A DNA stretch of 63,943 nucleotides, counting the filler, from an uncultured Methanosarcinales archaeon (GTDB lineage: Archaea > Nanobdellota > Nanobdellia > Woesearchaeales > CAZXZL01): the NCBI GenBank assembly GCA_964645415.1. It is 8 parts of 8 records of this genome, joined end to end, with 100 filler letters (N's around TTAATTAATTAA, not from the genome) between each part and the next. Parts side by side here need not be neighbours in the genome. Positions count along the whole stretch, not along the records: positions 10,146 to 19,835 come from CAZXZL010000036.1; 7 more parts are not named here. One strand, 5' to 3'. The position numbers and the translations under genes are program-made. The notes under the pieces were generated by a model that worked only from the letters and a program-made list of their open reading frames with translations, did not search any database and was not told the origin of the DNA. Position 1 is the stretch's first letter. Each line of letters starts with the position of its first letter. Shown piece by piece: positions 1 through 63,943 of the stretch.

Positions 1-150
1 AAGTTTATGCTAAAGAAGTGTGTATTCGTGGATTGTCTTTCAGAGTGTGTATTCGTTTTTCCTCTAATTAAAATAAAAGAAAGTTTACAGAAATAAGATA
101 AAAATATTTTAGAAACTTCAGTGCCATACATCGTATGGTACATGTTTTTA
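1..150 (+). repeat. Interspersed mosaic repeat: TATTCG units plus core hairpin at 121-141
   Basis: GTATTCGT at 22 and 49; GTGCCATAC-ATC-GTATGGTAC. Confidence 0.8.
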
Positions 151-224
151 CCAATTTTTTCCTAAAAAATTGTTTTAAATTACTAAAGAAAATCTTTATT
201 AAATCTGATTTATTCTATAATAAT

Positions 225-3200
225 ATGAAGTATTCAGAAGATATGAAGAAATATTTTGACAAAATAGAATCTGATGTTAAGTCAGAATATGATTTTGCTA
301 TGAAAGCAAGAAAAAAAGGATATGATCCTGAAGAACAAGTTTCTATTAAATTAGCAAAAAATATGGTAGAGAGAGTTGAAGGTCTCATTTCTTCTGAAAT
401 TCCACAAATAATTGGTTCTGGTATGATTGATAGAATTAATGAACTTGAAAAAGAGTATGGAAGACTTGATTGGAGAGTTTCATTAAAAATTGCAGAGGAA
501 GTTGCTAAGGAAAAATTTTGTGAGTTTGAAGATTTAAAATCAGCAATAGAAGCTGGAATTAGAGTTGGTTTTGCTTATCATACATTAGGTATTGTTGCAG
601 CACCACTTGAAGGATTTGTAGGTATTAATATTAAAGATAGAAATGATGAAGGACAATATCTTGAAATGAATTATGCTGGTCCTGTAAGAGGTGCTGGTGG
701 AACTGCTGCATCTTTTTCTGTTATGCTTGGAGATTATGTAAGAAAAAAATTAGGATTAAAAAAATATGATCCAACTGAAAGAGAAGTTAATAGATATGTA
801 ACAGAATTATTTGATTATGATGATAGAATTACTTCTTTACAATATAGACCAGAAAGTGAGGAAGCTAAGTTCTTTTATTCAAACTTACCTGTAGAAATAA
901 GTGGTGACTTTAATAAATCTGTTGAAGTTAGTAATTATAAAGATCTTAAAAGAGTTGAAAGTAATGGTATTAGAAGTGGTATGTGCCTTGTATTTTCTAT
1001 GCTTTGTTTAAAATCAAAGAAACTATGGCGTAGAATTGATGATTGGGGTAGAGATTTTGATATGGAAAATTGGTTATTTTTAGAAGAATTTCTAAAACTT
1101 CAAAAAAAATTACATGCAACTGATTCTAATAAAAAATCAAAGAAAAAATCTGATGATCAAAAAGAAATAAAAATTGATAATAAATTTGAAAATATTTATG
1201 AAATAAAAAATAATATTTACTTAAATGATAATCCTCATAAAGAACTAGATTTCAAAGATAAATCTGATGAAAAAGAATTCTATTGTGGTAAAATACCAAC
1301 CCCTGATACAACTTTTATTACTGATTTAGTTGCAGGACGTCCAATTTATTCACATCCTGGAAGAATAGGTGGATTTAGGTTAAGATATGGTAGATCACGA
1401 ACATCAGGGTTTTCTTCTGCATCAATTCATCCTGCTTATCAGGTTTTATCTGATGATTCTATTGCGATTGGAACTCAGTTAAAAGTAGAAAGACCTGGAA
1501 AGGCTGCAGGAATAACTTCTGTATCTACAGTTGAACCACCAACTGTTTTATTAGAAGATGGTGATGTAGTTAAAGTTAGAACTTATGAGGAAGCTAAAAA
1601 AATAAAAAACAAAGTAAAAAAGATATTATTTTTAGGTGACATGTTACTTAATTATGGAGATTTTTTTGAAAATGGTCAACCTTTAGTTCCTTCTGGTTAT
1701 TGTGAAGAACAATACGCATTAGAATTAGAAAAAAAATTAATAGAAAAATTCAATATTAAAGAAGATGTTTCTGAAAAAAAATATTATCAAAGAAGAGAAA
1801 TTTATGAAGATAAAAAAGATAAAATTTCTAAATTAATAGAAAGTAAGTTAAATGATAAAAAAGAAGAATTAACTAAATATAAAGACTCATTTAAATCATT
1901 TAATGAATCCTTTGAATCTACTTTTAATGATATTAATAAAAAATCAGATGAATTATCTAATTTAATCATTGATTTGATTATAGAACCAACAAAGACAAAA
2001 ATTAATTTTTATAATAGCTTTTTAATCTCATTTATTTTTAATTTACCAATGTTTTCAGAATTTATTAATTACTGGTCCGCAATAACTTCTGATGGTGTAG
2101 AAAAATTATTTAATTATTTTAATAGTAAAGCTACAATAAAAAAAGATTTAGATAAAATAATAATTCCTTATGATGAAAAAATAAAAGAAATCCTTGAAAA
2201 AATAGGTTTAGAACATAAAAAACAATTTGAAGAAAAAATAATTATTTCAAAAGAAAATGCATATTCTATTTACTTTCAATTAGGTTTATTTAATGATTTA
2301 AAACTTCCTAATGTTAAAAGAAGTACAGGTATTGGAACAATTAATTTAATTTCTTTATTTACTATTAGAGATAAATGTGGAACTTTTGTTGGAGCTAGGA
2401 TGGGAAGACCTGAAAAAGCGAAAATGAGAAAATTAAAAGGTTCTCCTCATTCATTATTTCCTGTTGGAGAAGAAGGAGGAAGAATGAGATCAATGAATGC
2501 GGCTTATGAAGAAAAGAAAGCACATGTAAATATGGCTTTATATAAATGTGAAGATTGTGATAAAACAGTTTCTCTTAGTAGATGTCCTTATTGTAATAAA
2601 AAAACAAAGAAATTGTATAACTGTTCTCAATGTGGAATTATTGATGAAGAATGTGATCACGAACCAAAAAGATATTCAAGAAGAGATGTTCCTATTAAAG
2701 AAATTATGGATAAATTGAAATTTAAACATAATACAAGAATACCTGATTTAGTAAAAGGTGTTAGAGGTACTTCTAATAAAGATCATATTGCAGAACATCC
2801 TGTTAAAGGTTTTTTAAGATCATCTTATAATTTATGTGTAAATAAAGACGGAACAATAAGATATGATATGAGTGAATTACCAGTAACTCATTTTAAACCT
2901 AAAGAAATTGGCACTTCAATTGAAAAATTAAAAGAATTAGGTTATAAAAAAGATATATATGGAAATGAAATTAAAGATGAAGAACAAATTCTTGAATTAA
3001 AACCACAAGACCTTTTAATACCTTCTTTAGATAACTCTTTTATTAAATCAGCAAAAAAAGTATTTTTCAACATTGCTAATTTTTTAGATTCTTTACTTGA
3101 AAATCTTTATGAAATGGAACCTTATTATAATTTAGAAGAACCAAAAGATTTAGTCGGTCATTATGTTTTAGCTTTAGCACCACACACTTCAGCAGCAAGT

Positions 3201-4040
3201 GTTGCAAGAATAATTGGATTTACAGAAACACAAGGTTTTTTTGCTCATCCAATGATGCATGCTGGTTTACGTAGAGATTGTGATGGTGATGAAGGAGCAA
3301 TTTTATTATTAATGGATGCTTTCTTGAATTTTTCACAAAAATATCTTCCTGATAGACGTGGGGCAAGAACAATGGATGCTCCTTTAGTATTAACTTCTAT
3401 CTTAGATCCTTCTGAAGTAGATGAAATGTTTTTTAATTTAGATCCTGTTGATAGGTATCCTATAGGTTTTTATAAAAAAGCATTTGATGGAGTTCATTCC
3501 GCTGAAGTTGACATGATTGAAATAATGGAAAAAAGATTAGGAACTCCTAAACAATATGAAGATCTTTATTTTACTCATGATACTGATGATTTAAATGCTG
3601 GTGTAAGTGTTTCTTCTTATAAAACACTTCCTGACATGGCTAAAAAATTAAAAATGCAATTAGGAATAGGTGTAAAAAATAGAGCTGTAGATAGTGAAGA
3701 TGTAGCAAAATTAACTATTGAAAAGCATTTTATAAGAGATATTAAAGGTAATTTAAGAAAATTTAGTATGCAAGAGTTTAGATGTGGTAGTTGTAATAAG
3801 AAATTTAGAAGAGTTCCATTAAATGGTAATGGAAAATGTGATGTTTGTGGTGGCAATATAATTTATACAATTTCTGAAGGAAGTGTAATTAAATATTTAG
3901 ATTATTCTCTTGACATGGTTAATGAATATCCAGTACCTGAGTATTTAAAACAAACAATTAACTTACTGAATTCGAGAATAGAATCAGTTTTTGGTAAAGA
4001 AGAAGAAATGCAATCTTCATTAAGTAGTTTTTCTAAATAG
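225..4040 (+). CDS. polC: DNA polymerase D large subunit DP2
   Basis: YAGPVRGAGGT, GGFRLRYGRSR, GARMGRPEKA, catalytic RRDCDGDE, C-terminal Zn finger and PIP-like QSSLSSF. Start moved from 135 to ATG 225 because the 5' extension overlaps a repeat hairpin. Confidence 0.97.
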   Translation: MKYSEDMKKYFDKIESDVKSEYDFAMKARKKGYDPEEQVSIKLAKNMVERVEGLISSEIPQIIGSGMIDRINELEKEYGRLDWRVSLKIAEEVAKEKFCEFEDLKSAIEAGIRVGFAYHTLGIVAAPLEGFVGINIKDRNDEGQYLEMNYAGPVRGAGGTAASFSVMLGDYVRKKLGLKKYDPTEREVNRYVTELFDYDDRITSLQYRPESEEAKFFYSNLPVEISGDFNKSVEVSNYKDLKRVESNGIRSGMCLVFSMLCLKSKKLWRRIDDWGRDFDMENWLFLEEFLKLQKKLHATDSNKKSKKKSDDQKEIKIDNKFENIYEIKNNIYLNDNPHKELDFKDKSDEKEFYCGKIPTPDTTFITDLVAGRPIYSHPGRIGGFRLRYGRSRTSGFSSASIHPAYQVLSDDSIAIGTQLKVERPGKAAGITSVSTVEPPTVLLEDGDVVKVRTYEEAKKIKNKVKKILFLGDMLLNYGDFFENGQPLVPSGYCEEQYALELEKKLIEKFNIKEDVSEKKYYQRREIYEDKKDKISKLIESKLNDKKEELTKYKDSFKSFNESFESTFNDINKKSDELSNLIIDLIIEPTKTKINFYNSFLISFIFNLPMFSEFINYWSAITSDGVEKLFNYFNSKATIKKDLDKIIIPYDEKIKEILEKIGLEHKKQFEEKIIISKENAYSIYFQLGLFNDLKLPNVKRSTGIGTINLISLFTIRDKCGTFVGARMGRPEKAKMRKLKGSPHSLFPVGEEGGRMRSMNAAYEEKKAHVNMALYKCEDCDKTVSLSRCPYCNKKTKKLYNCSQCGIIDEECDHEPKRYSRRDVPIKEIMDKLKFKHNTRIPDLVKGVRGTSNKDHIAEHPVKGFLRSSYNLCVNKDGTIRYDMSELPVTHFKPKEIGTSIEKLKELGYKKDIYGNEIKDEEQILELKPQDLLIPSLDNSFIKSAKKVFFNIANFLDSLLENLYEMEPYYNLEEPKDLVGHYVLALAPHTSAASVARIIGFTETQGFFAHPMMHAGLRRDCDGDEGAILLLMDAFLNFSQKYLPDRRGARTMDAPLVLTSILDPSEVDEMFFNLDPVDRYPIGFYKKAFDGVHSAEVDMIEIMEKRLGTPKQYEDLYFTHDTDDLNAGVSVSSYKTLPDMAKKLKMQLGIGVKNRAVDSEDVAKLTIEKHFIRDIKGNLRKFSMQEFRCGSCNKKFRRVPLNGNGKCDVCGGNIIYTISEGSVIKYLDYSLDMVNEYPVPEYLKQTINLLNSRIESVFGKEEEMQSSLSSFSK

Positions 4041-4044
4041 TAAA

Positions 4045-4150
4045 AATATTCGTATTTAGCTAAAGAGTATGTCTTCGTTTATTTTCTAAAGAAATAGTAG
4101 GGCAAAATCATCTAAGAGAACTCTTGTCGACTTTTTATAAAAAAGTCTCC
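4045..4150 (+). repeat. Interspersed mosaic repeat: TATTCG units, GTAGGGCAAAATCATCTAA, secondary hairpin
   Basis: Motifs shared with 13640-13925 and 36525-36616. Confidence 0.8.
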
Positions 4151-4288
4151 TAAATAATATTAATTTATGTAAAAAATATTTATGATAAGTAACTTTTTTA
4201 TCCTTTTAGATTTCTTTTTTAAATATTATTAAATATCTATTCGAAACTTTTTTATATATTCGAAGTTAAACTTTGATGTGTATAGAAA

Positions 4289-4585
4289 ATGCCAGATCTT
4301 TTACAGTTATCAGGATTTAAAGATTTAGAAAAGGACCAAATGATTGTTCTTAAGAAAGTTGTTGGGAACTATATTTCAAACTTCTCTGGTTATGGAGATG
4401 TTGAAACACTATCCTTACATTTAAAAAAAATAAGTGAAACTGAAGCATCAGCTATTTATCAAATTAAATCTAATCTTGAGTTTGATGATAAAAAATATAA
4501 TTCTTCATCAGAGAATAGAAATTTATTTGTATGTATTGATGATGTTATGAAAAAATTAGAAACACAAATCAAATCTGATCAATAA
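4289..4585 (+). CDS. HPF/RaiA-like (ribosome hibernation fold) small protein
   Basis: 98 aa; C-terminal SENRNLFVCIDDVMKKLETQI resembles the HPF DLYxAIDxxxxKLERQL helix. Confidence 0.5.
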   Translation: MPDLLQLSGFKDLEKDQMIVLKKVVGNYISNFSGYGDVETLSLHLKKISETEASAIYQIKSNLEFDDKKYNSSSENRNLFVCIDDVMKKLETQIKSDQ

Positions 4586-4587
4586 AA

Positions 4588-7299
4588 ATGTCTAGTAAAT
4601 CTGATTCTAAGGGTTCAAAAGTAGGTTTAAGTATGCTTTTTGATGGTATAAAGAAAGTAGATTCTTTTGTAGGAGATAATTTTTCTAAACCATTACTTTA
4701 TGGTTTTATCTTAATTGCAGTTGCTTTTTTCTTTTCTATGAATGTAAGACTTGAATCTGCAAGATTAAATGTTGCAGAAGATTGGGCAGAAGATACAATG
4801 TATAACCAAATGATGGGACAAGTAGAGATGCAATTAGCTCAAGATCCTGAATTTAGTGCTTTACCTCCTGAAATGCAACAACAAAGAATAGAATCAGAAT
4901 TAATGAATATGGTTGATGATATGGGTGATCAATTTAATGAACAAGTTGAAATGCAGGCCGATATGATTAGACAACATTTTCAAAATGAACATGGTACAAC
5001 TTATCTTTTAGGTATTGATCCATATCACTTTTTAAGAAGAACTGAAAATTTTTATAATCACGGAAGCATTGGTGATGAAGTTATAAATGGAACAGATTAT
5101 GATATTTACATGCATGGTGGTGTAGGTAGTGAAAGAAGTAAATATGGAGATTTACTTGAACCAATAGGTGCTTTATTTCATAGAATTAATCTTTTTTTCA
5201 ATGCAGATGCAGATATTATGCATAGTGTATCATTAGTTCCTCCTGTTATATTTTCTTTATCTGTCATTTTTGCTTTTTTTATTATTTTTATGTTTACAAA
5301 ATCTTATTTAGCTTCTTTTTTTACTTCATTGTTTTTAGGTATTACTCCAGGAATTGTACATGCTACAAGTGCTGGTTTTTTTGATACTGGTTTTTTTGAA
5401 ATTTTCTTTCCTATGCTAACTTTATTTTTAGTTTTAAAGATGTTTAGAGAAAAAAATACTTATAAAAAATTAGGTTGGGTAATTGTCACATCATTTAGTT
5501 TTTTATTATTTAGAATAGCATGGGAATGGTGGTATACTTTTGTTATTTTTCAAGGAGTTTTAGCAATATATGTTGCTTATTTAATATTAGAATACATTCT
5601 TCTAACAAAAAAAGATGTTAAATTAATTCATGATAAAAAAATTATAAAAAAGAACTTTAAAAATACAATTTTAACTATCTTTTTCTTTTTTACATTTACT
5701 TTTTTAATTATTGGAACTTATGATAATAATTATTCTTTACTTGATTTTACTGGTTTAGATAGAGTTTTAGATAGGGTTGAGATTTCAGATCCAACTAGAG
5801 GAGGTAGGTTATGGCCAAATGTTTATACAACTGTTGCAGAATTAAATCCAGGTAATATTGGTCAAGCAATTGATTCTTTAGGTGGAGAAATATTTTTTGG
5901 TTTATCATTATTTGGTATTTTGGCTCTGTTTTTTGATGCTTTTAAAAACAAAGATTCATCAAAACTTATTGTAGGATTATTTTTATCAAGTCTTGTTGCT
6001 GGTGGAATATATACATTACTTGAAGGAACTAGATTTATTAGATTATTATTACCTTATCTTGTGTTAAGTTTAGGCTTTGCTTTTTATTATATTAAGGAAC
6101 TTTTAACTCATTTTGTAAATGAATATAATCCTGAATGGTTTAATAAAAACCATAAAAAATTAGCTGTTTATTTACCTATGATTATATTTTTATTTTTAGC
6201 TGTAATTCCTATGCACTCAGAAGCTATGGTTCAAGCAAGACAAAATGTACCTCAGATGAGTGATGGTTGGTATAATTCTTTAGAATACATAAGAGATAAT
6301 ACAGATGAAAATGCTATTTTAATGTCTTGGTGGGATTTTGGTCATTGGTTTAAAGGAGTAGCAAGACGTGCTGTTGTTTTTGATGGAGCAAGTCAAAATT
6401 CACCAGTTGCACATTGGGTTGGAAGAGCTTTATTATCTGATCATAATGAATCTTATGGGATTAATAGAATGCTTGCTTGTGGTACAAGAAATAGTGCATT
6501 TGATACTTTATATGATGAATTAGATGAAGACTTTTTTGAAGCAATGGATGTTCTTGAAAATTTAATTATGATGAATAAGAGTGAAGCAAGAAGTTATTTA
6601 GAAGATAATTTTAGTTCTGAATTCACTGAAAAAATGCTTGATGAGACTCATTGTAAAGATAGAGAAATGTATGTTATTGCAAGTGAAGATATGATTGGTA
6701 AATCTGGTGTATGGGGTCATTTTGGTTCTTGGAATTTTACTAGATCACATATTTGGAATTCATATAATTCAAATAGAAGAAATATTGATTCATTTATTCA
6801 AAGTGTAACTTCAGTTACTGATATTGATGATCAAGAAGCTGTTGATATTTATAATGAACTTTCAATGATGACTAATGATCAAGCTCAAGAATGGATTTCT
6901 CCTTGGCCTAGTTTTATGGGTCCAGAATCATCTTGTCAGAAATCAGGAAACATGCTTCAATGTCAAGAAGGGCTTGAAATAAATTTAGAAAATAAATCAG
7001 AATCGATAATATCTGTTCAAGGTGGAGTTATGCAACCACATTCAATATTTTATTATGATTATGACAAAGAAGAGTTTAATGAAGTTATTATTGATGAAGA
7101 CAGTGATTTTTCTGTTTCATTAATTAATGATAGTGATTCTTATAGTGCTGTAATTGGTAATAAAGAAGTTATTGGTGGTCTTTTTGATAAACTATTCTTT
7201 CATTCTCACTTAGAAGAGATTGGAAACTATGAATTGTTTAATGAAGATAGAAGTATTGTTGGAGGAAGAATCTATTATTGGAAGGTGACTTGGAATTAA
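4588..7299 (+). CDS. aglB: STT3-family oligosaccharyltransferase AglB
   Basis: GIDPYH, GFFDT, TVAE and WWDFG motifs; multiple TM helices. Confidence 0.95.
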   Translation: MSSKSDSKGSKVGLSMLFDGIKKVDSFVGDNFSKPLLYGFILIAVAFFFSMNVRLESARLNVAEDWAEDTMYNQMMGQVEMQLAQDPEFSALPPEMQQQRIESELMNMVDDMGDQFNEQVEMQADMIRQHFQNEHGTTYLLGIDPYHFLRRTENFYNHGSIGDEVINGTDYDIYMHGGVGSERSKYGDLLEPIGALFHRINLFFNADADIMHSVSLVPPVIFSLSVIFAFFIIFMFTKSYLASFFTSLFLGITPGIVHATSAGFFDTGFFEIFFPMLTLFLVLKMFREKNTYKKLGWVIVTSFSFLLFRIAWEWWYTFVIFQGVLAIYVAYLILEYILLTKKDVKLIHDKKIIKKNFKNTILTIFFFFTFTFLIIGTYDNNYSLLDFTGLDRVLDRVEISDPTRGGRLWPNVYTTVAELNPGNIGQAIDSLGGEIFFGLSLFGILALFFDAFKNKDSSKLIVGLFLSSLVAGGIYTLLEGTRFIRLLLPYLVLSLGFAFYYIKELLTHFVNEYNPEWFNKNHKKLAVYLPMIIFLFLAVIPMHSEAMVQARQNVPQMSDGWYNSLEYIRDNTDENAILMSWWDFGHWFKGVARRAVVFDGASQNSPVAHWVGRALLSDHNESYGINRMLACGTRNSAFDTLYDELDEDFFEAMDVLENLIMMNKSEARSYLEDNFSSEFTEKMLDETHCKDREMYVIASEDMIGKSGVWGHFGSWNFTRSHIWNSYNSNRRNIDSFIQSVTSVTDIDDQEAVDIYNELSMMTNDQAQEWISPWPSFMGPESSCQKSGNMLQCQEGLEINLENKSESIISVQGGVMQPHSIFYYDYDKEEFNEVIIDEDSDFSVSLINDSDSYSAVIGNKEVIGGLFDKLFFHSHLEEIGNYELFNEDRSIVGGRIYYWKVTWN

Positions 7300-7300
7300 C

Positions 7301-8683
7301 ATGAATCTTCATTTTTTAGATCGGATTCAATCAAAGCTAAATGAATTTGATTTCTTTTGGACAATTAATGTAGAAAAATCTCAAAATATAGGTATTACTT
7401 CATATAATGATGAAGTAGAAAAAATAAAATATTCTAATAATATGGGTCTAAGTGTTTCTTTGAATGACTTTAAAAGAAAGAAATTCTTTGTTGAAACAAT
7501 TAATGATTCATTTGATGTGAAAAAATTTATACAAAAATTAGATAGTTCTGCAAAAAAATTAGATTCTATTGATATTAATAGTTTAAATATAAATGATAAT
7601 ATTGTTAATGATTCTTTTAAAACAGATTATAAAATTAATCCAAAAGATATTGATTTTGAAGAAAAAAAGGATTTATGTTTAAACACATCATCAAATATTG
7701 ATAATTATAATTCAAGATTTAGTTATATTGAAAAGATTGGTAAAAAGAAAATAATTAACTCATTTGGCTCTAATGTTGACTTTAATCAAAACAGAATGTT
7801 AATTAATCTATCTTTAAAAAAGAGAGATAACAATAATGAGATTCAAAATTACTCTGCAAGAAGAGCATATCAATGTGGATATGAAATTGTGAATTCTGTT
7901 GACCAAATGATTGATGAAGCAAAAAATGGTATTAATGATCTTTTAGTTGCTGATTCAATTAATGGTGGAAAGTATAATGTTGTTTTAGATGGTGAATTAA
8001 ATGGTGTTTTTATGCATGAAGCATTAGGTCATGCAAGTGAGGCTGATTTGGTTCTTTCTGGAGATTCTTGTTTATCTAATTCTTTAGGTAAAAAGATAGC
8101 TCCTGATCATATAACACTTCATGAAAATCCAACACCAAAATCATTGTGGGGTTCTTATCAAGCCGATGATGATGGTTTTTCAGTTTCTGATAATAAAATA
8201 ATTGATAATGGAGTTATGAATACTTTTATTTCAAATCTTGACTCAAAAAAGAGATTAAAAAGAGATCATAATATTTCTACTAAGCTAACTGGAAATTCAA
8301 GAAGAGAAAGTTTTGGTTATCCTACTCAAGTAAGGATGTCAAATACTTATCTTGAAAAAGGAGATTATTCTAAAGAAGAGTTATTAGAAGAGATAAAAAA
8401 CGGTTTTTATCTTAAAGGTAGCTCAGGAGGTCAAGTAGATACATCAAAAGGTACTTTTCAATTTTCAACTGATTATGGTTATTTAGTTGAAAATGGAGAA
8501 ATTAAAAAACCAGTAAAAAATATCTCTTTTGGAGGTAGAACTCTTGATGTTTTAAATAGTATTGAAAAAATATCTAATAAATATGAGAATGGAATGGCTG
8601 GTTTTTGTGGAAAAGGAGGTCAAAGTGTACCTACTGGTGGAAATAATCCTTCAGTATTTGTAAAAAACATGTTGATTGGATAA
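7301..8683 (+). CDS. tldD: TldD family metalloprotease
   Basis: HEALGHxxExD, RMSNT and C-terminal CGKGGQ motifs. Confidence 0.93.
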   Translation: MNLHFLDRIQSKLNEFDFFWTINVEKSQNIGITSYNDEVEKIKYSNNMGLSVSLNDFKRKKFFVETINDSFDVKKFIQKLDSSAKKLDSIDINSLNINDNIVNDSFKTDYKINPKDIDFEEKKDLCLNTSSNIDNYNSRFSYIEKIGKKKIINSFGSNVDFNQNRMLINLSLKKRDNNNEIQNYSARRAYQCGYEIVNSVDQMIDEAKNGINDLLVADSINGGKYNVVLDGELNGVFMHEALGHASEADLVLSGDSCLSNSLGKKIAPDHITLHENPTPKSLWGSYQADDDGFSVSDNKIIDNGVMNTFISNLDSKKRLKRDHNISTKLTGNSRRESFGYPTQVRMSNTYLEKGDYSKEELLEEIKNGFYLKGSSGGQVDTSKGTFQFSTDYGYLVENGEIKKPVKNISFGGRTLDVLNSIEKISNKYENGMAGFCGKGGQSVPTGGNNPSVFVKNMLIG

Positions 8684-9960
8684 TGGAATTGAATAAATCT
8701 TTATTGGATGATGTAAAAAAATATGTTGATTATATTTCTGATTTTGGTGAAGGAGAGATTTGTTTATCCTCTGGTATTCAAAGAAAAAGTGAAGTTGTAA
8801 GAAATGAATTAAATCAAGATATTGAAAAAGAAATATTAGGTTATTCAATTAGACTGTTTATTGATGGAAAAGAAGGAACTTTTAGTTTAAAAAAATTAAA
8901 TAAAAATGTATTAGATAAAATAATAAAAATTACTAAAAGTAATTCTAAAAAAGAATATTTTAATGGTCTTCCAGAGAATAATATTACTAAACCAAAAAAA
9001 TTATCCTCTTCAAAGTTAAAAAAGTTTACATTTGATAAAATTAATACAATTCAAGAAGATATTTTGTCTGAAATTGGAAATGAAGTTAATTATAATTCAA
9101 AGATTAGTTATGATGAAAATATTGTTTATTTTTTAAACACTAATGGTGTTGAATTTAAAGAAAAAGATTACTCTATTAGTGGTTCTTTTTCTTCAGTTTA
9201 TAATGATTCAGGTTATTCTGATTATATTAGTACTTGTAAGAATATTGAATATCGTGACTTTAAACAGAAAGCATTAAATTCAAAAAAATTAGCAATTAAG
9301 TTTTATGAAGCAGATAAACTAAAAGAAAAACCTAAAAGTGTTACTTTACTCCCTGATTGTTTTTCTTCTATGATTAATTACTCTTATTCTTCTAATCTTA
9401 GTGCGAAAAATATTGAAAAAAACAGAAGTATTTATGATAATTTTAAAACAAAAGCTATTGATAATAATATATCTATAATTGATGATCCTTTTATATTTGG
9501 TTCTGAAAGTAGTTCTAATTATGATTTAGAAGGTGTTAATTGTAAAAAAAGTAAGATTGTTGATCAAGGTAATTTAGTTAATCCTATTACTGATTATAAT
9601 ACAGCTTTAGAAAACGATTTAGATTATTTTGGTAATTATTTTTCTGGTGTTTCGTTTAGAAATGTTATTTTTGAACATGAAAACATGCTTAAAGAAAGTG
9701 AATATGAAAAAGGAGATTTATTAATTGATAATGTTATTGGTGCTCATACTTCAAATAGTTCTACTACTGAATTTTCTGTGAATGTTCATAGTGCTTTTTA
9801 TTTTGATGGTAGTGATTTTATTCCTGTGAATAATTTTATGATATCTGGAAAAATGAAAGATATGTTAGATAAATCATGTGGAGTAGTTAGATATAAAAAA
9901 CCGTTAAAAAGTCTTTATATTAATGCATTAAAGTCTAATTGTAATGTAACTTTGAATTAA
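8683..9960 (+). CDS. pmbA: TldE/PmbA family protein (divergent)
   Basis: Overlaps the tldD stop; IIDDP...YDLEG and GAHTSN..T.EFS motifs; lacks HExxxH. Confidence 0.85.
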   Translation: MELNKSLLDDVKKYVDYISDFGEGEICLSSGIQRKSEVVRNELNQDIEKEILGYSIRLFIDGKEGTFSLKKLNKNVLDKIIKITKSNSKKEYFNGLPENNITKPKKLSSSKLKKFTFDKINTIQEDILSEIGNEVNYNSKISYDENIVYFLNTNGVEFKEKDYSISGSFSSVYNDSGYSDYISTCKNIEYRDFKQKALNSKKLAIKFYEADKLKEKPKSVTLLPDCFSSMINYSYSSNLSAKNIEKNRSIYDNFKTKAIDNNISIIDDPFIFGSESSSNYDLEGVNCKKSKIVDQGNLVNPITDYNTALENDLDYFGNYFSGVSFRNVIFEHENMLKESEYEKGDLLIDNVIGAHTSNSSTTEFSVNVHSAFYFDGSDFIPVNNFMISGKMKDMLDKSCGVVRYKKPLKSLYINALKSNCNVTLN

Positions 9961-9979
9961 TATTTGATAAATGGAGTAT

Positions 9980-10045
9980 TATTCTCAATCTGTATCACAC
10001 AATCTTTATCAAAGTTTTTAATCTGTGATTAAATAACCCTTAAAA
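9980..10045 (-). repeat. Interspersed mosaic repeat fragment (TGATAAAGATTGTGTGATA module)
   Basis: Reverse complement matches 59463-59492. Confidence 0.75.
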
Positions 10046-10145
10046 NNNNNNNNNNNNNNNNNNNNNNNNNNNNNNNNNNNNNNNNNNNNTTAATTAATTA
10101 ANNNNNNNNNNNNNNNNNNNNNNNNNNNNNNNNNNNNNNNNNNNN
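10046..10145. other. Artificial contig linker (others at 19836-19935, 28838-28937, 36617-36716, 44228-44327, 51749-51848, 59030-59129)
   Basis: 100 nt of N surrounding TTAATTAATTAA (stops in all six frames). Confidence 0.97.
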
Positions 10146-10260
10146 TCTGTAAACTAGATGCAGTTGTTACTAAAACACCTGCAGCAATTGCAGCAACTAA
10201 GATCATTGCTATAAAAATAATCAACGTTCCAATACCCATATCTGCTTTTTTATCAAACAT
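10146..10260 (-). CDS. arlB: Archaellin, 5' fragment truncated by assembly gap
   Basis: Manual translation [38 protein letters not shown]; absent from the ORF track. Confidence 0.9.
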
Positions 10261-10384
10261 ATTCACACCCTATTATGTTATTGAAAATAGAGTATTTAAA
10301 CTTTTATATAGTAGAATATAAAGAAAAGAGTAAACATAATTACAAAAAGAAATAGAAAAGAAAAAAAAAGAAAAATTAAAGTGT

Positions 10385-10975
10385 TTATGGATACATAAAG
10401 ACTTTTTCATTAGTCATAATCTGTGGAGTTACTGTATCTAAATCAGTAGGATTTCCAACTTTTAAAACTAATCTAACATTAACTTCTTCATCTTCACCAA
10501 TTTCTCTTGGAGTATTAAAACAAACTCTTGCTACATCTCCTCTCTCCAAATAACCTTCATTTTCTCCACCAATTAAATACTCTACAAAATATCCATCACT
10601 ATCTTCTATTACAGTAGAATTACATACATCAACTGTCTCTTCATAAGACATAGATTTAGATTCATCATCTAGATTATTTGTGACTAATGTCTCTTCAAAT
10701 TGAATTTGATCAGAACCAGGAGCTAATTTAACATCCAAATAAAGTTCATCAATAAGACCATCATTACCATCTTCACCATATAAAGAAAGTGGTAAAACAC
10801 GTGTACTTACTTGTGTTCGAGAACGAGAACCAGTAAGTAAAGCTCGATTCTGTAAACTAGATGCAGTTGTTACTAAAACACCTGCAGCAATTGCAGCAAC
10901 TAAAATCATTGCTATAAAAATAATTAGAGTACCAATACCCATGTCAGCTTTTTTATTTTCTTGAAAAAATACCAT
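10385..10975 (-). CDS. arlB: Archaellin
   Basis: Class III signal peptide plus [30 protein letters not shown] motif; GAGGTGA SD. Confidence 0.95.
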   Translation of the reverse strand: MVFFQENKKADMGIGTLIIFIAMILVAAIAAGVLVTTASSLQNRALLTGSRSRTQVSTRVLPLSLYGEDGNDGLIDELYLDVKLAPGSDQIQFEETLVTNNLDDESKSMSYEETVDVCNSTVIEDSDGYFVEYLIGGENEGYLERGDVARVCFNTPREIGEDEEVNVRLVLKVGNPTDLDTVTPQIMTNEKVFMYP

Positions 10976-11091
10976 TAATTAATTCACCTCATTATTATAA
11001 TAGTATATATATTTGTATATTATTTATAAATGTTTCTATAAATATGTAAAAAAAAGAAATAGAAAAGAAAAAAAAGAAAAAATTAAAGTGT

Positions 11092-11682
11092 TTATGGATA
11101 CATAAAGACTTTTTCATTAGTCATAATCTGTGGAGTTACTGTATCTAAATCAGTAGGATTTCCAACTTTTAAAACTAATCTAACATTAACTTCTTCATCT
11201 TCACCAATTTCTCTTGGAGTATTAAAACAAACTCTTGCTACATCTCCTCTCTCCAAATAACCTTCATTTTCTCCACCAATTAAATACTCTACAAAATATC
11301 CATCACTATCTTCTATTACAGTAGAATTACATACATCAACTGTCTCTTCATAAGACATAGATTTAGATTCATCATCTAGATTATTTGTGACTAATGTCTC
11401 TTCAAATTGAATTTGATCAGAACCAGGAGCTAATTTAACATCCAAATAAAGTTCATCAATAAGACCATCATTACCATCTTCACCATATAAAGAAAGTGGT
11501 AAAACACGTGTACTTACTTGTGTTCGAGAACGAGAACCAGTAAGTAAAGCTCGATTCTGTAAACTAGATGCAGTTGTTACTAAAACACCTGCAGCAATTG
11601 CAGCAACTAAAATCATTGCTATAAAAATAATTAGAGTACCAATACCCATGTCAGCTTTTTTATTTTCTTGAAAAAATATCAT
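11092..11682 (-). CDS. arlB: Archaellin (near-identical to the 10385-10975 copy)
   Basis: Same protein except residue 2; ATG 11682 follows an AAGGTGA SD. Confidence 0.95.
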   Translation of the reverse strand: MIFFQENKKADMGIGTLIIFIAMILVAAIAAGVLVTTASSLQNRALLTGSRSRTQVSTRVLPLSLYGEDGNDGLIDELYLDVKLAPGSDQIQFEETLVTNNLDDESKSMSYEETVDVCNSTVIEDSDGYFVEYLIGGENEGYLERGDVARVCFNTPREIGEDEEVNVRLVLKVGNPTDLDTVTPQIMTNEKVFMYP

Positions 11683-11822
11683 TATTATCACCTTTTAAGT
11701 AAATTAGTATATAATTCAATATATTGATATATAAATATTTCTCAAAAATCATGGAAATATTGCAAAAAATAAAAAACAAAATATATTAAGAAGTATTTTT
11801 TGATACTAATAAGGTGTAACAT

Positions 11823-13559
11823 ATGACTGAAAATCAAAAAGATCTTAAAAAAATAAGCAAAAAACTTATTGAAGAAAATGAAAAAATTAAAGCATCATTT
11901 TTATTAGAAAAAGAAGAAAATAAAGAAGATTTTGAATTAAGTGAAGAAAAAGAAAATGTTGGATTTATCATTGATGATTTAAAACTTTTTGAAATGAAAA
12001 AAGATAGAAAAACAGAAAAGAAAGATTTTGAAAAAGAGAAAAAAGAAGTTATTGGAACTTTTGATAAATTAAAAGAAGAAGAAAAAGAAATTAATCCTAT
12101 TCCTATTCCATTATCAAAAGTTTGGGAAGATTGTTATGATGGAAAATATGAATTAGTAAAAGTAATAACTGAAAGTGAAATTATTTATGATAAAGGTATA
12201 ATCTCATCTCTTAAAGTTGTTCAACAGCACAAAAATAAGGTAATTAATAAGTTTAAAAGATATGTTGTATCTTATGTATTAGCAGGTTCACTTGTTAGAG
12301 GTGAAGCAACTAAAGATTCTGATGTTGATGTTTTTGTAGTAGTAGATGATACTGATGTAAAAAGAATGTCAAGAACAGAGTTAAAAGAAAAGTTAAGAGC
12401 GATCATAATCAAAATGGGTTATGAGACAACAAAAGAGCTTAATGTTGAAAATAACTTAAATATTCAAGTTTACATATTAACAGATTTCTGGGAGTCATTA
12501 AAAGATGCTAATCCAGTTATTTATACATTTATTAGAGATGGAGTCCCATTATACGATAAAGGTACATTTATGCCTTGGAAGAAACTCCTTAAAAAAGGAA
12601 TGATACAACCATCAATTGAAGCAATTAATAAGATGTTTGTATCAGGTGAAAAGATTATGGGTAAAGTAGAAGATAAAATAAAAGATATTGTTATTGAAGA
12701 TTTATTTTATGCAATGCTTACTCCAAGTCAATCAGCATTAATGTTATATGGACTTCCACCAAGTGTTCCAAAAGAAACTCCTAAATTAATGAGAAAAGTT
12801 TTTACTAAAGAAGATGACTTATTAGAAGAGAAATATGTTAAGATGTTAGAAAAAATAGTAAAAATAAGAAAAGACATAGAACATGGTAAAAAAGATGAAA
12901 TTACTGGAAAAGAACTAGATAAATTAAAAAAAGACTCTAAAGATTATTTAGAAAGACTAAATGAACTTGTTGATGAAATTGAAGTAAAAAGAGAAAAAGA
13001 ACAAATCACAGAAATTTATGATGAATCAATTCATCAAATTAGAAGTTTATTAAAAGAATATGATGTAGAAAATATCAATGAGGATAAGATAATTGATACA
13101 GTAAAAGAAAGATTAATTAAAAATGGAAAAGCAGCAAATTCTTTACAAAGAGATTTAAAAAAGATCATAAAAGGTTATAAAGATTTTAAATCAGATAACT
13201 TAAAAAAATCTCAATTAAAAGAGATAAAGAAATCTCATAGAAATTTTGAAAGAGAAATTGAAAGGATTAGAGATACAGAAAGAATTGCTAAAGAGCAAGG
13301 AAGAATTAGAATCTTTTTAAAAGATGAAGATAAAAAAGGAGAGTTATATATGATTAAAGGAGGAATATTACTTGTTCCTGACATTGAAGAAAGAAATAAA
13401 GTTAAAATTTATAAGAGTAAAAAAGAGAAATGGGAAGAAAAGGAATTCAAAGAGGATGAAATGGAATATTTCATAATTGAGAACATAAGAGAAGAACCTT
13501 TTGAAATTGAAGAAATTCAAAAAGTTAAAGAAGAGATTGGAGAATTCAAAATCAAATAA
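11823..13559 (+). CDS. Nucleotidyltransferase (MNT-like) domain protein fused to a HEPN-like region
   Basis: GSLVRGEATKDSDVDVFVVVDD Pol-beta NTase motif; downstream DLFYAM and RKDIEH (Rx4H). Confidence 0.75.
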   Translation: MTENQKDLKKISKKLIEENEKIKASFLLEKEENKEDFELSEEKENVGFIIDDLKLFEMKKDRKTEKKDFEKEKKEVIGTFDKLKEEEKEINPIPIPLSKVWEDCYDGKYELVKVITESEIIYDKGIISSLKVVQQHKNKVINKFKRYVVSYVLAGSLVRGEATKDSDVDVFVVVDDTDVKRMSRTELKEKLRAIIIKMGYETTKELNVENNLNIQVYILTDFWESLKDANPVIYTFIRDGVPLYDKGTFMPWKKLLKKGMIQPSIEAINKMFVSGEKIMGKVEDKIKDIVIEDLFYAMLTPSQSALMLYGLPPSVPKETPKLMRKVFTKEDDLLEEKYVKMLEKIVKIRKDIEHGKKDEITGKELDKLKKDSKDYLERLNELVDEIEVKREKEQITEIYDESIHQIRSLLKEYDVENINEDKIIDTVKERLIKNGKAANSLQRDLKKIIKGYKDFKSDNLKKSQLKEIKKSHRNFEREIERIRDTERIAKEQGRIRIFLKDEDKKGELYMIKGGILLVPDIEERNKVKIYKSKKEKWEEKEFKEDEMEYFIIENIREEPFEIEEIQKVKEEIGEFKIK

Positions 13560-13639
13560 TCTCTTTTTCTTTTTTATTTTTTTAATCTAGACTTACAATA
13601 ATTCTAAATATGCATTTTTAATAAAGTATCAAAATTATG

Positions 13640-13925
13640 TTAAATAAATCATCTACGTTTAATCTTCTTCGAAAATTTAATTCGTTTCTTTTCTAAAGAG
13701 ATTGTAGGGCAAAATCATCTAAAGAAAAAAAGAAGTTTATAAAAAAAGAAGCAAAAAGAAATAGAATTTAATAGAATCTAAAGTGCTATACGAAGTATAG
13801 TACCATCCTTGCCAACTTACTAAACTAAAGTTTAGAACTGTTAAATTAGAAATTTAAAAGTGTGATAAAAGCTGTGATAAAGATTGAGAGAAAATCATCT
13901 AAAGAAAAAAAGAAGATTATAAAAA
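13640..13925 (+). repeat. Most complete copy of the mosaic repeat (core hairpin 13783-13803)
   Basis: GTAGGGCAAAATCATCTAAAG, GTGCTATAC-GAA-GTATAGTAC, 42-bp module 13821-13862, TGATAAA module, second AAATCATCTAAAG. Confidence 0.88.
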
Positions 13926-14025
13926 AACAATGACATATAAAATATGCAATGATTTAGTATCAGATTTGTAAATAATTCAATAATTTAATTAATAAAAATA
14001 TTAAGTAGATTTAATTTAAATTTAC

Positions 14026-14478
14026 ATGGCAAGATATAAAATTAGTTCTAAAAGAGAGTTAAAGAATCCAACAAAAAATCAAAAAAGAGGAAAAAGACTT
14101 GAAGATATTATTGAGTCATTATTAAAAAGAACTAAATTTAGAGTAAAAAGGAATAGAATCCTTAAATATAAAAAAACTTACTCTGAAATTGATTTTATTT
14201 ATGGATTAATTAGAAAAAAATATGTTGAATGTAAGGAATATAAAAACAGAAGTGTTCCATTAAGAGATATAAGTAAATTTTATGGTGTTTTATCAATGAT
14301 GGGAATAAAAGGGAAAAAAGGAGAATTTTATACAAATTCAAAGTATACAAAAAGAGCAAAATATTTTGCAGAAGAACATAAATTAAAAATATACAATGGA
14401 AGAGACTTAGAGAAGTTATTAAAAAAGAAAAAATTAAAAAAAGAAATAAAAAAATTAAAGAAGTTAGGTTTACCTTAA
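14026..14478 (+). CDS. Mrr-like restriction endonuclease (PD-(D/E)xK)
   Basis: GKRLE...EIDF...YVECK...TNSKYT..A pattern of the Mrr catalytic domain. Confidence 0.8.
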   Translation: MARYKISSKRELKNPTKNQKRGKRLEDIIESLLKRTKFRVKRNRILKYKKTYSEIDFIYGLIRKKYVECKEYKNRSVPLRDISKFYGVLSMMGIKGKKGEFYTNSKYTKRAKYFAEEHKLKIYNGRDLEKLLKKKKLKKEIKKLKKLGLP

Positions 14479-14673
14479 AGCAAGATCAATATCTTCTGGC
14501 ATTACTGTACTTCTATCGTAATGTGAAGTATATCTAATTGCATCTTTTGCAACATCTCTTGCTAGAGCTTCAATGTGGTCTCTAAGTTCTTCTTTAGCTC
14601 CTTTAGAAACTCTTTCAGCACCTGCTTCTCTTAAAATTCTTTCAAAAATAGCTCTTGGAAAATCATGTTTCAT
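14470..14673 (-). CDS. Archaeal histone (HMf-fold)
   Basis: FPRAIFERILREAGAERVS...RSTVMPEDIDLA; ATG 14673 after a GAGGAGGTGA SD. Confidence 0.92.
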   Translation of the reverse strand: MKHDFPRAIFERILREAGAERVSKGAKEELRDHIEALARDVAKDAIRYTSHYDRSTVMPEDIDLALR

Positions 14674-14678
14674 AAAAA

Positions 14679-14891
14679 TCACCTCCTCACAGCTAATTTT
14701 ACATCATCAGCTTTAACAGTTTTTCTGTCTCCATATCTTGCTATATCAACAGCTTTTTCTGCATATTCTAATGCAATGTCATATAATGCATCAGAAAAAG
14801 TTTTTGCTGCATCAGAACTAACTCTCTTTGCACCCGCATTTTTTAAAACACGAGATACTTGTGCCAAGGGGAACTCATTTTTTCTTGCCAT
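14679..14891 (-). CDS. Archaeal histone (HMf-fold)
   Basis: FPLAQVSRVLKNAGAKRVS...RKTVKADDVKLA. Confidence 0.95.
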   Translation of the reverse strand: MARKNEFPLAQVSRVLKNAGAKRVSSDAAKTFSDALYDIALEYAEKAVDIARYGDRKTVKADDVKLAVRR

Positions 14892-15178
14892 ATAATATCA
14901 CCCATTACCTATACCTAAATAATCATTTAAATTTTTTTCGATAAAAAAAGAGTAAGTAAAAGACTACAATAAAAAACAAAGATAAATAAAAGATAATATA
15001 TTAACTAAAAGGAATAAGAGTATTAAATTTAAATTAAATAGAAATAATATAAAATTCATTAAAAAAAGAGACAAATAATAAAGAGATAAGTTATAAGTAA
15101 TTCAAATTAAAAAATAGAATTAAATTGAAGGTAATAAAATATCGAAATAAATATAATTTATCTTTTTTTATAGGTTTC

Positions 15179-16144
15179 ATGAAGTCAAAATATTTTAGTA
15201 AATTAAAAGAAAAAAAAGTAAAATGTGAATTATGTCCTCATATATGTATAATAAATGATCAAAAGTTGGGATTATGTAAAAATAGGAAAAATGAGGATGG
15301 TACTCTTAAGTCAAAAAGTTATGGTTACTTGTCTTCAATATCAATAGATCCAATAGAAAAAAAACCTCTCTTTCATTTTTATCCAAAATCAGAAACTCTT
15401 TCAATTGGTGGATATGGTTGTAATTTATTATGTGATTTTTGTCAAAACTGGCAAATATCAACATCAGAAGTAAAAAAAGATAATTTCTATAAACCAAAAG
15501 AAATTATAAATTTAGCAAAAAGTAAAAATACAAATATAATATCATATACATACAATGAACCTTTAATTAATTACGAATATGTTTATAAAACATCTAAAGC
15601 AGCAAAGAAAAATGATTTGAAAAATGTTATTGTTTCTAACGGTTTTATTAATAAAGAACCAATAAAAGAAATATCAAAATATATTGATGCAGCAAATATA
15701 GATTTAAAAGGAGATAATAATTTCTATAAAAATATTACTGGAGGATTAATAAAACCAGTAAAAGATACTATTAAGATACTAAAAAAGAATGATACTTGGA
15801 TAGAAATAACATTTTTACTAATAGAAGGATTAAATGATAATATAAAATTCTTAGCTGAATTAAGAGACTTTATAGAAGAAATTGGAGATGAAACACCTTT
15901 ACATATTACAAGATATTTTCCAAGATATAAGTTAAAAAATGATAAAACAACAGTTAATAGAATGTTAGAAGTAAAAAAGTATTTTGAAGAAAAATTGAAG
16001 TATGTTTATTTAGGTAATGTTAATTTAAAAAAATCACAGGATACATATTGTCCTAAGTGTAAAGAAATTGTTATAAAACGAGGTTATTACCAAACAGAAA
16101 TAATTAATAATAATTGTATTTCAGAAATAGATGGTTTTTTTTGA
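15179..16144 (+). CDS. amrS: AmmeMemoRadiSam-system radical SAM enzyme
   Basis: CELCPHIC, IDPIEKKPLFHFYP, CNLLCDFCQN, YTYNEP; ATG 15179 preferred over TTG 15125. Confidence 0.9.
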   Translation: MKSKYFSKLKEKKVKCELCPHICIINDQKLGLCKNRKNEDGTLKSKSYGYLSSISIDPIEKKPLFHFYPKSETLSIGGYGCNLLCDFCQNWQISTSEVKKDNFYKPKEIINLAKSKNTNIISYTYNEPLINYEYVYKTSKAAKKNDLKNVIVSNGFINKEPIKEISKYIDAANIDLKGDNNFYKNITGGLIKPVKDTIKILKKNDTWIEITFLLIEGLNDNIKFLAELRDFIEEIGDETPLHITRYFPRYKLKNDKTTVNRMLEVKKYFEEKLKYVYLGNVNLKKSQDTYCPKCKEIVIKRGYYQTEIINNNCISEIDGFF

Positions 16145-16200
16145 AATAATTTCATTATTTAATAAAAAATACATTTTAATAAAAATTAATTTCTCTTTAT

Positions 16201-18291
16201 ATGACAAATAAACAAAAATGGATTTTTATTTTATTTATTATAATTAATTTCTTTATTTTATTAGAAACTATTTATCAGATAGATTTATACTTAATAGAAG
16301 AAATAAATTTTGATCCAGAAGGACCAGATTACAAATACGAAAACTTTTCTTTAAGTAGAGTTAGTACTCAAATCTATAATAATTCAAAACAAAAAAAAGA
16401 CTTTATTAATTTAACAATTATCAATGATAATTCAAAAATAAAAAATGAAATAGAAAAAAAAGAAAGAGTTTGGTTTAAAAGACAAAATGGAACATATCTA
16501 TTTAACTGGTTTTTAGTTGATTCAGGAGATAAACTTAAATTAAATTATAAAGAAATAATATATAAAAATAATAGATCTTACTTTTTAAAAGTAAATCAAA
16601 GTTATGAATATTTTGAGAGTGCAAGTAAATATGTTTACATTGATTATAAAAAAAATATTACTTTTAATAAACATAATACTACTATTATCAATAATAGTGA
16701 TTTCATAAATAAAATAGATATAGAATTAGTAGAAATATTAGAAAATAAAACAGTTAATGAGAGTGATGATAAAAAAAACAAAAGTAATAAAGAAAAAAAC
16801 ATAAGTAATTGCATTAAGCTAGATTGGAACACTAATAAAATAAAGTACTCAGTAGCAGGAATTTACTTAGAAAATAAATGTAATCAAAATATAGAAGAAA
16901 AAATTAAAATTAATACTAAAAACGAGTTTACCAATAATACGAAACTACTAAATATTTCTTTAAATAAATCTGAAAGAAAATATTACCGAATAAAAAACAT
17001 ATACCGGCCAATCATTGTAAATATAAATATAATAAATAAAACATATGACAAGATTTATTTTCCTCAAGATAAAGAAAAAGAAAGAGAGATAAAAATAATT
17101 GAAAACTGGGAAAACTCAATATATAATATAGAAATAATTACAGAAAACAATAAAGAAAGAGAAATAAATTATAGAAGTTGGATAAAATGTGATAATCAAA
17201 GAGTAAGTAACTATAATGATTTTTCATGTTCTATATGTACTTTTGAAACAACTATAAAACCATATAATTACTTTTATGAAAATAGTTATAAGAATTGCTC
17301 AATTTTAATAAAAAATAGAGAAAAAGATGAGGTTATAAAAAATAAGACTTTAAAAGAGTTTGAAAAGTCAAAAGATGAAAAAGAAGATCTAAATAAAAAC
17401 ATTAAAATTGAAGAAAAATGGATTCAAAATAACTATTATTATGTTAACTTTGATTTTGAATTAAATAATAATAATAATCAAGAATTAGAATTAAGAGCTT
17501 GGATAAAATGTGATGACCAAAAATTAAGCAATTACTTTGATTTTTCATGTACTAAATGTGAATTTAAAGGAGTAATTTTTCCGTATTATAGATTTTATAA
17601 TGAAGATTATAAATCATGTAAATTCATTATAGAAGAGGATGATGAAAAAATAAAAAAGAATAAATTAGAAAATACAGAAAAAGAAAGTAAAATGAAAGAA
17701 AATCATTATGAAATCGATTTTAATGAAGAATGGATTGAACAAAATTACAAACTACAAATAAATTTCGATTTAGAATTTAATACAAGAAAAGATGTAAGGG
17801 CTTATATTGAATGTCAAAATGAAAAATTGAGTAACTATTATGATTTTTCATGTACCAAATGTGAATTTAACACAAATATAGAACCATACATTAGATTTTA
17901 TGATAATAATTTTGAATCATGTAATTTAATAATTTTAAAAGAAGGAAAAGAAATTAAAAGAATGATATTAACTGAAACAAATTTAAAATTATCTAAAAAT
18001 AAGATTGAATTAAAAAATAAAACAATTAGTAAAAGTAATGATGAAAAAAATGAAAATAATATAAATAATGAAAATAAAAAAAAGAAAAATAAAAGTAATT
18101 TAACTAATGAAAATATTTACATTATTGAAAGAGAACTAGAAATGAATAATAGTAATAACATAGATAATAATAATAATAATGAAAATTATATTACTAGTAT
18201 AAATAATAAAGATAAGAAATATAAAAATAATTCAAGAATGTTAAATCAAGTATTATCAAATATTAATTATTTCTTCTTCTTTTTGAAATAA
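16201..18291 (+). CDS. Exported/membrane-anchored protein with three Cys-containing internal repeats
   Basis: N-terminal hydrophobic segment; 3x R[SA][WY]I[KE]C..[QE][RK][VL]SNY.DFSC..C.F...I.PY..FY......C. Confidence 0.8.
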   Translation: MTNKQKWIFILFIIINFFILLETIYQIDLYLIEEINFDPEGPDYKYENFSLSRVSTQIYNNSKQKKDFINLTIINDNSKIKNEIEKKERVWFKRQNGTYLFNWFLVDSGDKLKLNYKEIIYKNNRSYFLKVNQSYEYFESASKYVYIDYKKNITFNKHNTTIINNSDFINKIDIELVEILENKTVNESDDKKNKSNKEKNISNCIKLDWNTNKIKYSVAGIYLENKCNQNIEEKIKINTKNEFTNNTKLLNISLNKSERKYYRIKNIYRPIIVNINIINKTYDKIYFPQDKEKEREIKIIENWENSIYNIEIITENNKEREINYRSWIKCDNQRVSNYNDFSCSICTFETTIKPYNYFYENSYKNCSILIKNREKDEVIKNKTLKEFEKSKDEKEDLNKNIKIEEKWIQNNYYYVNFDFELNNNNNQELELRAWIKCDDQKLSNYFDFSCTKCEFKGVIFPYYRFYNEDYKSCKFIIEEDDEKIKKNKLENTEKESKMKENHYEIDFNEEWIEQNYKLQINFDLEFNTRKDVRAYIECQNEKLSNYYDFSCTKCEFNTNIEPYIRFYDNNFESCNLIILKEGKEIKRMILTETNLKLSKNKIELKNKTISKSNDEKNENNINNENKKKKNKSNLTNENIYIIERELEMNNSNNIDNNNNNENYITSINNKDKKYKNNSRMLNQVLSNINYFFFFLK

Positions 18292-18847
18292 TTTTTTTTA
18301 GTCTATCATTCTCTTCTTTTAATTTACTATTCTTTCTTTCATAACTAATTAATTTTTCAGAATAGGATTTTATTTCAAAATCTTGTGATTTGATTTTTGA
18401 GGAAATTTTTCTTATTTCTGAAAAATCCTTTTTTAAATTTTTTAATTCCTTTTTAAAATCATTTATCTCTTTTATAGTAGAATTTATTTCATCTTTGTTT
18501 TTATTTAACTCTTCTCTTATTTTCTCAAAATTTTTTCTATTCTCTTTTTTTATCTCATCAGATAATTTTTTAAGTTCATTATTTATTCCAGAACGTAAAG
18601 AAATGAAAATATTTTCTATTTTATTTTTTATTTGATTAAAATCATTTTCAAATTCAGATTTAAATTCATTTAAAGTCTCTTTAATTATATCATTTTCAAT
18701 TCTATTAACTAAATTATCAATATAATTATTTAAACGGGAAATTTCTTTGTTGAAATCATCTGATTTTTCTTCAATAAAATCAAGTTTTTCTAATGATTCA
18801 TTATGTATATCTTCAATTTTATTCCTATGTTTTTTATTGAATATCAT
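18263..18847 (-). CDS. Coiled-coil hypothetical protein
   Basis: 194-aa ORF with a heptad-like E/K-rich pattern. Confidence 0.7.
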   Translation of the reverse strand: MIFNKKHRNKIEDIHNESLEKLDFIEEKSDDFNKEISRLNNYIDNLVNRIENDIIKETLNEFKSEFENDFNQIKNKIENIFISLRSGINNELKKLSDEIKKENRKNFEKIREELNKNKDEINSTIKEINDFKKELKNLKKDFSEIRKISSKIKSQDFEIKSYSEKLISYERKNSKLKEENDRLKKIISKRRRNN

Positions 18848-18888
18848 AATAATTAGAAAAAAATACTTAATTAAAAAATTTAAGATTA

Positions 18889-19835
18889 TTAATTAGTTTC
18901 TTTTAAATGTTCTAGATGCATTATTTTTTCTTTTAAAAACTTACTTGAATCTAATCCATGTTCTTTAATCATTGTTGAAAAATATTCTCCTCCTAAGAAA
19001 TGAGGCATTATTACATAAGTAGCTCCTTTTTCATAGAGTTCTACAGCTTCATCAATATGATGTGATACGACAGAAATAATAACATCTTTATTCTGTTTTT
19101 TTGCTTGGTTAATTAAAAGAAGATTCGTATTAACATCAGGAATGGTTGAAATTACCATTTTTGACTTTTCAAAATTAATACTATTAAGTAATTCAATATC
19201 ATTTGCATCTCCATATTTACAATCAATTCCTTCTGTTGCTAATTTTTTTATTACATTTGGATCATAATCAATAACTAAAAATTGCTTTTTAATATTTTTC
19301 AAAGTTTTTAATATATCAAAACCTGTTCTATTGTAACCAAATAAAATGATATCATGTTCATCTCCTTCATGATACTGATGTTCATCAATTTTCTTACCAT
19401 CTTTTTCAAAGATACTCAAATACTTTGAAATCTTAGCATAAATTTTATCAGAATAAGTAATCATATAAGTAGAACCAGCTATAGTTAACACACCAACAAA
19501 AGTTACTAATGATAAAACATCATTTGAAACATGACCTACTCTCATACCCATTGTTATAAAAACTAATGAAAATTCACTAATTTGTGCTACTGTTAATCCA
19601 CATTTAAAACCAGTTCTTTTCGTATAACCAAAAATTCCCATTAAAATCATTACTATTAAAGGGTTTCCAATTAGGATAAAAATTGAAAAAATAATTACTG
19701 GTAAAATAAAATTTGAAATATTTGCAAATTCCATACTTGAACCAAGCATTATAAAAAATAATACTAAAAAGAAATCTCGTAATGGTTTCATTTTAGATGC
19801 AATCTCATGGTGATATGGAATTACACTTAAAGACA
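18889..19835 (-). CDS. Kef-type cation:proton antiporter with TrkA-N domain, 5' truncated by gap
   Basis: PLRDFFLVLFF, AQISEFS, ILFGYNRTG, YGDA; frame stays open to the gap. Confidence 0.92.
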
Positions 19836-19935
19836 NNNNNNNNNNNNNNNNNNNNNNNNNNNNNNNNNNNNNNNNNNNNTTAATTAATTAANNNNNNNNN
19901 NNNNNNNNNNNNNNNNNNNNNNNNNNNNNNNNNNN

Positions 19936-19989
19936 TATAGCATCTGGCTCTTAACCAGAGGATTGCGGGTTCAAATCCCGTCAAGCCCA
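19936..19989 (+). tRNA. tRNA-Lys(CTT), 5' truncated by gap
   Basis: Anticodon arm TCTGG-CTCTTAA-CCAGA, T arm GCGGG-TTCAAAT-CCCGT, acceptor 3' strand CAAGCCCA. Confidence 0.88.
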
Positions 19990-19999
19990 TAATTTTAAT

Positions 20000-20926
20000 A
20001 TGGATATAAAAAAAATTATTCTTGTAATAAATGAACTTGCTGGAAGTAAAATAAGTAAAGTTTTTATCCCTTTCTTAGAATCTAGATTAAATTTAAACAA
20101 ATATGAATTAAAAAAAGTTTATTACAAATCTGAAAAGACTTTACCTGAAAAAATTAATTTTCATTGTAGTGATGAAAATACCTTATTTGTGGTTTTTGGA
20201 GGAGATGGTACTTTAAATCTTGTTTTAAATGGAATAATGAATTCTAATTTTATTGATAATTCTTATATTCTTCCTTTACCTTTTGGTTCTACAAATTTAT
20301 TTTGTAAAAAGTTAGGGATTAAATCTTACAAAAACGCATTTGAACTTATAAATAAAAAAAATTATGTTGAAGTTGATGTTTTAAAAGTTGAATATGGTGA
20401 TGACTTTTCTAAGAGAAACTATTTCTTTTCATGGATGAGTACTGGTTTTGATGAGATTGTAGTAAAAGATATGTATGGTTTTGTAAAGTTAGTTATGGGT
20501 AAATTAGGGTATCTTCTTCATGGCTTAATAAATTTTCTTAAACATAGTTTTAATGATATTAAAATTAAATATAATGGAAATGACTTAATAGGTACTTATT
20601 TAATCGTTGGTCAAGTTAAATATTATGGATCAAGATTATTTAGACCTTTATTTAAATCATCTTTATTTGATAACAAAATTGATCTATTTTTAATTAAATC
20701 TAGAAAAAAATCACAGATTATTTATTCTTTAATTCTAATTATTTTTAGATCTTTATTCTCTTTAAAGTTTAATTCTAAATATGTTGAATATGTTAAATCA
20801 GATGAGTTTCTCATTTCTTCATCAAACAATAAGCTCTTTCAGATAGATGGTGATTTATGTGGTAAATTACCAGCAAAAGTATCTATGGATGATAAAAAAG
20901 TAAAAGTATTATCTCCTAAAAAATAA
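20000..20926 (+). CDS. Diacylglycerol/lipid kinase family protein (YegS/DAGK)
   Basis: NxxAG, GGDGT, LPLPFGSTN, FQIDGD motifs. Confidence 0.9.
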   Translation: MDIKKIILVINELAGSKISKVFIPFLESRLNLNKYELKKVYYKSEKTLPEKINFHCSDENTLFVVFGGDGTLNLVLNGIMNSNFIDNSYILPLPFGSTNLFCKKLGIKSYKNAFELINKKNYVEVDVLKVEYGDDFSKRNYFFSWMSTGFDEIVVKDMYGFVKLVMGKLGYLLHGLINFLKHSFNDIKIKYNGNDLIGTYLIVGQVKYYGSRLFRPLFKSSLFDNKIDLFLIKSRKKSQIIYSLILIIFRSLFSLKFNSKYVEYVKSDEFLISSSNNKLFQIDGDLCGKLPAKVSMDDKKVKVLSPKK

Positions 20927-20938
20927 TTTCTTTTTATC

Positions 20939-21307
20939 CTATTTTATAAACAATTTATTCTCTTTTTTTATTTTTAAATCAATTTTGTTAAATTCTTTTT
21001 CAGGGATTTCTATGAGTCTATTTGATTTAATTTTAGGTCTATATATTTTCCAAGGATTTAATGTCTTTATTTCTTTTATTGTATTATCTTTTAACCAGAT
21101 ACATCTTAAAGGGAATCTGACAAAAAAAGTATGTATTCCTATTATCTGATTTCTATTGAAGTTAAAAATGAGAATTTTATCTGATTTTTTTGTAAACATA
21201 TAACCCAATGTTTTTTCAATAAAATTATTTCTATGAACTATTTTTAATTTAGTTTTTTTTTCTGTTTTTGTACTATTATTTTTATCAATGACTTTTATAT
21301 TTCCCAT
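20939..21307 (-). CDS. DUF192 family protein
   Basis: GYMF...LIF...IHTFFVRFPL...LIEIP pattern. Confidence 0.8.
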   Translation of the reverse strand: MGNIKVIDKNNSTKTEKKTKLKIVHRNNFIEKTLGYMFTKKSDKILIFNFNRNQIIGIHTFFVRFPLRCIWLKDNTIKEIKTLNPWKIYRPKIKSNRLIEIPEKEFNKIDLKIKKENKLFIK

Positions 21308-21509
21308 ATTACTTTATTTTTTTAATCTATAAAATTATTTTTATTTTAATTATTTTAAATTCCTAATACTTTATTTTTTATTTTATAAATTCTACACTTT
21401 TGTTATATTTACTCACTTTTTATTTTTTATGTGAATAATTCACTTTTTTCTCTCACATATACATTTAATTTAAATATTACTTTTTATTTTATAATAATAG
21501 TGTTTAAAA

Positions 21510-22481
21510 ATGGATTTAAATCTTAAATTAAGTGATACTGATACTGATTCTGATGTACCGGATAAAATATGGGATTTGTTAATTGTTGGTGCTGGACCTG
21601 CAGGATTCTCTGCTTCAATTTATTCACTAAGATATGGTCTTGATACATTAATTATTGGTGAGGATGTTGGTGGTTTAATGACTGAGAATCCAGTGATTGA
21701 GAATTTTCCTGGTTTTGGTGAAGTTGATGGTGAAGATTTAGCTTTAGATTTTAAAAAACATAATAAAAGTTTAGGAGGTTATCTTGTTGAAAAAAGAGTT
21801 AAAACTATTAATAAATCAAATGATTTATTTATTGTTTCAACAGTTGATGGTGAAAAATATAAATCTAAAACATTAATTTATTCTGCTGGAACTAAAAGAA
21901 GGAAACTTAATGTTCCTGGTGAAGAAGAATTATTTGGAAAAGGTGTTACTTATTGTGCAACTTGTGATGCTCCTTTTACTAAAGATAAAATTGTTGCTGT
22001 CATTGGTGGAGGAGATTCTGGATTTATCTCTTCAATTCAGGTATCTGAATATGCTAAAAAAGTTTATCTAATTCATAGGAGAGATGAGTTTAGAGCTCGA
22101 AAATCTTTAATTAAAAAAGCAGAAGAAAAAGGAGTTAATTTCATAAAGTGTGCTGAAACGATTAGATTTAATGGTGAAAATAATTTAGAGTCTATTGATT
22201 ATAAAGATATTAATACTGATGAAGAAAAATCATTAGAAATTAGTCATGTATTCATTGAAATTGGGCATATACCAACGACAAGTTTACTTAAAGAAAATTT
22301 TAATATTAAAGTTGATGATAGTGGTTATATAATGGTGAATGAAGATATGTCAACTAATATTGAAGGTTTATATGCTGCAGGAGATTGTACTAATGGAAGT
22401 AATAAAATGGCTCAAATAATTACAGCTTCTTCTGAAGGAGCTATTGCATCAGAATCTGTTTATAAATTACTTAAACATTAA
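21510..22481 (+). CDS. trxB: Thioredoxin-disulfide reductase
   Basis: GAGPAG, YCATCDA, GGGDSG, HRRDEFRA, AAGD. Confidence 0.95.
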   Translation: MDLNLKLSDTDTDSDVPDKIWDLLIVGAGPAGFSASIYSLRYGLDTLIIGEDVGGLMTENPVIENFPGFGEVDGEDLALDFKKHNKSLGGYLVEKRVKTINKSNDLFIVSTVDGEKYKSKTLIYSAGTKRRKLNVPGEEELFGKGVTYCATCDAPFTKDKIVAVIGGGDSGFISSIQVSEYAKKVYLIHRRDEFRARKSLIKKAEEKGVNFIKCAETIRFNGENNLESIDYKDINTDEEKSLEISHVFIEIGHIPTTSLLKENFNIKVDDSGYIMVNEDMSTNIEGLYAAGDCTNGSNKMAQIITASSEGAIASESVYKLLKH

Positions 22482-22501
22482 TATTAATTGAGGTGTTAAA
22501 T

Positions 22502-23134
22502 ATGGGAATTGTTGATGAAAATACAAAAAATCAAGTAAGTAAAAAACTAGAAAATTTAGATGGTGATGTAGAACTGATTCTTTTTGAGGGAGGAAATACA
22601 CAATACATCGACCAGATTAAAGAAATTTTAGATCTTTTTGATAATTCAAGTGATAAAGTTTCAGTTGAAATCCATTCTGAAGGTAGTGATAAAGCTAAGG
22701 ATTATGATGTAGATAATTTTCCTGTTATTTATGTTGAGGGTAAAAACAAAGGAGAGATCAAATTTTACGGTATCCCTGCAGGATATGAATTTGGTTCTTT
22801 TCTTGAATCAGTTATTATGGCATCAACTGGGGATTATCAGTTAAAGAAATCATCTGAGAATTTTTTAAATGATTTAGGGACTGATTTAAGATTGGATGTG
22901 TTTTTTACTCCTACTTGCCCACATTGTCCTAAAGCTGCAAATATAGCAATTAACTTTGCAATGGTCTCTTCTAAAGTTAGTTCAGGCATGGTTGAATCTG
23001 GAGAATTTCAAGATTGGGCAAAAAAACATAATGTTTCAGGAGTACCTCATACTGTAATAAATTCAGGAAAAGGCGATTTTGTTGGTGCTTATCCTGAAAA
23101 TAGAGCTTTGGATGAGATTAAAAAAGTATTATAA
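22502..23134 (+). CDS. Protein disulfide oxidoreductase (two thioredoxin folds, PDO/AhpF-NTD type)
   Basis: FYGIPAGYEF, TPTCPHCP, VSGVPHT; downstream of trxB; GAGGTG SD. Confidence 0.88.
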   Translation: MGIVDENTKNQVSKKLENLDGDVELILFEGGNTQYIDQIKEILDLFDNSSDKVSVEIHSEGSDKAKDYDVDNFPVIYVEGKNKGEIKFYGIPAGYEFGSFLESVIMASTGDYQLKKSSENFLNDLGTDLRLDVFFTPTCPHCPKAANIAINFAMVSSKVSSGMVESGEFQDWAKKHNVSGVPHTVINSGKGDFVGAYPENRALDEIKKVL

Positions 23135-23250
23135 TTTTTTTTCTTTTTTCTTTTTATTTTAGAATTTATGGTGATTTTTTAACTTAATTATTACTTTTTT
23201 GTTATAGTTGTTTGTATTTCTTTATTATTTAATTTCTACTTATTATTCTT

Positions 23251-23841
23251 TTAATCTTTTACTTTTTTGTATCTAAAAACTGTTTTTTTCTCAAAAGGTG
23301 GTTCTTTTAGAAATGTTGATACCGATCTTGTTATTTGACTATCCCAGTTATTTAGAAGTGATTTAACTTCATCTACTGGTATTTTTGTTCTTGCTGAAAT
23401 CTCTTCTACTGAATAAAATTCATCTTCATTTTTTCTCAAAAAATCTATAATTTCTTTTGTTTTATCTGTATCAATCCATATTCCTTGGCTTAATACTTTT
23501 TTAAAGACTTTCTTTAAATTTGGATTTTGTGTTACAAATAAAATATTTGATGTAATTATTTTTTGCTTATTACCTTTATAAGTTATCTTAGTTTTAACTA
23601 TATCTTTACTTTCTAATTTTTTAACTGAATTTGATACTGTTGATATAGAATGTCCAACTTTCTCCTTTAATTCACTTAAGTTTAGTTTTTCATTTAGTGA
23701 AAGTTTTTTTAGAATCTTTCTATTTATCTTATTTTTCCAAGAATCAGCAATTTTCACCTTTTTATCTTCTTCTATTGATTCAGGCAAAAATGATTCTATT
23801 TCTTCTGTTTTTTTATTGTAATAGACACATATCTTAAACAT
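23251..23841 (-). CDS. Winged-helix (ArsR-like) transcriptional regulator
   Basis: NRKILKKL..LNLSEL...VGHSISTVSNSVKKL HTH; second HTH-like SVEEISARTKIPVDEV. Confidence 0.75.
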   Translation of the reverse strand: MFKICVYYNKKTEEIESFLPESIEEDKKVKIADSWKNKINRKILKKLSLNEKLNLSELKEKVGHSISTVSNSVKKLESKDIVKTKITYKGNKQKIITSNILFVTQNPNLKKVFKKVLSQGIWIDTDKTKEIIDFLRKNEDEFYSVEEISARTKIPVDEVKSLLNNWDSQITRSVSTFLKEPPFEKKTVFRYKKVKD

Positions 23842-23879
23842 AATAATCTTTATTTGTTTAAAATATATAAAGTTTTCAC

Positions 23880-23900
23880 TTTTTCGGGAATACCGAAAAA
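23880..23900. promoter_or_regulatory. Candidate operator TTTTTCGG-N5-CCGAAAAA between divergent TATA boxes
   Basis: Perfect 8-5-8 inverted repeat flanked by TTTATATA (minus strand, ~23864-23871) and TTATATAA (plus strand, ~23908-23915). Confidence 0.55.
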
Positions 23901-23981
23901 AAGAAACTTATATAAATGAGTACTCATATTTAGTATATATTAGTAATTTAGTATATTTTTTTGTATACTATAGGTGTTACT

Positions 23982-24176
23982 ATGGAATCTCATAGAAAAA
24001 TAGAACAAATAACAAAGGCCCTCTTAAGATCTAATAGTGTTAAAGATAATGGTATGTTGTTAAATAAGGACTATATTCAGTATTTAAAAGAAGAAGATAT
24101 TGTTGAAAGGAGTGATTTAAATTCTGGGGCTTTTTTTGATCGTTTTATTCGAAATGTTATTGATTTTGTTGATTAG
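23982..24176 (+). CDS. Small hypothetical protein, first gene of the archaellum operon
   Basis: ATG after an AGGTG SD; ends 10 nt before arlF/G. Confidence 0.65.
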   Translation: MESHRKIEQITKALLRSNSVKDNGMLLNKDYIQYLKEEDIVERSDLNSGAFFDRFIRNVIDFVD

Positions 24177-24186
24177 GTGATTTATT

Positions 24187-24645
24187 ATGGGTTTTGGTGA
24201 TGTTGTATCACAAACAATTTTTTTCATTGCAATTTTAGGAATTAGTGTAACTTTAATTATGCTTTTTAATAATTATGTGAGCTCTGCCTCTGCTTCGATT
24301 GAGTCAAGTAGGTCTCGTATGGTTGATCAAATGAGTACTCATTTTGATATTACTAACGTCTATCACGAAAACAACACCAATACCACCCATGTATATGTGT
24401 TAAATACTGGAGAAAGTAAAATTATGCCAGAAGATATGGACGCATATATAAATTCCAGGTTTGTTCCTAGGACAGAAATCAATGCCAGTGTTGTCCCCTC
24501 AACTGATGTAAGAGATGAGGGGATATGGAACCCTGGTGAAACAATGTATATGTATATTAATATGTCTTTAGAAGATGAGATTCATTCAATTGATGTTGTT
24601 GCACCTAATGGAGTATCAGACTCTGATGTTTTTAGTTTTTCTTAA
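24187..24645 (+). CDS. Archaellum stator protein ArlF/ArlG family
   Basis: N-terminal TM (SQTIFFIAIL), VYVLNTG and WNPGET motifs; directly upstream of arlH. Confidence 0.85.
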   Translation: MGFGDVVSQTIFFIAILGISVTLIMLFNNYVSSASASIESSRSRMVDQMSTHFDITNVYHENNTNTTHVYVLNTGESKIMPEDMDAYINSRFVPRTEINASVVPSTDVRDEGIWNPGETMYMYINMSLEDEIHSIDVVAPNGVSDSDVFSFS

Positions 24646-24659
24646 TAAAATGACGTAAA

Positions 24660-25346
24660 ATGAGTTATTTAGATATACAGTTAGAAAGGGATGAAATTCA
24701 TACTAAATTAGGGGGTGCTTTACCAAAGAATAGCCTTGTATTAATTGAAGGTAATGATGGTGGGGGAAAAAGTGTACTCTCTCAAAGATTAGTTTATTCT
24801 TTATTAAAAAATGATCATAGTGCAACTTATATTTCTACAGAACTTAATACTCATGAATTTGTTTCTCAAATGAAATCATTAAATTATAATATTACAAAAG
24901 ATCTTTTAGATGAAAATCTCCTTTTTGTACCAATGTTTCCTTTTTATGGAAATGTTGAATTGAATAAATCTTTTATGGAAGAATTAATTTCTGAATCTAA
25001 TCTTTATAATAATGAAATTATTATTTTTGATACTTTCTCTTATTTACTTGTTAAAAATCATTCTGATTGTGACTTTTTTGATATAATGTCTTTTTTCAAG
25101 CAATTACTTGGTTTAGGTAAAACATTAATTATTTCAATTGAACCTTCACAAATGCCTAAAGATTTTTTAAATATGATTCATGGGATGTCTGATGTTTTTT
25201 TAAAGGTTGAAGTAAGAGATCATCTTGGAAAATTAACTAATTTTATTGATATTATTAGATTTAAAAGAGCAAAAGAAAGACTTCAAAAACGTATTCCTTT
25301 TAGGGTTGATCCTGGAATTGGAATGGCAATTGAGATTTCATCTTAA
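24660..25346 (+). CDS. arlH: Archaellum RecA/KaiC-like ATP-binding protein ArlH
   Basis: LGGALP, EGNDGGGKSVLSQRL, YISTE, IPFRVDPGIG. Confidence 0.95.
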   Translation: MSYLDIQLERDEIHTKLGGALPKNSLVLIEGNDGGGKSVLSQRLVYSLLKNDHSATYISTELNTHEFVSQMKSLNYNITKDLLDENLLFVPMFPFYGNVELNKSFMEELISESNLYNNEIIIFDTFSYLLVKNHSDCDFFDIMSFFKQLLGLGKTLIISIEPSQMPKDFLNMIHGMSDVFLKVEVRDHLGKLTNFIDIIRFKRAKERLQKRIPFRVDPGIGMAIEISS

Positions 25347-25355
25347 TTATAAAAA

Positions 25356-27008
25356 ATGGCAACTAAAAAAAGAGAATTACCAAAAACTGAATCAATTGAG
25401 GAGGCTAGAAGAAAATTCCCTCATTTTGATGAGTATCTTAAAAACTGGAGTGAACAAGGTAATCCTATGCCAGACTTTTATGTTGAACTAGATCGTTCTT
25501 TTGGTGATATTAGTGACCCTAATTTAATTTATCCTGTTGGGGATCCGATGTTTATTCATGTCCATAATGAAGGTGATGGAATGAAGTATGATATTATTCA
25601 ACCTCTTCTTACTGATGAAGAAAAAGAGATTAATGAAACTATTTTAGATAGAATGGTAGAACTTGCTTCTTCATTACCTGTTCCAGAGGATAAATCTGAA
25701 ATGGAAGAAATTCTAGTTGATTTGATGAATGAAGTTGTTGAGATAGAAGGTGAAGAGAAATCAATTACAGATAAAGTAAAGAATCTTTTTGGCTCAAAAA
25801 TAACTGTTGATAGACAAACTTTTGAAAAATTAAAATATTATTTAGTACGTAATAGAATTGGTTATTCAAAACTTGAACCTCTTTTTCATGACCCTTGGCT
25901 TGAAGATCTTCACTGTGTTGGTGTGGGTTCTATGAGTTTAGTTCATAAACTATTTGGGATGTGTAAGAGTAATCTAGAATTTGAAAACGATTATGAATTA
26001 AATACATACATGCTTGAAACAACTGAAAGAGTTGAAAGACCTGTAAGTTCTAGGCACTCTGTTGTTGATGCTGTAATGCCTGATGGTTCTAGAAGTAATT
26101 TTATTTATGGAAGAGATATTAGTCTTGAAGGTTCAAGTTTTACTATCCGTAAGTTTTCAGAAGTTCCTATTAGTATAACTCAACTTCTTGCTTGGAATAC
26201 ATTAGATTCAACAATGGCTGCTTACTTATGGTTAGCTTTAGAACATGGTATGAATATCTTTGTTTGTGGAGAAACTGCTGCTGGAAAGACTACTACTTTA
26301 AATGCTATGACAGCTTTTGTTAAATATGATGCTAAGGTTTATTCTGTTGAGAATACTCCTGAGGTTACTTTACCTCATGACATTTGGCAACATCTTGTTA
26401 CTAGAGAAGCAGGAAAAGATAGTGATGTAACATATTTAGATTTACTTCTTGCAGCACTTAGAAGTCGTCCTGAGTATATTATTGTTGGAGAGATTAGAGG
26501 AGAAGAAGGAAATATTGCTTTCCAAGCAATGCAAACAGGTCACCCAGTAACTTCAACTTTCCACGCTGGTAATATCAATTCTTTAATTCAAAGACTTACA
26601 AATCAACCAATTAGTGTTCCAATTACGTCTGTTGATAATTTAAATATTGCTGTATTCCAATCTGCTGTTTGGCAAGATGGTAAGATGCTTAGAAGAGTAG
26701 TTAACATGCAAGAAATTGAGAGGTATTATAGACCTCAAGAAAAGATGATTAATAGAGAGGTTTTTAGTTGGAATCCAAGTAGTGATGAGTTTAGTTTTAA
26801 AGGTATGTATAATAGTTATATCCTTGAAACAAAGATTGCAACTTTGTTAGGTTATTCTGATACTAGAAAAATTTATGATGACCTTGAAGAAAGAAAAAGA
26901 ATTTTAGATAGAATGGTAGAACTTGAAATATTTGAATACTTTAAAGTTTTTGAGTTAATAAAAAAATATTATATTGGAGGCGTTTCAAATCTTCCTTTTG
27001 AAGTTTAG
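25356..27008 (+). CDS. arlI: Archaellum motor ATPase ArlI
   Basis: IYPVGDPMFIH, GETAAGKTT, ALRSRPEYIIVGEIRG, FQAMQTGH. Confidence 0.97.
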   Translation: MATKKRELPKTESIEEARRKFPHFDEYLKNWSEQGNPMPDFYVELDRSFGDISDPNLIYPVGDPMFIHVHNEGDGMKYDIIQPLLTDEEKEINETILDRMVELASSLPVPEDKSEMEEILVDLMNEVVEIEGEEKSITDKVKNLFGSKITVDRQTFEKLKYYLVRNRIGYSKLEPLFHDPWLEDLHCVGVGSMSLVHKLFGMCKSNLEFENDYELNTYMLETTERVERPVSSRHSVVDAVMPDGSRSNFIYGRDISLEGSSFTIRKFSEVPISITQLLAWNTLDSTMAAYLWLALEHGMNIFVCGETAAGKTTTLNAMTAFVKYDAKVYSVENTPEVTLPHDIWQHLVTREAGKDSDVTYLDLLLAALRSRPEYIIVGEIRGEEGNIAFQAMQTGHPVTSTFHAGNINSLIQRLTNQPISVPITSVDNLNIAVFQSAVWQDGKMLRRVVNMQEIERYYRPQEKMINREVFSWNPSSDEFSFKGMYNSYILETKIATLLGYSDTRKIYDDLEERKRILDRMVELEIFEYFKVFELIKKYYIGGVSNLPFEV

Positions 27009-27013
27009 AAAAA

Positions 27014-28690
27014 ATGTTGAGAGATATGTATATAAATTTAGGATATCAGAATCTTGCTGAGTTTGTTTTTAAATACATATTTCCAACTATGTTTATTTCA
27101 ATTCTCTTTTCTGGTATTTTTATCATTGAACCGGCAATACCTAACTTTTTATCAATTTTTGTTTTAATTATTGGATTTGGTTTTATGATTTTATATCCTG
27201 TTTTAAGTTTTTTTCATAGAACTGTCGAAATTCATGAGTATCTTCACTTTTTCATAACTTATTCTTCTGCTTTAGCTAATTTACAGGTTACAAAAGGTCA
27301 AATTTTCAAAAAAGTTTCTGAATTTAGAAGATTTGGTTATATCTCTGATGTTTCTGCAAAGATTGTTTATTTTTTGAAACAATGGAATGTTACTTTTCCT
27401 GAAACTGTTAGAAAAGTTAGTAAATTAGTTCCTTCAAAAATTTTTAAAGATTTTTTAGACCGTCTTGCAACAGTAAGTGATTTCGGAGAAGATATTGAAA
27501 TATTTCTAGATGAAGAACAAGAAGCTGTAATGACTGATCTTGAAAACCAATATGAGCAAACTTTTGAAAATATTAAAACTGTTCAAGAAGTTTTTGTCTC
27601 ACTAATTATTACTGTTGCTTTTATGATGGCTATTTCTTTACTTATGCCTATTATTAGTCCTGATGTTACTTTTAGTTTAATTCTTCAAATTGGTTTAATT
27701 GTTGTTTTCATTCTTGATGGTATTGTTGTTTTAGTTGTTTGGATTCTGATTCCAAGAGATCGAATGTTTCATAATTTAGATATTGAAGATGATTTAAGAT
27801 CTCAAGTTAATACTATGTTTTTAGTTACTACTCCTTTTACTCTTTTTATACTTCTTTTTATTGGTTTTACTATGGTTGATAGAATACCTTTTCTTTTAAC
27901 TATTGGTTTAGGAATTTCTCCTTTAATGGTTCCAGCATTATATGCTCTTGAAGCAGAGAACAAAGTTCATGAAAGAGATAAATCCTATCCTACTTTCATT
28001 AGAACCATGGGTGAAGCTTTAGAAACAAAAGGAGGTGCTGTGTTATCTACTGTTGAGGGTTTAAGAACACATTTTTTTGGATCTTTAGATGATATGTTTC
28101 AAAATTTATATAAGCGTTTAAAAATTGGTTCTGATAAATATATGTCATGGCTTTATTTTAGTGGTGAAACAGGTAGTAATTTAATTTACCAATTTACTCA
28201 GATCTTTGTTGAGAGTATTTATTTAGGGGCAAATGCTGAAAAAGTAGGTTCTACAATTAGTGAAAATTTTACAAAGATTTTGAATTTAAGAAAGATTAAA
28301 TTTCAACTTGGTTCCCAGATGAGAGGAACTTTTTATGGTGCTTTAGTAGGTTTTACTGCAACTACTTATATTTCTGCAAATATTACTGAAAAACTTTCTT
28401 TTATGTTTACTCAACCTATGGAAAATTTAGGAGGGATGGGAGAATTTCAAGGAGTTATTGATAGTATTGTTCCTGCAATTCCAGAAGTTGATATGTTTGT
28501 TGTAAACACTTTAATTGGTATCATGGTTATTATTCATGCATTAGCTTCTTCTATCACAATTAAGATTATTGAAGGTGGTTCTAAGTTTGCAATTCTTTTT
28601 GATTTTATTGTATTAGTTTGGATTGGTGCTTTTTTAAGTACTACAATTCCTGTTGTAATGGATGTTTTATTACCTTCATTTGGAGGATAG
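27014..28690 (+). CDS. arlJ: Archaellum membrane platform ArlJ
   Basis: Polytopic; FLDRLA and YPTFIRTMG T2SSF-like repeats; follows arlI. Confidence 0.95.
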   Translation: MLRDMYINLGYQNLAEFVFKYIFPTMFISILFSGIFIIEPAIPNFLSIFVLIIGFGFMILYPVLSFFHRTVEIHEYLHFFITYSSALANLQVTKGQIFKKVSEFRRFGYISDVSAKIVYFLKQWNVTFPETVRKVSKLVPSKIFKDFLDRLATVSDFGEDIEIFLDEEQEAVMTDLENQYEQTFENIKTVQEVFVSLIITVAFMMAISLLMPIISPDVTFSLILQIGLIVVFILDGIVVLVVWILIPRDRMFHNLDIEDDLRSQVNTMFLVTTPFTLFILLFIGFTMVDRIPFLLTIGLGISPLMVPALYALEAENKVHERDKSYPTFIRTMGEALETKGGAVLSTVEGLRTHFFGSLDDMFQNLYKRLKIGSDKYMSWLYFSGETGSNLIYQFTQIFVESIYLGANAEKVGSTISENFTKILNLRKIKFQLGSQMRGTFYGALVGFTATTYISANITEKLSFMFTQPMENLGGMGEFQGVIDSIVPAIPEVDMFVVNTLIGIMVIIHALASSITIKIIEGGSKFAILFDFIVLVWIGAFLSTTIPVVMDVLLPSFGG

Positions 28691-28837
28691 TATCACAATT
28701 TTTATCAAAATTGGCTAGGATAGTACCATATTTCATATGGCACGTTAGTTTCGATAGTACTCTATTTATTTCTGTTTTTGTTTTTATAAGCTTCTATCTT
28801 TTTTTTTTCTAAGATGATTTGATCTCAGCTTTTATCA
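28691..28837 (-). repeat. Mosaic repeat copy (core hairpin 28723-28743)
   Basis: Minus strand GTGCCATAT-GAA-ATATGGTAC plus AAATCATCT module. Confidence 0.85.
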
Positions 28838-28945
28838 NNNNNNNNNNNNNNNNNNNNNNNNNNNNNNNNNNNNNNNNNNNNTTAATTAATTAANNNNNNN
28901 NNNNNNNNNNNNNNNNNNNNNNNNNNNNNNNNNNNNNATGAAAAG

Positions 28946-28992
28946 AGAATAAAACTATCTAAATAAAATATCTTCAGCAGTTCTATCAATTA
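28946..28992. repeat. 47-bp direct repeat, copy 1 (identical to 30367-30413)
   Basis: AGAATAAAACTATCTAAATAAAATATCTTCAGCAGTTCTATCAATTA occurs twice, 1421 bp apart. Confidence 0.9.
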
Positions 28993-30248
28993 GTAAATAA
29001 ATTAGAACCAAAATCATAAAAAGGTAAAATTCTCTTAATATTAGGGTTTAAATCCTGCTCGCTTTTATTAATTAGATAACCAAAATCAGCATATTTTGAA
29101 ATAAACTTTTCTAAACTATTAAAATCACTCTTCCTCAATCTATCCTTAAATTTTATCTCAAAAGGAATTTGTCTTGAAACCAAATCAACAATTAAATCAA
29201 CCTCATTTTGGTTTTTATCCTCCCAATATTTCAAATTACTATATCCTCTTTTAATAAATTCATTAATAATAAATGTCTCAAATAGCTCTCCAGTATCATT
29301 TCTAATAGATAACTCATTAAAATTATTAACAAAATAATTTCTTACTCCTGTATCTAAAAAATAACATTTTTGAGTTTTTGTAATCTCTTTGTTTTTATTA
29401 GTAAAAAAAGGCCTCAAATTAAAAATAAAATAACTTTCCTTTAAAATCTCAACATACTTTTTAGTAATCTTATAATTAATATTTAACCTGTTAGAAACAT
29501 TATTATATTTTAATTTACCACCATTATTAACAGCAAGAAACTCAACTAGCTTTTTAATAATACTAACATTAGATGGCTCAATATAATTAATAATATCTTT
29601 TTTTAAATAAAGATCAAAAATACTTTCTAAACATTTAATCTTCTCATCAGAACTTGAAGATAAAACTACCTCAGGATAACCTCCAAAAATCATGAATTCA
29701 TATAATAACTCATATAAATCATTAAGTTCATTATTTAAACCATCGCCCGAAATAGAATTAATATTATTATATATTTTTAAAAATTTTCTATCTTTTGTCC
29801 TTAAAAATTCTAAAAAAGAGAAAGGATAAAGATAATTCAATCTTTTTCTTCCAGCAAGAGACTCTTGAATAGAATCTTTAATCAAAATAGAAGAAGAACC
29901 AGATGCAAAGACTTTAATATTTATATGATGATCATAAACATTTTTCAAAACCATTGAAAAGTCATCATATCTTTGAAATTCATCTAAGAAAACATAAAAT
30001 TTCTTACCATCTTCCTTATATCCATTTAACTTAAGAGTATTGATAAAAGATTTATAATCAGATACTTTTTCATAATTAGAGAAAATATCTAAATCTAAAA
30101 ATAAAGAAACATCATCATTAACTAAAGAAAATAATTCTTTTAATAGAGTAGTTTTACCAACTTGTCTTGGTCCAATAATTAAAGAAACTTTTCTATCATC
30201 TAATTGAGATTTTAAATCAGAGAATATTTCCCTTTCAATTATTTCCAT
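28986..30248 (-). CDS. AAA+ ATPase (AAA_14 + DUF4143)
   Basis: GPRQVGKTT, FLDEFQ, SGSSS, ESLAGR, GGYPE, YFLDTG, EVDL...FEIK. Confidence 0.93.
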   Translation of the reverse strand: MEIIEREIFSDLKSQLDDRKVSLIIGPRQVGKTTLLKELFSLVNDDVSLFLDLDIFSNYEKVSDYKSFINTLKLNGYKEDGKKFYVFLDEFQRYDDFSMVLKNVYDHHINIKVFASGSSSILIKDSIQESLAGRKRLNYLYPFSFLEFLRTKDRKFLKIYNNINSISGDGLNNELNDLYELLYEFMIFGGYPEVVLSSSSDEKIKCLESIFDLYLKKDIINYIEPSNVSIIKKLVEFLAVNNGGKLKYNNVSNRLNINYKITKKYVEILKESYFIFNLRPFFTNKNKEITKTQKCYFLDTGVRNYFVNNFNELSIRNDTGELFETFIINEFIKRGYSNLKYWEDKNQNEVDLIVDLVSRQIPFEIKFKDRLRKSDFNSLEKFISKYADFGYLINKSEQDLNPNIKRILPFYDFGSNLFTN

Positions 30249-30366
30249 TCTATTTCACCAAAGATGTAAAATTATTCTAGTTTTTTTTAACCTTGTAGTA
30301 AAATTAGAATCATATTATTTAAATATTATTGTTATCTTGTAGTTGTTTATTTTAAAAAACATAAAA

Positions 30367-30413
30367 AGAATAAAACTATCTAAATAAAATATCTTCAGCA
30401 GTTCTATCAATTA
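30367..30413. repeat. 47-bp direct repeat, copy 2 (3' end of the 501-aa gene)
   Basis: Identical to 28946-28992. Confidence 0.9.
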
Positions 30414-31881
30414 ATAAAGGTAAATCCATAGAATCAGCATACTTAACAACTTCCTCAGGATTACTCAATGAAGTTACTTTTTTAGAAGATAACTTAGTAG
30501 GATCTAAAAAGAATACATCAGTAGAATAATCAGGATTAATTCTCAAAGCTTTCAAATAAGCATGACGATAATCTCCAATAACATCAGATTCCACACCAAA
30601 TCTCCAATTACTAAACTTATCTTCATCTAAATGAGATAAATAATCATTAAGATAATGAGCAGAAATTGCAGCATAATCAGAACATTTCCCAGATAATTTA
30701 TCTTGATTAAAAGTTCCCTCAACATAATCATCCAATGTAGCATACTCTTCAATAACATTTCTTGCAAAATAAGTCGCAAAAATAATAGATTCACCAGCAG
30801 TATAATCAACAATATCTTTACCCATATTATCAGTCAAACCACCAATCTTTTTATCATTTAGAATAATATCTCTAGTTCTTTTTTGAGCCAATTCTCTAAA
30901 CAATTTCTTTGATTCAATAGATAAAATTTTATTTAACTCCTTATCACTACATCCTTTTGGTTTATCAAGTAAAGAATTTCGAATCATATCAACAAGATTA
31001 TTTTCAACTGGTTTATTTGAACCACTAATATCATAATTATCCTCCATTTCTAAAAGATAAGATGGATCTCTAATTTCTGATTTTAACATTAAATCAATCA
31101 TAGTTTTATATGTCCCATAAGCAAAGCTCAATCCTTTCAAAGCATTTTCTTTACCTTCCCTTCTAACATTAGGTACATCTTTAATTAAATTAACTAAACC
31201 ATTATAATTTTTTAAAAAATCAACAGTATCAATAGCTAAATTACCACTTTTATCATATCTTCGCTTAGTTGCATCTAAATCAGAAAAATTAAAAACCTTA
31301 AAAATATAATCACGAATTTCATCATGTCTTTTAGAATCATTCATGAAAAATTCATCTCTCTTTAAATCTAAAAGAATATCAAAATTCATATAAACAGTTC
31401 CACGATTACTATAAGGAGAATCAAGTTCTATTCTTAAATTACCAAACTTATCAAACATATAATTATTAATATGTTCAACATCAAAACCAATAGGATAATT
31501 TAAAAAACCTTTACTCAATTTAAAAGCATATGTTGGTAAATTTTCCTTATAATCTTTAGTTGTTGTAACTCTTGATTTCAAAACATCTTTTTTAGGAGTC
31601 ACATATTTTTCAAAACCATACTCTTCAACAGCATCTTTTGCTTTCAAAGAAACCTCTAAATCATTTCTATTATTTTCATTAATATTAAAATCTTGATCTT
31701 CTAAATATTCATCAATCTTAGATTCTAAATTCTTTTTATTTAAAGAAGATTTAATTTTATTATCAATTGATTTCTCTTCAAGATAACTTTCTTCAAGATA
31801 ATCCAATCTTTCTTTTAATAACTCAACTTCATCAGGTTTATTTAAACCCAAGCGATTTTTAATTTTATCAATTAAACTCAT
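30376..31881 (-). CDS. Hypothetical protein with C-terminal transglutaminase-like (Cys-His-Asp) domain
   Basis: GKCSDYA...HAY...FFLDPT. Confidence 0.6.
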   Translation of the reverse strand: MSLIDKIKNRLGLNKPDEVELLKERLDYLEESYLEEKSIDNKIKSSLNKKNLESKIDEYLEDQDFNINENNRNDLEVSLKAKDAVEEYGFEKYVTPKKDVLKSRVTTTKDYKENLPTYAFKLSKGFLNYPIGFDVEHINNYMFDKFGNLRIELDSPYSNRGTVYMNFDILLDLKRDEFFMNDSKRHDEIRDYIFKVFNFSDLDATKRRYDKSGNLAIDTVDFLKNYNGLVNLIKDVPNVRREGKENALKGLSFAYGTYKTMIDLMLKSEIRDPSYLLEMEDNYDISGSNKPVENNLVDMIRNSLLDKPKGCSDKELNKILSIESKKLFRELAQKRTRDIILNDKKIGGLTDNMGKDIVDYTAGESIIFATYFARNVIEEYATLDDYVEGTFNQDKLSGKCSDYAAISAHYLNDYLSHLDEDKFSNWRFGVESDVIGDYRHAYLKALRINPDYSTDVFFLDPTKLSSKKVTSLSNPEEVVKYADSMDLPLLIDRTAEDILFR

Positions 31882-31953
31882 AATAAAAACGAGAAAAAAG
31901 AATTATTTATAAATGTAACTACTCATAAAAAATAAAAGAAATAAAATAAAAAA

Positions 31954-32100
31954 TTATCTTTCAGCCAATTCAAAATCATTGAACTCAATAACATCATAAC
32001 TTTTAGTTCTACAAACAATAGTTTCACCCTTATCTTCAAGAACCATTAGCCATTCCTTATCAAGTTTATGCTCAACAATTTGTCCTTTTTCATATTTCAT
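31954..32100 (-). CDS. Small 48-aa beta-rich protein
   Basis: MKYEKGQIVEHKLDKEWLMVLEDKGETIVCRTKSYDVIEFNDFELAER; GAGGTGA SD; below the ORF-track cutoff. Confidence 0.7.
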   Translation of the reverse strand: MKYEKGQIVEHKLDKEWLMVLEDKGETIVCRTKSYDVIEFNDFELAER

Positions 32101-32189
32101 TTTTTCACCTCTAAACAACTTTTTATAATTCTCTTTATTGATATTACTTTTTATTAAAGATTATAATTATTTGAATATCTCAATTAAAG

Positions 32190-32285
32190 TTAAGTGTCTC
32201 TTCGTAATCTTCTTCGAAGGTAGTATTCGTTCTATCATCTTCGATTGTATTATTCGTTTTTCATCTAATTAAAATAAAATAAAAA
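32190..32285 (+). repeat. Mosaic repeat: three T[AC]TTCG units
   Basis: Units at 32199, 32224 and 32251, followed by TCTAATTAAAATAAAA as at 63-78. Confidence 0.7.
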
Positions 32286-32292
32286 TAAAAAA

Positions 32293-33573
32293 TCAATTCA
32301 AACCACGTAATGCACTTGTTTCATTCAAAAATATCAATGCATCATACCTTCTAGAAATTAATGTAGGAACATAATTTCCTCTCTCTTGATTAGGATTATA
32401 AGTAACTCCAATTGCTCTATGTGTCATTTGAGACACATCATCACGGCTTTCATTAAAAATAAATAATGCTTTATCAAGACCATGACTGCTAAAAAGATTT
32501 CCATAACTACCTCTCATAGCTTCAGGAACATCCATAATTTCTTTATTAGAACCCCAACTACTTCCAGCACTAACCTTACCAGTATTCTTTGCAAAACCTA
32601 ATATAAAAACATCATCATACCACTCTCTAAGTAATTGACCAATGTTAAATTGACCTTGATTACCCATAGCACTAAATCTTGCATCACCCATATGTGTATT
32701 ATGTGCCCAAAAAGCTCCCTTTGAGTCTTCTCCATAGTATCTGTTTAATCTCTCAGCAGTTCTAGCAAAATGCTCAGCACGAACATTCCAAGAACCAGGA
32801 TCTCCTTGTGCAGATTTTCTATAAAATCCTTCAGCAGACTTTAAAACATTTAAACTTTGAAAAATTAAAAGATTATCTTTATTAGAAACATCATCATAAT
32901 TTTCATATAAATAATTTCCAAACTCATTAAGTTCATCTTCACAATCATCATTTTGACTAATAACAAAATTAGGATAATAATCAAAATCAAAACCAAATAA
33001 GCTCATACACTCTCTTAAATCAGCTAAATATTCATTTTCATCGATTAAATTAGAAAGTAAATCAAAACTACCCTCAGCACTATAAACATCAAAACCATAA
33101 ATTCCAACCATATCTTCATAATCTTTATCAGAATTATATTCTCTAAGCCATTCAATTAAATCAAGAATTACATCATTTTTCCACATCCATTGAGGCCATC
33201 TTTCAATACTTTGCATAACTTCTCTAGAATCATCATCAGTTCTATGTTTAACATAATCATTCAATTCTAACATAACACTCCAATCTCCCTCAACAGCAAC
33301 ATAATCAAAATCATGTTTATCAATTAATCTTTTAGAAATATCTTTTCTAATAGTATAATACTCATAAGTTCCATGTGTTGATTCTCCTAATAAAACAAAT
33401 CTATTATCTTTAAATTCATCAATTAATTCTTCATAATCATATAAATCATTCATAACTCTTCCACTTAAACCCTCTTCAATTTCAAAAAATTCATCTTCAA
33501 AAAGAGCTTGATCTTGACATCCAGAAAACAAAAAGCTAACCATTAAAACAATAAAGAATATTTTTAATTTCAT
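32293..33573 (-). CDS. Erythromycin esterase family lipoprotein
   Basis: LLGESTHGTYEYY, VAVEGDW, RWPQWMW, WAHNTHMGDAR, HRAIGVTY; lipobox FSGC. Confidence 0.92.
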   Translation of the reverse strand: MKLKIFFIVLMVSFLFSGCQDQALFEDEFFEIEEGLSGRVMNDLYDYEELIDEFKDNRFVLLGESTHGTYEYYTIRKDISKRLIDKHDFDYVAVEGDWSVMLELNDYVKHRTDDDSREVMQSIERWPQWMWKNDVILDLIEWLREYNSDKDYEDMVGIYGFDVYSAEGSFDLLSNLIDENEYLADLRECMSLFGFDFDYYPNFVISQNDDCEDELNEFGNYLYENYDDVSNKDNLLIFQSLNVLKSAEGFYRKSAQGDPGSWNVRAEHFARTAERLNRYYGEDSKGAFWAHNTHMGDARFSAMGNQGQFNIGQLLREWYDDVFILGFAKNTGKVSAGSSWGSNKEIMDVPEAMRGSYGNLFSSHGLDKALFIFNESRDDVSQMTHRAIGVTYNPNQERGNYVPTLISRRYDALIFLNETSALRGLN

Positions 33574-33619
33574 CTTAGAATTAAATTAAATAATTTAATT
33601 TAAAGTTTATGATATTAAA

Positions 33620-34273
33620 TTAAAGAATAAAAATATAATACTTAAGAGGTTTTTTCATAGAATTTTTAATCCAGTCATTAATATATTTAGAATCTAATTC
33701 ATCTCTATTCCTTATCTTTAAGATATTTTCAGCATTTAATGTATCATAATATTCTCTAAAAGATTCACTTACTGTTTTTAGATAATTTTTATCATCTTCT
33801 CTAAAACCTTTTCCTTCAGTTTTCCATCTTTTTTCTAAATTAGTTAAAATATCTTCCAAAGGTAAATCGATGAAAACAATATTTTTTGGTTTTAATTTAT
33901 CAGGATGAATCTCTTCTTGTTTCTTTACTAGATAATTATACTCTTTGTTAGAGATATCTCCATACTTAAAAGCAGCTTTCAAGTAAGATAAAGTATCATG
34001 CATACACCGATCTTCTAATATTATTTTATTTGATTTATTTTGTAACTTTTTATGATACTTTGCTTTATTCAACCTTTTATACATATTATTAAGAGCATAT
34101 TTAGAAGTTTCAGAGTATAATTCCTTAATCCTTTCTTTTTTTCTTTTACTTCCAACCTGTTTCAATTTTTTAGGATTCCCTTCAATATAATCATTATTTT
34201 CTAATAAAGATGAAATTAAAGTTGTTTTTCCACATCCACTTGGTCCTGAAAAATAAGTAATTTTTTCCAACAT
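33620..34273 (-). CDS. Deoxynucleoside/thymidylate kinase family P-loop protein
   Basis: GPSGCGKTT, ILEDR, P..IVFID...L.KR, YL. Confidence 0.75.
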   Translation of the reverse strand: MLEKITYFSGPSGCGKTTLISSLLENNDYIEGNPKKLKQVGSKRKKERIKELYSETSKYALNNMYKRLNKAKYHKKLQNKSNKIILEDRCMHDTLSYLKAAFKYGDISNKEYNYLVKKQEEIHPDKLKPKNIVFIDLPLEDILTNLEKRWKTEGKGFREDDKNYLKTVSESFREYYDTLNAENILKIRNRDELDSKYINDWIKNSMKKPLKYYIFIL

Positions 34274-34274
34274 T

Positions 34275-34772
34275 TTAACTTTCAAGTATCTCTTTTAATT
34301 CTTTCCAAGAGATATAATTTATATTTAATCTTTCATTTATCTCATCAGGTAATTTTTTACTAATTAATTCATTTATTATGTAAATCTGTTTTTTTTCTAT
34401 ACCTTTTGGATTAAACCACCTACTGTAAGATATTTCAGCTAAAGTCCCAACAGAATATCCTATACAGATAAATAAATCTGATACCTCATTTAATTTTTCA
34501 GGTTGATTTCTCCAAGTACCACAGTTAATTGTTTCTCCTAAGTTTATATTTACCCAGTCATAACCAAATTCTTCATCATCTTCTGGAATAATTTGATAAA
34601 CTTTTTTCCCATTACTTTCTTTAAAATTTTTTGCAAGATGTTCACTTGAAGAACCTTTATCTGCAGTAATTAATATCTCATGTCCTGTATCAGCAATTAT
34701 CTTAGAAATTTTAGAAATAATTATTTCTTTATCTTTCCAGTTTCTTGATGGACCAATAATTCCAATTTTCAT
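34275..34772 (-). CDS. SLOG (LOG/Smf-like) family protein
   Basis: MKIGIIG N-terminal strand; SDLFICIGYSVGTLAEI resembles the LOG GGxGTLxE motif. Confidence 0.65.
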   Translation of the reverse strand: MKIGIIGPSRNWKDKEIIISKISKIIADTGHEILITADKGSSSEHLAKNFKESNGKKVYQIIPEDDEEFGYDWVNINLGETINCGTWRNQPEKLNEVSDLFICIGYSVGTLAEISYSRWFNPKGIEKKQIYIINELISKKLPDEINERLNINYISWKELKEILES

Positions 34773-35546
34773 TTAAGGCACCTCTGAATTTTCCCAGATC
34801 ATTTTAAAATAATTTTTTAATCCTTGAACAATGATAGGACTTCTAATAAATATTACTTTTGGTTTATCATTTTTAAAATCAAAATTAAATACCCAAATTT
34901 TATTATTTGAAAAAGCAATTAGTATCTCTCCCATTTCTTTAAACTTAGCATATCTAACCTTTGTTAGTTTTGAATTAGCAGAACTAGCACCCCCATGCCA
35001 TTTAAAAACTCCTTTAAAAAATATCCCTTTCTTTACTCTCCTTTTAATAAATTTTTTCCACCAATAATAAAATGTTTTTTCAAACAAATCTTCATAACCA
35101 AATGCATGAACAGTATCTCCCTTCTCTAAATTTAAAATACTTTCTAAAACATTTTTCATCTCTCGTTTACCTTCATATATTTCGACACTAAATTCATTTT
35201 CAGGAACACTTACTTCAGAAATCTTATTTGCTTTTTTTATGAAATCATTAATATTATCTTCTTTTTCTTTTAGCTTATTCAATTTCTTTTGATACAATTC
35301 TTTAATTCTTTCTGGTCTTGTTACAGAAAAGTGTTTTACTTTATTTAATTTTGATGAAAAAACTAAATTTTTTTCTTTCAATCTTTTAATAATTCTATAA
35401 ATATTTGACCTATCAAGCTTTGTATGTTTAGAAATCTCACCTGCTTTCTTTGTACCAAATTTAAGTAAATAGAGATATACTTTAATCTCTCCATCAGTTA
35501 GACCAATTTCTTCTAATATATTTTTGTCATGATCAATTGGTTTCAT
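34773..35546 (-). CDS. TrmB family transcriptional regulator
   Basis: LEEIGLTDGEIKVYLYLL...RSNIYRIIKRL.EK; VEIYEG effector domain. Confidence 0.88.
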   Translation of the reverse strand: MKPIDHDKNILEEIGLTDGEIKVYLYLLKFGTKKAGEISKHTKLDRSNIYRIIKRLKEKNLVFSSKLNKVKHFSVTRPERIKELYQKKLNKLKEKEDNINDFIKKANKISEVSVPENEFSVEIYEGKREMKNVLESILNLEKGDTVHAFGYEDLFEKTFYYWWKKFIKRRVKKGIFFKGVFKWHGGASSANSKLTKVRYAKFKEMGEILIAFSNNKIWVFNFDFKNDKPKVIFIRSPIIVQGLKNYFKMIWENSEVP

Positions 35547-35705
35547 ATTGTATATTATAATTCTAAACTTATAAAATTGTTGTTTTGTAGTGCACCAACA
35601 AAAGTATTTAAGTTATAAACTTTGAGTTAATACAATTGGTTTATTTATAAAAGTATATAGCAAGAAACTTAAATAAAGTTAAATAAAAAATAAAAAGGTG
35701 ATAAT

Positions 35706-36023
35706 ATGAAAAGACAAAAGATTTTATCTTTAAATCAAAATCAAAACATAATCACTTTTAAAATTGAAAAAAATAACAGCTATCTTAATTTTATAACTAA
35801 ATTACTTAAAAAATATAACATAAATAAAAAAAATAGTGAAATAAATCATAAAAAAGATACACATAACATCTATTTAAGTGAAAAAGTACGTATCTTTGAG
35901 TTTATAGGAGATAAGGCTATTTTTTTAATGATTATCACTGATTATAAAGAAAAGTTAATTAAAATACTAAAAAAAGAAACATATTTTGGAAAAGAAATTA
36001 TAAACTATAAATTCTTAAAATGA
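35706..36023 (+). CDS. Hypothetical protein
   Basis: 105-aa ORF with an AGGTGA SD. Confidence 0.6.
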   Translation: MKRQKILSLNQNQNIITFKIEKNNSYLNFITKLLKKYNINKKNSEINHKKDTHNIYLSEKVRIFEFIGDKAIFLMIITDYKEKLIKILKKETYFGKEIINYKFLK

Positions 36024-36050
36024 TCATTTTTACTTTAAATTGTTTTCAAA

Positions 36051-36407
36051 TTAATATAGTGGACAACCAGTAAGTTCAGATAATTCTCCAAGATCCATTA
36101 TTCCAGAATATAATTCTCCCTCAATATCCCATGATGGAAAACCTTCAACTCCTCTTGCATTACATTCAGGTGTATTTCTATCACAATCAATATAATTAAC
36201 TAAATCAAAAGAACCATCAAACATATCTTTTTGCCTTTGACAAAAATCACACCATTCAGTACCATACATTACAACACCTTCACTATTAAGACATTTTGCA
36301 AATTCATCAAATGCACCTGGTGTTCTTGGTCTAAAAGACAAGAAAAGAATAACAGATAAAAATAAAACTCCCACCAATACAAAGACTATTTTATGTTTTT
36401 TTTCCAT
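36051..36407 (-). CDS. Membrane-anchored thioredoxin-like protein
   Basis: TM helix, FAKCL, MYGTEWCDFC, C...GVEGFPSW. Confidence 0.85.
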   Translation of the reverse strand: MEKKHKIVFVLVGVLFLSVILFLSFRPRTPGAFDEFAKCLNSEGVVMYGTEWCDFCQRQKDMFDGSFDLVNYIDCDRNTPECNARGVEGFPSWDIEGELYSGIMDLGELSELTGCPLY

Positions 36408-36524
36408 ATATAAAACCTTCAAAATTATTGAAATCTAAAAAGACCTTCTTAAATCAGATATTTCAACTTGAATCTTATTACTATTAACAATAGTTAATAT
36501 AAAATATATTTTATAAAATTTATG

Positions 36525-36616
36525 AAATAAAATCTCTTCGTTTTATCATCTTCGATGTTTTTAGGGCAAAATCATCTAATTCAAAATGTCGAATTTTCTG
36601 TAAGAAAATTCTCTTA
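36525..36616 (+). repeat. Mosaic repeat copy with secondary hairpin 36591-36611
   Basis: TAGGGCAAAATCATCTAA; GAATTTTCT-GTA-AGAAAATTC. Confidence 0.8.
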
Positions 36617-36716
36617 NNNNNNNNNNNNNNNNNNNNNNNNNNNNNNNNNNNNNNNNNNNNTTAATTAATTAANNNNNNNNNNNNNNNNNNNNNNNNNNNN
36701 NNNNNNNNNNNNNNNN

Positions 36717-36925
36717 TTGAGCAGGATGGTACCATTCTAAAGAATGGCACGTTAGTTTCTATAATATTCTATTTGTTTTTATTTTTGTTTTTATAAAATC
36801 CTTTTTTTTAATTTGGATGATTTTGATTTCTACATCATCGAAGATAAAAAGAGATTTCTAATTCCTTTAGCTAAAGACGAATATTATTTTTTAAAGAAAA
36901 TTTTGCCCTACACACTGCACTTTAA
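36717..36925 (-). repeat. Mosaic repeat copy (core hairpin 36729-36750)
   Basis: Minus strand GTGTAGGGCAAAA...TATTCG...AAATCATC...GTGCCATTC-TTTA-GAATGGTACCATCC. Confidence 0.85.
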
Positions 36926-36996
36926 AGAAGATATAATCTTTAGCACTTTTCTATAAAAAAATAACTCTTTTTTTATATGGTTTTAAGAAAATAAAA

Positions 36997-37079
36997 CGCC
37001 GAGGGTGGGATTTGAACCCACGCAGGCTACGCCCAGTAGCTTAGCAGGCTACCGCAATACCAGACTATGCGACCTCGGC
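36997..37079 (-). tRNA. tRNA-Ser(GCT)
   Basis: GCCGAGG/CCTCGGC acceptor stem, GTAGC-CTGCTAA-GCTAC anticodon arm, long variable arm, GTGGG-TTCAAAT-CCCAC T arm; no encoded CCA. Confidence 0.95.
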
Positions 37080-37127
37080 TTCTTAATGAAGAAAATAATT
37101 GTATATTAAATATTTTTCTTTTAATTA

Positions 37128-37511
37128 TTAACTTATTTCATTGATATATTTTCTAATTGGTTGTATATTGTGACTTGTTTTAATAGTTTTTAAATTATTT
37201 TTTTTGTTCTTACTAATATTAAAACTTGGAAGAATAAATCTTAACATTTTTTCAAAATCTCTTTTACAACTAATTAAATGTAAATTATTTTCTTTCATCT
37301 CTTTTTTTATATTAGAATAATGTTTTTGTTTTCCTTTGTATTTTCTTTTCCAGGGTTTTATAGTTTTAAAATTCATTTCGGAATAAATTAGTTTTCCAAA
37401 ATTTATTTTAAGTTCTTTTTTTAATTTAAAGTATAATTCTTTTTCAGTTAAGCTTTTTTCTGTTTTTATTAGGATATAAGTCCTTTTTTCACGTATTGTT
37501 TTTTTTTCCAT
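37128..37511 (-). CDS. RNase P protein Pop5/Rpp14-like (divergent)
   Basis: REKRTYIL...FG...LISCKR...TIKTS..I pattern. Confidence 0.6.
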   Translation of the reverse strand: MEKKTIREKRTYILIKTEKSLTEKELYFKLKKELKINFGKLIYSEMNFKTIKPWKRKYKGKQKHYSNIKKEMKENNLHLISCKRDFEKMLRFILPSFNISKNKKNNLKTIKTSHNIQPIRKYINEIS

Positions 37512-37567
37512 TATAAAAAAATTTATATAGAATGCTTTAAAAATATTACTACGTACGGTGATTTATA

Positions 37568-38533
37568 ATGAAAAAATTTATCTTAGTTATATCTTTAATT
37601 TTAGTTGTTTCATTGCTTTCTTCTTGTGAGCTTGAGACTGGAGAAGAAGAAGAGGAGCAGTTTATTTTTGGTTTAGGTGATTTTGCTGGAGGAACTGATG
37701 CAATTGAATTTAGTTTCGAAAGAGATTCACCTCCAGAAACAGTTTATTCTGATGATTCATTTGATATTATCTTTGAAGCTGAGAATTTAGGAGAATATAA
37801 TATTCAACCTAATGAAATGAAATTTATTGTTTGGAATTTACCTTCTTCAAGATTTGATATTTCTAACTCAGAAATCATAAAATATAATCAACAAGATTTT
37901 ATGGGTATGCTTGTTGAAGATGGTGATGAAACTCCTGGTGATAGGAGAGAATTTGTTATTGAAGATGATATTAGACCAGAGGTAGATAGTATCCCCGCTG
38001 GTGGTATGCCATTTTCTGTTAAAGGTGGTTTATGTTTTAAGTATATGACTGATTCTGTTGCAAGCTTATGTTTAGTTGGAGATGATAGGAATCCTGATCA
38101 GGTTTGTGATCCAAATGATGATCCAGAAATTATTAACTCCGGTTCACCTATTCAAGTAAATAATTTTAGGCAATCTTTATCTGGTTCACGTATTAATTTC
38201 AATTTTATGGTTTCTCATCAAGGCTCAGGTCGTTTTTTAGATAATTCTGAAGATGGTGGGGATGTTTCTTGTACTGATAAAGGAACTCGACAAGAAAATA
38301 TGGTCTTCCTTGAATTAAACTCACCTCAAAAAGATATTGATTGTGGTTTTGCTGATGAAGAAGGCCCTGGCCAAATTCAGAGTGGTTTAGTGAGTTTATA
38401 TAACAATGAAAGATTTATCTCTTGTCAAGTTGAAGGAATTGATAATAATTTAAATGAAGTAGTTCCTGTTGATATTAACATTGACTTTAACTATTATCAA
38501 ACAATTCAAAAAGATTTTACATTGAGAGAGTAA
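37568..38533 (+). CDS. Acidic Cys-containing lipoprotein, paralogue 1
   Basis: Lipobox LSSC; GGT..I.FSF...SPP, N.GE, LC[FY].Y, NSGSPIQV. Confidence 0.8.
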   Translation: MKKFILVISLILVVSLLSSCELETGEEEEEQFIFGLGDFAGGTDAIEFSFERDSPPETVYSDDSFDIIFEAENLGEYNIQPNEMKFIVWNLPSSRFDISNSEIIKYNQQDFMGMLVEDGDETPGDRREFVIEDDIRPEVDSIPAGGMPFSVKGGLCFKYMTDSVASLCLVGDDRNPDQVCDPNDDPEIINSGSPIQVNNFRQSLSGSRINFNFMVSHQGSGRFLDNSEDGGDVSCTDKGTRQENMVFLELNSPQKDIDCGFADEEGPGQIQSGLVSLYNNERFISCQVEGIDNNLNEVVPVDINIDFNYYQTIQKDFTLRE

Positions 38534-38544
38534 GGTGAAAAAAG

Positions 38545-39525
38545 ATGAAAAAAATAAAATCAATTTTAATTATTTTGGCAATTAGCTTTTTATTAGTTGG
38601 ATGTGAATTTGAAAGTCCTGATGAAGAGGATGAAATGAGGATAGGTTCTAGTTATATTGGAGGTAGTGGTGAACTAGAAATTTCTTTTATGGAAAATCGT
38701 CCTCCTAGTGAAATATTAGATTCGGGTGAAACATCTTTTGATATTTCTTTACAATTAAAGAATGAAGGTGAAAGTGATGTTACACAAGCAGCAGCAAAAA
38801 TAGAAGGTGTTAATCCTAGTGTTTTAACAGGTACAGATGCAGACTATTTAATTGAAACATTGGATGACTCAATAAGAGGAAGGCAATTGAGAGAGGGTGG
38901 TGATGAAGAACCAGGTGATATTAGTTATATTGAGTTTGAAGATTTAGGTTATCATGAAAGTGTTTCAACAAATATTCCATTAAATCTTAGAGCTAGATTG
39001 TGTTATAATTATGGTGCTAATGCATTGGTTACTGATTTTTGTGTTAAACGAAATCCTTTAGATATTTCTGATGGTGCTTGTGAGGTAAGTGGTGCTAAAG
39101 ATGTTGATTCATCCTCAGCTCCTGTTTCTGTTAGAAATTTTGAACAAAGACCATTAAGTAATGATAGAATTAGAATGTCATTTGATGTTGTTCATCAGAG
39201 TAGTGGGGAAATTATTAACCCTGAGGTTAATGTTAATGCTGATTGTTTCGATGTTGAAAGAAGCGATAGAAATAAAGTAGAAGTAAAAATTGTTGGTGCA
39301 GGTCAAGGAAATATTGATTGTGGTGATAATTTTGAAGTAGATGGAAATGATAAAATTGGATTTGTAAGTCTTTACGGTGGAGATAGAACTTCTGTAAGGT
39401 GTGAGTATACCACTGATGAATCTACCAGTGAGAGAGGCACTGAGGATACAATTCAAATCGCATTAGATTATAATTATAGAGTATCTGATCAGAAGACTAT
39501 TATGTTGAGAGATTCAGGAAACTGA
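38545..39525 (+). CDS. Acidic Cys-containing lipoprotein, paralogue 2
   Basis: Lipobox LVGC; same motif order as the upstream paralogue. Confidence 0.8.
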   Translation: MKKIKSILIILAISFLLVGCEFESPDEEDEMRIGSSYIGGSGELEISFMENRPPSEILDSGETSFDISLQLKNEGESDVTQAAAKIEGVNPSVLTGTDADYLIETLDDSIRGRQLREGGDEEPGDISYIEFEDLGYHESVSTNIPLNLRARLCYNYGANALVTDFCVKRNPLDISDGACEVSGAKDVDSSSAPVSVRNFEQRPLSNDRIRMSFDVVHQSSGEIINPEVNVNADCFDVERSDRNKVEVKIVGAGQGNIDCGDNFEVDGNDKIGFVSLYGGDRTSVRCEYTTDESTSERGTEDTIQIALDYNYRVSDQKTIMLRDSGN

Positions 39526-39608
39526 ATTTCTTAACAAAACATTTATATACTACTCTAAAGACATAAAAGTAAGAGAATATTCTTTTTATTATGGGGTGTT
39601 AAATTATT

Positions 39609-39872
39609 ATGGCTAATGAGGAAAGACATTTATCAAAGCAAATTGTAGGAAAAACTGTTGTTAGTAAGACCGGAAAGCGTTATGGTGAAGTAGGAGATAT
39701 CGTTTTTGAAACTCGTTCTGGTGAATTAATTCATATTGTTTTAAAAAATCCAACTAGTTATTCTGATAAACTTGAACTTGAACAAGATTCTAAGGGAAAC
39801 ATGTTAATTCCATGTAATGCAGTTATTGCTATTGGTGATTTTGTAGTTATTTCTGAAGAAGATATTATTTGA
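39609..39872 (+). CDS. PRC-barrel domain protein (CdpB-like)
   Basis: IVGKTVVSKTGKRYGEVGDIVFETRSG...IP..AVIAIGDFVVI. Confidence 0.9.
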   Translation: MANEERHLSKQIVGKTVVSKTGKRYGEVGDIVFETRSGELIHIVLKNPTSYSDKLELEQDSKGNMLIPCNAVIAIGDFVVISEEDII

Positions 39873-39920
39873 TTTTTTTCTTTTTTACTATTTTTTATTT
39901 TTTATATTAGGGGTTTTAAA

Positions 39921-41261
39921 ATGTTAGATATAAATATAATTAGGAAGAATAAAAGTCTTGTAAAAAAGGCTATGGAAAGAAGAAATGAACCAGAGTTTGT
40001 TAATTTAGTTGATGAACTTTATGATGTAGATAAATCATGGAGATCTATTTTAAAAGAAGTTAATTCTTTACGTTCTGAAAAAAATACTCTTTCTGAGAAA
40101 ATTTCTTCTAGTGATAATAAAAAACCCCTTATCGAAAAAGTAAGAGTCCTAAAAGAAGATTTAGATGAGAAAGAGGAGAGATTATCTAAATTAGAGACTA
40201 AGAGGGAAGAAATATTAATGAAACTCCCTAATTTAGTTGATGAGGATGTTCCTTATGGTGAAGATGAATCTGATAATGAACCAGTTGATTTTAATGGTAT
40301 TCCAAAGGTTAGGAAAGAAGATGAATCTAAGTTAAAAGAACAAATCGATGAATCTGTTGATTATGAAGTTTCAGAAGATATTATTCATCATGCAGATTTA
40401 GTTAATGTTTTTGATATTGCTGATACTGATAAAGGAGGTAAAGTTGGTGGTTCAAGATTTTATTATCAAAAAAATGAACTTACTTTATTAGATCTTGCCT
40501 TATCAAACTATGCTCTTGAAAAACTTCATAATAAAGGATTTCAATTAATGACGCCACCATTTCTTGTAAAAAAGTGGGTAGAAGAATGTGGTACATCAAT
40601 GGATGCTTTTGAGGATACTTTATATAAAGTAGAAGATCATGATCTATATCTAATTCCAACTTCAGAACATCCTCTTGCAGCATATTTCCAAGATACAATT
40701 TTAAAAACAGAGGAGCTTCCAAAAAGATTGGCAGGTTATAGTCCTTGTTTTAGAAGAGAAGCAGGAAGTCATGGAAAGGATACAAAAGGTATATTTAGAA
40801 CTCATCAGTTCAATAAAGTAGAACAGTATATTATTTGTGAACCAGAAGAAGCAGAAAGAGAAATGGAAAAATTAGTTGAAAATAGTGGAAACATGCTTGA
40901 AGAGTTAAATATTCCTTATAGAAATTCTTTAATGTGTACTGGAGATATGGATAAAAAAGTAGTAAAACAATATGACATGGAAGGTTGGTTCCCAGGACAA
41001 GCAAAGTTTAGGGAGTTAATGTCTTTTGGAAATGTTATGAGTTGGCAAGCTAGAAGGATGAAAATAAGATATTGGGACCATCCTGGTGCTGATACCAATC
41101 CTGTAGCAACCATTTATGGTACTGGTCTTGCTATTCAAAGAACTTTACTTGCGATGTTTGAAAATAATTACAGACCAGATGGTACTATTAAGATACCAGA
41201 AGTATTGCATAAATATCTTCCTTTTAAGGAGTTAAAACCAAAAAAAGAAGTAAAAAATTAA
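39921..41261 (+). CDS. serS: Serine--tRNA ligase
   Basis: MLDI..IR, LIPTSEHPL, PCFRREAGSHGKDTKGIFRTHQF.KVEQ. Confidence 0.97.
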   Translation: MLDINIIRKNKSLVKKAMERRNEPEFVNLVDELYDVDKSWRSILKEVNSLRSEKNTLSEKISSSDNKKPLIEKVRVLKEDLDEKEERLSKLETKREEILMKLPNLVDEDVPYGEDESDNEPVDFNGIPKVRKEDESKLKEQIDESVDYEVSEDIIHHADLVNVFDIADTDKGGKVGGSRFYYQKNELTLLDLALSNYALEKLHNKGFQLMTPPFLVKKWVEECGTSMDAFEDTLYKVEDHDLYLIPTSEHPLAAYFQDTILKTEELPKRLAGYSPCFRREAGSHGKDTKGIFRTHQFNKVEQYIICEPEEAEREMEKLVENSGNMLEELNIPYRNSLMCTGDMDKKVVKQYDMEGWFPGQAKFRELMSFGNVMSWQARRMKIRYWDHPGADTNPVATIYGTGLAIQRTLLAMFENNYRPDGTIKIPEVLHKYLPFKELKPKKEVKN

Positions 41262-41333
41262 CTTTTTTCTTTTTATTTCTTTTTTATTATTTCTTAATTC
41301 TTTTTAATTTATAATGAAATAACATTAACATAG

Positions 41334-41771
41334 GTGTTTATATTGATTATTGATGATTTTTATCGGACTTTTAAGAATTACTTAAAGAATAAAGTTATTG
41401 ATAATAGGTATGTGAAAAAAATTCTTGCTGAGAAAAAAGCATATCATGAAAAAAACAATTATGGTAGAATTTTATTTGATGATAAAATGTCTCTTGATGA
41501 TTATTTAAGTATTGATAATGAGGTTGAATTTTATAAATATCTAAATGATAATTATAATAAAAATAACACAAATATAGAAAAATCTTTTCTTGAAAGACTC
41601 TTAGAGAAAAATAAAAAAGAGTTTATCAATAAATTTGATGAATTAGATAATAATTTAGAAGATTCAATAAATAATAATAATAATCATAAAAAAAATAACT
41701 TATATCAGATAAATGAGTTTAAGAAAAAAGATTATAACATTAATGACAATAATCATGATGATTCTTCATAA
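41334..41771 (+). CDS. Hypothetical protein (Asn-rich C-terminus)
   Basis: ORF only; start uncertain. Confidence 0.5.
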   Translation: MFILIIDDFYRTFKNYLKNKVIDNRYVKKILAEKKAYHEKNNYGRILFDDKMSLDDYLSIDNEVEFYKYLNDNYNKNNTNIEKSFLERLLEKNKKEFINKFDELDNNLEDSINNNNNHKKNNLYQINEFKKKDYNINDNNHDDSS

Positions 41772-41846
41772 AAATAATCAACTTTTTAAATAAGTATTTT
41801 TATTAATTTATGTTATTTTCGTTATACAAATAATTAATGTGATAAA

Positions 41847-42797
41847 ATGATATGGCTTGAGAAATATAGACCTAAAGATTTTGATGATGTTTTTGGTCAG
41901 GATTTGGTTGTTGATAAAGTTAAAGCTTTTGTAAAAAGAGACGATATACCTCACCTATTATTTTCTGGTCCTGCAGGAACTGGGAAAACAACATTAGCAA
42001 AAGTAATTGCTAATAAATTATATGGTGATTCTTGGCAAGAAAATGTTTTAGAGTTAAATGCTAGTGATGAGAGAGGGATTGATGTAGTTCGTGATAAAAT
42101 TAAGAACTTTGCGAGAACTGTTCCTAATAAAGGTTTTAAAATAATCTATCTTGATGAGAGTGATGCTTTAACAAGTTCTGCTCAACAAGCTTTAAGACGA
42201 ATTATGGAAGAATATAGTTCAATTACTCGTTTTATTTTAAGTTGTAATTACATTTCAAAAATTATTGATCCAATACAAAGTAGATGTGCTGTTTTTAGAT
42301 TTAGGAAACTAAAAAATGAAGAAGTATTAAAAATAGTAGATAAAGTATCTATAAAAGAAGAACTAAAATTATCTAAAAAGGCAAAAGAAGCTCTTGTTGA
42401 AATATCAAGTGGTGATGCAAGGCGAGTTGTTAATGTTTTACAATCTTGTTCTGTTATCTCAAAAGATATTGATGAAAAATTGATTTATTCAATGGTAGGA
42501 ATTGTTGAACCTAAAGAATTAAAATCTATTATTGAAAAAGCAATTGATGGTCGTTTTTTCAGAGCAAAAAGTCAATTAGAAGATATGATTTACAAATATG
42601 GTCTTTCTGGTTATGACTTAGTGAAACAGATTGGTAATGTTTTACAAGAAATTAAAGATGATGAGAATCAAGAATTAATAAAAAAAGCTTATCAATATTT
42701 AGGAGATATTGAATATCGTTTAAATGAAGGATGTTCAACTGAAATACAAATTAATTCTTTTTTAGCTCTTCTATCAAAAGATGAAAGTAAAAATTAG
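41847..42797 (+). CDS. rfcS: Replication factor C small subunit
   Basis: WLEKYRP, GPAGTGKTT, ELNASDERGIDVVR, DESD, QSRC. Confidence 0.96.
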   Translation: MIWLEKYRPKDFDDVFGQDLVVDKVKAFVKRDDIPHLLFSGPAGTGKTTLAKVIANKLYGDSWQENVLELNASDERGIDVVRDKIKNFARTVPNKGFKIIYLDESDALTSSAQQALRRIMEEYSSITRFILSCNYISKIIDPIQSRCAVFRFRKLKNEEVLKIVDKVSIKEELKLSKKAKEALVEISSGDARRVVNVLQSCSVISKDIDEKLIYSMVGIVEPKELKSIIEKAIDGRFFRAKSQLEDMIYKYGLSGYDLVKQIGNVLQEIKDDENQELIKKAYQYLGDIEYRLNEGCSTEIQINSFLALLSKDESKN

Positions 42798-42803
42798 GTA
42801 AAA

Positions 42804-44150
42804 ATGTTAAAAGACCGATTAAAAAAGATTAATAACTTAGAATATAACAATGGAAAAATTCTTTATTGGATGTCAAGAGACCAAAGAGTAAAAAATAACT
42901 GGTCATTAATTTATGCTCAAAAGTTAGCAAAAAAATATAATAAAAAAATTGAAGTATTGTTTTGTTTAAATAAAGAATATGAATTTCTTAATGAACGAAA
43001 TTTTGATTTTATGATTTCTGGATTAAAAGAAGTAGAAAAAAGATTAATTGATTTAGGTATTAAATTTCATTTTTTATTAGGAAATCCGATTCATAAAATT
43101 CCTTCTTTTATAAAAAAATCTGATATTGGTTTTTTAATTACAGACTTTTCTCCTTTAAAAGTAAAATTAAATTGGGAAAATAAAATTAAAAAAAAATTAA
43201 ATATCCCTTTTCATAAAGTAGACTCTCACAATATTGTACCTATTTGGATTGCTTCATCTAAAAAAGAATATGCTGCTTATACAATTAGAAAAAAAATTAA
43301 TCCTAAATTAGATAAATATCTTACCGATTTTCCTAACCTTGAAAAAGTAGATAATAAAGTAGAATCTTCTATTGATTGGGGTAAAATTGAAAATTTAAAT
43401 ATTGATAATTCTGTTAAAAAAGTAAACTGGATAAAACCAGGATACTCTAACGCTAAAAAAATACTTTACGACTTTATTAAAAATAAATTAAAGAATTATT
43501 CTGAAAATTCTAATAATCCTTCTTTTAATGTTTTATCTAATTTATCTCCTTACATACATTTTGGTCAAATTTCTGCTCAGAGAATTGCCCTTGATGTTTT
43601 AGAAAATGATTGTTTAGTAAAAAATAAAGATGATTTCTTAGAGCAATTAATAGTTAGAAGAGAATTAACTGATAATTATTGTTATTTTGAAAAGAATTAT
43701 GATTCTATCGAAGGTTTTCCAGATTGGGCAAAAGAGACTTTATCTGAACATCAAGGTGATAACAGAGAGTATATTTATTCACTTAGTGACTTTGAAAATG
43801 CAAAGACACATGATGAATATTGGAATGCTGCTCAAAAAGAATTACTACATAGAGGAAAGATACATTCTTATATGAGAATGTATTGGGCAAAAAAAATATT
43901 AGAGTGGACACCTAACTCAGAAGAAGCATTTAAAATTGCGATTTATCTTAATGATAAGTATTCACTTGATGGAAGAGACCCAAATGGTTTCGTAGGGGTT
44001 TCTTGGGCGATTGGTGGCGTTCATGATAGAGCTTTTAGGGAAAGAGAAGTATATGGGAAAGTTAGATACATGTCAAAATCAGGTCTTGATAGAAAATTTG
44101 ATATGAAAAAATATGTGAAAAAAGTTAATAATAAGTCTTTAATTGATTAA
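42804..44150 (+). CDS. phr: Class II CPD DNA photolyase
   Basis: YWMSRDQRV..NWSL, SNLSPYIHFGQIS, HSYMRMYWAKKILEWT, LDGRDPNG. Confidence 0.95.
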   Translation: MLKDRLKKINNLEYNNGKILYWMSRDQRVKNNWSLIYAQKLAKKYNKKIEVLFCLNKEYEFLNERNFDFMISGLKEVEKRLIDLGIKFHFLLGNPIHKIPSFIKKSDIGFLITDFSPLKVKLNWENKIKKKLNIPFHKVDSHNIVPIWIASSKKEYAAYTIRKKINPKLDKYLTDFPNLEKVDNKVESSIDWGKIENLNIDNSVKKVNWIKPGYSNAKKILYDFIKNKLKNYSENSNNPSFNVLSNLSPYIHFGQISAQRIALDVLENDCLVKNKDDFLEQLIVRRELTDNYCYFEKNYDSIEGFPDWAKETLSEHQGDNREYIYSLSDFENAKTHDEYWNAAQKELLHRGKIHSYMRMYWAKKILEWTPNSEEAFKIAIYLNDKYSLDGRDPNGFVGVSWAIGGVHDRAFREREVYGKVRYMSKSGLDRKFDMKKYVKKVNNKSLID

Positions 44151-44172
44151 AAATATTTATCTATATTTTATT

Positions 44173-44227
44173 TTCTTCGAAACTTAGAAAAAAACTTTGT
44201 TTTTTTCAAGGTGAGAAATCTTTTGAT
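44173..44227 (+). repeat. Double-hairpin repeat module, copy 1
   Basis: TTCGAAACTTAGAAAAAAACTTTGTTTTTTTCAAGGTGAGAAATCTTTTGAT; also at 51690-51748 and 59240-59295 (minus). Confidence 0.88.
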
Positions 44228-44327
44228 NNNNNNNNNNNNNNNNNNNNNNNNNNNNNNNNNNNNNNNNNNNNTTAATTAATTAANNNNNNNNNNNNNNNNN
44301 NNNNNNNNNNNNNNNNNNNNNNNNNNN

Positions 44328-44447
44328 AATCTCTGATTTTATTCACTTTTAAATTTCTAATTTAACAGTTCTAAACTTTAGTTTAATAAATTGACCAGAT
44401 GGTACCATTCTAAAGAATGGCACGGTATTTTTATGATATTCTATTCA
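44328..44447 (-). repeat. Mosaic repeat copy (core hairpin 44402-44423)
   Basis: 44344-44385 is the exact reverse complement of 13821-13862. Confidence 0.88.
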
Positions 44448-44448
44448 A

Positions 44449-45459
44449 TTATATTTTTGATGCAATTTCAGAAAAATTATTCTTGAACTCAATGTCGTCT
44501 GTTCTTTCATAAGGTTTAATTTTTAAATCTACTTTTTCTCCTGATAAATGTTCTAATAATCCTTGCCAAGCTATCATTATTGCATTATCTACATTAAATT
44601 TGTTTTCTAATGTATATAACTTTGCATCTCTTTCATCACACATTATTTTTGCCATCTCTTGAAGTCTTTTATTACAAGCAACTCCACCACCTAATATTAG
44701 TTCATCTTTTCCAGTGTGAGCCATTGCCCTTTCAGTTACTTCAAGTAACATTGAATAAACCGTTTCTTGAAGAGAATAACATAAATCTGATTTTGAATAC
44801 TTATTAGAGTCAAATTTTTGTTTTAAATTTGTCAATATCCCACCAAAAGAAACATCCATCCCTTTTACAACATATGGTAATTTAATAAATTTATCAGATT
44901 TTAATGATTCTTCATAAATCTTAGGACCTCCTGGAAATCCAAATCCAATGTATCTTGCAAAAGTGTCTAAAAAATTACCGACTCCAATATCTAATGTTTC
45001 ACCAAATACACGATATTTTTTAGATTCATAAGCTATTACTTGAGTATTAGCTCCGGATGCATAAAGTAAAATAGGATCTTTAATATCACTGTGAACAAAA
45101 CTACCTATAGTTAAATGTGCTATACAATGATTTACTCCTACAAGAGGGATATTATTTTGGAAAGAAATAGATTTAGCTGTAAAAGAACCAACCTTTAGTG
45201 CATGACCCATTCCTGGTCCTCTTGAAAAGGATATTAAATCAATATCAGATAATTTTTTGTTAGCATCACTTAAAGTCTTTTTTATCACATTGAAATATAC
45301 TTCTTTGTGATGTTCAAATACTTCATAAGGAATCATTCCATGGTCATCACTACTATAAGAGTCTTTATTATTTGAAAGCAACTTTTTACCTTTTATTAAA
45401 GCAGCTCCAAAGGTATGAGCAGTACTTTCTATTCCTAATACAGTAAGATTATTTTTCAT
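44449..45459 (-). CDS. kae1: tRNA N6-threonylcarbamoyltransferase Kae1
   Basis: LGIESTAHT, SRGPG, VNHCIAH, SGANTQ, GETLDIGVGN, GGVACN, DNAIMIA. Confidence 0.96.
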   Translation of the reverse strand: MKNNLTVLGIESTAHTFGAALIKGKKLLSNNKDSYSSDDHGMIPYEVFEHHKEVYFNVIKKTLSDANKKLSDIDLISFSRGPGMGHALKVGSFTAKSISFQNNIPLVGVNHCIAHLTIGSFVHSDIKDPILLYASGANTQVIAYESKKYRVFGETLDIGVGNFLDTFARYIGFGFPGGPKIYEESLKSDKFIKLPYVVKGMDVSFGGILTNLKQKFDSNKYSKSDLCYSLQETVYSMLLEVTERAMAHTGKDELILGGGVACNKRLQEMAKIMCDERDAKLYTLENKFNVDNAIMIAWQGLLEHLSGEKVDLKIKPYERTDDIEFKNNFSEIASKI

Positions 45460-45477
45460 TTCTAAAAAATATTATTT

Positions 45478-46467
45478 TTATTTACTTTTAGATTTTTTTT
45501 TCTTACTACCTTTTTTACTTTTTGACTTCTTCTTACTAGATGATTTACTTTTTTTATTACTTGATTTACTCTTTTTACTAGATTTTTTACTTTTTGATTT
45601 CTTCTTACCTTTTGACTTTTTCTTAGAACTTTTTTTCTTCTTAGATGATTTTGATTTCTTTTTTTTACTCTTTTTATCAGACTTTTTACTTTTTGATTTC
45701 TCCTTTTTACTGGATTTTTTACCAGATGATTTACTCTTTTTAGATTTCTTCTTATCTTTAGAATCTGACTTTTTATCTTTTTTATCATCTTTTTTCTTTA
45801 GTAATTTTTTTGATAAAACACTTACTTCTTTGATATCAGTAATATCTTTAATTTCATCTTCAATCTTTTTTACAATTTCTTTAGGAAGACCATCTCCTTC
45901 TAAACCAATTTTTACTTCACTATCTTTTATTTCTACAATTGGATTTTTCATATGCATCATTTTTAATGTAGATCTAATTTTCTCTTCTTCATCTTCAACA
46001 AGTCTATTAATTTTTGCTTCATATATAATATCATGACCTGAAAGAGGATGATTAAAATCAACAATAACTCTACCTGAACCACTTGATCTAACTACACCTA
46101 CTTGACCATCAATTTCATAAGCCATTCCTGGACGAGGATCAACATCCATCTTTTTAAATACACGATGAGGGATCATTTTAATTTTTGATGCGTCTTTTTT
46201 TCCAAAAGCATTTTCTTTTTTTACTTCAATTTTATGTTCTTTACCAATTTGTTTTCCAATAAGTTGATTATCTAATCCTTTTACAACATAACCTTTTCCT
46301 ACAGGAAAAATTAAAGTGTCTGTTGGATTTTGAACTCCTTCTTCTTCAGCAACTTCATCATAAGTTGTATCAAAAACTTCTTTGTCTTCTTTTGTTTTAG
46401 CAATATAATCCAATTCAATAACATCAAATTCTTTGATTTTTTTAACCATTATAACTTTCACCATCAA
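45478..46467 (-). CDS. Long-type FKBP peptidyl-prolyl isomerase with Lys/Ser-rich tail
   Basis: VFDTT, VGKGYVVKGLD, AFG, GRVIVDFNHPLSG; start may be ATG 46449. Confidence 0.93.
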   Translation of the reverse strand: MMVKVIMVKKIKEFDVIELDYIAKTKEDKEVFDTTYDEVAEEEGVQNPTDTLIFPVGKGYVVKGLDNQLIGKQIGKEHKIEVKKENAFGKKDASKIKMIPHRVFKKMDVDPRPGMAYEIDGQVGVVRSSGSGRVIVDFNHPLSGHDIIYEAKINRLVEDEEEKIRSTLKMMHMKNPIVEIKDSEVKIGLEGDGLPKEIVKKIEDEIKDITDIKEVSVLSKKLLKKKDDKKDKKSDSKDKKKSKKSKSSGKKSSKKEKSKSKKSDKKSKKKKSKSSKKKKSSKKKSKGKKKSKSKKSSKKSKSSNKKSKSSSKKKSKSKKGSKKKKSKSK

Positions 46468-46606
46468 CTAAAATCTTCTTTTATTTATATAATTTTTCTA
46501 TACTTACCTAATAATTTATTTATTTTTTAAAAAAAAATTACATATTTTAGTTCTTATTCAAAAATATTTATATATGAATAAATTTGTTTAAAAAATTCAA
46601 AAGAAG

Positions 46607-47218
46607 ATGAATAAAATAAACTTAGCGAAAAAGATTTCAAAAAAGTATCATAGAGGCCAAATTAGAAAAAAAGATAATATCCCTTATTATATGCATCCTT
46701 ATAGTGTAGTTAAAATTCTAAAAAGATATGGATATAAAGATGAATCTGTTTTATCTATAGCATATTTACATGATACTGTGGAGGATACTGATTTAACTAT
46801 TGAAGAAATTAAAAGTTTATTTGGTGATTATATTGCTAGAGGAGTATATGTGCTTTCAAGAAATAAAGGTAACATTCAAGAAGGTAAAAAGAAAATATCT
46901 GAAAGAGATTATAGAATAAGGTTACTTAATTCATCTATTGATTTTCAAAGAGTTAAACTTGCTGATATAATTCATAATACTTCTACACTTGATGCTTTAT
47001 CAAATTCAGGTATTGAAAAAAAGATTTTAAGCTCTAAAGAATTTTATATCCCTTTAGGAAAGAAGATTTCTCCAAAGATGGTTATTGAATTAGAAAAAAA
47101 TATTAAAAATTACCTAAGTTTAGATAAATCTAATAGAAAATTAATAAAAGATAATAGTTATTTTTTAAATAAATCTAACAAAGAATATATTGAAAAAATC
47201 AAAAGAAAGTACAATTAA
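46607..47218 (+). CDS. RelA/SpoT-type HD hydrolase (small alarmone hydrolase/Mesh1-like)
   Basis: H.GQ.RK...PY..HP, AYLHDTVEDT, VKLAD.IHN. Confidence 0.85.
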   Translation: MNKINLAKKISKKYHRGQIRKKDNIPYYMHPYSVVKILKRYGYKDESVLSIAYLHDTVEDTDLTIEEIKSLFGDYIARGVYVLSRNKGNIQEGKKKISERDYRIRLLNSSIDFQRVKLADIIHNTSTLDALSNSGIEKKILSSKEFYIPLGKKISPKMVIELEKNIKNYLSLDKSNRKLIKDNSYFLNKSNKEYIEKIKRKYN

Positions 47219-47241
47219 TTTTATTTCTAATTTACTTAATT

Positions 47242-47574
47242 CTAAAAGAAAATTATTATAAGAAATGAAGATATAATTGCTCCAAGAAAGTGTAAAAATT
47301 CAGCATGTGTTTTTTCAATTTTTTCTTCTTTTATAAAATATGAAGTAATATAAATTGATATCAATGTTAATGGAATTGCAAGTAAAGCATAATAATTTGC
47401 ACAACTTCCAAAAAAACTATTATTTGTAATATTTTTACAAACATAATCTAGAAAAATTCTTGAAACTGAATTAAATGTTGACTTTATACCAAGACCATAA
47501 AAAATACCTAATATAACACCATTAAAAAAAATACTTCCTGAAATTAAATCAAGGGAGCCTATTTTTCTTTCCAT
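47242..47574 (-). CDS. Small membrane protein
   Basis: Three hydrophobic segments. Confidence 0.65.
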   Translation of the reverse strand: MERKIGSLDLISGSIFFNGVILGIFYGLGIKSTFNSVSRIFLDYVCKNITNNSFFGSCANYYALLAIPLTLISIYITSYFIKEEKIEKTHAEFLHFLGAIISSFLIIIFF

Positions 47575-47693
47575 ATAACATCACGTATTTATTTGTATAT
47601 AATATTTTTTATTTTTAACAAAAAGTTAACATAGTAAAAAAAAATTATCAAAAGATTTAAAATAAAAATAAATTTTACAAAATACTGGTTAAA

Positions 47694-47861
47694 ATGAATC
47701 TAAAAAAAATTATTGATGAATATGATGAAGTTAAATTGAATGTTGATATTATAAATAATAGATATGATAATAAATTAGATTATAATCCTTTTTTTAAGTA
47801 TGAATCAAAGAAAAATCATATTGGTTATGATTTAAATAAGTCAAATTATGATTTTTATTAA
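47694..47861 (+). CDS. Possible 55-aa hypothetical protein
   Basis: Manual ORF MNLKKIIDEYDEVKLNVDII...; no recognisable motif. Confidence 0.3.
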   Translation: MNLKKIIDEYDEVKLNVDIINNRYDNKLDYNPFFKYESKKNHIGYDLNKSNYDFY

Positions 47862-48499
47862 ATTATACCTTCAACTTCTTTATTTATACGGTCAAAAAAT
47901 TTAACCATAAATTTATGTCTTTTTTCTGCCATTCTTTTTCCTTCCTCAGTCATCATTTTATCTTTAATAAACTTTAATTTTACTAAATATTCTCTGTAAG
48001 CAGTATCCTCTCTTGAATATGAAGAAGTATTTTCTATATCAACATTTTTATCATGAAGTTTTGCATTATTTTCTCCTGCAAATAAAAATGCTCTTCCAAT
48101 TCCAACAGCTCCTATTGAATCAAGTTTATCAGAATCAAAAAGTACTTTTGCCTCAATTGTTTTTGGAGAAAAGTTATTTCTAAAACGATGAGATTTAATA
48201 CAATGAATTATATTATTAAATCTCTCTTTTTTAATATTATAATCTTTTAAAATATTTTTTGCTATTTTTGAGCCGTATTCTGCATGACAAATATCACCAT
48301 TATTTCTATCTTGATGTTCTCTTCCAATATCATGAAGTAAAGAAGCTATTTTTAAAACTGTTAAATCAGATTTTTCAATCTTTCCAATGTGTAATGATAA
48401 TTTATAAACACGCATTGTATGATCAAAATCATGACTTCCTCTTTTATCTTTAAAATGATTTTTTGCCCTGTCTTTAATTTCATCAATAATTTCTTTCAT
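47858..48499 (-). CDS. HD-domain phosphohydrolase
   Basis: HDFDHTMRV, LLHDIGR, HAEYG, HRFR, LFDSDKLDSIGAVGIGR. Confidence 0.92.
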   Translation of the reverse strand: MKEIIDEIKDRAKNHFKDKRGSHDFDHTMRVYKLSLHIGKIEKSDLTVLKIASLLHDIGREHQDRNNGDICHAEYGSKIAKNILKDYNIKKERFNNIIHCIKSHRFRNNFSPKTIEAKVLFDSDKLDSIGAVGIGRAFLFAGENNAKLHDKNVDIENTSSYSREDTAYREYLVKLKFIKDKMMTEEGKRMAEKRHKFMVKFFDRINKEVEGII

Positions 48500-48581
48500 A
48501 AAGAGATAGAATTTAATTTAAATATAAACTTTATGTCTAATTTTCAAAAAAATTATAAAGTGATTAAATATTATTGATTTT

Positions 48582-49949
48582 ATGGACATTTTTAAAAATC
48601 CAGAAGATATTACTACCGGTTCAATAAAAAATATTATAATTAGACTATCAATACCTGTTTTCTTTGCTAATTTATTACAAGTTTCTTACAAACTTATTGA
48701 TTTATTTTTTGTAGGAAGATTAGGTAAAGAAGCAATTGCTGCAATTTCTTTAAGTTTTCCAATTCTTTTTTTAATTGTTTCTTTTAGTATTGGATTTGCT
48801 ATTGCAGGAAATATTTTAATTTCTCAACATAAAGGAAATGATAACGATAAAAAAGTTAATTATGTAGCAACTCAAACTATTATCTTCACATTATTTTTAT
48901 CATTAATTTTAGGTTTTATTGGATATATAATTACACCGAATATACTTTCATTAATGAGTTTAGAACCTCTTGTTTATAATTACTCACTTCAATATATGAG
49001 AATTTACTTTATCGGATTAGTTTTTTTATTCATGTATGGTATGTCTCAAGGGATTATGAGAGGGATAGGTGATGTAAAAACACCTTTAATTATTATAACT
49101 ATTACTGTTATTCTTAATATCTTATTAGATCCGATTTTAATCTTTGGTTTAGGCCCTTTTCCTGCTCTTGAAGTTAGAGGCGCAGCATTAGCAACAATTA
49201 TTAGCCAAGCTATTAGTGCTATTTTATGTTTTATTTTATTTATCTCTAATAAATATAAAATTACAATTGATTTAAAAAATTATAAATTCGATTTAAAAAT
49301 AATAAAAAAAGTAATTAAATTAGGTATACCTTCTTCTCTTGAAACAACAGCAAGAGCACTTGCTACAAGTGTATTAGTTTTTATAATTACAAATCTTGGA
49401 ACTGTTACAACAGCAGCTTATGGAATAGGTGCAAAAGTATTTAATATTGTCACAATTCCTGCTTTTGCTATATCTACAGCAACAACTACGATTGTAGGAC
49501 AAAATATTGGTGCAAATCAGACAGATAGAGCTGTTTTATCAACTAAGAAGAGTATTAAATATTCTCTTTACATTCTAATTTCACTTGGAGTGATCTTATT
49601 TCTTTTTTCATCTTCACTTGCTTCAATATTTACAAATGAAATTCCTGTAATAGAGCAAACATCAACATTTATTAGATTTATATCTTTTTCAATATGGCTT
49701 TTAGGAATACAAGTAATTATAAATGGAACATTAAGAGGTGCAGGAGATACAAAAACAGCAATGTATATTACAATAATAACATTATGGTTTGTTAGAATTC
49801 CATTAGTTTTATTTTTAACATATGTGTTAAATTTAAAAGAAATAGGTGTATGGTTATCTTTTCCAATTTCTGAACTAATAGCAGTAATTATTTCGGTTTT
49901 TGTAATAGTTAAAGGAACATGGTATAATAAAAAATTAATCAATCATTAA
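48582..49949 (+). CDS. MATE family efflux transporter
   Basis: D.FFVGRLG, RGIGDVKTP, NILLDP.LIFG, GAALAT, RGAGDT. Confidence 0.95.
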   Translation: MDIFKNPEDITTGSIKNIIIRLSIPVFFANLLQVSYKLIDLFFVGRLGKEAIAAISLSFPILFLIVSFSIGFAIAGNILISQHKGNDNDKKVNYVATQTIIFTLFLSLILGFIGYIITPNILSLMSLEPLVYNYSLQYMRIYFIGLVFLFMYGMSQGIMRGIGDVKTPLIIITITVILNILLDPILIFGLGPFPALEVRGAALATIISQAISAILCFILFISNKYKITIDLKNYKFDLKIIKKVIKLGIPSSLETTARALATSVLVFIITNLGTVTTAAYGIGAKVFNIVTIPAFAISTATTTIVGQNIGANQTDRAVLSTKKSIKYSLYILISLGVILFLFSSSLASIFTNEIPVIEQTSTFIRFISFSIWLLGIQVIINGTLRGAGDTKTAMYITIITLWFVRIPLVLFLTYVLNLKEIGVWLSFPISELIAVIISVFVIVKGTWYNKKLINH

Positions 49950-49951
49950 AC

Positions 49952-50425
49952 TTAATTTAAATCATTCATACTTTTCCAAATATCAATATTACTAATATTT
50001 ACTTCTTTTCCTAAAAAATTTGGTTTATCAAATTTATTCATATCATCAATTGAATTAAATTCAATCTCAGCAAAAGTATATTTATTAGGATTTTTAAAGA
50101 TATCAACTTCAATTACTTTATTATTAAATTCATATTCTCTTCTAATCTTTTTAATAGGAGATAAATTTTTAGATTGTAATAATCTTTCTTTTTTATTATA
50201 TTCCTTTTTTGATAGTTTAAATTCGAATTCTTTTCTAATCTCCCCTTTACCTTTTTTAATAGTTAGAATATAATTATGATTATTTTCAATTTTGACTTTT
50301 CTTAATCTAATCTGAAAATCATCCTTATAATAAATATAATTTTGTTCTATATAATATTCTCTAAGAAGTTTTAAGTTTTTTATATTGTTCAAAAAAACAT
50401 TATATTTTTTTTCTATTTCATACAT
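49952..50425 (-). CDS. CYTH domain protein
   Basis: EIEKKY, IEQ.Y, RLR, R.EFE, K.R, EVD, AEIEF. Confidence 0.88.
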   Translation of the reverse strand: MYEIEKKYNVFLNNIKNLKLLREYYIEQNYIYYKDDFQIRLRKVKIENNHNYILTIKKGKGEIRKEFEFKLSKKEYNKKERLLQSKNLSPIKKIRREYEFNNKVIEVDIFKNPNKYTFAEIEFNSIDDMNKFDKPNFLGKEVNISNIDIWKSMNDLN

Positions 50426-50456
50426 AAAACTTATTTAGAAATTTAAGTATAAATAT

Positions 50457-51206
50457 TTATCTAATGTCTTCATATATTAAATAAATAATAGTAGAAATAA
50501 ATAATACAATAGAAGTTAAAGTAATTACAATAATTGGTTCATATTTTAGGTTTAATTCATAAATATGTCTAAATAATATTCCAAAAAAAGCCCATATCAA
50601 TGTTAAACAATAAGGGATATCTTTATTTTTTAAACTAACTAATATTCCAATTATTGTTCCAATTATAATTAAAATAACTGTCCAAATCCATAAACTAATT
50701 CCAAAACCTTCCCATCCTAAACTAATTAAAAAAGCAAAAACATTTGCAATTGTTGCAACAGTTATCCAACCAAAATAAACACTAAATGGAACCTTAATTA
50801 AGAAAAAATCTTTTCTTGTAAAATTACTTTTAGAAATAATTAAAGAAATCTTAATTAGTAATAAAAGAATTATAATCATTAAAATAAGAGAAATACCAAT
50901 ATATAGATAATGCCATGAAAAAATCCATAATGCATTAGCAATAGATGTAACAATAAAAAGTTTTGAGATATCTTCAAATAAAGAATGATCTTTTATTAAT
51001 TGATATATGACATATATTCCTAAGAACAAATAAATTAAACCCCATATAGAAAATGTAAATCCTGTAGGAACAAAAGGATTAGAAAACATATCAGATACTT
51101 CAGAAGGAGTTATATTATTAATTGGTAATGCATTTGCAAGCCAATTTACAAATATCATCACAACATATGTAATTAAAACCATTAATTTAAGAGAAATCTT
51201 TTTCAT
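50457..51206 (-). CDS. TspO-like tryptophan-rich membrane protein
   Basis: P.GFTFSIWGLIY, NALWIFSW, PFSVYFGWITVATIAN. Confidence 0.8.
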   Translation of the reverse strand: MKKISLKLMVLITYVVMIFVNWLANALPINNITPSEVSDMFSNPFVPTGFTFSIWGLIYLFLGIYVIYQLIKDHSLFEDISKLFIVTSIANALWIFSWHYLYIGISLILMIIILLLLIKISLIISKSNFTRKDFFLIKVPFSVYFGWITVATIANVFAFLISLGWEGFGISLWIWTVILIIIGTIIGILVSLKNKDIPYCLTLIWAFFGILFRHIYELNLKYEPIIVITLTSIVLFISTIIYLIYEDIR

Positions 51207-51307
51207 ATATTATATTTTGATAAATTGATTTATAAATTTTATTAGAAAAAATAATAATTTAGTAATTAAGAAAAATTTATAAATAAAAACACTACTACAT
51301 AGTTACA

Positions 51308-51634
51308 ATGAAACTCAAAAAAATAGATGTTAATTTAGAAGGAATAATTGAAGATGAAGAGGGAAATGAGTATAAAGCAAAACCAATTGGAAATCCAATT
51401 AGTCTTACAGAAAAGAAAGATTCTGATTTAAAAAACGTAATTGAGTGTATTGCTCCATATGATGCAGATGCTTATTCATTAAGTAAATGTGAATATGTAA
51501 ACTTAGATTCAAAAGAGATCATTGATAATTATGATTTAAAATCTGTTCAATATTACAAATTTGAAGAAGAAGAAAAAGAAGAATTTTTTTCAAAAGATTA
51601 TATGAAAATTTATAATACAGATAAAAGAGTATAA
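51308..51634 (+). CDS. Hypothetical protein
   Basis: 108-aa acidic ORF with a TATA-like box upstream. Confidence 0.65.
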   Translation: MKLKKIDVNLEGIIEDEEGNEYKAKPIGNPISLTEKKDSDLKNVIECIAPYDADAYSLSKCEYVNLDSKEIIDNYDLKSVQYYKFEEEEKEEFFSKDYMKIYNTDKRV

Positions 51635-51689
51635 TTAATTTAATTAATTCTAAAAAATAGTAATTTTTTTTATTTTTTCTCATTTAATC

Positions 51690-51748
51690 TTCTTCGAAAC
51701 TAAGAAAAAAACTTTGTTTTTTTCAAGGTGAGAAATCTTTTGATTTCA
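51690..51748 (+). repeat. Double-hairpin repeat module, copy 2
   Basis: Near-identical to 44173-44227. Confidence 0.88.
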
Positions 51749-52094
51749 NNNNNNNNNNNNNNNNNNNNNNNNNNNNNNNNNNNNNNNNNNNNTTAATTAA
51801 TTAANNNNNNNNNNNNNNNNNNNNNNNNNNNNNNNNNNNNNNNNNNNNGGTTTGGTTTTCCATTTTGATTACCTTTCAGTTACAACTAATATAAATTAAT
51901 CCTTTATATTGTTTTTGTTTATTTACTATTCTTGAGTAATATTTTTCTTTTTTGAATTATTGTAATTTAGTTTTTTTTTTTTTTTATTTATAAAATTTTG
52001 TTTTTTTAGTCATATTTTGTTTTTCATCTTATTTTTTGTTATTTGTTGGAAAGGGTTTAGAGAAGTTTTTTTAGGTAAAATTTATTTTATTCTA

Positions 52095-52314
52095 AGTTTG
52101 TATTCGTATTTTGCTAAAGTTTGTGTATTCGTATTAAGCTAAAGAGTGTGTATTCGTTTAAGTGTAGTGTGTAGGGCAAAATCCTCTTTTGTTGTTTTAT
52201 CAGAATTTTATACTCTTTTCTATTATCTTGATAAGTTTTTATTTTTTATAGGCAAATCAGCAGATTTTTTACTTGGATGTGTTTTTAATTATGTATAAAA
52301 TTCCTCTTAAGTTG
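52095..52314 (+). repeat. 25-bp tandem TATTCG units, GTAGGGCAAAATC, and a ~100-bp inverted-repeat-bounded element
   Basis: GTATTCG at 52100, 52125 and 52150; IR GAATTTTATAC 52203-52213 / GTATAAAATTC 52293-52303. Confidence 0.8.
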
Positions 52315-52415
52315 TAGCTTTAAAGAATAATTTAAAAAAGAAATAATATCTAAAAAATAAGTATCAATGATAAGTATTATATATTTGAATTCATTTTTAT
52401 GTATAATATAAAAAA

Positions 52416-55259
52416 ATGTTATCTGATAAAGAATTAAAAAAACAATTTAGGAAAAAAGCATCATCAAACCCTGAAAAATACTATGCTACTGAATATTTAA
52501 AAGAAAAAGGTTACATGAGAAAAAAATGTAATTCTTGTGGTCTTTATTTTTGGACAACTAATAATAAAAGAGAAGTATGTGGAGATGCAAATTGTCAAGG
52601 TGGTCTTAATCTAAAAGATTTTAATGTAGATAAGATGACTTATATTGATGTTTGGAAAAATTTCTCTAAAAAATTTGATAAATTAGGTTATAAATCAATT
52701 CCAAGATATCCAGTTGTTTCTCGTTGGAATCCAACTACAGATTTTACTATGGCAAGTATTGCTGCCTTTCAACCATATGTTGTAAGTGGTGAAGTTAAAC
52801 CACCCGCAAAAGAATTAACAATACCTCAATTCTCATTACGTTTTAATGATATTGATAATGTTGGGAGAACAGGATCTCACATGACTGGTTTTGTAATGAT
52901 AGGACAACATGCATTTGTTCCTGAAAAAGAGTGGGATCAAGAAAGGTATTTTTCAGATATAAATAAATGGCTTAATAATGGTATTGGACTAAATAAAGAT
53001 GAAATTGTATTTCATGAAGATGTTTGGGCAGGTGGTGGAAATTTTGGTCCTTGTATGGAATATTTTGCAGGAGGAGTTGAATTAGGAAATCAAGTTTATA
53101 TGCAATTTGAACAAACCAATACAGGTTATAATAAATTAAATCAGATGGTTTTAGATATGGGAATGGGACAAGAGAGGAATGCATGGTTTACTCAACCAAA
53201 TAAAAATAGTTATGAAACAACTTTCCCAACAGTAGTTGATCATGTTTTTACAAAAACAGGAATAAATAGAAATACAGATATAATGAAAAAATTCAAACCA
53301 TATGCTTCATACCTAAATGATGATGAAACAGATAACTTAGATAAAGAATGGGAAAAAATATCTAATAAAATAGATATTGATAAAGATAAATTAAAAACAA
53401 CAGTTTCTAAAAATTCAGCTTTATATGCAATTTCTGATCATACAAGAAGTTTATTAGTCGCAATAAATGATGGTGCATTACCAAGTAATGTTGGAGGAGG
53501 ATATAATTTAAGAATAATATTACGTAGAACATTAGACTTCATTAATGAATATGATTACAATATTGATATTCATAAATTATTTGAATTACATGCTGAATCT
53601 TTAAAACCACAGTATCCAGAATTATCTGAAAACTTAGAATCAGTTCAAGAAATTATAAAAGAAGAAGTTTCTAAATATAAGAAAACAAGAAAAAAAACAA
53701 AGAAAAAAGTAGAAAAAATAACTAAAAAGAAAAATGAATTTAATTTTAAAGATTTAAAAAAATTATATCAATCAAATGGAATTACTCCTGAAGATATAAA
53801 AAAATACTCAAAAGATGTAAAATTACAAGAAGAAGGTTTTTATTCAAAATTAAGTAATAAGGACTCATCTAAATCTTCTAAAAAATCACATAAACACTCT
53901 TACTTAAAAAACTTTGATGGTTTTGAAAAAATTCCTAAAACAAAAAAACTATACTTTAATGATTATACAAAAACAGAATTCAGTGCTAAAATAATAAATT
54001 CATTTATTCATGATAAAAAAACATATATTGTTTTAGATAAAAGTTATTTTTATCCAACTTCTGGTGGACAACAAAGTGACAAAGGATATATTATTTACAA
54101 TAACGATAAGATAAAGATTAATTCTGTAATTAAATTTAATGAAATAGTATTTCATGTTAGTGATAGTGTTCATAAATTAGATAATAATAAAATTAAAGGA
54201 GTAATTAATGAAAAAAGAAGAAATCAATTAACAAAACATCATACCGGAGCTCATATTATAAATTATGCATCACATAAATATTTAGGTAAACATGTTTGGC
54301 AAGCAGGTGCTCATAAAACTGTAAAAAAAGGAAGATTAGATATTACTCATTATAAATCCTTATCATTACTTGATGAATTAGAAATCGAAAGAATTGCAAA
54401 TGATTTAATAAAAAAAGATGTTAAAATAGATACTTTCTTTGAAGACAAAGACAAAGCTGAGAAAAATTATGGGATGAGAGTTTATCAAGGAGGTGCAATT
54501 CCAGGAAGTAAACTTAGAATTGTAAAGATAAGTGACTATGACATAGAAGCTTGTGGTGGAACTCATCTTAATAGAACATCTGAAGCAGATTCAATAAGAA
54601 TTATTAACTCAACAAGAATTCAAGATGGTGTTGTTAGAATTGAATATGTTGCTGGAAAAAGAGCTAATGATATTGATGTTGAAAACAAAAAAATATTTGA
54701 TAAACTTAATAAAATTGCACAAAATAATAATTCAAAGATTTCTAATTATAACACTTTAGAAAATTTAAATTATTTAATTAAAAAATCAACAAAACTATTA
54801 AATATTTCAAGAAAAAAATTAGCTGAAAAAATAGTAGAGTTTACTACTGAAATTAATGAAAATAAAAGTAAACTTGAATTTTTAGAAGACGAATATAATT
54901 TAGAAGTAAATTATCCTTCATTAAATAAAGATATTTCCATTTATCAATTTGTTAAAGAAATATTTAATTTATGGAAAAAATATAATAGTATTTTAGAAAA
55001 TAATGAAGAAAAAGTAATTTCAGAAATTGATATTAAGTATGGGAAAGTTAACTTAAGTGTAAATTCTTTAAGAAAGGTAGCTGAAAAATATTTTGATGAT
55101 AATTTTTTAATATATAACTCAGATGGTTTTTTTGTAGTTAATGATAATAATCTTGAAGAAAAATTAAAAGAAAACAAAGTTGGATTTGGAGGTCGTAGTT
55201 ATAAACAAGGTAAAGCAGATATTAATCTTTTAAGTAAATTAATTAATACTTCTAATTAA
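52416..55259 (+). CDS. alaS: Alanine--tRNA ligase (archaeal type)
   Basis: RYPVVSRW, ASIAAFQP, WAGGGNFGP, DHTR, HHTGAH, ACGGTH. Confidence 0.97.
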   Translation: MLSDKELKKQFRKKASSNPEKYYATEYLKEKGYMRKKCNSCGLYFWTTNNKREVCGDANCQGGLNLKDFNVDKMTYIDVWKNFSKKFDKLGYKSIPRYPVVSRWNPTTDFTMASIAAFQPYVVSGEVKPPAKELTIPQFSLRFNDIDNVGRTGSHMTGFVMIGQHAFVPEKEWDQERYFSDINKWLNNGIGLNKDEIVFHEDVWAGGGNFGPCMEYFAGGVELGNQVYMQFEQTNTGYNKLNQMVLDMGMGQERNAWFTQPNKNSYETTFPTVVDHVFTKTGINRNTDIMKKFKPYASYLNDDETDNLDKEWEKISNKIDIDKDKLKTTVSKNSALYAISDHTRSLLVAINDGALPSNVGGGYNLRIILRRTLDFINEYDYNIDIHKLFELHAESLKPQYPELSENLESVQEIIKEEVSKYKKTRKKTKKKVEKITKKKNEFNFKDLKKLYQSNGITPEDIKKYSKDVKLQEEGFYSKLSNKDSSKSSKKSHKHSYLKNFDGFEKIPKTKKLYFNDYTKTEFSAKIINSFIHDKKTYIVLDKSYFYPTSGGQQSDKGYIIYNNDKIKINSVIKFNEIVFHVSDSVHKLDNNKIKGVINEKRRNQLTKHHTGAHIINYASHKYLGKHVWQAGAHKTVKKGRLDITHYKSLSLLDELEIERIANDLIKKDVKIDTFFEDKDKAEKNYGMRVYQGGAIPGSKLRIVKISDYDIEACGGTHLNRTSEADSIRIINSTRIQDGVVRIEYVAGKRANDIDVENKKIFDKLNKIAQNNNSKISNYNTLENLNYLIKKSTKLLNISRKKLAEKIVEFTTEINENKSKLEFLEDEYNLEVNYPSLNKDISIYQFVKEIFNLWKKYNSILENNEEKVISEIDIKYGKVNLSVNSLRKVAEKYFDDNFLIYNSDGFFVVNDNNLEEKLKENKVGFGGRSYKQGKADINLLSKLINTSN

Positions 55260-55341
55260 ATTATTTACATAACTGAAATCTCTATTTTTTATAATAATAT
55301 CATACTTTTCTTTTAAGACATCTTCTTTATCATATTTTTTA

Positions 55342-55881
55342 TTAAAAGAAATCATCTAATGTCTTACTTCTTGAAAAGAATTTTTTATTTCTATCTGCTT
55401 TAAACTCTTCTAAAACATGATTTAAGTTATTATAAGGGATTTTATTAGAAAATTCTAAAATCTGTTCAATACTTTTATTATAATTATTTGATCCAACTTC
55501 TCTATGAATTTCTTCAGCCATTAATGCTAAATCTTCATCATCACAACCAGAAGCACCAAATTTATTATAAATTTTTGAAAGTGATTTTAAACTAGGATGT
55601 TGTTCACCAAATTTTTTATTAGACTTATGTGGTTGAATAGGTGATTTTTTGGATAATTCTCTTGCAGAATATATTAATTCTACTTCATTAATATTATAAC
55701 CTTTATCCATTAATCTAAATATAGTCTGATTATTTGTATTATAATCTTCTTTAATTTCATATATCTTTTTCAAATTTTTATTGTCCAAACTATATTGAGA
55801 TTTTTTATTATTAAAATAATCTTCAGTAAATTTTGAATTAGAAATCATATCTTCAAATCCGTTATAATTTTTATCTTTCAT
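55342..55881 (-). CDS. Hypothetical protein
   Basis: 179-aa ORF. Confidence 0.65.
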   Translation of the reverse strand: MKDKNYNGFEDMISNSKFTEDYFNNKKSQYSLDNKNLKKIYEIKEDYNTNNQTIFRLMDKGYNINEVELIYSARELSKKSPIQPHKSNKKFGEQHPSLKSLSKIYNKFGASGCDDEDLALMAEEIHREVGSNNYNKSIEQILEFSNKIPYNNLNHVLEEFKADRNKKFFSRSKTLDDFF

Positions 55882-56023
55882 TCTATTATTATAAGATTAG
55901 AAACTATTATTTAAATATATTGTTTTTGTGTCTACTCTTTAGTTACATATGATTAATAGTGTAAAATATTTTCATTTTATGAACATCTTCTAAAGATTTA
56001 TATAACAAAAACTAATCACTAAT

Positions 56024-58813
56024 ATGATGGGAAAATCTATTAAAGTTAAAGGAGCAAGGGATCATAATTTAAAAAATATTGACGTTGATATTCCTAAAAA
56101 TAAATTAACAGTTGTTTCTGGTGTTTCAGGTTCTGGTAAATCAACACTTGCTTTTGATACTTTATATGCAGAAGGACAGAGAAGATATGTTGAAAGTTTA
56201 TCTAGTTATGCAAGACAGTTTTTAGGTCAAATGAAAAAACCTGAAGTAGATTCAATTGAGGGTTTATCTCCTGCAATCTCTATTGAGCAAAAGACAACTT
56301 CTAATAACCCAAGAAGTACTGTTGGAACAGTTACTGAAATATATGATTATCTAAGATTATTATTTGCAAGAGTTGGTGATCCTTATTGTCCAGAACACAA
56401 TATTAAAATTGAGAGAAAATCTCCTACTAAGATAACTGATGAAGTTATTAATGAGTTTAGTGGTAAGGAAATAGAAATATTTTCTCCAATTGTACGTGAT
56501 AAAAAGGGAACATATTCAACTTTAATTCAAGATTTAAATAAAGACGGTTTTATTGAAGCAATTGTTGATGGAAAAAGAATAACTACTGATGAAGAAATTG
56601 AACTTGATCGTTATAAAAAACATTCTATTGATGTATTAATTGATTTAATTGAAGTTAATGAAGATGAAAGAGATAGAATTCAAGAAGCTATTGAAGTTGG
56701 TCTTGATATGGGTGAAGGTCTTATTAAAGTAAATAATAAATTATTTTCTGAAAAGATGTCTTGTCCTAAATGTGGATTTGTTTTTGAAGAATTACAACCA
56801 AGAATGTTTTCTTTTAATACTCCTCAAGGAGCTTGTTCTGAATGTGATGGAATAGGATATAAACAAAAAGCAGATTATGATCTTGTTATTCCAGATAAGT
56901 CTAAATCTATTATGGATGGAGCAATAGATGTTTATAATAAAAGAGATTTAAGATGGAGGTCAAAACAACTTAGAGAAGTTGGAAATATTTATGGATTTGA
57001 TTTATTTACTCCAATCAAAGATTTTACTGAAGATCAATTAAACGTATTATTATATGGTTCTAATGAATCTATTGATGCTAATTGGCCATCCGGTGCTAAG
57101 ATGAGCATGGAAGATGGTTTTGAAGGCATTTTACCTCAAACTGAAAGAATTTATTACAATACTGATTCTAGTTATAAGAAGAAAAAATTAAAGAATTTTA
57201 TGATAAAAAAGAAGTGTCCTTCTTGTAATGGAAAGAGGTTAAAAGAAAAATCATTAAATGTATTGATTAATGGAAAAAATATTATTGATGTTACTGACTT
57301 ATCTGTTGAAAAAAGTTATGAATTCTTTGATAATTTAACTCTTGATGATAGTGAGAAGAAAATTTCTGGTCCTATTTTACGTGAAATTACTTCTAGACTC
57401 AAATTTTTAAATAATGTTGGTCTATCATATTTAACACTTTCTAGAGCGGCAGGTACTTTGTCTGGAGGAGAGTCTCAAAGAATTAGACTTGCAACTCAAT
57501 TAGGTTCTAATTTAACTGGTATTTTATACGTTTTAGATGAACCAAGTATTGGACTTCATCAAAGAGATAATGAAATGCTTATAAAAACATTACATAAACT
57601 TAGAGATTTAGGAAATACTTTAGTTGTTGTAGAACATGATGAAGAAACTATTAGAAAAGCAGATCATGTAATTGATTTAGGTCCTGATGCTGGAAGATAT
57701 GGTGGTGATATTGTTGATTCAGGTACTGCTAAAGAGATTGAAGAAAGAAGTATTTCATATACTGGAAAATATTTATCTGGTGAACTAAAAATAAATGTAA
57801 GGGATAATAGAAGAGATCCTGAAGGTTTTTTAGAAGTTAAAGGAGCAAGAGAACATAATTTAAAAAATATTAATGTTAAATTTCCAAAGTCTGCTTTAAC
57901 ACTTGTTACTGGTGTTTCTGGTTCAGGTAAATCAACTTTACTTCATGAAGTTTTATATAAATCTTTAAAAAAGAAAGTTTACAATTCAAGAGTTTCTCCT
58001 GGTGATCATGACAGTATTAAAAATGTAGATAATTTTGAAAAAGTTGTAATTATTGATCAATCTCCAATTGGAAAAACACCAAGAAGTAATCCTGCTACAT
58101 ACACTAAAACTTTTGGTAAGATTCGTGAGCTTTTTGCTAAAACTGCTGAAGCTAAATTAAGAGGATATGATAAAGGAAGGTTTTCTTTTAATGTTAAAGG
58201 TGGTCGTTGTGAGAAGTGTCGTGGGAAAGGAGAGGTAAAAATTGAGATGAATTTTTTAGCTGATGTTCACATTACTTGTGATGAATGTGAAGGAAAAAGA
58301 TACAATCGTGAGACTCTTGAAGTAAGATATAAGGGTAAAAATATTGCTGATGTATTAGATATGAGTGTTGATGAAGCTTATGAGTTTTTTGAAAAGATAC
58401 CTTATCTTAAAAGAAAATTAAAATTACTTCAAGATGTTGGTTTAGGTTATATTAAGTTAGGACAAAAATCAACTACTCTTTCTGGTGGTGAAGCTCAAAG
58501 GATTAAATTAACTCGTGAACTTTCGAAAAGGTCTAATAAAGATACTATTTATATTTTAGATGAACCTACTACTGGTCTTCATTTTCATGATGTAAAAAAG
58601 TTAATTCAAGTTGTTAATAGATTAGTAGATAAAGGTGGAACTATAATGATTATTGAGCACAATATGGAATTTATAAAAAATGCTGATTGGATTGTTGACT
58701 TAGGTCCTGAAGGTGGTGATAATGGTGGTGAAGTTATATTTCAAGGAACTCCTGAAGATCTTGTTAAAGTAGATAATAGTTATACTGGTAAGTATTTAAA
58801 AGATTATTTATAA
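56024..58813 (+). CDS. uvrA: Excinuclease ABC subunit A
   Basis: Two ABC modules [27 protein letters not shown], Zn fingers. Confidence 0.98.
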
Positions 58814-58904
58814 TAATTATCAAGTTTTATCTTAATTCTTATCTCTTTTTTATATAATATTTAATTATTTTTTTAGTTATTAGTTCCTATATTATTCTAT
58901 TTCT

Positions 58905-59029
58905 TTTTGTTTCAACCTTTATCAAGCTTGGTCAGGATGGTACTATACTACCTGTAGCACTGTAGTTTCTATTAAATTCTATTTGTTTTTATTTTTATTT
59001 CTATTAGTATCTTTGTTTTTAGATGATTT
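58905..59029 (-). repeat. Mosaic repeat copy (partly decayed core hairpin 58940-58960)
   Basis: Minus strand AAATCATCTAAA...AAATAGAATTTAATAGAAACT..GTGCTACAG-GTA-GTATAGTACCATCCTG. Confidence 0.85.
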
Positions 59030-59129
59030 NNNNNNNNNNNNNNNNNNNNNNNNNNNNNNNNNNNNNNNNNNNNTTAATTAATTAANNNNNNNNNNNNNNN
59101 NNNNNNNNNNNNNNNNNNNNNNNNNNNNN

Positions 59130-59497
59130 TTTAAAAGTGAATAAAATCATAGATTTTAAAACAATTGAAGCAGAGTTTTCAAAGCGAAGAAAAACAAAGA
59201 GTTTTTTATGTTGTTTAAATCAAAGATTTAAAAGGTTAGTGAAATCAAAAGATTTCTCACCTTGAAAAAAACAAAGTTTTTTTCTAAGTTTCGAATAAGA
59301 CAAAGTCCTAAAGAGAGTAGAAAATAAAAACCTAAAGAGTGTCGAAATCAAAATCATCTAAAGAAAAAAATAGTAGGAGCTTATAAAAGCAAAAACAGAA
59401 ATAAATAGAAATTTATAGGAACTAACGTGCCATTCGTTAGAATGGTACCATCCTGGTCAATCTTGATAAAGATTGTGTGATAAAGATTGAGATTGAA
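59130..59497. repeat. Large mosaic repeat cluster (core hairpin 59427-59448; double-hairpin module inverted at 59240-59295)
   Basis: Contains four of the modules seen elsewhere. Confidence 0.88.
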
Positions 59498-60730
59498 TTA
59501 ATTAACATTATTCTTATAATCATTTCTAATACGTGATAAATCCCTTTCTTCAGTTCCAACTGGAATTGACAATCTTTGATTAACACGAATATTATCAGTT
59601 CTTATATCAGGATTATGTCTTTTAATATCATTTACACTTACTCCATAATTATTTGAAATTCCTGAAAGAGTATCTCCACTTTGAACATTATATGAATCAT
59701 ATACTGTTGCATCAAATGAGTTATTTTGTTCAAGATATCTATTAAATAAGTCTGCAGCAGATAATACTTTATGAACATAACGTCTTCCATTTAAAGCATA
59801 GTTTTCATTAAAGTATTTTGAAGTAATTTCATCATCTGAAAGTAACTTTGAAAGGTTGATATCATATTTTTCTATTTTATCTTTCCAAATATCTCTTAAT
59901 TGAACTTCGGATTCTGGATTTTTATGTTTATTTATATAATCTGCAACTAAATTACCTACATTAGCTTCACCTTGATGATAACCTAATATAGCTAAATCTA
60001 ATCTTCCAAAACGTTCATTTTTTAATCTATCTAAATACTTATGAGCGGCCTCAGTAGATTTAGTTGTAGAAAATCTTTCATCAATATTATTATTTACTTT
60101 TAATCCATATGTATTTGCAATATGAGGACCTAATTGATAAATACCTGCATTACCAGTATGTGATACTCCTTCAAGACTACCACCACTTTCAATTAACATA
60201 ATACCAATAGATACATCAATAGGGATATCATATTTTTGAGAATTTTTTCTAATAACATTATAATTTCCAGCAGCTATCTTTAATGCGTTATGAACACCAC
60301 CGTTTCCATCAACATGGTGATAAACTTCATTAACACCACTTTTTAATTTATTTAATTCATTTGAACTGTAATCGTTAAATAAATGATCAATTCTATCTTC
60401 AAGATAATTTGAACCTCTAAAATCATCTATATTATAATCATCATTTGTAATATTTTCTTCATTATTTAAATTAGAACTTTCTAAAGAATCATCTAATATA
60501 TTTTCAAGAGATTTATCTCTATTTTTATCTTTTATTTCATTTTCAATTCTTACTTGATTGCTTTGATTTGAATTAACTTTATTTTCATTAATCTGAGCTT
60601 GATTTGACCCTAAGTAAATTCCAGAAAGTAAACTTAAACCAACAGTACCTACTGCTAAAAACTTTTTTACTTTTTTTCTAAGTCTTTTTTCAGATCTTTT
60701 ATCCCATTTATTATGATAATTTGTCATCAA
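59498..60730 (-). CDS. Lytic transglycosylase (SLT/MltD-like) with C-terminal LysM domain
   Basis: IMLIESGG, AGIYQL, YGL....DERF...ST.AA.KYL, LAILGYHQG; LysM YNVQSGDTLSGIS..YGVSV.DI...N. Confidence 0.92.
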   Translation of the reverse strand: MMTNYHNKWDKRSEKRLRKKVKKFLAVGTVGLSLLSGIYLGSNQAQINENKVNSNQSNQVRIENEIKDKNRDKSLENILDDSLESSNLNNEENITNDDYNIDDFRGSNYLEDRIDHLFNDYSSNELNKLKSGVNEVYHHVDGNGGVHNALKIAAGNYNVIRKNSQKYDIPIDVSIGIMLIESGGSLEGVSHTGNAGIYQLGPHIANTYGLKVNNNIDERFSTTKSTEAAHKYLDRLKNERFGRLDLAILGYHQGEANVGNLVADYINKHKNPESEVQLRDIWKDKIEKYDINLSKLLSDDEITSKYFNENYALNGRRYVHKVLSAADLFNRYLEQNNSFDATVYDSYNVQSGDTLSGISNNYGVSVNDIKRHNPDIRTDNIRVNQRLSIPVGTEERDLSRIRNDYKNNVN

Positions 60731-60844
60731 TTAGTAAGAACACGACATATATTTAAATGTTTTCATTAAATAGTAAATAATTTTCAATTTTTTCTATAAT
60801 AAAAAAAACATTTATTAAATAGATACACTTTCCCATAATGCAAG

Positions 60845-61342
60845 ATGGTTTCTAGAAGAGAATTAAAACAAATTTCTCGTGAGGTCTATAAAGATCTTAC
60901 CAATCATTATAAACATCTAAAAGAGACGAGAAAAAGAAAAGGGGTAGGAAAGACACCTTCGTCATTTCCTAAGGAATGTTCAAGTTGTGAAAATGAAGTA
61001 AAACTAGCTTATATGGTTTATAATCATAAAAAGAAGAAATTTACATGTATTGATTGTTACATGAAATATTTAAATGAGAATATCGAAGAGATAAAGAAGA
61101 AAAAGTTAGAAAAGGAAAGTTTCATTGATAATAATATGATAAAAGAAGAAAATAATGAACCAATGAGAACTGGTGATCCTGAGCTAGATTCGTTTCTTAA
61201 TGATTATTTGACAGAAGCAGATGAAAGTAAGAAAACTCCTTCATTAGATGATGCTACAGAAAATGAGATTTTAGAAGATATAAAATCAATTAAAAGAGTT
61301 CCATTGGTAAGAGAAACAGTTGTAAAGAAATTTGATTTTTAA
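60845..61342 (+). CDS. Hypothetical protein with CxxC...CxxC zinc ribbon
   Basis: CSSC...CIDC. Confidence 0.65.
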   Translation: MVSRRELKQISREVYKDLTNHYKHLKETRKRKGVGKTPSSFPKECSSCENEVKLAYMVYNHKKKKFTCIDCYMKYLNENIEEIKKKKLEKESFIDNNMIKEENNEPMRTGDPELDSFLNDYLTEADESKKTPSLDDATENEILEDIKSIKRVPLVRETVVKKFDF

Positions 61343-62292
61343 TTATTTTTCTTTTTAATTTTTGCAATATAAAAACCTTCAGTATCATTATCTTGTGGAT
61401 ATAATCGAAGAGTTCTTTTTATTGACTCATCGTATTTTTTTCCATTAAATTCAAGAATTGGTGAAGAAGATTCTAAGTTTAAGTTAATTTTTTCTAAAGT
61501 TACATTATCTCTTTTCATTAATAAAAAATTAACAACTTCTTCATTTTCTTCAGGTTCTAAACTACAAGTTGAATAAACTAAAGTACCGCCTTCTTTTAAA
61601 TTATCAAAAGCAGTCAAAATCAGACTTTTTTGTAGTTTACTTAATCTTTTTATTCCACCAGGATTCCATTTCTTTAGAGTACTTAAACTTTTTCTTATCG
61701 TCCCAGAACCAGTACAAGGAGCATCTAGTAAGATTTTATCAAAAGTTCCTTTAATATACCTTGCATCTTTAGTTGTTATAATGGTATTTAATATACCACA
61801 TCTTTGAATATTTAATCCTAAAGCTTGAACTCTTTTAAAATTAGGATCATTAGAAACTAATACACCTTTATTATCCATATAAGATGCTATTTGTGTTGAC
61901 TTACTTCCTGGAGCAGCTGCCATATCTAAGATAATATCATTTGGTTTTGGATCTAATACTATTGGAGGAATCATACTAGCAGCTTCTTGAATATATATAT
62001 AACCTAATTTGTGTTCGATCAAATTTCCAAAATCATATCTATCATCTTCTTTGTGTTCTATCCAAAAACCTTCTTTACACCAAGGAACTTTTTCAAGATT
62101 ATATCCTTTACTTTCTATCTTTGATTTCAACTCATTGACTTTTATTTTAAGAGTATTTACTCTAATACTTCTTTTTAAAAATCGAAGAGAATAATCAATA
62201 AAATTGTTATATCTATCTCCTAAAAGTTTTTTATATCTTTTTTTAAAACCTTCTTTTATTTCTATATCCTCTTTAGGTATTTTTTTTGCCAT
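61339..62292 (-). CDS. NOL1/NOP2/Sun family RNA m5C methyltransferase
   Basis: IQEAASMIP, LDMAAAPGSKS, ILLDAPCTG, VYSTCS..PEENE. Confidence 0.95.
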   Translation of the reverse strand: MAKKIPKEDIEIKEGFKKRYKKLLGDRYNNFIDYSLRFLKRSIRVNTLKIKVNELKSKIESKGYNLEKVPWCKEGFWIEHKEDDRYDFGNLIEHKLGYIYIQEAASMIPPIVLDPKPNDIILDMAAAPGSKSTQIASYMDNKGVLVSNDPNFKRVQALGLNIQRCGILNTIITTKDARYIKGTFDKILLDAPCTGSGTIRKSLSTLKKWNPGGIKRLSKLQKSLILTAFDNLKEGGTLVYSTCSLEPEENEEVVNFLLMKRDNVTLEKINLNLESSSPILEFNGKKYDESIKRTLRLYPQDNDTEGFYIAKIKKKNN

Positions 62293-63306
62293 TTAGTTGT
62301 AAGCTTTACTAATATGTAATATTAAATCAAGAAAAGAAAAGAATGAATCTTTTTGTATAATTTCATGTTCATATTCAGAGAAATCAAGATAATAATTTAA
62401 TCTTTTTTCTTTTTCAGGAATTTCTTCTATCAACTCTTTTAAAATAGTTAGAATTTTTTGATTACTGTATTTTTCAGAAAGCCAAATAAGGGATTTCCGT
62501 GATTTTTTAAAATTTCCATTTCTAATATTATTTTTAAATTTAGTAATATCATTATCTTGAAGTGATTTTTTAAAGTCCAATACTGATTTAGGATTGATTT
62601 TAATATTTTCTATTTTCAATAAGTTCAAAAACAGTAATGATTTAGAAAGATCACCTTTATAAAAAGAGTAAATTAATTGAATTGTTTTATCATTTAGTTC
62701 AATATTTTCTTTTTTTGAAATATCGTTAAATAATTTTGAAAATTCTTCTAAAGATGGTCTTGAAAATCGAATAGTTCTACAACGACTTTTAATTGGACTA
62801 ATAAAAGCATCAATTTGAGATGTAATAAAAATGAATCTAGTATTATGTGAAGTTTTTTCAATTAAAACTCTGAAAGCCTGTTGTGCTTTTTTATCTAAGT
62901 AGTGAGCTTCATTAATAATTATAATTCTAAAAGGGACATCACCAAATTTTTGAGTATTTGCAATATCTTTTAAGGATTCAATATTATTTCTTTTTGCATA
63001 CCTTGATTCGGAGTAAGTATAATCTTCTTTGCTTTTACCTAAAAGTAAACCACCATATACAGAAGCATTCCACCAAGTAAGATTATTATTTTTAAATTTC
63101 CCAAGTACATTTTTAGCAACAAGTTTTGAAAAAGTTTTCTTACCTGATCCTTTTGGTCCAAATAGAATAAGGTTAGTAATATCTTTGTTTTTAATTAACT
63201 TAATTAAATTTTCAGGGATTTCAATATTTTTAGTATAATCATTAAAAGTTTTAGGACGATATTTTTCTAAAAAATGATTTTTTAGTTCAATTTCATTTCC
63301 TGCCAT
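62293..63306 (-). CDS. Second, divergent RFC small subunit
   Basis: FLEKYRP, GPKGSGKKT, WNAS, INEAH, AQQAFR, KSRC. Confidence 0.88.
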   Translation of the reverse strand: MAGNEIELKNHFLEKYRPKTFNDYTKNIEIPENLIKLIKNKDITNLILFGPKGSGKKTFSKLVAKNVLGKFKNNNLTWWNASVYGGLLLGKSKEDYTYSESRYAKRNNIESLKDIANTQKFGDVPFRIIIINEAHYLDKKAQQAFRVLIEKTSHNTRFIFITSQIDAFISPIKSRCRTIRFSRPSLEEFSKLFNDISKKENIELNDKTIQLIYSFYKGDLSKSLLFLNLLKIENIKINPKSVLDFKKSLQDNDITKFKNNIRNGNFKKSRKSLIWLSEKYSNQKILTILKELIEEIPEKEKRLNYYLDFSEYEHEIIQKDSFFSFLDLILHISKAYN

Positions 63307-63435
63307 AGTAATTGATTAAAGTCCTTTTTTTTATGTTTTTCTCTTAATAAATATAATTTTATCAAAAGTCACATTAAAACTAATAAAATAATAAACAATT
63401 AATATAAATTTAGAAATCAAATAATACTATATCAT

Positions 63436-63625
63436 AATTTAAGAGGAATTTTATACAAGATTAAAAACTTATAAAAATAAAAAATCTACTGATTTTTTTC
63501 ACATAAGTAAAACCTAATAAAAAAAGAATAAAAAGAGTATAAAATTCCGATAAAACTTTAATTAGATGAAAAGCGAATACACATTCTTTACCTAAACACG
63601 AATACAATCATCGAAGATGAATAAA
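63436..63625 (-). repeat. TATTCG units plus IR-bounded element, homologous to 52095-52314
   Basis: IR GGAATTTTATAC 63445-63456 / GTATAAAATTCC 63537-63548; CGAATAC at 63574 and 63599. Confidence 0.8.
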
Positions 63626-63690
63626 CTTTTAAAAAAAATTGTTTTTAATTTAATGAAATCTACTTTTTTTAGATTTCTTTTTATAATTGA

Positions 63691-63943
63691 TTTCCAAAAG
63701 GAAGTCAATGTTTAGAAGATGATTGTTCTTATATTGATTCTCGTGACTTAGAAGGTTTAAGTGATAGTTTTGACACTTATACAATTTATAATCCTTCTAA
63801 ATATGATTTTGAAAACTTTAAAATAGATTCTTTAACTAGTTGTGGTATTGAATATAGAGGGATTTGTTATGATAATCTTGGAGTTGAAATTGATGATGAT
63901 ACTAGTGAATGTGATATTGGAAGTTGTAAGCAAATAGGTTGTA
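63691..63943 (+). CDS. Open Cys/Asp-rich reading frame running off the window end, no clear start
   Basis: KGSQCLEDDCSYID...SCGIEYRGICYD...ECDIGSCKQIGC; preceded by an in-frame TGA. Confidence 0.35.

Follow-up and report, generated by a model that had tools for sequence, protein, structure and literature searches.

The hairpin at positions 13783..13803 (+) of the window, which is the whole stretch of 63,943 nucleotides analysed here, belongs to a mosaic repeat, of which it is the best-conserved module, and is not a 21-bp stand-alone element. The modules of this repeat are reshuffled at a scale of about 10 nt, while sites that pair with each other stay coupled. The family is real, apparently undescribed and a variant of the BIME/PATE kind. 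With it, a small symbiont-type archaeon holds 2.4% of its genome in a repeat without a recognisable mobilising gene.

The window joins 8 contigs of one assembly by N-runs, and positions count along the window. The host assembly has 25% GC and consists of 961,391 bases, spread over 79 contigs of which the smallest has 1,526 bases, and its completeness is rated 100%. Archaeal gene content was seen in the window (DP2, archaellins, AglB-type STT3), and homologues of the NTase gene beside the focal copy came mostly from Woesearchaeota, Pacearchaeota and Nanoarchaeota records with 39-54% identity (23 loci). The closest relatives found have 34-55% identity in the protein adjoining the focal hairpin, and kinship searches gave genomes of this order only. 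Four DNA runs from a single soda-lake study contain the window in whole or in part, two of them possibly its source, and no RNA run was listed. A strict pattern of the hairpin, here called hairpin 1, gave 6 copies in the window, with 0 expected from 100 shuffles. Genome-wide, 55 strict matches were obtained, 71 when two substitutions were allowed, and 1 further copy brought the total to 72; loops and pairs were tallied on 71 copies and positions on 69. Hairpin 1 is 21-22 nt long, none of the 69 copies lies inside an ORF of at least 100 aa, and 37 of the 69 are within 300 nt of a contig end. The initial annotation had listed seven copies in the window. Six are exact in coordinates and strand, the seventh (58940-58960, -) is present, and the orientations given relative to the NTase, kae1, arlJ, uvrA and SLT genes are correct. 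Its description of a dispersed, non-autonomous-looking family is supported.

The whole repeat family was delimited by all-against-all BLAST coverage and comprises 92 segments, together 22.7 kb. Contig ends are touched by 57 of the 92 segments, and 35 are internal (34-607 nt, median 229). We estimate that the segments correspond to roughly 60-65 loci. Present at 57 of the 158 contig ends, the family repeats are a main cause of the fragmented assembly. Their neighbours are mostly housekeeping genes. Many of the flanking genes act in DNA repair or replication (uvrA, uvrB, uvrC, mutL, ligase, topA, SMC, polB, DP2, hjc, glycosylases, photolyase, RNR, a Toprim protein) or encode tRNA synthetases.

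Pair 3 of the hairpin 1 stem is G.T in 68 of the 72 copies, T.T in 2, C.T in 1, A-T in 1 and G-C in none, so the G.T pair, which had been said to be invariant, holds for most copies but not for all. The other variable pairs (n=71) are pair 5 with C-G 47, T-A 23 and T.G 1, pair 7 with T-A 66 and C.A 5, pair 8 with A-T 51 and T-A 20, and pair 9 with C-G 54, T-A 9 and 8 unpaired. The complete 9-bp stem is predicted to fold on the top strand only, and a stem of 6 bp on the opposite strand. In an alignment of 30 copies, 97.9% of the 240 cells pair, and the covariation score exceeds that of all 500 shuffles. Two-sided changes were found in only 2 of the 8 pairs that were counted (pair 9 was excluded for its gap placement), a number that was reached by 486 of the 500 shuffles, and covariation is thus no independent proof of selection. 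Judged by haplotype, it appears to stem from about three substitution events. Of the covariation described earlier for stem positions 5, 8 and 9, the substitutions in these pairs are confirmed, but they trace to only these few events and could also be produced by template switching (PMC8794818).

One allele, with pairs 7 and 9 broken, is predicted to fold on neither strand and is identical in 5 copies. The copy at 58940..58960 (-) is one of these, a recurring allele and not a partly decayed hairpin as had been assumed. The interpretation as a selected single-stranded structure is therefore upheld in part: the hairpin is kept paired, is strand-asymmetric and has DNA-type loops, but the small number of events and the non-folding allele at 5 loci weaken the case for selection on every copy.

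The loops of hairpin 1 end in A in 66 of 71 copies and the inverted form of a common loop occurs in none, which contradicts the earlier view that the loops vary freely. C(GAA)G, C(GGA)G or C(GTTA)G, i.e. c(GNA)g/c(GNNA)g, make up 30 of the 71, and C(TTTA)G another 14. At the 5' foot, 16 types of tetranucleotide were counted in 69 copies, and the opposite strand carries AGGAT[GA]. Since the four bases 5' of the foot vary, there is no guide tetranucleotide; a GTAG/GTGG or CGTC tag 5' of hairpin 1 was found in none of the 69 copies. The 3' flank reads [C/T]ATCCT followed by a variable triplet. The CATCCTG flank noted before is thus conserved in its first part, but its last part belongs to the variable triplet and the copy at 121-141 is without the flank. 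At C14:11977-12015, two hairpin 1 alleles are fused, with the right arm passing into the next left arm via shared bases, likely a template-switch or recombination junction.

The modules follow each other in the order of variable left mini-modules, box A, A-rich linker, hairpin 1, CATCCT spacer, variable triplet and hairpin 2. A further box A often comes next, and the unit then either repeats or peters out. The focal element, as delimited by BLAST coverage, spans 13631..13930 (+; C36:3486-3785) with ragged ends, between the NTase gene (11823-13559) on its left and an Mrr-family gene (14026-14478) on its right. Its left mini-modules, common to many copies, lie at 13651..13710 (+), in the parts 13651-13673, 13681-13698 and 13704-13710. 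The junction motif box A (13712..13722, +) and the A-rich linker of interchangeable alleles (13723..13782, +) lead to hairpin 1, a 9-bp stem with G.T at pair 3 and a C(GAA)G DNA mini-hairpin loop. The spacing from box A to hairpin 1 is 67-78 nt in 50 of 69 copies. The CATCCT spacer with the variable triplet (13804..13812, +) is followed by the hairpin 2 shell at 13813..13874 (+), with the left arm at 13813-13818, the right part at 13863-13874 and one A.C mismatch. The focal hairpin 2 is split by a 44-nt insert that contains two hairpins (13820-13835 and 13841-13857, +). An extra tandem right part of hairpin 2 (13875-13886) and the second box A (13892-13902) follow at 13875..13902 (+). At C64:2660-2761, the right part of hairpin 2 has been amplified in tandem locally.

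Genome-wide, 24 copies of hairpin 2 are uninterrupted and 31 contain an insert of nested hairpins, 44-181 nt long. All of these inserts enter at one identical position without duplication. A mismatch or wobble was present in 17 of the 55 hairpin 2 shells.

Other members of the family in the window show how the modules are combined. At 4..141 (+), a variant copy combines left modules with hairpin 1 (121-141), whose 3' flank differs. The segment at 4047..4117 (+) is without hairpin 1 and has left modules, box A and a third type of terminal hairpin, which follows left modules at 3 places in the genome. A family element tail at 9993..10045 (-) is cut by a contig end, as are the elements with hairpin 1 at 28723..28743 (-; T(GAA)A allele) and 36729..36750 (-; C(TTTA)G allele). 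The second C(TTTA)G allele, at 44402..44423 (-), lies 26 nt past the stop codon of kae1. The start of a long branched left module, of which the genome has 9 copies, was found twice, at 44173..44227 (+) and 51683..51748 (+), and is cut by the contig end both times. In the type-B element at 52095..52310 (+), left modules and the box are followed not by hairpin 1 but by a module of about 95 nt that combines 11-bp inverted arms with a central hairpin; this arrangement is found at 14 places in the genome as full copies. The mosaic element at 59134..59493 (+) contains hairpin 1 at 59427-59448 as the C(GTTA)G allele and a hairpin 2 that is uninterrupted and fully paired.

Linkage between the modules was analysed by haplotype. 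When all eleven scored modules were present, 51 of 52 haplotypes were distinct. Within hairpin 1, r2 was 0.94 across pair 5, whose sites are 12-13 nt apart, and 1.0 across pair 8, whereas a stem site and an unpaired flank site at a distance of 5-13 nt gave only 0.001-0.052 in the six comparisons made (n=63-69). The arms of hairpin 2 occur in five Watson-Crick types and are matched in 18 of the 24 uninterrupted copies (5.8 expected). Even where an insert separates the arms, 20 of 31 copies keep them in a Watson-Crick match, with 13.5 expected when permuted within the insert class (p = 2e-4), and in the largest insert class in 10 of 15 versus 4.7 expected. Multi-base alleles and identical inserts of 44-48 nt were found on many backgrounds, which rules out recurrent point mutation. 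We infer that patches are copied between loci. The population-genetic signal is unusually clean, as linkage tracks base pairing rather than distance, and it makes the spread and diversification of REP/BIME-like mosaics testable outside bacteria.

The ends of the segments are ragged (42 5' ends and 61 3' ends). Terminal inverted repeats of at least 10 bp are absent from the main element, and 11-bp inverted arms occur in the type-B module only. At the ends of the 35 internal segments, no excess of direct repeats and hence no target-site duplication was detected; the longest word common to both ends averages 5.5 nt compared to 5.3 in shuffled pairs, a test that is weakened by the ragged ends. For orientation, 10 of the 92 segments are head-to-head, 0 tail-to-tail, 46 in single orientation and 36 have one half unassigned. 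Modules are also present in both orientations within single elements.

A mobilising enzyme was searched for in the contigs of at least 1,526 bases. Pfam/NCBIfam family searches of the host assembly gave no match for Y1_Tnp, REP_Tyr_transpos (RAYT), Phage_integrase PF00589 or RVT_1, and none for the TnpB zinc ribbon, DDE_Tnp_1, IS110, Resolvase or Cas1. A local HMM made from 30 Y1 proteins of the order found nothing (best E 0.67 over 14,735 six-frame segments). A Pfam scan of 162 neighbouring or small-contig ORFs and 54 window ORFs, together 216 of about 931 crude ORFs, revealed no mobilising enzyme; the remaining ORFs were covered by the nine family searches and the HMM. The expected Y1/RAYT or tyrosine recombinase gene flanked by the hairpins was not encountered in the assembly, nor was a RAYT gene flanked by the family repeats. 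A short gene flanked by family repeats would form a contig of less than 1.5 kb, so the absence of the enzyme holds for the assembly and not for the organism. An XerA-type enzyme (PF00589) is also missing from this genome, rated as complete.

Y1 genes are present in 103 of 301 genomes of the order, and the best 30 of these loci resemble IS200-type elements. Hairpins were observed near four of the 30 loci, with the loops TTTA (2), TTCA (1) and TTAC (1) and with stems unlike hairpin 1; no sequence like hairpin 1 flanks the Y1 genes at any of the 30. The likeness of these flanks to the family is therefore one of loop identity only (TTTA, TTCA; 30 loci). The passages on archaea in a survey report only IS200-type Y1 enzymes and no RAYT classes there (PMC6006769). 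A distinct clade of longer Y1 proteins (170-260 aa, approximate length of the open frames) was met in many genomes of the order, often with the same short hairpin just before the start.

The distribution of the family was then followed outside this genome. The flanked hairpin pattern with 2 mismatches allowed was found in 0 of 400 genomes of the order. The strict pattern occurred in 1 of 40 genomes, as a single copy before a tRNA-like gene; this lone hairpin (G024:C141:3305-3325) has the arms of hairpin 1 and is without family flanks. A relaxed pattern matched in 41 of the 400 genomes, never more than a few times per genome; most of these matches do not pair internally, and they resemble the reversed control. 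BLAST with the whole element hit 97 of the 400 genomes in short low-complexity stretches only, nearly all in the A-rich linker. The tallies over the 400 genomes, like that of the Y1 genes, include genomes flagged as unpublished (G112, G131, G273, G315, G335, G374), on which nothing else here depends. Three public collections gave 2 genome and 5 viral single matches, all without family flanks, and metagenomes 0, and none of the 75 loci around NTase homologues had hairpin 1. Collecting the copies genome-wide was thus productive in the host, with its 72 copies, but the search of the 400 other genomes of the order brought no multi-copy match. By these comparisons, the family sequence is specific to the host genome among those searched; no close relative was found, and no empty site was seen.

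In the literature searched, no description of such mosaics in DPANN was found. The relevant passages of a tool paper predict loosely defined REP-like palindromes in archaea and do not mention DPANN (PMC12306157). That repeats would be unexpected in this lineage is not wholly borne out by a MITE survey, where 105 calls per Mb are given for one Woesearchaea genome (PMC11602168). Table S2 of PMC11602168 may bear on the novelty of the family and Table S9 of PMC3119063 on the PATE comparison.

Among known systems, the family is BIME-like in its working, yet it is not a REP, a PATE, an IS200/IS605 end or a MITE. With the REP/BIME repeats of enterobacteria and pseudomonads, which are mobilised by RAYT/TnpA-REP, it shares an intergenic location, a high copy number (1-2% of the genome) and a short imperfect hairpin (PMC3333891, PMC8266576, PMC6006769, PMC3733652). 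Also shared are a conserved stem irregularity that marks one strand, mosaic clusters with linkers, a tandem and head-to-head layout and a lineage-specific sequence; a head-to-head bias has been reported for REP dimers as well (PMC3733652). TnpA-REP recombines and diversifies BIMEs in vitro (PMC3333891) and recognises stem mismatches and loops, and TTTA is the loop of a Marinomonas REP (PMC8266576). However, there is no GTAG/GTGG or CGTC tag and no RAYT gene, and for this reason the copies are not REPs. For the REP-like element of the first reading, a conserved guide tetranucleotide is also missing. The family further differs by its archaeal host, the many AT-rich hairpins per element, the inserts nested in the second hairpin and the shuffling at about 10 nt.

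The PATEs/SMR-A of Haloquadratum walsbyi, derived from IS200/IS605, are likewise archaeal, transposase-free, palindrome-bearing and without target duplication, and their palindromes take up SMR-A repeats without duplication, like the hairpin 2 inserts (PMC3119063). Mobility of PATEs has been noted without an intact cognate transposase in the genome (PMC3119063). Unlike PATEs, the family has no terminal oligonucleotide or definable ends and no related IS605 element in the genome. IS200/IS605 ends share the lack of a target duplication, but their conserved guide tetranucleotide and defined ends are absent here. Prokaryotic MITEs are also short, non-coding, intergenic and dense in a Woesearchaea genome (PMC11602168), and the 11-bp inverted arms of type-B recall them, whereas the main element has neither terminal inverted repeats nor target duplication and no DDE transposase was found. 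The mini-hairpins c(GNA)g/c(GNNA)g of ssiA, the phage G4/St-1 origins and the N4 promoters have exactly the closing pairs and loops of 30 of the 71 hairpin 1 copies (PMC13037366). They are a structural motif and not a family; here there are dozens of chromosomal copies, 41 of the 71 with other loops.

Three further candidates were rejected. One hairpin 1 allele has a 12-nt likeness to a phage recombinase site; the other alleles have no such likeness and no recombinase is present. An integron attC or Xer-type site would call for a tyrosine recombinase, and PF00589 was not found in the assembly. The target hairpin of a DGR lies just 3' of a variable coding repeat in a reverse transcriptase system (PMC8632793); RVT_1 was not found, and the copies lie in both orientations beside housekeeping genes.

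We consider it likely that the family is a DNA-folded, patch-shuffled mosaic. The shuffling of modules leaves each hairpin largely whole, and this suggests that they are copied as folded single-stranded DNA. The fuller account, which in our judgement is about evenly balanced between right and wrong, is that of a non-autonomous element handled as single-stranded DNA, seeded in trans by a Y1/HUH enzyme and now reshuffled by short-patch copying; the Y1 origin of the family is by itself a tentative and somewhat doubtful proposal. The seeding enzyme, most likely of the Y1/HUH kind, would since have been lost or would lie on an unassembled short contig. Present-day copies would swap short patches by crossing over in the unpaired junction motifs, and a folded hairpin, or both arms of hairpin 2, would thereby travel as a unit. 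Compensatory stem changes would originate in intrastrand template switching and be passed on by patch copying. Template switching produces compensatory changes while keeping the loops (PMC8794818), and the single copy in which G.T is corrected to A-T is what it predicts. A benefit to the host, e.g. at 3' ends where genes converge, would be secondary.

A bolder version, which we regard as unlikely, is that of an undescribed archaeal class of transposase-free mosaics, in which a host or viral enzyme of no known transposase family would cut or template-switch folded, mini-hairpin-capped single-stranded DNA modules at short unpaired junctions and exchange them between dozens of loci with a resolution of about 10 nt. 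If such a new recombination route on single strands exists, it would offer a new way of rewriting DNA at very fine scale. Without a new route, the family would still preserve a good natural record of how template switching and gene conversion act in DPANN archaea.

The repeats could also be made by the host alone, with a transposase never involved. Hairpin-rich patches would stall replication, and template switching and ectopic gene conversion would copy patches into other AT-rich gaps and keep the stems paired. Such an origin would fit the nine mobile-element enzyme families that were not found, the ragged ends and the missing target duplication. Patch copying in this genome is also seen in near-identical tandem archaellin genes and in shared coding tails, template switching would account for compensatory changes with the loops kept (PMC8794818), and the non-folding allele has spread to 5 loci. 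However, the first colonisation of about 60 unrelated gaps is left unexplained, as are the survival of G.T in 68/72 copies alongside perfect inner pairs and the entry of the hairpin 2 inserts at one exact position. We hold a purely host-made family, the main rival reading, to be rather unlikely.

Whether the modules act as DNA or RNA was addressed by their loops. The survey took distinct perfect hairpins with a stem of at least 6 bp. Loops of 3-4 nt that are closed by C-G and end in A on one strand were found in 30 of 85 family hairpins versus 10 of 409 in other intergenic DNA (p = 2e-17, overstated since the family members are non-independent). A GNRA or UUCG loop occurred in 1 of the 85, and three-base loops predominate. 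GCGNAGC and GCGNNAGC are unusually stable DNA mini-hairpins and less stable as RNA; such mini-hairpins occur at ssiA, the G4/St-1 origins and the N4 promoters and are present at priming sites on single-stranded DNA (PMC13037366). Single-stranded DNA is thus favoured over RNA by the loop types. In the secondary hairpins, loops ending in A are found on either strand (43:25 downstream, 20:24 upstream). One-strandedness is thus confined to hairpin 1, and the repeat may form a cruciform or fold on both strands.

A structured RNA, that is a small-RNA family or a domesticated 3'-end signal such as a terminator or mRNA stabiliser, selected as RNA, is very unlikely. G.U would be a normal RNA pair in the nearly complete pairing of the 30-copy alignment, and convergent gaps are modestly over-represented, with 8 convergent, 16 tandem and 6 divergent gaps at 30 scored loci versus 9, 88 and 43 (p = 0.005, with crude ORF calls). 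But GNRA and UUCG loops are rare, and the orientation is independent of the neighbouring genes, with 27 genes toward and 32 away at the 3' end of the element and 23 toward and 16 away at its 5' end. The modules that lie in both orientations within one element do not fit an RNA either. The Rfam family match that had been proposed as a check was searched for in the window, where only a tRNA matched and the hairpin gave no gathering-score match. At the focal copy no terminator-like site was detected by a bacterial-type scan, the host being archaeal; together with the gene-independent orientation, this agrees with the initial annotation that the hairpin is not a plain terminator.

Host cis-sites, i.e. 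ssi-like single-strand priming signals or binding sites of chromosome proteins that are dispersed because they are useful, are highly improbable. C(GAA)G and C(GTTA)G are indeed the loops of ssiA and the phage St-1/alpha3 priming hairpins (PMC13037366), the spacing from box to hairpin is kept in 50 copies, and all copies are intergenic. Yet such sites were not found in the 400 other genomes of the order, and the copies vary in stem sequence and in loop length, as would be expected of neither a duplex operator nor a recombinase site. Co-orientation along the contigs was not seen, since adjacent loci had the same orientation in 10 and a different one in 19 cases. An association with tRNA genes was also discarded, as a segment lies within 150 nt of 7 of the 40 tRNAs, close to the rough expectation of about 14%.

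An assembly artefact, in which chimeric paths through repeats produce the mosaic pattern, has a negligible chance, for although 57/92 segments touch a contig end and one pair of segments flanking an N gap is identical, 35 segments are internal and linkage is lost over 5-13 nt, less than the common word required for a de Bruijn chimera.

Several other repeats and genes were observed. Unrelated short tandem arrays lie at C6:31383-31676 and C16:8303-8739, one of them ending in box A. Lys/Ser/Asp-rich low-complexity stretches at C4:22471-22941, C4:30193-30348, C10:22064-22132, C12:13-391, C19:8374-8836, C33:5208-5665 and C42:1234-1423 share identical patches. They are apparently coding tails of different genes, and some hold the box A word, by chance or exchange. 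In the window, 10146-11691 contains tandem archaellin genes with a period of 707 nt that are 99% identical over 300 nt and include an identical block of 587 nt. A third archaellin copy is cut at the contig start, and the array is a recent duplication or gene conversion. Two further genes were noted for their presence in an archaeon, one of the erythromycin-esterase family at 32293-33573 and one with SLT plus LysM at 59498-60730.
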